Part shown: piece by piece, positions 1-34,206 of the stretch
How positions within the stretch are numbered: position 1 is the first letter of the stretch
Layout of the letters: each line of letters opens with the position of its first letter
The notes under the pieces: model-generated
Database searches by the model: none
What the model was told of the DNA's origin: nothing
The model's input: the letters and a program-made list of their open reading frames with translations, nothing else
Translations under genes and position numbers: made by a program
Source of the DNA: Myxococcota bacterium
GTDB taxonomy: Bacteria; Myxococcota_A; UBA796; GCA-2862545
Direction: 5' to 3'
Length of the DNA: 34,206 bases
Assembly: GCA_039208735.1 (NCBI GenBank)
Contig: JBCCQY010000098.1
Span: 1 to 34,206 of the forward strand

Positions 1-2
1 CC

Positions 3-203
3 AACGAAGCGCAAGATCTGGCATCCGAGGTCGTCGAACTCGAACGCCGCCGCTTCTCCATCGGCGGCGGCGACGTGTTCGAACTGCTGGGGCGCGAAGC
101 AAACCTCGCGAAAGCTCGTAAGGACGCTGTAGACGCGCGGTTCGACCTTCAGATTGCTCGACTGGCTCGCGAAGCCGCGACCGCGGAATTGGGCGAGCCG
201 TAG
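3..203 (+). CDS. TolC-family outer membrane efflux protein, C-terminal fragment (5' part outside window)
   Basis: Manual translation of frame 3 gives NEAQDLASEVVELERRRFSIGGGDVFELLGREANLAKARKDAVDARFDLQIARLAREAATAELGEP then TAG (201-203). The ERRRFxxG..D..ELL..E..L..A pattern is typical of the last helices of OEP/TolC proteins. Not in the ORF track. Confidence 0.75.
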   Translation, partial: NEAQDLASEVVELERRRFSIGGGDVFELLGREANLAKARKDAVDARFDLQIARLAREAATAELGEP

Positions 204-206
204 TCG

Positions 207-1724
207 CTACGCGGCTTCCGTCTCGCGACCGCGGTAAATGCCCCGCGCCGCCAATGTGTCCCACTCGACCACCACTTCGCCGCCTCGGCTCTCGTACTGC
301 TTACGCCAATCCGACAGCAATTCGAAGCAGGCGTGGTCCACGTAGTCCACATCTTCAAGGTGAATGTGGACTTCACGCTCGGCCGGCAGCTCCTGCAAGG
401 TGCGAGCGAGCTTCGGTAGCACCACGAAGGTGCCCGAACCCGCCATGTGCACATCGATGCGGCCTTCCGGCACTTCAGGACTGCGCACGTCAATGTCGAG
501 GTGCGAGAAGCTCCACGCCAACTTGAGAAACGAAAGCCCAATGCCCACGAGCAAGCCCGTCAGCAGGTCGGTGGCCACGATGGCCCCCACCGTCGCCACA
601 TAGATTCCGAGTTCCGCTTTGCCGCGGGCGAGGAATCCCCGCACGATTTCGGGATTCACAAGCTTCCAGCCAATATAGACGAGCACCGCCGCGAGCGAAG
701 CGACGGGAATCCACGTCAGGGCAAACGGCACCATCGCCACGGCAATCAAAAGCCAGATGCCGTGCATGACCGCCGACCATCGAGTCTGCGCCCCCGACGC
801 CACGTTCGCGCTGCTTCGCACGATGACGCCGGTGACCGGCAGTCCGCCGAGGAAGCCGACCACTGCGTTCCCCACCCCTTGCGCGAACAGTTCGCGGTCC
901 AGGTCGGTTCGCACACCGGTGTGCAGCTTGTCGACCGCCACGGCACACAGCAGCGCTTCGGCACTTGCGATGGCCGCGAGCGCCAACGCGGAGCCGATGA
1001 CCGACGGCTCCGTCAGACGGCCTAGCGTCTCGAAGGTCGGGAAGGAGAACAGGTTGGCGAAACCGTCGGGAATCGTGACGTAGGCAATGTTCAGGCCAAA
1101 CGCGGCCGCGGCCGCGACCGCCGCAGCAACCGCAAGCAGCGGGGCCGGCAGGGCCGACAAGCCACCCGGAAGCCGGTTGCGAATCCCGTTCCACACCACG
1201 AGCACAATCAGGGTCAAGACACCGATGGCAGCGGCAGCCCGGTGCTCTGAACCGCTTACCCCCTTCACGATGGCGCCCGGAATCGCGATGAGGTTCGCAA
1301 GACCACTACTCACCGGCTTGTCATCGATCATCACGTGAAACTGTGACGCGAAAATCAGGATGCCAATGCCGGCGAGCATGCCGTAAATGACTGCCGGCGC
1401 GACCGCGCGGAACCACGGCGCAACCCCGAGCCGACCTGCCGCCAGCTGGACAACGCCCGCCACGAGCACGATGGGCCCGAGCATTTCGATGCCGTGGGTC
1501 TGCACGATCTCGTAGACGATGACCGCGAGGCCGGCCGCAGGACCACTCACCTGCAGCGGCGAGCCCGCTAACGCACCCACGACAATGCCACCTACAATAC
1601 CGGAAATAAGCCCCATGGCGGGGGGAACCCCGGATGCGATGGCCACGCCCATGCAGAGGGGCAACGCCACCAGCAGCACCACGATCGACGCCATCCCTTC
1701 TCGAAACACTGACTGAGCGGTCAT
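207..1724 (-). CDS. SulP/SLC26 anion (probably bicarbonate/sulfate) transporter with a short STAS-like tail
   Basis: Motifs ALPLCMGVAIASG, GSPLQVSGPAAGL, RELFAQGVGN and GGLPVTGVIVRSSAN, many TM segments, and a C-terminal STAS-like YVDHAC. Start moved to ATG 1724 (MTAQSVF), which follows GGGAGAGG. Confidence 0.93.
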   Translation of the reverse strand: MTAQSVFREGMASIVVLLVALPLCMGVAIASGVPPAMGLISGIVGGIVVGALAGSPLQVSGPAAGLAVIVYEIVQTHGIEMLGPIVLVAGVVQLAAGRLGVAPWFRAVAPAVIYGMLAGIGILIFASQFHVMIDDKPVSSGLANLIAIPGAIVKGVSGSEHRAAAAIGVLTLIVLVVWNGIRNRLPGGLSALPAPLLAVAAAVAAAAAFGLNIAYVTIPDGFANLFSFPTFETLGRLTEPSVIGSALALAAIASAEALLCAVAVDKLHTGVRTDLDRELFAQGVGNAVVGFLGGLPVTGVIVRSSANVASGAQTRWSAVMHGIWLLIAVAMVPFALTWIPVASLAAVLVYIGWKLVNPEIVRGFLARGKAELGIYVATVGAIVATDLLTGLLVGIGLSFLKLAWSFSHLDIDVRSPEVPEGRIDVHMAGSGTFVVLPKLARTLQELPAEREVHIHLEDVDYVDHACFELLSDWRKQYESRGGEVVVEWDTLAARGIYRGRETEAA

Positions 1725-1792
1725 GCCCTCTCCCAAAAGACGTGGGACACGGATGTGATGGCCATCCAGTCGGACTCTGGCGGCTCCCGTAC

Positions 1793-1847
1793 CGAGTTTC
1801 GTAACGCATGAGTCGCGACCAGTAAAACGCGACACGAGTTTCCTGTT
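1793..1847. promoter_or_regulatory. Candidate operator in the sulP/wHTH divergent region
   Basis: Imperfect inverted repeat AACGCGAC-N6-TTCCTGTT (1826-1847, 5 of 8 positions match) and direct repeat CGAGTTTC at 1793 and 1835. Confidence 0.3.
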
Positions 1848-1891
1848 ATGAATGCGCGAACCGATTAGACTCCGCAGGATCGGGGGCGCTT

Positions 1892-2227
1892 GTGTTTTCC
1901 ACCTGGACCTTCCTCTCCAATCATGCTCACGTGCTCGTACTGCTGTGCCGCGAACCTGACCTGCGCATGCGCGACATTGCTGGGCGGGTGAGGATTACCG
2001 AGCGCGCGGTCCAGCGCATTGTGCACGACCTCGTCGAAGAGGGGTACCTGCACGTCCGCAAGGAAGGCCGGCGCAACCACTACGACATCAACTACGCCGC
2101 GCACTTACGGCATCCCCTCGAAGAAGGGGTAACCATCCGACAGTTCCTCGCAGGGCTTGAAAGGGTTGGTTCAAGGCCCGAAGAAGAAGAGGCGTTCGAA
2201 GTCGCCGAGTCGCGTTCGGTCCGCTAG
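1892..2227 (+). CDS. Winged helix-turn-helix transcriptional regulator (MarR/ArsR/AsnC-like, WTFLSNH subfamily)
   Basis: N-terminal WTFLSNHAHVL, HTH MRDIAGRVRITERAVQRIVHDL, wing GRRNHY, then LRHPLE. Divergent from sulP. Confidence 0.88.
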   Translation: MFSTWTFLSNHAHVLVLLCREPDLRMRDIAGRVRITERAVQRIVHDLVEEGYLHVRKEGRRNHYDINYAAHLRHPLEEGVTIRQFLAGLERVGSRPEEEEAFEVAESRSVR

Positions 2228-2228
2228 C

Positions 2229-2855
2229 TTACTCGGCCGGCCGTTCCGCCACGAGCCGCTGGAGCGCCGCTTTCCGAGCCGCCGCGGTGCTTACATCGTC
2301 ACGGTCCGACAGCGTTCGTCGAAGGTGCGTCACGACCTCTTCGCTCATGGCCGGCGGAAGCCAATCGACCACCCACGGATCGGCTTCGCGACGTCCGATC
2401 GTGATGCGTTCATCTGCGTAGGCAACCTCGGTGATGTCGTCGTAATCGAGGTGACGCATCTGTGCGCCCTCGGCGCTTAGGACCTCGCTTTCATCTAGAG
2501 TCCAATCGCCTCGAATCTCGTCGATGACCAATCGACGTCGGTCGAGCCGCAGTCGGCGGAAGATGGGTTCCGCTCCCGCGCTGACTTGCGCCACGAAAGC
2601 GACACCAAGCGCGAGGAGCAGGGCAAAGAGCACCAGAGGCAGAATCTGCCCCAGCACGGTCTGCGCGAACTCGAAGAGCGGCAGCAAGATGAGCAACATG
2701 ACGATGCCCGCCATGGCGCGCGCAATGGGCCAGCGGCCAACGGTGGACGCGTTGCCCGCAAGGGTTCGCACGGCCCACCCAGCTTCGTCAAACGCCGAGG
2801 CGCGAACCATGCTGGTGGGTAACGGGCCGTGGGACGTCTCGTCGGGAGGCGCCAT
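2229..2855 (-). CDS. Hypothetical membrane protein (two TM helices plus a soluble C-terminal domain)
   Basis: 208 aa ORF with hydrophobic segments AMAGIVMLLILLPLF and ILPLVLFALLLALGVAFVA. Starts 1 nt after the radical SAM stop codon. Confidence 0.7.
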   Translation of the reverse strand: MAPPDETSHGPLPTSMVRASAFDEAGWAVRTLAGNASTVGRWPIARAMAGIVMLLILLPLFEFAQTVLGQILPLVLFALLLALGVAFVAQVSAGAEPIFRRLRLDRRRLVIDEIRGDWTLDESEVLSAEGAQMRHLDYDDITEVAYADERITIGRREADPWVVDWLPPAMSEEVVTHLRRTLSDRDDVSTAAARKAALQRLVAERPAE

Positions 2856-2856
2856 A

Positions 2857-3921
2857 TCAGGCTACGAGCTTGCGCAACGCGAACGGAAGCCGATGCACCG
2901 GCGCATAGCCCACCGCTCGAGCCGCCTCCTTGATGCGTTCAAAGTCGTGATGCACGGTGGCGCCAGCCTTCTGGGTCACTTCGTCTTCGGTGGGAATGTC
3001 GAAGTCGTTGGCCCCAAAACGCAATCCGTGCAGTGCATTTTCATTCTGGGTCAGCACGCTGGTGCGGATGTGGTCGAAGTTGTGAAGGTACAATCGACAG
3101 ATCGCGAGCCAACGGAGGTACTCACGGGTTTCGATTTCCGTGCCCCCGAGGTCGGTGTGCCACGGCTTGTACGTCCAGCAAAGGAAGCTCGGCAGGGCTC
3201 GACCGTTTTCATCTTGGAAGCGACGGAGTCGCTCAAGGTGATTCAGCCGTTCGTCGAGCGTCTCGTCAAAACCAATGACCATCGTGGCCGTCGATCCGAG
3301 GCCCGCCCGCAAAATGGCAGCCTGGGCCCGATAGTAATCTTCGACCGTATATTTTAGCGGGCTGTGCCGCTTGCGGAACGCGTCGTCCATGACTTCGGCT
3401 CCGCCGCCGGTGACCCACTTGACACCCGCGTCAGCAAAGAGGCGAGCTCCCTCGTCGTAGGTGATTTGGGTGATTTTGCAGGAGTACATGAACTCCGCCA
3501 CCGTCATCTCGTAGAACTCAAGATGCGGGTAGCGCTCCCGCACGGCGGCGAACAACTCCGCATAGTCCTGGATTCGCATCTTCGGATGGAACCCACCGTT
3601 GAAGCCAACCATCGAGCCCCCGAGGGCCTCGAGGGCGTCGATCTTCTCGAAGACCTGCGACAACGTGAGCAGGTACCCATCGGGCGCCTTGGGAAGACGA
3701 TAGAACGCGCAATAATCGCAGCGCGCAACGCAGATGTTGGTGTAGTTGATGATGGCCATGACAAGGTAGGTCGCCTCACCCACTGGGTGCCGCTGATTGC
3801 GGGCCCAGGTGGCCAAGGTCGACAACTGCTCGTCGCTGGCTTCGTTAAACAACCAGCCTGCTTCGTCCCGTTGCAAGGGGCGGCCGGCATGGACCGCCGC
3901 CTCGATCTCGGCATACGCCAT
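2857..3921 (-). CDS. mqnC: CofH/MqnC-family radical SAM protein, probably cyclic dehypoxanthine futalosine synthase
   Basis: INYTNICVARCDYCAFYR (CxxxCxxC), GGFHP, GGGAEV, STATMVIG and FGANDF. Start set at ATG 3921 after AGGAG. The family is secure; the exact paralogue (MqnC, MqnE or CofH) is less so. Confidence 0.75.
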   Translation of the reverse strand: MAYAEIEAAVHAGRPLQRDEAGWLFNEASDEQLSTLATWARNQRHPVGEATYLVMAIINYTNICVARCDYCAFYRLPKAPDGYLLTLSQVFEKIDALEALGGSMVGFNGGFHPKMRIQDYAELFAAVRERYPHLEFYEMTVAEFMYSCKITQITYDEGARLFADAGVKWVTGGGAEVMDDAFRKRHSPLKYTVEDYYRAQAAILRAGLGSTATMVIGFDETLDERLNHLERLRRFQDENGRALPSFLCWTYKPWHTDLGGTEIETREYLRWLAICRLYLHNFDHIRTSVLTQNENALHGLRFGANDFDIPTEDEVTQKAGATVHHDFERIKEAARAVGYAPVHRLPFALRKLVA

Positions 3922-3974
3922 GGTGGTCTCCTGGAGAAGTCGCTGTAACGTGCACAGAGGCGCGGTTAAGCGAG

Positions 3975-4649
3975 CTACTTGCGGACCAACCATTTGAAAA
4001 ATTGCTGCATAAACCCGACGGACCCTTCGTCTGGATTGTCGTCTTCCGCCGACCCGTCTCGAGACCGCGCCCGCAGACTCTGCGTGATGTCCGTCACACT
4101 CTGGATGCGAGGGATTGCCGTCTCCGCCGTTCGGTCTGCCGCCTCCCGAGACCCTGCGAGTAACGCGGGGATGAGCTGTTCCTCGGCCTTTCGAGCCATA
4201 TCGACGGCCCGGTATACCACCAACATGGTAGCCCGCGTTTCACCAACGAAGCTGGCCTGCACACGGACCACGTCGAGCAGTTGGTCGATGCGCTCTGCGT
4301 TCTTTGTCAATTCGGCGGCAACCGTCCGCACGTGGCGCGACACGTCTTCGCCGAGGTTCCATCGTCGCACCAGCGGCCAGAGCTTTTCTTCCCAAGCATC
4401 GAGGCGTTGCATGATCTTTGCCTCGAATCCCTCCCATGCCGACAGCAGAGGTCGAAGGTTGACCAATGGCGGAGTGGCCGGTCCGGACGGTTGGCCAAAC
4501 ATGTCGATCGAACGGTTTGGCTCCTCCTCGGCCGCCTCTTGGCGAGCCAATTCCAGCTCGCGAAGCACTGCGTCCGCCCGACCGAGCGCCATCCGCAGTC
4601 GCGAGTGCTCGACCGCACGGATTTCTTCGATTCGTTGCAGGATGCCCAC
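3975..4649 (-). CDS. Hypothetical helical protein, degenerate hemerythrin/RIC(YtfE)-like
   Basis: Start reassigned to GTG 4649 (after GAGAGGAAG) to avoid overlap with the peptidase. IEEIRAVEHSRLR, RLDAWEEKLWP and ARKAEEQLIP echo hemerythrin HxxxEExxLFP repeats. Confidence 0.6.
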   Translation of the reverse strand: MGILQRIEEIRAVEHSRLRMALGRADAVLRELELARQEAAEEEPNRSIDMFGQPSGPATPPLVNLRPLLSAWEGFEAKIMQRLDAWEEKLWPLVRRWNLGEDVSRHVRTVAAELTKNAERIDQLLDVVRVQASFVGETRATMLVVYRAVDMARKAEEQLIPALLAGSREAADRTAETAIPRIQSVTDITQSLRARSRDGSAEDDNPDEGSVGFMQQFFKWLVRK

Positions 4650-4775
4650 GTACTTCCTCTCACCCACGCCGCGTCGCGGACCAGGGTACACGAACCTTCC
4701 AGACTTTCGCGACCACTCAAGCGCGAAGCCGCCTTTCAAGCTTCCAATCATCCAGGCGCCCCGAACGAGGACACC

Positions 4776-6809
4776 ATGACGACGGATCCCCACCAGTGGC
4801 TCGAAGAGGTCGAGGGCGAGGCAGCCCTTGCCTGGGTTCGCGAGCAGAACGCTGCTACCATCGAGGCCTTCACACACACCGAACCGTTCGGGGTACTCCG
4901 TGACCGGCTCCGGGCCATTCTGGACTCCGATGATCGGATCCCGTATGTCGCCCAACACGGGTCCTTCCTCACGAACTTTTGGCGAGATGCCGAACACCCG
5001 AGGGGCCTCTGGCGACGAACCACGTTCGAGGATTACGCGAGCGGGAATCCGCAATGGGAAACGCTCCTTGACCTCGATTCGCTTGCTGAGAAAGAAGGCG
5101 AGAACTGGGTCTTTGCCGGAGCCACGTTCTGTCGGCCAAACGCGGATCGTGCCTTGGTGATGTTGTCTCGTGGCGGAGCCGATGCGACCGTCGTGCGCGA
5201 GTTCGATCTGAACACGAAAGCATTCGTCACGGATGGATTCGTGTTGAAGGAGGCGAAGGTCCGAATCGCGTGGATCGACGCCGATACGCTGTTTGTGGGC
5301 ACCGACTTTGGGCCCGGCAGCATGACGGACTCAGGCTACCCCCGCACCGTGCGGCGTTGGCACCGCGGGACCTCCATCGACGATGCGGAAATCATCTTTG
5401 ACGCACAAGCTACCGATGTCTCAGTTGCGGGTTGGCACCAGGCAGACCGGAACCGAAGCTTCATTACGGTGCGGCCTGACTTCTTCTCGGAGACCGTCTT
5501 TCGAATCACGCCAGACGGCAACGTCCTTTTGCCCAAGCCCCCCTCGGCCATTTTCGAGGTCTTTCAGGACTGGGTCCTGTTCGAGCTTCGCGAAGATTGG
5601 ACAACCGGAGACACCACCTTTCCCCAAGGTAGTCTGCTGGCGGCTCCCTTCGACGAGGCCTGTGAGGGCAACGCAAACTGGCGGGTCCTGTTTGCTCCCA
5701 CGGCAACCCGCTCCTTGGCTGAATTCGCCATCACGAAGAACCACATCGTGCTCAACACGCTCGAGGACGTAAAGAATCGGTTGTTCGTCGTGAGTCATGC
5801 GAATGGTACCTGGTCGACCCAGCCGCTCTTCACCGACGATCGGCACGCCTTGGACACGGTCCAGGTCGTGGCCGTGGACCGCTACGACAGCGACGCCATC
5901 TGGACGCATCGGTCGGGCTTCACGACCCCGGCCACGTTTGGTCATGCCGAGTTGCCTGGAGGCGTTGAGCAACCGCTTCGCGCGTCCCCTGCCATGTTCG
6001 ATGCCACCGAGGTTCAGGTCAGCCAGCACTTTGCCACGTCGAAGGACGGGACTCGGGTGCCCTACTTTCAGGTGGCCAAGACGTCGGTCCTCGAACAGGG
6101 TCCGGCTCCGACCTTGATCCGGGGATATGGGGGATTCGAGGTTTCGCTTCTGCCGGGCTACGAGGCGATAACGGGCACCGCCTGGCTCGAAGCAGGTGGG
6201 GTCTACATCGTGGCCAACATTCGCGGTGGGGGAGAATACGGTCCGCGTTGGCACCAAGCGGCACTTCGAGCCGAGCGCCCACGGGCCTATGAAGACTTCG
6301 AGGCCATTGGCCACGACCTGGTGGCTCGACAGGTCACCACGCCCAAGAAGCTCACCATCCGTGGAGGCTCCAACGGCGGGTTGCTCATGGGTAACCTCTA
6401 TTTACGCGCTCCCGCCCTGTTCGCCGGAGCCGTGGTGTGCCAGGTGCCTCTCCTGGACATGAAGCGCTACACCAAGCTGCTCGCGGGAGCCTCCTGGGCC
6501 GCCGAGTACGGCAATCCTGATGATCCCGAACAGTGGTCATTCATCCAAACCTTTTCGCCCTACCATATGCTTCACGCCACCGATGACCTGCACCCGCCAC
6601 TCCTTCTGACGACGTCCACGCGCGACGATCGGGTGCACCCGGGGCATGCACGAAAGTTCCGCGCCAAGCTTGCAGAACTCAAACGGCCCAACGTTTGGTA
6701 TTACGAGAACATCGAGGGCGGGCATGGGGGCGCAGCCAACAACGAGCAAGTCGCGTTTCTGACCGCACTTTCGTTCACGTTCCTATGGCGGATGATGGAC
6801 CGGGTGTAA
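4776..6809 (+). CDS. Prolyl oligopeptidase (S9A serine peptidase)
   Basis: N-terminal DPHQWLE, GYGGF, ANIRGGGEYG, nucleophile GGSNGG, DDRVHPGHA and EGGHG. Start ATG 4776 after GAGG. Confidence 0.96.
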   Translation: MTTDPHQWLEEVEGEAALAWVREQNAATIEAFTHTEPFGVLRDRLRAILDSDDRIPYVAQHGSFLTNFWRDAEHPRGLWRRTTFEDYASGNPQWETLLDLDSLAEKEGENWVFAGATFCRPNADRALVMLSRGGADATVVREFDLNTKAFVTDGFVLKEAKVRIAWIDADTLFVGTDFGPGSMTDSGYPRTVRRWHRGTSIDDAEIIFDAQATDVSVAGWHQADRNRSFITVRPDFFSETVFRITPDGNVLLPKPPSAIFEVFQDWVLFELREDWTTGDTTFPQGSLLAAPFDEACEGNANWRVLFAPTATRSLAEFAITKNHIVLNTLEDVKNRLFVVSHANGTWSTQPLFTDDRHALDTVQVVAVDRYDSDAIWTHRSGFTTPATFGHAELPGGVEQPLRASPAMFDATEVQVSQHFATSKDGTRVPYFQVAKTSVLEQGPAPTLIRGYGGFEVSLLPGYEAITGTAWLEAGGVYIVANIRGGGEYGPRWHQAALRAERPRAYEDFEAIGHDLVARQVTTPKKLTIRGGSNGGLLMGNLYLRAPALFAGAVVCQVPLLDMKRYTKLLAGASWAAEYGNPDDPEQWSFIQTFSPYHMLHATDDLHPPLLLTTSTRDDRVHPGHARKFRAKLAELKRPNVWYYENIEGGHGGAANNEQVAFLTALSFTFLWRMMDRV

Positions 6810-6840
6810 GCTGCGGCCCCACCCCCGGGGGTCGATACCC

Positions 6841-8046
6841 ATGGTCGCGCTGCTCGCCCTATCCGCCTGCGTCTCTGTCATTCCGGAGTTCGAGGCCGCC
6901 AAGTCACGCTCTCTGGCGGCTCCGGGTCCCACGCCCACCACCTGGCAGCCCGACGCGGTGCTCCACATGTCGGGCAGCGCCGTCAATGCGATGGTGCGGG
7001 ATGCCATCCAGGATTACGGCACGTTTTCAGCCCGCATTGACCTCACTGCGTTTGCCTTGGTGCCCAACCTCGAGCTGACCGAGATGTCGGTATCGCCGGG
7101 CAAAGGCGAAGGGTGTGACGACTGCCTTGGCGTGGCGATCAAGCTCGACGGACTGCTCGGGCTTGACACCCTGGTGGGCGAAACGAGTACGACCCTTGGA
7201 GCCGATGGAAGCATGGATGTCCGCTTCCTCGTCGACCAGTCCGAAGACGGCACCTGGACCGTCTCCGTGCAGCCGACCCGATTCCGCTTCCTCAACGTCT
7301 CCGTCGGTCCTGTGGCCGTCGGCGTTGGCGGTTTGGGCGAGACCATTGAGGGCTGGATCGACCGCAACCTCATCGCCACGGTCCCGCCACAGGAGATGAT
7401 GTCGCTCGCCCCCGAGGACCTCCCGATCAAGGCCCTCCGCATCGTTCCCGACGAGGGAAGCGTCCAATTTCACCTGCTTACCCGAGCCACGGAACGTGGC
7501 GGGGTAGCGGTGGACGGTCCGCGTCCCGAGAAAGGTTGGCGCATGGACATTTCTCAGCGATCCATCGTCTCGCTTGCCCGCACCGAAGCGTTTAAAGCAG
7601 AGCCATTGACTCGCGGCATCGTTCCTGTTCCCAACTTGTTTTCGATGGATAGCGACTCGTTCACGTTGGGGCTGCGGCTTTGGCGAACCGAAGGTCGAGG
7701 GTGGTGGCGCGATTACGAGGTCAAAGGCACGGTTCGGGTCGACAATGATGAGATCAAGCTGAAAGCCACGGACGTGCAGCAGGTCGACAAGTCGCCCGGG
7801 GCGGCCGCCGCGGACCCCTTGGTCGCACTGGCTCGAGGCCTCATCTTGAACGTCATCGAGAAGGCCTTTGAAACGTCACTGCCCGCCGTGCAGGGAGACG
7901 ACGTCGTCACCACCATCGACCGAATCGAAGCGCGCGATGGTGCACTTCGCTCCTATGGTTCACTGTACTCGGAATACACGGTGACTGGCCCTCCGGCGCT
8001 TGAACCCGAACCCGAGAACACCGAAACGGCCGAAAACACCCCGTAA
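6841..8046 (+). CDS. Putative lipoprotein of unknown function (beta-rich, possibly tubular lipid-binding-like)
   Basis: Lipobox LALSA-C, long alternating beta-strand patterns, a CDDC pair and an acidic Pro-rich tail. The frame is open upstream to a CTG at 6811. Confidence 0.75.
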   Translation: MVALLALSACVSVIPEFEAAKSRSLAAPGPTPTTWQPDAVLHMSGSAVNAMVRDAIQDYGTFSARIDLTAFALVPNLELTEMSVSPGKGEGCDDCLGVAIKLDGLLGLDTLVGETSTTLGADGSMDVRFLVDQSEDGTWTVSVQPTRFRFLNVSVGPVAVGVGGLGETIEGWIDRNLIATVPPQEMMSLAPEDLPIKALRIVPDEGSVQFHLLTRATERGGVAVDGPRPEKGWRMDISQRSIVSLARTEAFKAEPLTRGIVPVPNLFSMDSDSFTLGLRLWRTEGRGWWRDYEVKGTVRVDNDEIKLKATDVQQVDKSPGAAAADPLVALARGLILNVIEKAFETSLPAVQGDDVVTTIDRIEARDGALRSYGSLYSEYTVTGPPALEPEPENTETAENTP

Positions 8047-8049
8047 GCG

Positions 8050-8814
8050 CTATGGCGCAGCGCCAACCACGAGCACCGTGACGTTGTCTTCGCTGCCCGC
8101 GGCCAACGCCTCTTCCGTGAGAACGTGGGCAAGCATGTCGACCGGGGTATCGGCCACGATCTTCTGGATCGCTTCGTCGTCGAGCGGGTCGGTCATGCCA
8201 TCGCTGCAAAGCACAAACACGTCCCCCGGCTGCACGACCCGCGTCGTGGTGTCGGGCTCGACCGGACCATGAAAGCCCACCGACTGGGTGAGAATATGCT
8301 TGTGGGGCAGCAACCGTGCGAGTTCGGGCGTGAGCCGGCCCGCATCGATCTCTTGCTGCACCACGGTATGGTCGCGCGACAACCGGGTCAGTTTGCCGTC
8401 ACGAAACAGATAGGCCCGTGAGTCGCCCACGTGCGCCAGATGGGCTTGGTCGCCATCGACCACCAAAACCACGAGCGTGGTGCCCATGCCCCGGGTCTCG
8501 GGACGACTGTCCGACTCTTTCCGAATCCGAATGCTCGCCTGGTTCATCGCGTAGCGAAGACGCTCCCGCAGTACGTCGGCAGGGTCTTCGGACTCGTGGT
8601 CACGCACCAATCGGGTCTCGTCGGGGTCGACCGCCCCCACGAGCGTCTGGTGCACCACCTCAGTGGCCATTTGCGATGCGACTTCGCCGGCTGCGTGACC
8701 CCCCATGCCGTCGGCGACAATGAACAGCCCAGCGTCCAGATCGATCATCCAGGCGTCTTCGTTGTGCTCGCGAACCGGCCCCGTCTCCGACCGTGCATAG
8801 GCTTCGAGATCCAT
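8050..8814 (-). CDS. PP2C/PPM-family Ser/Thr protein phosphatase (Stp1/PrpC-like)
   Basis: PPM motifs REHNED, VADGMGGHAAGEVAS, GMGTT, HVGDSRAY, DHT, LCSDG and DNVT. Start ATG 8814 after GAGGAAGGG. Confidence 0.96.
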   Translation of the reverse strand: MDLEAYARSETGPVREHNEDAWMIDLDAGLFIVADGMGGHAAGEVASQMATEVVHQTLVGAVDPDETRLVRDHESEDPADVLRERLRYAMNQASIRIRKESDSRPETRGMGTTLVVLVVDGDQAHLAHVGDSRAYLFRDGKLTRLSRDHTVVQQEIDAGRLTPELARLLPHKHILTQSVGFHGPVEPDTTTRVVQPGDVFVLCSDGMTDPLDDEAIQKIVADTPVDMLAHVLTEEALAAGSEDNVTVLVVGAAP

Positions 8815-8925
8815 CCCTTCCTCGCGAACCACGTGGGTGCGTAGCACCCTCGAAACGATAGTGTTGCCATGTAACCGTGGTACTCGACCACGATCATCCG
8901 GGGCTTCGCGCTCCGGGGAGCCCCC

Positions 8926-11900
8926 GTGAGCAACGCTCCTCCTGACTCCTTATCCGCTCGCGAGCCAGAACCTGGTGACCACATTGGACGATTCCGGGTG
9001 ATTCGTCGACTCGCCCGCGGCGGTATGGCGACCGTTTGGGAGGTTCTCGACGAAGACAGCGATGAGTCGCTGGCCCTCAAGCTGCTTCTGCCACTTCCGC
9101 ACACCGACGAGTCCCACGGGCGATTTCGACGAGAGTTTCGCGCGCTGTCCCGCTTGAATCACCCGTGCGTGCTCCAAGTTCACGAATCGGGCCTGCACGG
9201 CGACCGCCCCTGGTTCACCATGGAGCGGCTCACAGGGCACGATCTCAGACAAGAGGTCGAACGCCTCAAGGAGTGTCCGGCGGACGAGCGGTTCGCCAGA
9301 GCCAAAGACATCGTGGTCCAAGTTGCGCGTGCGCTCGCCTACATCCACGAGCGCGGTCTCGTGCATCGCGATGTTTCGCCGGCCAACATCTTCGTGACGG
9401 CACAAGGACCCGTCAAGCTCATGGATTTCGGCGTCGTCAAGGATTCTGGCGTCGAGTTGACCGCGGTGGGCGAGGTCATCGGAACGGTTGCCTACATGGC
9501 ACCCGAACAGATTTCGGGCAAACCCATCGACGCACGGGCCGATCTGTATGCCCTGGGCGCCGTCCTCTACCTGTTATTGACGGGTCGCCGAGCGTTTTCA
9601 GCGCACACGATCCATGGCTACATGGAAAAACACCTCCATGTGCGACCGGCCCCGCCCTCTTCCCACGTTCCGGTGGTTCCGCCAAACCTCGAACACATCT
9701 GTCTGCGGTTGCTCGAGAAGGACCCACGGCACCGCTTCGCCTCGGCGACCCACCTGTTGCATGTGTTGGGGGACGAACAGCCCGCCGATGTGCTCATCGA
9801 TGAGTTCCCGGAGCGCACGGTAGGTCGTGTGGTGCTCACCTCGAGGTTGCGAGAAGCGGTCGAGGTCGTGGGGCAGAGTCGTAAGGGCCAGGTCGTGATG
9901 CTCGCCGGACCGTCAGGTCAGGGCAAGAGCCGCCTCGTCCGATTGGCCGAACACTTCGCGCGCCGGTTGGGGCTCCCGGTAGCCGGCGGGGTGTGCCGGC
10001 CCCACGACCGTCCCTTCGCCGCATTCGAACATGTTTACGATGCGCTCAAGCCGCCAGAGCCTCGCGAGGTGCTCCGCGACTTCTTCGATGCGGACGACGA
10101 AGCCACGATGACCGAGCGCTACCCCATCCTCGCTGCGTTCAAAGACCTCGTCACCGAATCGGCACCCGCCGTCATTTGCATTGACGATGCGCATCATGCC
10201 GACCCCGCGACCGCCGAGCTGCTGCTGTACCTCGTGCGCAACACGCTCGAGCGCGGCGAAGACCCCGTGCTCTACCTTGTCACTCACGATGACTCGCGCT
10301 CCCGCCTCCGCGAACAGCTCGAAGCGTTCGAGTCGTGCGAAGTCCAGGTGGTCGAGCCCCTCGAAGCCTCGGACGTCGAAGAACTCGTGGTGAGCTGGCT
10401 TGGCAGCAGCCCGGCCGCCATCGCGCTCGCCAAACGCCTTCATGCCGAATCACAGGGCGCGCCCGCGCAAATCGTCGACATGCTCCACGGGCTGGTCGAC
10501 GACGGACTCGTCGCGAAGAGTGAGGAAGGTCCGCCCAAACTCATCGCAGACGTGCGGCAAATCTCCCGCTCGCCCATGCCGATGCCGCCGTCGCTCCGAC
10601 AATCGTTGCTCGAGCGACTGGCTCCGATGTCCGAAGACGCGATGGTGGTCGGCCGGGTCCTTGGCCACGCCCGCAACCGATTGCTCCTCGACGTGTTGGT
10701 CGATGCGACGCCCTTCGAAGAAGAACGGGTCATGCAGGCCCTCGACGAGCTGACGGATGCGGGCATCGTGCGCGAACAACGCAGCGGGGATGTCGAGTAC
10801 GTTGAACTGTCCCACAGCCGGTTTCGGGAAGTGCTCGTCGACGGCGTGCCCCCGATGACCCAGCGTGACGTTCACCGCGCCCTTGGCGAGGCCATCGAAA
10901 TGCACCACCGCGGTCGTACCGCCAGCGTGCTCGAGGAACTCGCGCATCACTTTGAGGAAGCTGAGCTGTGGTGCAAGGCCTACCTATACCTGGTCAAGAC
11001 CGGCCAACATCACCAACAGCGCAGCCTTGATTTTCAAGCTCTCGAATACCTAAACCGGGCCGTGGACCTCGAAGCGAGGGCGCGGCCCTTCATGTTGCTC
11101 GACGACGCCGACCATCGGCTAGCCGAGGTCTACCTCGCCGCGGCCCAGGCCCGACATTCCTTGGGTCAGCTTCCCGAGGCGGTTCGAAACACGGAGCGCG
11201 CCCAGGCCCTGGCCCGCATCCTTCGGGATCCAGGTCTTCAATCCAGGGTCGCCGCCGAACTCGGGTCCCAGCTCGCCCAGCAGGGTCAGATGGAGGCCGC
11301 CGAAGAACAGAGCCGCCTCGCGATCCAGCGAGCCGAGGAATCGGGGGTTCGTTCCCTCTTGTCGCGGCCCCTATACCAGCTGGGAGCCGTGCTCTGGACA
11401 CGAGGCGATCTGAACCGAGCTGACGAATTGTGGCGACGAGCGCTCGATATCGCCGAGTCTGTGGGCGATGAGCGAGCCGTGGCCCGGGGCTACAACGGCC
11501 TTGGTGTGTTGGCCATCTGCCGCGGCCAATCCCTCGATGCACGACGCTGGCTCGAGAAGTCCGCCGAGGTCTTTGAGCGGCTCGGCATGCTCGCGCCGTT
11601 GGTGATCACCCGGGTGAACCTGATCGAGCTGTACCTCAATTCGGGCGCTCTCAAAAAGGCGTTGGCCCTGGCAGACCGAACGTTGGCCCAGGCGGAAGAA
11701 GTGAGCCACGGGCAAGGCATCGCGTTGGGATGGGCCTGGCGCGGCCGCATCCTGCTTGTGCTGGGTCGAATCCAGGATGCCGCCCATGCGATTCGCACCG
11801 CAGGCGACCACCTTGGTCCACAGACGAACTGGGAAGACAAAGCCTTCGTGATCAGCGTGCAGGTGCGCATTCACTTTGCCACCGAGATCACCGAGACCAC

Positions 11901-12345
11901 GATGGGGCTGCTCGATGAATTGGAAACGCTCTTTGCGGCGATGCAGCGGATGGGATGGTTGGTCGAGGTACGCGCCTGGCGGATCGTAGCCCTGTCACGC
12001 CTGGGACGGCGAGGAGAGGCCGAGCCTCGCCTTGATGCGCTGAAGTCCGCCACGGGGTGGCCCCAAGTCACGATCCGGGCCGATCTTGCTCTCGGCGACG
12101 CTCAGCACGTGCTGGGCCGTCGTAAGGCGGCTCGCGACACGTTTGCTCGCGCGCTCACCCACGCGGAAGCCAACGGGTACCGCTACTTGCAGCTGCAGGC
12201 TCACCGGGCCTTGCTCGATGTGGTGGATGACGAAGGGGCCAAGGCGCGCCACCTTCGAGTCGCCGCTGGACTTGCGAAATCGCTGGCCGCCAACCTGCCG
12301 CGAGAAGAGGCCGATCGCTTCCTCGTGCACCATCGAGTCGGCTAG
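8926..12345 (+). CDS. Ser/Thr kinase - STAND-type (AAA_16-like) NTPase - TPR protein, paralogue 1
   Basis: Kinase: ARGGMA, ALK, HRDVSPAN, DFG, GTVAYMAPE. Walker A GPSGQGKS (9907-9930), Walker B ICIDD, GAP motif, LSHSRFRE, and C-terminal TPR-like repeats (ARGYNGLGVLA). No TM segment seen. Confidence 0.93.
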   Translation: MSNAPPDSLSAREPEPGDHIGRFRVIRRLARGGMATVWEVLDEDSDESLALKLLLPLPHTDESHGRFRREFRALSRLNHPCVLQVHESGLHGDRPWFTMERLTGHDLRQEVERLKECPADERFARAKDIVVQVARALAYIHERGLVHRDVSPANIFVTAQGPVKLMDFGVVKDSGVELTAVGEVIGTVAYMAPEQISGKPIDARADLYALGAVLYLLLTGRRAFSAHTIHGYMEKHLHVRPAPPSSHVPVVPPNLEHICLRLLEKDPRHRFASATHLLHVLGDEQPADVLIDEFPERTVGRVVLTSRLREAVEVVGQSRKGQVVMLAGPSGQGKSRLVRLAEHFARRLGLPVAGGVCRPHDRPFAAFEHVYDALKPPEPREVLRDFFDADDEATMTERYPILAAFKDLVTESAPAVICIDDAHHADPATAELLLYLVRNTLERGEDPVLYLVTHDDSRSRLREQLEAFESCEVQVVEPLEASDVEELVVSWLGSSPAAIALAKRLHAESQGAPAQIVDMLHGLVDDGLVAKSEEGPPKLIADVRQISRSPMPMPPSLRQSLLERLAPMSEDAMVVGRVLGHARNRLLLDVLVDATPFEEERVMQALDELTDAGIVREQRSGDVEYVELSHSRFREVLVDGVPPMTQRDVHRALGEAIEMHHRGRTASVLEELAHHFEEAELWCKAYLYLVKTGQHHQQRSLDFQALEYLNRAVDLEARARPFMLLDDADHRLAEVYLAAAQARHSLGQLPEAVRNTERAQALARILRDPGLQSRVAAELGSQLAQQGQMEAAEEQSRLAIQRAEESGVRSLLSRPLYQLGAVLWTRGDLNRADELWRRALDIAESVGDERAVARGYNGLGVLAICRGQSLDARRWLEKSAEVFERLGMLAPLVITRVNLIELYLNSGALKKALALADRTLAQAEEVSHGQGIALGWAWRGRILLVLGRIQDAAHAIRTAGDHLGPQTNWEDKAFVISVQVRIHFATEITETTMGLLDELETLFAAMQRMGWLVEVRAWRIVALSRLGRRGEAEPRLDALKSATGWPQVTIRADLALGDAQHVLGRRKAARDTFARALTHAEANGYRYLQLQAHRALLDVVDDEGAKARHLRVAAGLAKSLAANLPREEADRFLVHHRVG

Positions 12346-12446
12346 GCGCAAACCCTGTCCTGGACGACGCATGGCTCGGGCTACCGCCGTTCGCTTCGCG
12401 GCGTCGAGGGTGTGTCGTGGACCCGACCATGGAGTAGGATTTCCGA

Positions 12447-15400
12447 GTGAGGAGATCCCGAGCCTTCGAGGTGCGTAGCTTGAGCCACACAGAGGCGAAC
12501 TGGGGAACGGCGCTGGGCCCTCCCCCCGGTCCGGGCGACACCGTCGCCGGCTACACGATCGACAGCCTGATCGGGTCGGGTGGCATGGCCTCCGTGTACC
12601 GTGCGCGAACCGCGGACCAACAACTCGTCGCGCTCAAGATCGTCAACCCGGCACGCGTTCTCCCCGAAGACGTGCGGCGGTTCACCCGCGAATACCGCGC
12701 CCTCGCCAGCATGGACCACGAGAACATCGTGAAGGTGCACGAGGCCGGAGTCGACGAAGGCTATCCGTGGCTCGCCATGGAACTCGTAGACGGGATCGAC
12801 CTCGAGACCCAGATCATCCAGTGGCAACAGCACGACGTGCCCGATCGCTACGCCCACATCGAGTCGATCCTCAGGGGGCTCTGCAAGGGCCTCGCCTACG
12901 TGCACGACCAGGGGCTCATTCACCGCGATCTCAAGCCATCGAACGTGCTGCTGACGAAGGACGGCCGGCCCAAGATCAGCGATTTTGGCGTGGTGAAGGC
13001 GGACTCGACGGCCAGTACCCAGCTCACGTTGGCCGGGCGGCTCGTGGGCACCGTGGCCTTCATGGCCCCCGAACTCATCACGACCGACGAAGACGTCGAC
13101 CGCCGCGCGGATCTCTACGGTCTTGGGGCGGTGTTGTACGTGATGTGCACGTTCCGCCGCCCCATCGAAGCCGAGAGCGTCGCGGGCTACCTCGCGCGAC
13201 ACCTCACCGAGATCCCCAAGCCCATCACAGAAATCGAGCCGCAGGCGCCGCTCATTTTTGAGCGGATCGCGCAGCGCCTCCTCCAGAAGGACCGGACGTT
13301 CCGTTATCCGAACGCCCATTCGGTGCTGCAAGCGCTCGATCGGGCGGACAGCAACGACATGCCACCGCTACGGGGGCGCGATGAGCCCATGCACGCCTTC
13401 GCTCGACGCCTCCAGGCCCTGCGGGACGGAGCCGGCGGCGTGTTGGCGATCCGCGGGCCACGGGGCGCGGGCAAGTCTCACCTCCTCGACGTGATGCTGG
13501 ATCAAGTTCGTTCGCAGGGCCTCGCGCTGGGCCGCGCCGACCACCGGTCGACCACGGTGATGGCGGACCTTGGCCGCTCCCTGGCCGATGAGCCGACGCC
13601 GAGCGCAGAAGAACTCCAGGCGTTGCTCACGCGCAATCCTGAGACACCGACCGTGCTCGCCGTCGATGATCTCGATCGCGCTCCGGCTGTCGATGTGCGC
13701 GAACTCACGCGCCTGGTCCGGGCGCTAGTCGGGGTGGAAGCTCGTCCGGTGCTGGTCGTGTTCACAGCCACCGAGCTGGAGGGAGAACCGAAGGCGCTGC
13801 AAAGCGGTAGCGCCACCGGACTGCCGAGCGCCAACCTTGATCTGGGGCCGCTCGACAACAAGTCGAGCATCGCGTTGGTGCGTGACCGAGGGGTCTCGGG
13901 TCCTGCTGCACCGGCACTCGGCCGCCGCCTGTGCGCGATGTACGATGGGCTCCCAGGACCCATGACCGAGCAGCTGGAGGCTTTGCAGGCCGAGGGCTGG
14001 CTCATCCGCGACGGCGACCAGTGGAAGGCCACGCGCCCCCTCGATCACCTTCGCAAAGCAGATCTCCCCGTTCCCCGCAAGGTGGCCCAACGAATCGAAG
14101 CGCAAGTTGCCGAACTGACTTCGGTCGAGCGCGAGATCGTTCAACTGCTCGCCCTTCTCGACCGGCCGGGTAGCGCAGCGTTGGTGGAACGCTGCTTTCC
14201 CAACGATCGAACCATTGCTCGATCGGTGGATGACCTGGTCGGCACCGGCGTGCTTAGTCGCACCATGGAGGAGCAACAAGAACTCGTCGCGCTGGCAGAT
14301 CCCTGCGCACCTCGCGTCGTCCGGAGGCTCATTTCACCCGAGGTGAAGCCTGGATTGCACCTTCGCCTCGCGCAGGCGCTGCAGGCCCGACGGCGACGGT
14401 CCAACGCGCTCGAAGTCGCCCACCACCTACGGGCGGCTGGACAGGTCGGGGAGGCATGGCCCCGCTACATCGAGGCCGCACGCCGGTCTGCTCGCGAGGG
14501 GCTGTACTCCGAGGTCATTGAGATCTGCCGCCACGCGGAGGAGATCGAGGCCGAGGCGGTGCTCCAAGGAGACCCCACCGAGACCCTTCGCAATCGCCGC
14601 TGGCTGTACCTGCTGAAGGGCGAGGCCCTGGCATCACGCCGAGCCTGGGCCGAGTCCCTTGCACCCTTGTCGGAAGCGGTGGCGGTGGCGCGTGAAGACG
14701 GAGATGAAGATTCCATTTCGCGGTGCTTGGGCTCGCTCGGCCGGGCGTACCATCGGCTGGGTCGCTACGCCGAAGCGGAGCCGCGCTTGCGAGAAGCCTT
14801 GGCCCACCTGGGGCAGGGCGCCCCGGATCGCGCGAGCACCTTGCGAACCCTCGCCGATGTGCAACTGCAACAGGGACGCATGCCAGAGGCTGAACAACTC
14901 TGGACGGAAGCCCGCGACCTGGCCATCGAGGTCGGGAACCCAGACGCAGAAGCCCGGGCCCTGCGCGGCCTTGGCCACCTTCGCGCTTTGGAAGGGCAGC
15001 TCGAAGAGGCGAGCCGCTTGCTCAACCGCGCCGACGACCTCCTCCAAGACGATGGCGATTACCGCGTGCGGGCGGGTGTCCTCGCACGGGCGGCGGCCAT
15101 CGCGGCGGCGTCGGGTCACTACGATCGGTCGTTGTACCGGGCCGAGCTGCTTGTGGAGTTGTCGAAGCGCCACGGCATGGCAGACCGTATGCCCATCGCC
15201 TACGCCCAACTTGCGGAAGTTCATCAGGTGCTGGGGGCGCAAGCCGAGGCACTGGCCGCGGTGCACCAATGCATGGTGTTTGCGGGGGCCTCAAACACCC
15301 CGTGCGCCGATGCTCGGCTGCGGGCAGCGCGGGTCCTCCTCGATTTGGGCCAGCCCGCCGATGCCTGGCAGGCGTTGCCGACCGTCGAGGACCTCTCGGC

Positions 15401-15845
15401 AAGTCCCATCGACACCCCCGCCCTTCAGCTGACCCTGCTCCGAGCTCGCATCTCGGCCGCCGACGATGCAGCGCGCACCCGAGCCACCTGCGAACAGGCC
15501 ATCGAACAGACCCCGCCGCTCGACCAAATCATGCGGGCGACCTTGCTACTTGATGCCATCAAAGCGCTGTGGACGGCACGGCAGGCCGACCTTGCCGATG
15601 AGCTCGCGGTGCGAGCGCTCGACGTGTTGGGCAGGATCGTGCCCTGCGATGGACTCCAGCTTGAAACGTGGCTCCTGCGGCAGCAGATCGAGGCAGGTCG
15701 CACCGACGCTGCTCCGCCGGTCCAAAGCACCGACCGTGTGCGTCAGCTCGCTCGAGGGCTGCTCCCCAAGCTGCCACCTCAGGCCGCGGAACACTTCCGA
15801 GGACGCCCAGGCATCGTGACGGTGGTCTCACCAGACGGATATTGA
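12447..15845 (+). CDS. Ser/Thr kinase - STAND-type NTPase - TPR protein, paralogue 2
   Basis: Kinase: GSGGMA, VALK, HRDLKPSN, DFG, GTVAFMAPE. Walker A GPRGAGKS (13455-13478), Walker B LAVDD, GLP, TPRs (SRCLGSLGRAYHRLG). The start may be TTG 12480, which follows GAGGTG. Confidence 0.92.
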   Translation: MRRSRAFEVRSLSHTEANWGTALGPPPGPGDTVAGYTIDSLIGSGGMASVYRARTADQQLVALKIVNPARVLPEDVRRFTREYRALASMDHENIVKVHEAGVDEGYPWLAMELVDGIDLETQIIQWQQHDVPDRYAHIESILRGLCKGLAYVHDQGLIHRDLKPSNVLLTKDGRPKISDFGVVKADSTASTQLTLAGRLVGTVAFMAPELITTDEDVDRRADLYGLGAVLYVMCTFRRPIEAESVAGYLARHLTEIPKPITEIEPQAPLIFERIAQRLLQKDRTFRYPNAHSVLQALDRADSNDMPPLRGRDEPMHAFARRLQALRDGAGGVLAIRGPRGAGKSHLLDVMLDQVRSQGLALGRADHRSTTVMADLGRSLADEPTPSAEELQALLTRNPETPTVLAVDDLDRAPAVDVRELTRLVRALVGVEARPVLVVFTATELEGEPKALQSGSATGLPSANLDLGPLDNKSSIALVRDRGVSGPAAPALGRRLCAMYDGLPGPMTEQLEALQAEGWLIRDGDQWKATRPLDHLRKADLPVPRKVAQRIEAQVAELTSVEREIVQLLALLDRPGSAALVERCFPNDRTIARSVDDLVGTGVLSRTMEEQQELVALADPCAPRVVRRLISPEVKPGLHLRLAQALQARRRRSNALEVAHHLRAAGQVGEAWPRYIEAARRSAREGLYSEVIEICRHAEEIEAEAVLQGDPTETLRNRRWLYLLKGEALASRRAWAESLAPLSEAVAVAREDGDEDSISRCLGSLGRAYHRLGRYAEAEPRLREALAHLGQGAPDRASTLRTLADVQLQQGRMPEAEQLWTEARDLAIEVGNPDAEARALRGLGHLRALEGQLEEASRLLNRADDLLQDDGDYRVRAGVLARAAAIAAASGHYDRSLYRAELLVELSKRHGMADRMPIAYAQLAEVHQVLGAQAEALAAVHQCMVFAGASNTPCADARLRAARVLLDLGQPADAWQALPTVEDLSASPIDTPALQLTLLRARISAADDAARTRATCEQAIEQTPPLDQIMRATLLLDAIKALWTARQADLADELAVRALDVLGRIVPCDGLQLETWLLRQQIEAGRTDAAPPVQSTDRVRQLARGLLPKLPPQAAEHFRGRPGIVTVVSPDGY

Positions 15846-15881
15846 GGGGCCTCCACCCTCCTCCCCCACGAAACCGGTCCC

Positions 15882-18800
15882 ATGCCACCGTCGCCCGAAG
15901 AACCCATCGAAATGGGCGGAATGCTGCTCGAATCTGGCTCACGGATCGGCAGCTACGTCTTTTTGCGCGCCATCGGCTCGGGCGGCATGGCACGCGTGCT
16001 CCTTGCCAAGGACCCAGCGGGGCAGCTCGTCGCGCTGAAAGTACTGCGCAAGTCGCGTTTCAAGACCGGCCTTGCACGGTTCCGACGGGAGTTCCGAGCC
16101 CTGTCGCGCATTCACCACCCCAATGTGATTCGCGTCGAAGCCTATGGCGACCTCCACGGCCATCCGTTCATCGCCATGGAGTACGTCGACGGACCCGACT
16201 TACACAGCAAGATTCGCGAATTTCGCACCTGGGATCCCGAACGCCGTTGGCGCAGGGTCGAGCAGGTCCTCATCGATCTGTGCAGGGCCCTGTCCGCGAT
16301 TCACCGCCGAGGGCTCGTGCACCGAGACCTCAAGCCGTCGAACGTCCTCGTCAATCGCGAAGACATCTGCAAACTGACCGACTTTGGCATCGTCAAAGAT
16401 TTGGATCCCAGCCACGATCCACATCTGTCGACCACCCTCGTGGGCACCTGGGCTTACGCAAGCCCCGAGCAAATTACGGGCAGTCCGCTCGATCACCGAT
16501 CCGATCTGTACAGTCTGGGCGTAATTCTGTTTGCGATGTTGACGGGTAAACGTCCGTTTGTCGCAAATGACATGGCGGGCTACCTCGCCCTCCACCGTGA
16601 CCGACCCGCCCCCGCGCCGCGCGACGTGTCGCGGAACGTGCCCGAGCACCTCGATGAGATCTGTCGTCGATTGCTCCAAAAGGCCCCTCGAGATCGGTAC
16701 CAGTCCGCGCAGGAAATCTTGTACCGGCTCGAAGCCGAAGAGCGGATGCCTCCCGCTCGACCCTTCGATGGCTGGCGCGCACCGTTGGTGGGCCGCGACC
16801 TCGAACGGGAAGCCATCACGGACGCCGTCGCCGGCCTCACGGCAAGCCGCGGCGGCATGCTCGTGCTTGAAGGCGACGACGGCGTCGGTAAGACGCGCTT
16901 GCTCGAAGTGGCCGAGGAGCGTGCACGAGCCTTGGGCATTCCCGTCATCGCAGCTCGGTTCGATCCCGGTGGGCTGCCCTTTGCCACGTTGCTCGGACTC
17001 GCCATGCGCGCGCTCGATGATCTGGGGGGACGAGGCTCTCCCCACGTGAAGACGGTGCTGCAACGGCTCTTGAACCTCGAGGCCATCCATGCCGAACAGG
17101 TGGGGTCGGTCGTCGATGCCTGCCAGCAAGCCTTCGCTTCGGTCCTCGATGAGGGACCTCGGCTCGTGCTCATCGACGATGTTCATGAGGCGAGTCCTCG
17201 AGCCATCGGTGCGCTCACCCTGATCGCCCGCCGTATTCTCGGTGAACTCGAACTCCCGATGCTCCTCGTGGCGTCCGTACGATCCCACGCCAACCACGCC
17301 GCCGATGCACTCGCATCCGGACAAGGGGTGGGTCTCGCGCCCAAGGAGATGAGTGTCGAAGTGCTGTCCCGCGAGGACGTCACGCAGCTCGTGCATCACC
17401 TGGTAGGCAACACGGTGGCGGCGCGGACCCTCGCCCAACGACTCTTTCTCGAGACCGAAGGCAACGCGTCGCTGCTTGACGCCTTCATCCAGCAACTGCT
17501 CGAACGCGGTTTGGTGCGCCCGACGCTCGAAGGGGGCCACGAGCTGCACATGCAGACCGACGAAATCGCAGACGGCCACTTCGATATTCCCGCTTCTGTA
17601 CGACAGATGATGCGCGATCGACTCACGCGCGTCGCGCCTGGAGAACTCGCGGTGCTGCAAGTTCTCGCCGTCGAACGTCGAGAGATCGACCTCGACGTCC
17701 TCATCGAAGTGGTCGACCGCGATGAAGAAGTGGTCATCGAGCGCCTTGAGGCCTTGATCACGGCCGGTATCGCGCGTATGCGGGATGTCGGCTCCACCAC
17801 CTTTGCGAGCGTGGTGCAGCGCAAGCTCGCCGATGTGGTGTACCGCGACCTCCCTGCGGAGCGCCGGGCCGATCTGCATCGCCGTCTCGCGGCTGCCATG
17901 GAGTTGCACTACGCCAACCAGCCGGCCGCCCTTGAGATCGTGGGAGACCACTACCGGCAAGCCGGGGATGCAGGACGCGCCTACCGGTATCTCGTCGCCG
18001 CGGCCAAGCGCCTCGCCGACCGCCTGCGCATGGCTGAAGCCTGGGACCTTACGGAACGAGCGGGAACCCTGGCCGAGTCCGCCAGAACCGACCTCGACGA
18101 TGCGATGTTCGCTGAGTTCCGCCACGATCATCTGACGGTACGCGCCACCGTGCTCTCCGATCGTGCGGAGTGGACCGACGCAGAAGTGGCCTGGCGGGCC
18201 GTTCTCGATGTGGCCGGCCAACTCGAAGATCCCCGTGCCACCAGCGAGGCCCAGCTCCAATTGGCCACGGTGCTAAGGCATCGCGGCGAACTCGAGGCGA
18301 GCCGGCAGTTGGCTAACCTCGCCCTCAATACGAGTCGCCACCTCCACTTTCGCGAGGGCATGGCCGACGCACTGCTCTGCCTCGCCGAACTCGCCTGGGC
18401 TGAAGGTCGTCCCGAACGCAGCGAACCGTTTGCTGCCGAAGCGCTCGAGATCGCAAAGGGTCGTCACCTCGCGGGTCGACGGGCGGAGCTGTTGCGCGTG
18501 GTTGCCCGGGCCCAAACCTGGCGGGGAGAACTCGCGTCGGCAACGCAGGGCCTTGCAGAAGCGGAGGGGATCTTCCAGCGTCTCAAACGCAAGCGGTCGC
18601 GTTGCCTTGCCCTTGCCAATCTCGCAGAACTGCTGATGTGGCAAGGCCAGCCCGTGGAAGCTCGGCAACGGGCGCACGTGGCCCTCGAACTCTCGCGGGA
18701 GTTGCAGTACCGCGTAGGCTTGCTGCCGGCGATGCGGGTCATGGGCTCAGCCGCGGTCGATCTCGGCCTCCATGAAGAAGCCCGGCCGGCCTTGTTCGAG

Positions 18801-19373
18801 GTGGAAACGCTCGCCGACACCATGGGTCAACACGACGAGCAAGTCGCCGGGTTGACGGCGCTGGTCCGTCTCGAACTCGACCGTGGCGATCCAGAGCAGG
18901 CCCGCACCTATGGCCGCAAGGCGTTGACCGTGCTGCCCAGCCACGATCCACGACGGGCGCGGCCGCTCGTCGAAGCCCTCTTGGCCATCGCCGAAGCCCC
19001 CGATCACCAAGATGCCGCCCGCCAACTTGCCGATCGTGCGGAGCGAGGGCTTGATCGACTGCCCGTGGCCCCCAAGGTCCACACGAGCCTAGCCCTGGCT
19101 CGCGCTAGGTTCATCCTTGGCAACGCCGAAGCCGGAATCGCTCACGCCCGCCAGACGGTCGCCTTGGCCGAGACCCATGGCTTTTCGTTGGTCAGCATGG
19201 AAGCCCACGCGATGCTCGCCCGTCGCGGCCCTAAGGCCGACCGTGCGCACCACGAGGAACGAGGTCGAGACGGCCTCAAGCGGTTGCTCGGCCCCCTCGC
19301 GAAAGACATGGCCCGTGCCCTCCAAGACCGACCGGGACTTCAAACGATCGCGATCGGATCCTCGTCAGGATGA
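15882..19373 (+). CDS. Ser/Thr kinase - STAND-type NTPase - TPR protein, paralogue 3
   Basis: Kinase: GSGGMA, VALK, HRDLKPSN, DFG, GTWAYASPE. Walker A GDDGVGKT (16872-16895), Walker B VLIDD, TEGNA, TPR-like C-terminus. Confidence 0.93.
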   Translation: MPPSPEEPIEMGGMLLESGSRIGSYVFLRAIGSGGMARVLLAKDPAGQLVALKVLRKSRFKTGLARFRREFRALSRIHHPNVIRVEAYGDLHGHPFIAMEYVDGPDLHSKIREFRTWDPERRWRRVEQVLIDLCRALSAIHRRGLVHRDLKPSNVLVNREDICKLTDFGIVKDLDPSHDPHLSTTLVGTWAYASPEQITGSPLDHRSDLYSLGVILFAMLTGKRPFVANDMAGYLALHRDRPAPAPRDVSRNVPEHLDEICRRLLQKAPRDRYQSAQEILYRLEAEERMPPARPFDGWRAPLVGRDLEREAITDAVAGLTASRGGMLVLEGDDGVGKTRLLEVAEERARALGIPVIAARFDPGGLPFATLLGLAMRALDDLGGRGSPHVKTVLQRLLNLEAIHAEQVGSVVDACQQAFASVLDEGPRLVLIDDVHEASPRAIGALTLIARRILGELELPMLLVASVRSHANHAADALASGQGVGLAPKEMSVEVLSREDVTQLVHHLVGNTVAARTLAQRLFLETEGNASLLDAFIQQLLERGLVRPTLEGGHELHMQTDEIADGHFDIPASVRQMMRDRLTRVAPGELAVLQVLAVERREIDLDVLIEVVDRDEEVVIERLEALITAGIARMRDVGSTTFASVVQRKLADVVYRDLPAERRADLHRRLAAAMELHYANQPAALEIVGDHYRQAGDAGRAYRYLVAAAKRLADRLRMAEAWDLTERAGTLAESARTDLDDAMFAEFRHDHLTVRATVLSDRAEWTDAEVAWRAVLDVAGQLEDPRATSEAQLQLATVLRHRGELEASRQLANLALNTSRHLHFREGMADALLCLAELAWAEGRPERSEPFAAEALEIAKGRHLAGRRAELLRVVARAQTWRGELASATQGLAEAEGIFQRLKRKRSRCLALANLAELLMWQGQPVEARQRAHVALELSRELQYRVGLLPAMRVMGSAAVDLGLHEEARPALFEVETLADTMGQHDEQVAGLTALVRLELDRGDPEQARTYGRKALTVLPSHDPRRARPLVEALLAIAEAPDHQDAARQLADRAERGLDRLPVAPKVHTSLALARARFILGNAEAGIAHARQTVALAETHGFSLVSMEAHAMLARRGPKADRAHHEERGRDGLKRLLGPLAKDMARALQDRPGLQTIAIGSSSG

Positions 19374-19525
19374 AGCCGCAATCGATATCGTGTGTGCTAC
19401 CGTCCGACAGAGGGCTGGAATTGGTTGTCCCAGGTGTCGATCCGACCAGCTACCCTTCTTACGCGACTTCCGCTCTGCCAAAAGTTCGTCCCCCCACCTG
19501 GATGCTTCCTCGACCTGGAGAGACC

Positions 19526-20614
19526 ATGCGCCATCTTGTCTCGCTCGCGGCCGTGGCCATCATGGCAATGGCCTGTAGCGGCGACACCGTTGTCCAAGCC
19601 ACCAAGAATCGCCCCGGCGTTGAACTGCGGACCGCCGAGTTTTGCACGGACCGTGATGCGACGGAGGGCTTCGCCTCCTTCGTCGTCAAAACCATCGATG
19701 GCGGTGCCGTTCCGGCAAGCGAGACCACGATCACGCAAACGATCGATGGCGAAGCGCCTGGATCGGGCCTTTGGGAAGGCGGACAGTCGCTCGACGAAGA
19801 GAACCTGTCGAGCGACATCCACGTGACGCTGTTGCTCGACGCGAGTGATTCCGTGGTCGAAGCCAAACTGTTCGATCTGATGAAGGAGTCGGCCGAGCAG
19901 CTTCTTCGTGATGGCGAGACACAGTGGGCCGAACGGCCGGGCAACTTCACGTGGCAGGTCATCTGGTTCAACCAGTGGGTGAGCCGCGCCGACGGCGATT
20001 GGACGTTCGACGACATCGCCGACATCCCAGCTCCTCCTCAAGAATTCGACGGTTTCACCCGGCTGTACTCGGCGATGGAGTTCGCGGTCCGCAACGCCAG
20101 CGAAGCGCGGACCAACGGAATCGCTGCGGGTGACCGGGATAATCACCTCCTCGCGGTGTTCACCGACGGTCGGGACAACATCAGCGGTCTCGACAGTGAA
20201 GAGCCGCCGGTGGTCGATGGTCTCACCAAGAATGGAGCTGCGTTCACGACCTTTGCGACGAACGCGATCAATCGGGCCCAGCTCGAAGAGCTGATGCGCA
20301 ACCGTCCGTGGCTTCAGGTCTCGCTGCTCGGCTTTGGTAGCAGCATCGATTCCGAAGAGCTGGATGCCCTGGCCGAGGCCGGTGGTGGCACGGTGTACGA
20401 AGGCAACGACATCGAACGGCTCTTCACCCGCGCCCAGCGTTCGTTCGAGATCCTGCAGACCGTCGGCTGGCGCCTGCCCTTCAACCCAGACGAGCCCCAC
20501 ATCTGGGAACTCGAATTCACCGTGAATGGCATCAAACGGTCCGCTTCCATCAAGCTCGATGCCGAGCGCACGGCTCAGACGCCGGAATGTGAAGAAGACA
20601 AGACCGTGCAGTAG
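19526..20614 (+). CDS. von Willebrand factor A (vWA) domain lipoprotein
   Basis: Start ATG 19526 after GGAGAG gives the signal MRHLVSLAAVAIMAMA-C. MIDAS elements LLLDASDS, FTRLY and VFTDG, plus LGFG and LAEAGGG. Confidence 0.88.
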   Translation: MRHLVSLAAVAIMAMACSGDTVVQATKNRPGVELRTAEFCTDRDATEGFASFVVKTIDGGAVPASETTITQTIDGEAPGSGLWEGGQSLDEENLSSDIHVTLLLDASDSVVEAKLFDLMKESAEQLLRDGETQWAERPGNFTWQVIWFNQWVSRADGDWTFDDIADIPAPPQEFDGFTRLYSAMEFAVRNASEARTNGIAAGDRDNHLLAVFTDGRDNISGLDSEEPPVVDGLTKNGAAFTTFATNAINRAQLEELMRNRPWLQVSLLGFGSSIDSEELDALAEAGGGTVYEGNDIERLFTRAQRSFEILQTVGWRLPFNPDEPHIWELEFTVNGIKRSASIKLDAERTAQTPECEEDKTVQ

Positions 20615-20615
20615 G

Positions 20616-21113
20616 TCATGCCGTGCGTTGACGGAGGTATTCCCGCCCCGTCTCAGCGGTCTTCGCCCAGCTCTTTTCGACCTCGGCGACGACCGCTTTC
20701 TCGATCCGGCCTCCGATGAACGACACATTGACCTTGATGTCGCCGTCGATGATCTGGGCACAACGGCCATCGCCGAGATCTTCAACGCGAACCGTGCCGG
20801 CCGCCGTCAGTTTGCCGGGCAGAAAGCTCGGCACCACTTCCCAATGCAGGATGCCCTTTTCGGCGTCGTACTTGTTCTCTTGTTCATAGACGAGCTTCTT
20901 TGAACCGATGATCGAGGCCACGGCGGTGGGCAGCTCTTGGTCGGGGGTGAACCGAATCCGCTGCACCGACAACGCGCCCTCGGTGCGTTCATCGACGATG
21001 TCACGCTGCACCGTCGAGCCCTCTTGGAGCATCGCGGCAAACTCGTCGTCCCAGTACATCGTCCAGAACTGGGCGGGCGTGCAGTCGTACTCATGGCGGA
21101 TGTTCAGCTTCAC
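20616..21113 (-). CDS. DUF2505-like START/SRPBCC-fold protein
   Basis: 165 aa. N-terminal IRHEYDCTPAQFW and C-terminal DGDIKVNVSFIGGRIEKAV match the DUF2505 pattern. GTG start after AGGAG. Confidence 0.8.
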   Translation of the reverse strand: MKLNIRHEYDCTPAQFWTMYWDDEFAAMLQEGSTVQRDIVDERTEGALSVQRIRFTPDQELPTAVASIIGSKKLVYEQENKYDAEKGILHWEVVPSFLPGKLTAAGTVRVEDLGDGRCAQIIDGDIKVNVSFIGGRIEKAVVAEVEKSWAKTAETGREYLRQRTA

Positions 21114-21161
21114 GTCAGGCTCCTGAATGCCCCGACGGTAACCTTGCCGGACTCGTGCGCG

Positions 21162-22094
21162 CTATCCGCCGCTTGTGGTCTCGAGCTGCGGAGGCGCCTC
21201 GCCTTCGATCTCCTGGGCCCCCTGATGGTCGGCGAGCTGGGGGACCGAAGACTGTGGATCGTAGATCTCGGCAACCCCGTCGGTCACCGCGATCGTGCCG
21301 ACCCACTGCCGGTCGAGCCGACGCTGGATGTCCTCGCGTTGCTGGCCGTAGAACAGCCGCGTCACGAACCAGGAAGCTTCCTCGGCACTGGGGGACCCCA
21401 CGACGGCAATCACGGGGACTCGCCGCTCGCCTGCGTACAGCATCGCCTCGGCGGCTGGGGCTTCATCGATGTCGCCGAGCGCCACGAGGTTGGTACCCAC
21501 ACGAATGGCTTGAATGATGCCCGTTCGGTAGTCAGGCACATCCGTTCCCACCTCACGATGGCTGATCGCCGCCATCGCATCCCGATGCAGGTAGGTGAGT
21601 GGACTCTCAAGAATCACCACGTTGGCCCGCTCACGTGCATTGAATCCCTGCACCAGCGCATGCATGGTCGCGATGCGTTGACGTCCGGCCACCAGCAACA
21701 CGCCAGGCCGCCCCACGAACCGCTCCACATTGGCATCGAGCCCGAGTTCGTCGAGGGAAGGGACCCGGGTATTCACGCGATGAACCACCGCGCCAAGGCT
21801 GCCCCGTTGCTTGTAGATGTAGGCGCGAAACCGACCGAGTTGGTTGATGCCGAACGAAAACTCGTGGTCGGTGATGACGGCCACGGGAATCTCGATGTGG
21901 CCCAAGGCGCAGAGCGCGAACACGGCAGCCTTGACATCCGCGGGGGAAAGCGGAGGCAGGTTGGTCGGAACCAGCACGCCATTGGGCATCCGCATCAGCG
22001 GCCGATTCGGGACCTTGAAGTGGACCTCCTCGGCGCCACCGTCGGTCGCTTCACGAAGCACGCGCAGCATGGTGTCTCGGCTGATGTTGGTCAT
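21162..22094 (-). CDS. PilT/PilU-like protein lacking ATPase motifs (pseudo-ATPase)
   Basis: PilT N-domain (EVHFKVPNRPLMR, FSFGINQLGRFRAYIYKQRG, PSLDELGL) and ISHREVGTD are clear. Walker A is reduced to VLLVAGRQRIAT. Start ATG 22094 after CAGGAG. Confidence 0.88.
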   Translation of the reverse strand: MTNISRDTMLRVLREATDGGAEEVHFKVPNRPLMRMPNGVLVPTNLPPLSPADVKAAVFALCALGHIEIPVAVITDHEFSFGINQLGRFRAYIYKQRGSLGAVVHRVNTRVPSLDELGLDANVERFVGRPGVLLVAGRQRIATMHALVQGFNARERANVVILESPLTYLHRDAMAAISHREVGTDVPDYRTGIIQAIRVGTNLVALGDIDEAPAAEAMLYAGERRVPVIAVVGSPSAEEASWFVTRLFYGQQREDIQRRLDRQWVGTIAVTDGVAEIYDPQSSVPQLADHQGAQEIEGEAPPQLETTSGG

Positions 22095-22136
22095 GAACCG
22101 CTCCTGATTCCAGCATCGGATCGAGAACACGGCCTT

Positions 22137-22979
22137 TCAGCCTTCCTCGCGACGGCGGGTTGGACGGGGGATGCGCACGCGTCCCTCTCCGGCGTCGTCC
22201 ATCAGATCGTCGAGGCCTCCGGTCGGTCGACGCGGAACGCTTCGCGGCTTTGACGGGGCGGTTTCTTCTTCAGCCTGCCGCTCCCGGTACTCCCGCTCGA
22301 TTTGCTGCAGCTCACTCACGTAGGCCACGTAGTCATCGATCGTGTTCCCTCGGGGAGGGGCCGCAGGTTCCGACGACCGGGGTTTAGGAGCTTGTCGGCC
22401 TGCGCTTGGGTCGGCCTTGGGCATTCGCACTCGCCCTGGTGTGGTGGGTCCGGCCGGAAGGCCCCGCACGGGCACGATGGGCGGTCGACGGTCCACGGCC
22501 TCAGCCGCTTGGGGCGCCTTGGCGGGTCGCGGAGCCGCCGTCCGTGGCTGCGGAATGGTGTCGGGAGAACGCGGCCGGGCGCCCCCTGACGTTGCAGAGG
22601 GGGCCTCCAACGACCGAGGACGCGCCCCTCGGGCTTGGACGGGCGGTGTGGCTTCTGGTTTGCGCACCGGCGCCCCCGTTCGCACTGGCGAACCCTCGGC
22701 GGCTCCCTCGGAAGCCGTACGGCCCACCGGAGGCAACGAAGCGAGCGGCCCCAACGCGGCTCGAGGCGGCGCAGGCACAAAGGGGTCATCCTCTTCAAGT
22801 CGCGACCAGAACCGACGCGAATTGCCGACGGGCCGAAACGCCCGGCGCTGCAGCAATCGCGTCACGGTCGCCCCTCCCACGACGCGTCGCTCCGCAATTC
22901 GACGTGGCGGCGAAACGTCAGGCGGCTCAATGGCTGCGAGGAGGTCGTGAGCAGTGGTCTCATCGGGCCCGCCGGCCAT
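22137..22979 (-). CDS. Pro/Arg/Ala-rich, probably disordered hypothetical protein
   Basis: 280 aa ORF with ATG after GGAGGG, filling the gap between the pilT-like gene and rpiA. One helical block (NTIDDYVAYVSELQQIEREYRERQ) and a GGLDDLMDD motif. Confidence 0.62.
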   Translation of the reverse strand: MAGGPDETTAHDLLAAIEPPDVSPPRRIAERRVVGGATVTRLLQRRAFRPVGNSRRFWSRLEEDDPFVPAPPRAALGPLASLPPVGRTASEGAAEGSPVRTGAPVRKPEATPPVQARGARPRSLEAPSATSGGARPRSPDTIPQPRTAAPRPAKAPQAAEAVDRRPPIVPVRGLPAGPTTPGRVRMPKADPSAGRQAPKPRSSEPAAPPRGNTIDDYVAYVSELQQIEREYRERQAEEETAPSKPRSVPRRPTGGLDDLMDDAGEGRVRIPRPTRRREEG

Positions 22980-23064
22980 GGACCCTCCAAAGCGGTGTCG
23001 GCCCCTCTAACGCTCACGCCGCCTCTTTCCCCGCGTTCGGATACCGGGCCCACCGGAGGACGTC

Positions 23065-23757
23065 ATGACCGACGCATCGAAAGACGCCCAAAAGGCCGCT
23101 GCCGCGAAGGCTGCGGTGGCCCACATCGTCACGAACACTACGATCGGGTTGGGCACGGGGTCCACGATGGCGTTCGCCCTCGACGCCCTGGCCGAACGCA
23201 TTCGCGCAGAGGGGCTTGTCATTCAGGGGGTGCCCACCTCCCAAGCCACCGCCGATCGAGCCCAGCAGCTCGGCATTCCGCTGACCACCCTCGATGCCTC
23301 TCCCGAACTCGACCTTGCCATCGACGGCGCGGATGAGGTCGATCCGAATTTCGCGATGATCAAGGGTGGCGGAGGCGCCTTGCTGCGAGAGAAGATCGTC
23401 GCCCACGCAGCCAAGCACGTGATCATCGTGGTGGACGCTGGCAAACGGGTGGAACGCTTGGGTGCCTTTCCCTTGCCCATCGAGGTCGTGCCCTTCGGGG
23501 CCGCAACGGTGAAACACCACCTCGAGCAACGCGGGATGACGACGCAGCTCCGGCAACGCGACGGAGCGACCTGGGTCACGGACGAGGGCAACTGGATCCT
23601 CGACGCCAAAGCACCTACGCCGATCGTCGATCCGGCGGGCCTCCATGCCAAGCTCGTGGCCCACCCTGCCGTCGTGGAGACAGGCTTGTTCGTAGGACTC
23701 CTCGACACGCTGATCGTAGGCGGTCCCGCAGGGGTTGAGACGCTACTCGCTGGGTGA
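23065..23757 (+). CDS. rpiA: Ribose-5-phosphate isomerase A
   Basis: IGLGTGST, DLAIDGADEVD, IKGGGGALLREKIVA, PIEVVPF, VVETGLF. Preceded by GGAGGA. Confidence 0.98.
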   Translation: MTDASKDAQKAAAAKAAVAHIVTNTTIGLGTGSTMAFALDALAERIRAEGLVIQGVPTSQATADRAQQLGIPLTTLDASPELDLAIDGADEVDPNFAMIKGGGGALLREKIVAHAAKHVIIVVDAGKRVERLGAFPLPIEVVPFGAATVKHHLEQRGMTTQLRQRDGATWVTDEGNWILDAKAPTPIVDPAGLHAKLVAHPAVVETGLFVGLLDTLIVGGPAGVETLLAG

Positions 23758-24267
23758 CGCGTCGGCCGCGGTCACCGCCGCAGCCAGCGCATCGAGCCAG
23801 CGTCCATGGCAGTCGAGCATCGCCGGGCGGACCTTCTTGAAGAACACGGACTTGAAGGGCCATGGCGGTGGATTGAGCGGTGTGAAGATGGCCACTTCGG
23901 TGCCGTCGTCAACCGGTCGGTACGTGATCTGGGTAAACCAGCCCCGGTTGCCCGGATGTTCGATCTCAAAGACGTGACCGGGCTCGTCGCGCGAAATCTT
24001 CATGTCGAGACGGCGACGAAGGGGTCCAAAGGTGTAGCGCACGGCACCCAGTGCCTCTTCTCCGGTGGTGATCGCGCTGTACGAAAATTGGGTGGCACAG
24101 TCTTCGGGCCACAACGCTCCCCACTCGCGCAGATCATCAAGTTGAAGATGGATCTCCTTGGGCGGGGCCTCGAGGAGTTTCGTCATTCGAACATCCGCCT
24201 CGGCTCCATCCCACTTTCCCGCCATCGCCGAGGTCGTCATCAAGACCGCTGCGCACCACGTGATCAT
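23743..24267 (-). CDS. SRPBCC (START/polyketide cyclase-like) family protein with a probable signal peptide
   Basis: Start ATG 24267 after GGGGAG gives the signal MITWCAAVLMTTSAMA-G. LEAPPKEIHLQLDDLREWGALWP and the C-terminal helix (RWLDALAAAV) are typical of SRPBCC. Confidence 0.75.
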   Translation of the reverse strand: MITWCAAVLMTTSAMAGKWDGAEADVRMTKLLEAPPKEIHLQLDDLREWGALWPEDCATQFSYSAITTGEEALGAVRYTFGPLRRRLDMKISRDEPGHVFEIEHPGNRGWFTQITYRPVDDGTEVAIFTPLNPPPWPFKSVFFKKVRPAMLDCHGRWLDALAAAVTAADASPSE

Positions 24268-24425
24268 GCTGTTCTCCCCGCGACGCGAGAACGCATCGCC
24301 ACCGAGGGCGGGATAACGCTCGTGCAAGCAGTGAGGGCGTCCTGGCAAACAATCCGACGGAGATCCTAAGTGAGGCCCTAGAGGGCGAGGTCGAACACCT
24401 GGCGTTAGCCGGTCCGGAAGACGGC

Positions 24426-26897
24426 GTGTACACGCTGACCGGCCGCATACGGGCCGATGTGGACGATCCGGCCGAAGCCGTTTCATTCATTGAAGAACTC
24501 GCCGCCGAAGCGATCGAGGCGCCGGTCTTTGTGGACGCGCCCGTCGTGGATCGGGAGATTCCGGGCGTGGAGGTCTATGCGATCCTCGACACCCCCGACC
24601 GACCCACCGACGTCATCCACGTGCATGAAACGGAGCCAGGAACGCTCACGGTGTTGGTCCGCGACCAGCCTCGCAACTTGTCTGCCAAGAGCAACCGGCT
24701 GCCGGGATTAAAGAAGAAGCTGGATTCCTGGACGATCGTGCCTCGGGAACTTGGCAATGGCACCGACCCGAAGACGCTGTCCACCCAACCGCAGACCGTC
24801 ACCTTCCTGACGCCGTGGCTGAAGGATGCGGGCATCGCACCCGAGGCCGTCCACCACCACAAGGTCGACGTCAAGCGCAAGCGCCTCGAGGTCCTCCTCG
24901 ACAGCGAAGACACGCCGGCGCTGCAACTGCGTCGACTTGGACGAACCATCCGCAACGCCACCGACATCGACGTAAAGCTGCGGCACCGCATCGCCGGACA
25001 CCGGGCGCGGGACGTCGTCTACGCCGCGTTCCAGGAACTCGACACCGTCGAAGGCGTTCAGGTGCAGTGGGATCCTCGACTCGAAGGCGTAGCCTGCACC
25101 GTGGACGCCCCTGAAGCCCAGCGGGACGGCCTGCAACGGTTCTGCGACCGACTTTCGGAGCAGCTTGGGGTCCCCGTCGTGTTCGTCCTCGACTCCAAGG
25201 GCGAGGTCATGGTGGAGCGGCTGCTCAAGGCGTTTCCGGAAGAAGGCATCGTGACTGGGTTTCGGCACGTCGAAGGGAAGACGTATGTGGCCGAAGCCCT
25301 GTTGCCCCTCCAAGACCACGATGTGCTGCTGGCGTGGACCGACCAAATGGAGGCCGAGTGGGGGGTCCAGATCCTGATCGAAGATCCGCGACTTCGCGCG
25401 CCGGACCTTCGGTATGCAGATCGTCTGGGGTCCGACGCCGACACGATCGCACTGCGCTACAACCGTCCGCGGTCGATGCCCAGCGAAATCCAAACGCAAG
25501 CCGACGAATTGGTCAACGCCTTTGATCTCGACGCCGAAGTCGCCTCGGGACGACGCCGCGATCTGCGTCAAGACCGCATCGTGATGTCCATCGACCCCAC
25601 GCGAACGAAGGACCTCGACGATGCGTTGTCCATCAACGCGCTCGAGGATGGACGCTATGCGATCGGGGTGCACATCGCCGATGTTTCCCCCTTCGTGCCT
25701 CAAGATACGCCGATCGATCGCGAGGCCCTGAAGCGCTCCTTCACGACGTACCTGGCTGAAGGCGAGATCCCGGTGCTGCCACCGATCCTCGCCGACCAGG
25801 TGTGCAGCCTGCACGGAGGACAGGACTCACCGGCCCTGTCGCTGCTGTTCACGATGGACGAGGCACTCAACGTCACCGATGTCGAGGTCGTCCGGTCTGC
25901 CATCCACAACTACTGCCGTTTCGACTATTCAACCGCGCAGGGCATCATCGACGGCGACGACCACGAATACGCGTGGGCCATTCGCACCCTGGATCGACTC
26001 GCCCAGGCCCTGCGGTCCCGTCGCAAAGAGCAGGGCAGCCTTGACTTGTCGCTTGAGCCCGACCCCGAGAAGCGGAGCCACCAGCTCATCGAGGAGTTCA
26101 TGCTCCTCGCAAACGAACAAGTCGCCCGCTACCTCGTCGAGCATCACCCGAAGTCGCTGTGTCTGTACCGAGTGCATCCGCATGTGGGTGAAACCGACTG
26201 GGGCAGCCTGCAGCAAGTGGCGCAGTACCTCGATCTCGATACCCGGGTGAGTGACCAGGCCTCCATGCAGCGGGCCCTCGAAGAAGCCGCTGCGGTCGAT
26301 GTGACCGACGATGGGCAGCTCGGTCCAACCTACCGGGTGTTCCGCTACCACGTCGGTCAGCTGCTCCAGAAGGCCACGTACCACTTCGAGCAGCTGGGCC
26401 ATGGGGCGTTGCACAAGGACTACTACGCCCATTTCACCTCGCCCATTCGGCGCTACCCCGACTTGATCGTCCACCGCCTGCTCGAAGATGCCCTGTATGC
26501 GGCTGAACGCGACCGCCAGAGCAGCTACGAACCCGAAGGGCTGCTGACCATTCAAGAGCACGTCGGTTCGATGGAAATCCGGGTTGATGCAGGAAGTTTC
26601 GAAAGTCATCGGCTCGTTGAGCTGCAGGCGTTCGATCGGGGCACGCGCGTCGAAGACGGACTCATCGTGGGCCTCATGAGGGGCTGGGCCGCGATCCGAC
26701 TCGATCGGACCGACCTGTCGGTGTCGGTCCGCTACCGGGATGAGAAGACCCTGGGCGTGGCCATGCCCGTGCGCGTGACCGACCAGGGCACCGGCTTGTC
26801 TCTTTCCCTCGGGCAACGTGTCACAGTGCGCACGCATGGAGTAGACTGGGCGCGCACCAGCGTAGAGGCCGAGATCATCGGTGTCGGGGGACGTTGA
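24426..26897 (+). CDS. RNB-domain (RNase II/R family) exoribonuclease with an atypical repeat N-terminus
   Basis: Catalytic SIDPTRTKDLDDALS, GVHIADVS, LIEEFMLLAN, YAHFTSPIRRYPDLIVHR, and a divergent S1-like C-terminus. The true start may be CTG 24342. Confidence 0.92.
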   Translation: MYTLTGRIRADVDDPAEAVSFIEELAAEAIEAPVFVDAPVVDREIPGVEVYAILDTPDRPTDVIHVHETEPGTLTVLVRDQPRNLSAKSNRLPGLKKKLDSWTIVPRELGNGTDPKTLSTQPQTVTFLTPWLKDAGIAPEAVHHHKVDVKRKRLEVLLDSEDTPALQLRRLGRTIRNATDIDVKLRHRIAGHRARDVVYAAFQELDTVEGVQVQWDPRLEGVACTVDAPEAQRDGLQRFCDRLSEQLGVPVVFVLDSKGEVMVERLLKAFPEEGIVTGFRHVEGKTYVAEALLPLQDHDVLLAWTDQMEAEWGVQILIEDPRLRAPDLRYADRLGSDADTIALRYNRPRSMPSEIQTQADELVNAFDLDAEVASGRRRDLRQDRIVMSIDPTRTKDLDDALSINALEDGRYAIGVHIADVSPFVPQDTPIDREALKRSFTTYLAEGEIPVLPPILADQVCSLHGGQDSPALSLLFTMDEALNVTDVEVVRSAIHNYCRFDYSTAQGIIDGDDHEYAWAIRTLDRLAQALRSRRKEQGSLDLSLEPDPEKRSHQLIEEFMLLANEQVARYLVEHHPKSLCLYRVHPHVGETDWGSLQQVAQYLDLDTRVSDQASMQRALEEAAAVDVTDDGQLGPTYRVFRYHVGQLLQKATYHFEQLGHGALHKDYYAHFTSPIRRYPDLIVHRLLEDALYAAERDRQSSYEPEGLLTIQEHVGSMEIRVDAGSFESHRLVELQAFDRGTRVEDGLIVGLMRGWAAIRLDRTDLSVSVRYRDEKTLGVAMPVRVTDQGTGLSLSLGQRVTVRTHGVDWARTSVEAEIIGVGGR

Positions 26898-27400
26898 TGG
26901 GGCGATCGTTGTATTCCCGGAACGACGAGATCGGGGCCATCCCCGAGCAAGTGTGGCAGCTGTGCTACGAATCGCGCTTTCGCTGTCCCAATCCGAGTTG
27001 CAACAAATGGATGGTCGCCGACCCCTCATACGTCGTGGCCATCGATGAGCATGCTCCCGAATCCCCTTCGAACCTGCTCGTCCTGTGCCCCTCTTGTTTC
27101 CGCAACCATCATCGCGGCCAGATCCCTTCCCATGCGTTCCGCGCCTGGAAGAGTGTCCTCCTCGCCAAGAAATCAGCGTATGACCTCGATCACCTGACGT
27201 TTCTCCAGTTCCTGGAGACGCTTGGCCAGCCGATCGTGCTCACCACCCCTCAACTGCTCGAGGTGCAAGGGCTCGTCGTGGTCGGTGCGATTTCCACGGA
27301 GTCGGTCGAGGGAGATCTGCCCCAGTGGCGCGTCGAGATCACCGTCGCGGGGCACTTGTTGCTCGAGAGTTGGCGACAGGGCCGCGCTCCCGACCACTAA
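26897..27400 (+). CDS. HNH-endonuclease-like zinc-binding protein, apparently lacking catalytic His, with a wHTH-like C-terminus
   Basis: ATG overlaps the RNB stop (TGATG). CPNPSC and NLLVLCPSCFRNHH are present; C-terminal WRVEITVAGHLLLESW. Confidence 0.72.
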   Translation: MGRSLYSRNDEIGAIPEQVWQLCYESRFRCPNPSCNKWMVADPSYVVAIDEHAPESPSNLLVLCPSCFRNHHRGQIPSHAFRAWKSVLLAKKSAYDLDHLTFLQFLETLGQPIVLTTPQLLEVQGLVVVGAISTESVEGDLPQWRVEITVAGHLLLESWRQGRAPDH

Positions 27401-27404
27401 GGCA

Positions 27405-28031
27405 TCAGGCGTTTTGTCGCAGGGCAGCGCGCGCCTGGCCGATCCAGTCGTCGGCCGCGATCCGATCTTGCGGGCATCCAACCACCATCGCCAAGTCTGC
27501 GATCTCGTCGTCGGTGAGCTGCGCAAGCTGCGAAAACGTGATGAGCCCGACCCGCTGGAGCTTGCGCGCGTGAAGGGGTGACAGCCCACGGATCGCGCTC
27601 AGGTTGTCGCGACGGCGACGCGCCCCTCCCCGAAGAGCCGCCTCCTTCAGCCGCTCCTTGGCCGAGGCGATCGCAGCGGCGTCGGGCGCTTCGGCACGGG
27701 CCACCGCCTGATCTCGAGCGGGAGAGAGCAGGTCGATCTGCTCGAAGGGCCCCTCTCCGGCGACTCCGGCTGGAATCAACGTGTTTTGGCTATCGAAGTC
27801 GATCGCCTCAAGGCGCATGCGCTTCCGCTCGTCGTTAGGCACGAGGATTGGGTCAATCTGCGTCACGGGGGCGCGGCTGCGCGGATCACGGCGTCGGCGA
27901 CTCACCACGACAACCGTGATCAACATCGCAAGGACGGTGCCCAGGAGCACCGCTCCCTGAACCTCGAGGGGCAAGGCCACCAGGGTGTCGACCAGGGCTT
28001 CCAATCCATCCTCCGTGGCGCTCGGGCCCAT
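27405..28031 (-). CDS. Membrane-anchored protein with a C-terminal helix-hairpin-helix domain (NuoE/L21-tail-like)
   Basis: N-terminal TM (AVLLGTVLAMLITVVVV) followed by SRRRR. C-terminal DNLSAIRGLSPLHARKLQRVGLITFSQLA...RIAADDWIGQA. Confidence 0.8.
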   Translation of the reverse strand: MGPSATEDGLEALVDTLVALPLEVQGAVLLGTVLAMLITVVVVSRRRRDPRSRAPVTQIDPILVPNDERKRMRLEAIDFDSQNTLIPAGVAGEGPFEQIDLLSPARDQAVARAEAPDAAAIASAKERLKEAALRGGARRRRDNLSAIRGLSPLHARKLQRVGLITFSQLAQLTDDEIADLAMVVGCPQDRIAADDWIGQARAALRQNA

Positions 28032-28069
28032 GGTACTCGGACACCTTCAAACCAGCCACTATGCCCTCG

Positions 28070-29029
28070 TCAGTGAGCGGAAGGCTGTCCCAGGTCTCCG
28101 ACCCAGCGCCAAACCCAGCGCAATACCTGATTCGACCAGGATGGTCCTGGCCATTCGTCCCACCAGGTCGAGGGCTCGTCGTGTTTGTAACGAATGCGTG
28201 ACGCGAAATCGCAAGACGCCCCGACGAGCGCTCGCGCCATCTCTTCCGCAGATGCCCACCGCGCGGTCCGTTTAGGCGCCGCACCCACATCGACGAACTC
28301 GCGAAACTCGGGGGGGATCGCGCGCATCACGTCTTCGTTGTCGCGACGTTGGAGCAAGATCTCGGGTCGGTTGCCGCTCATGAGCTGGTAGAGCGTCACT
28401 GCGGTCGAGTACAAATCTGCTCGCACATCGGCTTCTCGGGCATCGGCCGACAATTCCGGAGCCGAATAGCCGAAGGACCCCATGGAAGCACCCGGAATGG
28501 TGCGGAATGGGACCGCCGATACAGGATGTCGAGCCAATCCAAAGTCTGCGACGAGAATGCGGCCATCGTCACCGACGAGCAAGTTGCTGGGTTTGATGTC
28601 GCGATGAACCAGCCCATGCCGATGCACCGCATCAAGCGCAAGCAAGGTCTCGAAAATCCATCGGGCAACCTGAATGGGGTGCACCGCTCGAGCCGACCGA
28701 CTCGCATCGCGCAGGGTTCCGTTCGCCGCGTACTGCATCGCATACCAGTGAAAACCGGTCGAAGCCGACGTGCCCGCGGCGTAGACCGGGACCACATGCG
28801 GATGGCGAAACGCCTGAAGCGCCTTGGCCTCTGCGATGAAACGCTGCGCGTTGCCGTGCGAGCCCTCGGCCAGTGCGTCGAACACCTTGATGGCCACAGA
28901 CTGGTCCGCGCGATTGTCCCAATACAGGTGAACGCTCGCCATTCCGCCGTTGCGAAGGTGCCGCTGATATACGAAACGTCCATTGCCGAGCGTGCGCGGC
29001 GTCTGGACCGTGGAACGCGAGCCCTTCAC
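28070..29029 (-). CDS. Stand-alone Ser/Thr protein kinase
   Basis: [40 protein letters not shown], and a Trp-rich C-terminal tail. Start set at GTG 29029 after GGAG. Confidence 0.9.
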
Positions 29030-29102
29030 CAGAGATTCTCCGTGTCCCAGAGAGTACCTGGCAGACTCCTGGGTGGCGGTTGCTAACCGGTTGCACCTCG
29101 CT

Positions 29103-30800
29103 ATGACCATTTTCGTGGTGGATTGTCCTCGGTGTGGCGCCGACATGACGGGTCGGGCCCGGTGTGTGAAGTGCGGTGCGGCGGCACCCACCCTCGCCAT
29201 GGACGACGTGGAAATGGCGCCTTCCAGCGGGCCTACGCCGCCCGGATCCTCCCGCCTGCTCGCCCCGGGAACTCGACTCGGACCCTATGTGGTCGAAGAG
29301 TTGCTTGGCGAAGGTGGCATGAGTGCCGTGTACGCCGCGATCGACGAGAGCTTGTCGCGAGATGTAGCGTTGAAAGTACTCCATCCCAATCTGGTCGGGG
29401 ATGAAGGGATTCGGCGACGCTTTTTACGAGAGGGGTTGATCACGCGAGGGTGGTCTCACCGCAACGTCGTAGCGATGTACGATACGGTCACCGCACAGGA
29501 CATCTACGCGCTTGTGATGGAGCGGGTCTCCGCCCCCACGTTGCGCGAGGTCCTCGAATCGTGGCACGGCGGATTGCCTCCACGGGAACTCGGTCAGATC
29601 GCGGTGGGGATCCTCTCAGGCCTCCAAGCCGCACACGATCATGGCGTCGTGCATCGAGATTTGAAGCCGGGCAACGTGCTCATCGAGCACCATGCGACAG
29701 GATTGGTGCCCCGGATCATCGACTTTGGAATTGCCCGAGTGCTCGAGGGCACAACCTACACCTTGACCGGGGCGGTGATGGGAACGTGCCGGTACATGTC
29801 TCCCGAACAGGTGCGTGGTGAAGTCGTCGACCACCGATCGGACCTCTACACGTTCGGCATCGTGCTGTACGAACTTGCCACGGGACAAGCGCCGTTTGTC
29901 GATCCGCAACCCTACGCGCTGATGATGGCCCATACGACGCGCGATCCAGCCCCGCCACGAAGTGTGCGACCCGGGCTCCACCCCGCCATCGAGACGACGA
30001 TTCTCGAGTGTCTGGCTAAGGACCCAAACGCTCGGCCACCCCACGCAGACCAGCTCATCGCGCGCCTCAACCACGAACTCGGAGTGGACCGACCGCCACG
30101 CGAACCTCCCAGCGGAGCGGTGGGGAATCACCACGAGCTAGTTCGCATCGATGGTGGGGCCTTCCAGATGGGGTCCGACCGCCGTGGCATCGTCCTTGAT
30201 GCGTTCAGTATCGACCGACATCCCGTCACCAACGCGCAATTCCACGCGTTCCTGACCGCAACAGGGTACCGACCGCAAGACCTCCATCGCTTCGTGGCCC
30301 ATTGGCCGAGCCTCGATGGACCTCGAGCGGACCAACGAAACCATCCCGTGGTGTTCGTCAGTTGGGCCGACGCTACGGCCTACGCGGGCTGGATGGGCCT
30401 CCGATTGCCCACAGAGGCCGAATGGGAGAAAGCGGCCCGTGGAACGGACGGTCGCCGCTACCCTTGGGGTCGCCAAACCCCCACCGTGCAGCGAGCCTGG
30501 TACGGGCAGCGCAGTGGCACCGCGGCGATTGGGGGACGTCCCCAGGGAGCCTCCGTCTTCGGGATCCACGACCTTGCGGGCAACGTCTGGGAGTGGTGTG
30601 CAGACCGCAATGATGCCGAGTTCTATGCGAATGGCCCCAAGATGAACCCGCGACGTCCGGTCACCGAGGCCGACGACCCCGTCGTCGTGCGAGGCGGCGC
30701 CTGGATGTTCGACGATCCCAAGTCACTGCGCACCTATACGCGGGGAGGACACCCAGCTTCGGTCCGTCTCAACACGGTAGGCTTTCGGTGCGCGGGATGA
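29103..30800 (+). CDS. Zinc-ribbon - Ser/Thr kinase - FGE-sulfatase (SUMF1-like) domain protein
   Basis: CPRC..CVKC. Kinase [33 protein letters not shown]-fold motifs [39 protein letters not shown]. Start is approximate (ATG 29103 or a nearby GTG). Confidence 0.92.
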
Positions 30801-30882
30801 TCCTCGAACACTCCTATCCATCTGTCTGCTTTTTCCTCACATAACCAAGACGACACCAACCATTTGAGGCACAGTCTTGACG

Positions 30883-30898
30883 TTGGGGTACACCCCAA
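30883..30898. promoter_or_regulatory. Perfect inverted repeat just upstream of the histidine kinase start
   Basis: TTGGGGT-AC-ACCCCAA ends 3 nt before GTG 30902. Function not determinable. Confidence 0.35.
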
Positions 30899-30901
30899 GA
30901 C

Positions 30902-32374
30902 GTGCCTCGACCCCGCGCCACCCTGGCCTTCGTGGACGTGCCGGCCGACCTGCAGCCTCCGTTGCATCAGGCTTTCCGGCGTGTCTGGGACGGTCCGCAG
31001 GTTCCGATGCGCCTTTCGGAACGCCCGCACTCGACTCCTCGGCTCGCCGTCGTGGCGAAACGAGACGCTCGGGAAGCCTGGCAGATCGTGGCGGCGCTCG
31101 ACCGACGGCACCCCTTCTTGCCCGTGATGGTGGTGTTGCCGGGGGCTCGAAATCACCGACGGGAGCGGACGGTTCCCTCCCGGGTGGACTGGGCGGCCGA
31201 TCCGGAAGAGTTAGGCCCCGCGACCCTGCGGCTGTCGATTCGCTACGCCCTCGAACGGGCGACTCGACGGCGCCTCGAACACCGGCTCGACGAGCAGCAC
31301 CTCGAGGATCTCACCTGGGTGGTGAGCGAGGTTTCTCATGAGATCAGCAATCCGCTGACCACGTTGCTCACCAACCTCGAGTGGGTCCAAGCGCAGGTCA
31401 CCCAAGCCGCGCACGGTACGACACCTCTCGATCTCAACGGTGTCCTCGACGCGCTGCGCGACACCTACTCGGGCGCGTGCCATGTCTCGCGCATCGCCGA
31501 AGACTTGTCGCGAAGCGCACGACGGCGAAGCCACATCGGTGCTGTCGACCTGCGTGCGGTGCTCGACACGACGCGACGCCTGGCCAGCAAGCCCTTGCAG
31601 CACCTCGAGCTGGTCATGCGACACGGACCCAACGTGGTCGTACGTGCCAACGAGACCCGACTGTGTCAGGTCTTCCTCAACCTGCTCAAGAACGCAGCTC
31701 AGGCCCTCGAGGGCACCGACCAGCCCCGCATCGAAGTGACGGCGCAGTCGCCGAGCCACGACGTGGTCGTCGTCAAGATCCAGGACAACGGCCCGGGCGT
31801 TCCTGCCGAGATCGCCAAGTCGCTCTTCAACCCTTGGGTTTCAACCAAGGAAGGCGGTACCGGCCTCGGCCTCGCCGTGTCGCGGCGCTTCCTCACCGAG
31901 ATGGGGGCCACCCTCAAGCTCGTCGAGACCAGCGACCAGGGCACCACCTTCGCGGTGGAGCTGAAGGTGGTGGCGAAGGGCAAGGCCCGTCCGACCTTGG
32001 TTCCAGACCCCGCCGTGATGCATGCGCGGATTCTCGTCGTGGACGACACCTTGCTCGTGCGGCGTTCGATTGGCCGCGCCCTGGGCCAGCACCACGACGT
32101 CACCACGGCCGCGACGGTGGCCGAGGCGCTGGATGAAGTGCGCCAACAGGCCTTCGACCTGCTCATTGTCGATCTCGACCTGCCGGATGGCAGCGGTCTG
32201 GACCTCTACCGTGCCCTTCCGGTCGAGACGACCCCTCGCGTGTTGTTCCTTTCGGGTGAGATCGGCCCCCAAGCCCTCGCTTTTCTCGAGGAACGCAACA
32301 TTCCTTGGGCTCGCAAACCCGTCGGAATCGACCGGCTCCGTGACCTGGTCGTCGAGACGCTCCAGAGCCGCTAG
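30902..32374 (+). CDS. Cytoplasmic hybrid histidine kinase/response regulator with a degenerate N-terminal receiver-like domain
   Basis: H-box SHEISNPL, N-box QVFLNLLKNA, DNGPG, STK, GTGLGL. C-terminal receiver ILVVDD..DLLIVDLDLPDGSG..LSG..KP. Confidence 0.93.
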   Translation: MPRPRATLAFVDVPADLQPPLHQAFRRVWDGPQVPMRLSERPHSTPRLAVVAKRDAREAWQIVAALDRRHPFLPVMVVLPGARNHRRERTVPSRVDWAADPEELGPATLRLSIRYALERATRRRLEHRLDEQHLEDLTWVVSEVSHEISNPLTTLLTNLEWVQAQVTQAAHGTTPLDLNGVLDALRDTYSGACHVSRIAEDLSRSARRRSHIGAVDLRAVLDTTRRLASKPLQHLELVMRHGPNVVVRANETRLCQVFLNLLKNAAQALEGTDQPRIEVTAQSPSHDVVVVKIQDNGPGVPAEIAKSLFNPWVSTKEGGTGLGLAVSRRFLTEMGATLKLVETSDQGTTFAVELKVVAKGKARPTLVPDPAVMHARILVVDDTLLVRRSIGRALGQHHDVTTAATVAEALDEVRQQAFDLLIVDLDLPDGSGLDLYRALPVETTPRVLFLSGEIGPQALAFLEERNIPWARKPVGIDRLRDLVVETLQSR

Positions 32375-32508
32375 GCACCGCACACACGAACCCTAGTTTT
32401 GCGGGACCACGATGGTCGCCCGCGTAACGAACCGTGACGACCCGCGTCTGGAGATGTGGAAGGGTGCACAGGCTGGTGGGATGCAGGTAGAGAGGTCTGA
32501 TTCGTTGA

Positions 32509-32529
32509 TTTTGGATGGACCGTCCAAAA
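32509..32529. promoter_or_regulatory. Near-perfect 21-bp palindrome upstream of the sigma factor gene (candidate TF site)
   Basis: TTTTGGATGG-A-CCGTCCAAAA (9 of 10 positions match), about 100 bp upstream of ATG 32632. Confidence 0.45.
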
Positions 32530-32631
32530 CGGAACGCGGCGTCTCAAATCGTGACAACTCGCTTGCTTGTGGTGCTCCAGGGCCGTGCTTAAACTGGACC
32601 CAAGAGTCCAGATTGGGATCGGGAGGGCAAC

Positions 32632-33642
32632 ATGCAAGCGTCCCCATTGACCTACGACGAGTTCCGCGAGTTGACCGCCGAACAGGAGATCGATCTCGGT
32701 CGGCGCATTCTTCGAGCCGAAGAACAGGCTCGGGAGTCGCTTGAGGGGCTCGCATGCGTGGAGGAGATCCTCGGTCGGGTGCCCTCGGGTCGCTACAAGA
32801 CCCGGGCGGGGTCGGTCGAGAACCTCGAGGAAGCCGTTCACACCGCGTGGGAAGCCTCCAAGACCGATACGTCGATCCGCACCGCCGCCCGCAAGGCGAT
32901 CGCCGCGTGGAACGAGGCGGATGAGCTTCGCTGGCGATTGGCGATGAGCCAACAGCGCATCGCGTTTCACGAGGCTCGGAAGCTCGCGAACCGCCTCATG
33001 GATCGCTCGGACCTCGTTCAGGAAGGCTATGTCGGCCTGCTTCGCGCCGCGAAGCGCTTCGATCCGGAACGCAAGCTCCGGTTCTCGACCTACGCGCGGT
33101 GGTGGGTGAGGGCGCAGATCACCCGCGCCATCGATCAGCACGGACGAGTCGTGCGCCTGCCGGGTGCAGCGGTCGAGCAGCTCCGCAACCTGCGCAAGGC
33201 GCAGCGTGACCATGAGCAAGAGGGCGCGGACTGGACGATCGCCGAACTCGCGCAAGAGGCTGGAGTCGACAAGGAGCGGGCTGAATTCCTGCTGTCCCGC
33301 GGCGATGCCGTCTCGCTCGACGAGCCGCTGGAAGATGACAACCCGCGGTCTCGCGCGCTCGGTGGGATTCTTGCCGACGATTCGGCCATCGACCCCCTGG
33401 GTGACGCCATCGAGCGGCAGGAAACAGGCCGGGCCCTTGAAGCGGTGCAGGGTCTCGATGATCGCCAGCGCTTCGTCGTGACGTCGCGCTTCGGCCTCGA
33501 CGGCAACCGTCCGAAGAGCCTCGCGGAAGTGGGCCGCCTGATGTCGCTGTCGCGCGAACGCGTGCGTCAGCTTGAGAAGGAAGCGTTGCGGGTGCTCCGT
33601 GACAACGGCCAGATTCGCGAAGCCCAGGCACAGAGCCGCTAA
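32632..33642 (+). CDS. Sigma-70 family RNA polymerase sigma factor (RpoD-related alternative, no region 1.1)
   Basis: Region 1.2 LTAEQEIDL, region 2 DLVQEGYVGLLRAAKRFDP..RFSTYARWW, region 3 VSLDEP, region 4.2 SLAEVG..LSRERVRQLE. Preceded by GGGAGGG. Confidence 0.95.
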   Translation: MQASPLTYDEFRELTAEQEIDLGRRILRAEEQARESLEGLACVEEILGRVPSGRYKTRAGSVENLEEAVHTAWEASKTDTSIRTAARKAIAAWNEADELRWRLAMSQQRIAFHEARKLANRLMDRSDLVQEGYVGLLRAAKRFDPERKLRFSTYARWWVRAQITRAIDQHGRVVRLPGAAVEQLRNLRKAQRDHEQEGADWTIAELAQEAGVDKERAEFLLSRGDAVSLDEPLEDDNPRSRALGGILADDSAIDPLGDAIERQETGRALEAVQGLDDRQRFVVTSRFGLDGNRPKSLAEVGRLMSLSRERVRQLEKEALRVLRDNGQIREAQAQSR

Positions 33643-33663
33643 GGCGCGTGGACAGTTGGGGGA

Positions 33664-33684
33664 TCCGGTCAACGGTTGACCGGA
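33664..33684. other. Perfect inverted repeat after the sigma factor stop (possible terminator-like hairpin or protein site)
   Basis: TCCGGTCAAC-G-GTTGACCGGA, with no U-tract on either strand. Confidence 0.45.
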
Positions 33685-33689
33685 AGGGT

Positions 33690-34206
33690 GACGCCTGTTC
33701 AGATTCTGAGTAAGCTCGCCCCATGACCCGAGTTGAGCTTCTCATTCACCGTCTGGTGGTCGCCGCGCGCTCGCTGTCTCGACGTGGGCCGGCGGGGGAC
33801 CTGGGTCGGTTCCTCGGTGGCGTTCTCTGGATCTTGCACACGGGTCGGTCCCGCGGCGGCTTCACCACCAAGGCACATGCGGTGGTCTCGGCCAGCGGTC
33901 GCGGGCTGACCTTCGCGCTGACGCCTGGCCAGCGCGGCGACGTCACGCAGGCGATCCCCTTGCTGGGGTCCGTGCCGACGCCCTTGGCGGTGCTCGGCGA
34001 CCGCGCCGACGACGCGGATGCGCTCCTCGCTTGGTGGTCTGTGCACGATGTCGCTGCGGTGATCCCCGCCCGCCGGAATCGGCGTGTGCCCTGCCCGCTC
34101 GACCGGTCGATGTACGCGATGCGCAACGTCATCGAGCGGTTCTTCGGACGGTGGAAGCGCTGGCGGCGGGTGGGCACCCGGTCCGACAAGACCGCCGCGT
34201 CCTATC
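33690..34206 (+). mobile_element. IS5-family (IS427-like) insertion sequence, defective and truncated by the window edge
   Basis: Contains the transposase remnant below. The left boundary is approximate because the right inverted repeat lies outside the window. Confidence 0.75.
33723..34206 (+). pseudogene. IS5-family transposase with an internal in-frame deletion
   Basis: Manual translation from ATG 33723: ...RFLGGVLWILHTG|RSRGGFTTKAHAVV...LTPGQRGD...LGDRADDAD...VIPARRNR...YAMRNVIERFFGRWKRWRRVGTRSDKTAASY. The segment normally lying between LxTG and GRSRGG is missing. Not in the ORF track. Confidence 0.88.

Follow-up and report, generated by a model that had tools for sequence, protein, structure and literature searches.

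Results and Discussion

Gene content and domain architecture

The locus is part of a 34,206-nucleotide stretch of DNA from a Myxococcota bacterium, which is called the window here. A PP2C-type Ser/Thr phosphatase is encoded on the reverse strand (8050..8814, 254 aa from the ATG at 8814, the open frame reaching a GTG at 8847) and is separated by a divergent intergenic region (8815..8925) from three genes on the forward strand, K1 (8926..12345, 1139 aa), K2 (12447..15845, 1132 aa, start codon uncertain) and K3 (15882..19373, 1163 aa). K1 is composed of a Hanks kinase (residues 24-278), an NBD-HD-WHD region (about 298-640), an arm and a TPR array, and K2 and K3 show the same architecture. Each of the three matches the Pfam families Pkinase, AAA_16 and TPR_12 + TPR_MalT, with AAA_16 above and TPR_MalT below the curated cut-off in all of them. 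As the highest 19-residue hydropathy is only 1.56, K1-K3 have no clear TM segment, and all four proteins are predicted to be soluble. Pfam matches, ORF lengths and hydropathy therefore agree with the preliminary description, which had listed three consecutive kinase-NTPase-TPR proteins of one architecture without TM segments, a PP2C divergent from K1 across a 111-bp gap, and the shared signatures RFxRE[FY]RAL, DFG[VI]VK and GY[ML]xxH, which are present in all three kinase translations.

Kinase domains, P-loops and TPR arrays

To take the kinase domains first, the VAIK Lys, the αC Glu, the HRD Asp, the Asn and the DFG Asp are invariant in an alignment of 39 K1, 31 K2 and 28 K3 sequences, so that the catalytic motifs are indeed kept in all three, as had been proposed. 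The activation-loop Thr (T179 in K1, T194 in K2 and T185 in K3) is found in 37/39 K1, 31/31 K2 and 26/28 K3, and the kinase fold matches that of PknB (Z 31.7, rmsd 2.3, 253 aligned) in a structural comparison whose hits were taken up by the kinase domain. The Lys of the catalytic loop (HRDxKxxN), which occurs in 113 of the 146 kinase-domain ORFs of this genome, is present in all 31 K2 and all 28 K3 and absent from all 39 K1, where Thr (29/39) or Ser (10/39) takes its position; the loop of the K1 in the window reads HRDVSPAN (9364-9387, forward strand). The kinase domain of K3 is the most conserved of the three, and K2 is the fastest-evolving paralogue.

Walker A (GxxGxGK[ST]) and Walker B are intact in K1, K2 and K3 of the window, the Walker A motifs being GPSGQGKS (9907-9930), GPRGAGKS (13455-13478) and GDDGVGKT (16872-16895), all on the forward strand. 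Among the orthologues the Walker A Lys is found in 34/39 K1 and 21/28 K3 and in 4/31 K2, of which 23/31 carry an Arg instead. For K2 this weakens the ligand-triggered ATP-oligomer switch suggested earlier. As the Walker B Asp-Asp is largely kept across the paralogues, K2 also retains the Gly-Arg and GxP positions and its copy in the window has the Lys, the NTPase of K2 may still work. Judged from these residues the paralogues are specialised, K1 by its fixed loop change and K2 by the predominant Arg in Walker A.

The secondary structure of an AF2 model of K1 (pLDDT 88.5, pTM 0.58) shows the NBD-HD-WHD, arm and TPR layout, and a Foldseek search with it returned PknB (4e-15) and the STAND-TPR protein 6mfv (1.7e-12), the latter aligned over 741 columns with 13% identity and an rmsd of 25. 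The hits of a PDB sequence search with the STAND-TPR part of K1 were TPR proteins plus a single weak match to a P-loop peptide, none of them being a STAND protein, and the ESM Atlas search returned generic AAA_16-TPR clusters. The TPR regions had been called highly diverged. This applies between the paralogues, which score 50-133 bits against each other compared to 457-560 bits against themselves, and not among orthologues, where they are conserved with a dN/dS of 0.075-0.14 (from one genome pair with dS near saturation). Thus, the TPRs are under purifying and not diversifying selection.

The PP2C phosphatase

The phosphatase matches PP2C_2 (PF13672) above the cut-off and reaches 218.6 bits with the Stp1/IreP equivalog NF033484, under its cut-off of 230. 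Its metal-binding residues Asp20, 35, 205 and 243 are invariant in 40/40 sequences and its dN/dS is 0.019, again for one genome pair with dS near saturation. In the AF2 model (pLDDT 91.7, pTM 0.89) a DPDETRLV loop (residues 63-70; 8605..8628, reverse strand) forms a flexible segment of low confidence (pLDDT 62-66) between two helices. P64, E66 and T67 of this loop are conserved in 40/40 sequences, followed by D63 (39), L69 (38) and R68 (36). DPEMT and DPEAT are the counterparts in two PP2Cs of the sister order, and the eight other PP2Cs of this genome lack a similar motif. We regard Thr67 as a candidate site of phosphorylation or docking; that a kinase phosphorylates or binds it as feedback is possible, with the odds against it. 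When acidic-Thr motifs were searched in the kinase tails of the genome, none of the five patterns exceeded shuffled sequences (27 observed versus 25.5 shuffled for the first).

Conservation, linkage and descent

K1, K2, K3 and the PP2C each occur in 39 of the 40 relatives, and 38 of these relatives carry the complete set, covering seven families and including assemblies of 3-4 Mb. The synteny of the four genes in related genomes had been chosen beforehand as the test that could overturn the proposal, and the linkage held: the PP2C is divergent from K1 in all 36 assessable genomes, in one of them with a single gene inserted, which supports a conserved four-gene unit with a dedicated phosphatase. 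At E<=1e-65 a PP2C orthologue is present in 111/122 genomes of the order and in 0/28 other genomes of the class, and a search for an orthologous locus outside the order found none. In a FastTree phylogeny, covering proteins of this lineage and giving long-branch warnings among outgroups, K1, K2 and K3 form three orthologue clades (support 100/99/100). Together with a pairwise identity of 27-32% among the paralogues of the window this substantiates the old duplications assumed for them. The ancestral number of paralogues was probably four, with a K4 in most families outside that of the window. The trees of the four genes are congruent (0-1 conflicting splits, rho 0.86-0.94). Taken together, the locus is a vertically inherited, single-copy, near-universal four-gene unit of one Myxococcota-related order.

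In one genome of 75% completeness (G005) K1 adjoins K3 and K2 was not found, and another (G019, 94% complete) has K2 only, so that the full set may not be obligatory. An apparent loss of PP2C, K1 and K3 in one genus (g16) was dropped, since its member G144 carries K1, K2 and K3.

Of 40 intergenic regions, 27 contain TATAnT (shuffles 1.1, max 6) and 17 carry it on both strands (shuffles 0.1). The gap of the window is without the exact motif; here the conserved TATAGT element takes the variant form GATAGTGT (8857-8864). From its sequence the hexamer is -10-like and the region a candidate shared promoter, and a scan of 8815..8925 for the sigma-70 consensus gave no site.

Such a promoter is also central to the strongest alternative, according to which K1-K3 are three independent sensor kinases that are adjacent because of their tandem origin, with a general housekeeping PP2C kept beside K1 only through the promoter that the two share. 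The shared -10-like element alone could hold PP2C and K1 together, and nine of the 40 genomes have K2, K3 or both relocated, all three kinase genes still being present there. Furthermore, an unrelated GldAFG-like ABC operon adjoins the PP2C in 22 of the fetched stretches, and therefore old synteny persists here without evident functional link; as a required partner this operon was rejected, as the genome (92.7% complete) has no DUF4340 or GldG-like homologue. The genome also encodes 146 kinase-domain ORFs for 9 PP2Cs. However, PP2C and K1 are never more than one gene apart while all flanks turn over, their orthologues have an identical phyletic range in a sample of 300 genomes, and the altered P-loop of K2 and the fixed loop change of K1 fit a division of labour. 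Among the nine full-length PP2C-like ORFs of the genome only this one lies near a kinase gene (<=3 kb), and as the arrangement recurs across the order it is beyond chance. We consider independence of the kinases unlikely.

Flanking genes and defence context

A vWA-like ORF (19370..20614, forward strand, weak VWA match) overlaps the K3 stop by 4 nt. It was rejected as a component, being beside K3 in only one of 40 stretches (G001), as was a 401-aa flanking gene (4/40). All stretches with either gene fall within the genus of the window.

Immunity had also been proposed as a role. In an NLR/Avs-like system against phages or predators the TPRs would sense foreign proteins, the kinases would arrest the cell and the PP2C would prevent autoimmunity. 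The layout of effector, STAND and TPR is that of Avs, and STAND clades with and without a defence role are described as interspersed (10.64898/2026.01.04.697583). Slow evolution would also be expected of a guard that watches conserved self proteins, and about 13 stretches have a trypsin-like gene convergent on K3. Among 225 flanking ORFs, 14 match PADLOC models at E<=1e-15, a raw count made up of 7 kinase domains, 2 ABC ATPases and 5 others; the last are located at 4/39 loci and none is recurrent. The best 25 PADLOC matches of each locus protein cover the kinase domain only, a point against defence, and no plasmid match was obtained at E<=1e-40. With near-universal single-copy genes and congruent trees, as opposed to CARD-NLR reported in about 0.35% of genomes (PMC13236601), with TPRs that do not diversify and no recurrent defence neighbour among the 225 flanking ORFs, an immune role is improbable.

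Proposed function

We favour, at a probability of roughly 60%, that the locus works as a core phosphorylation switch, i.e. a PknK/MalT-type signalling module passed on vertically and not a phage defence, because of its near-universal vertical inheritance, the purifying selection on the TPRs and the specialisation of the paralogues. By analogy with MalT/PH0952 and PknK, the STAND-arm-TPR region of each kinase would keep that kinase inactive, and binding of a conserved cellular partner to the TPRs would release it. The released kinase would then be activated through phosphorylation of its activation loop and reset by the linked PP2C. K1, K2 and K3 might represent non-redundant steps of one pathway; that they touch each other as a heteromer is conceivable, the balance tipping somewhat against it. 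The STAND domain of K2 may bind nucleotide and hydrolyse it poorly, which would make K2 more an adaptor or sensor. More probably the switch feeds into cell-level physiology, namely envelope, motility or growth state, than into suicide of the cell.

A bolder version would join K1-K3, plus K4 in most families outside that of the window, into one STAND-kinase holoenzyme that is obligately heteromeric. It would be an NLR-like hub turned to domestic use, with K2 as hydrolysis-poor adaptor and with the PP2C bound to it as a regulatory subunit that is switched when its invariant loop Thr is phosphorylated. This is speculative and rather unlikely to hold; if true, it would be a bacterial core signalling complex of NLR-type parts defining a whole order. 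The host lineage is seen only in metagenome-type records. As all four proteins are predicted to be soluble, the division of labour and the formation of heteromers are testable in vitro without culture of the host.

Comparison with known systems

In the literature searched, largely freely accessible papers, we found neither a description of this kinase-trio and PP2C locus nor any conserved multi-paralogue STAND-kinase locus with a phosphatase. By architecture the locus is close to PknK from Mycobacterium tuberculosis, described as a soluble STAND kinase related to MalT that homodimerises and regulates growth (PMC4381067, PMC9045387). Here too a soluble Hanks kinase is fused to a STAND module, but unlike the single-gene PknK there are three fixed paralogues and a linked PP2C. 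For MalT/PH0952-type proteins autoinhibition through NBD-arm and NBD-sensor contacts is reported (PMC6468293). The K1 model with its NBD-HD-WHD, arm and TPR parts and its Foldseek match to 6mfv resembles them, whereas the effector here is a kinase and not a DNA-binding domain, and many K2 orthologues have Arg for the Walker A Lys.

The PP2C linked to Hanks kinases, with conserved linkage, resembles the PstP-PknA/PknB and Stp1/Stk1 loci, where in contrast the kinases are membrane proteins and not soluble STAND-TPR proteins; moreover, the PP2C is divergent here and not co-operonic. PstP is itself reported to be phosphorylated on Thr and so regulated (10.1101/2022.02.28.482390), and the PP2C loop fits the PknA motif as described, with acidic residues at -1 and -4, Val at +3 and Arg at +4 (PMC7164672). 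For myxobacterial kinomes poor synteny and very little co-organisation of kinases and phosphatases are described (PMC2887360). Against this background stands a single-copy kinase trio with a phosphatase linked across seven families, and such lasting linkage points to an important pathway.

The locus shares the effector-STAND-repeat layout with Avs, bNACHT and CARD-NLR; unlike these patchy and fast-evolving systems it is core and under purifying selection. The SWACOS clade of STAND NTPases is said, after Leipe's work of 2004, to comprise STANDs fused to cyclases or kinases, and the kinase, AAA_16 and TPR composition of K1-K3 is similar to it. Plant paired NLRs consist of sensor/helper pairs, and K1-K3, with K2 as a partner whose P-loop is altered in most orthologues, recall them. 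The locus offers a clean system for the division of labour among duplicated NLR-like STAND proteins and bears on the question whether STAND proteins form heteromers outside immunity.

Conservation of the locus

The preliminary description had proposed a kinase triplet with a divergent PP2C as a candidate heteromeric signalling or immunity system. Re-calling of ORFs on contig C98, which is the entire window (assembly 9.4 Mb, 288 contigs), returned the three long ORFs K1 (8926–12345), K2 (12447–15845) and K3 (15882–19373, all forward strand) and the PP2C gene (8050–8814, reverse strand) as it had placed them. We surveyed 40 relatives from 35 genera (the window's included) and seven families of one order, inspecting 40 stretches around matches and then tracing displaced genes. 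K1, K3 and PP2C are each present in 39 of the 40 (not detected in G019), K2 is also found in 39 (not detected in G005) and the complete set in 38. The claimed linkage was borne out, as PP2C and K1 are divergent in all 36 genomes carrying both on one contig; three further genomes have a contig break at the 5' end of K1. K1-K2-K3 is uninterrupted in 20 of the 40 genomes, within one stretch but with insertions or rearrangement in seven, dispersed in nine, incomplete in two and obscured by contig breaks in two. K3 of G020 is inverted and converges on K2 (L039:3972–7478), PP2C of G025 sits between K1 and K2-K3-K4 (K4 being a fourth, shorter paralogue), and the frameshifted K genes of G013, G033 and G037 (stretches L038, L062, L069) are probably assembly errors.

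At E ≤ 1e-65, a sample of the class showed a PP2C orthologue in 111/122 genomes of the order and 0/28 others. Ten genomes missing it were inspected: four possess K1, which in two of them begins at the edge of a contig, one has K3 only and five also lack K1 (completeness 70–93%). Among 300 genomes of the phylum, for which one of the searches scored two candidates per genome, the K1 and PP2C profiles match 42/43 genomes of the order, 0/243 outside the class and 2/14 other class genomes, the last through weaker, unlinked homologues. Every named relative among 76 protein hits to K1 is a MAG or metagenome record.

Architecture and ancestry

As claimed, each of K1–K3 matches the Pkinase, AAA_16 and TPR families and is without a clear TM segment; their pairwise identity is 27–32%. 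The AlphaFold2 model of K1 (pLDDT 88.5, pTM 0.58) predicts a kinase, a five-stranded NBD, helical and winged-helix domains, an arm and a TPR array, and Foldseek assigns its kinase part to PknB and the remainder to the STAND-TPR protein 6mfv. Elsewhere the window carries two more, divergent Ser/Thr kinase genes (28070–29200, reverse; 28983–30800, forward), one with a fused FGE-sulfatase-like domain, and a PilT/PilU-like ATPase ORF (21162–22130, reverse) that is possibly degenerate (104 bits, family cut-off 319).

FastTree analysis of 69 kinase-STAND rows gave three orthologue clades for K1, K2 and K3 (support 100, 99, 100), which join a TPR-less sister-lineage protein (support 96) and are separate from the genome's other kinase-STAND proteins. 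The K1, K2, K3 and PP2C trees have most supported splits in common (0–1 conflicts per pair). This 800-aa protein (L103:9267–11666, G042) ends after the winged-helix region and is equally related to all three, a natural outgroup. K4, with a degenerate NTPase region, directly follows K3 in several loci (L057:2470–4851, L059:15279–17714, L065:14355–16676, L069:14215–16521). As it occurs in 11/16 genomes outside the window's family f1 and 0/25 within it, the ancestor probably had four paralogues.

The flanks turn over, the window's neighbouring genes being limited to the genus. A GldAFG-like ABC operon (ABC_tran, ABC2, ABC_transp_aux, DUF4340) is convergent on PP2C in 22 stretches (for example L035:16240–19899), its DUF4340 and ABC_transp_aux genes not being found in the window's genome, and a trypsin-like gene is convergent on K3 in about 13.

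Conserved residues and the candidate divergent promoter region

Alignments were restricted to near-full-length ORFs (39 K1, 31 K2, 28 K3 and 40 PP2C rows, window included), excluding six duplicate loci as well as copies with truncations or frameshifts. The catalytic K, E, D, N and D are kept in all kinase rows, K1 has the catalytic loop HRDx[TS]PxN in 39/39, and an activation-loop Thr is conserved across K1–K3. The Walker A Lys is found in 34/39 K1, 21/28 K3 and 4/31 K2 rows, K2 having Arg instead in 23/31; GK[ST] is kept in 9/10 other STAND proteins examined in the window's genome. The least conserved domain is the NBD (mean identity 0.38, 0.30 and 0.37 for K1, K2 and K3), the TPR values (0.41, 0.32, 0.43) being equal or higher. 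Between the window and its congener G001, dN/dS of the TPR regions is 0.075, 0.127 and 0.142, and that of PP2C 0.019 in this one pair.

PP2C possesses a loop with invariant Pro, Glu and Thr (40 rows), modelled with low confidence, that is present in two sister-order PP2Cs and absent from eight PP2C paralogues of the window's genome. It matches a PknA site motif published in PMC7164672, but the kinase tails of the genome show no enrichment of similar motifs, which counts against such a reading. Within 150 bases upstream of PP2C, TATAnT occurs in 27/40 regions (1.1 in shuffles) and on both strands in 17/40; the window itself has the variant GATAGTGT. Divergent transcription from overlapping -10 elements is described for many bacteria (10.1101/2020.01.31.928960), and the candidate PP2C-K1 geometry (gap 8815–8925) differs from the commonest type described there.

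Proposed function

We favour K1–K3 and PP2C as one core pathway, with a probability of roughly 60%. STAND-TPR proteins are described as autoinhibited at rest and multimerising once an inducer binds (PMC6468293), and PknK as a soluble kinase of the STAND type, forming homodimers and controlling growth (PMC4381067, PMC9045387); by analogy, K1–K3 would operate likewise, with conserved cellular partners as what they sense. Phosphorylation of the activation-loop Thr would switch them on and the co-regulated PP2C would switch them off, with feedback on PP2C via its invariant Thr67 being possible, as reported for PstP (10.1101/2022.02.28.482390).

All three kinases are kept after dispersal and thus non-redundant, which does not imply contact between them. 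Duplicated self-associating proteins often cross-assemble, and as the K2 P-loop is also changed, a heteromer within the core pathway would be plausible. Independent kinases, linked through history and promoter, seem less likely to us.

A defence system is improbable: the best 25 PADLOC matches per protein cover the kinase domain and nothing beyond it, and 225 flanking ORFs (234 called minus 9 kinase-gene fragments; 39 loci) gave 14 matches at E ≤ 1e-15. Five of these are something other than a kinase or an ABC ATPase; they lie in 4/39 loci, with no such neighbour recurring. This rate exceeds the 1.5% null for whole systems (10.64898/2026.01.04.697583), but a hit to a single HMM is less stringent. 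The locus may also be a slowly evolving guard system.

Comparison with known systems

The window's genome encodes another two kinase-AAA_16 proteins in tandem, of about 1200 aa each (C28:66791–73908, stretch L120). They form a separate clade in the 69-row tree and have homologues in 28/40 relatives, 15 of which carry two such genes side by side above threshold; STAND kinases are retained in tandem more than once in this lineage. In the same genome, the one in which this fusion was inspected, a 4Fe-4S and FAD oxidoreductase is fused by a linker to a K2-like TPR region (C44:7087–10482; L130:5088–8480). The linker repeats [DE]xTxx[LIV] motifs (5 vs 0.6 shuffled) and the TPR is specifically like that of K2, scoring 269 bits where others reach 81 at most. 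All genomes of the window's genus (5/5), and that genus only, have a second K2-like TPR match away from the locus.

The component parts are already known, and in the literature searched we found no description of a fixed locus that combines several such paralogues with a phosphatase dedicated to them. Such a fixed kinase-PP2C locus contrasts with the low kinase-phosphatase co-organisation that PMC2887360 reports for myxobacteria.
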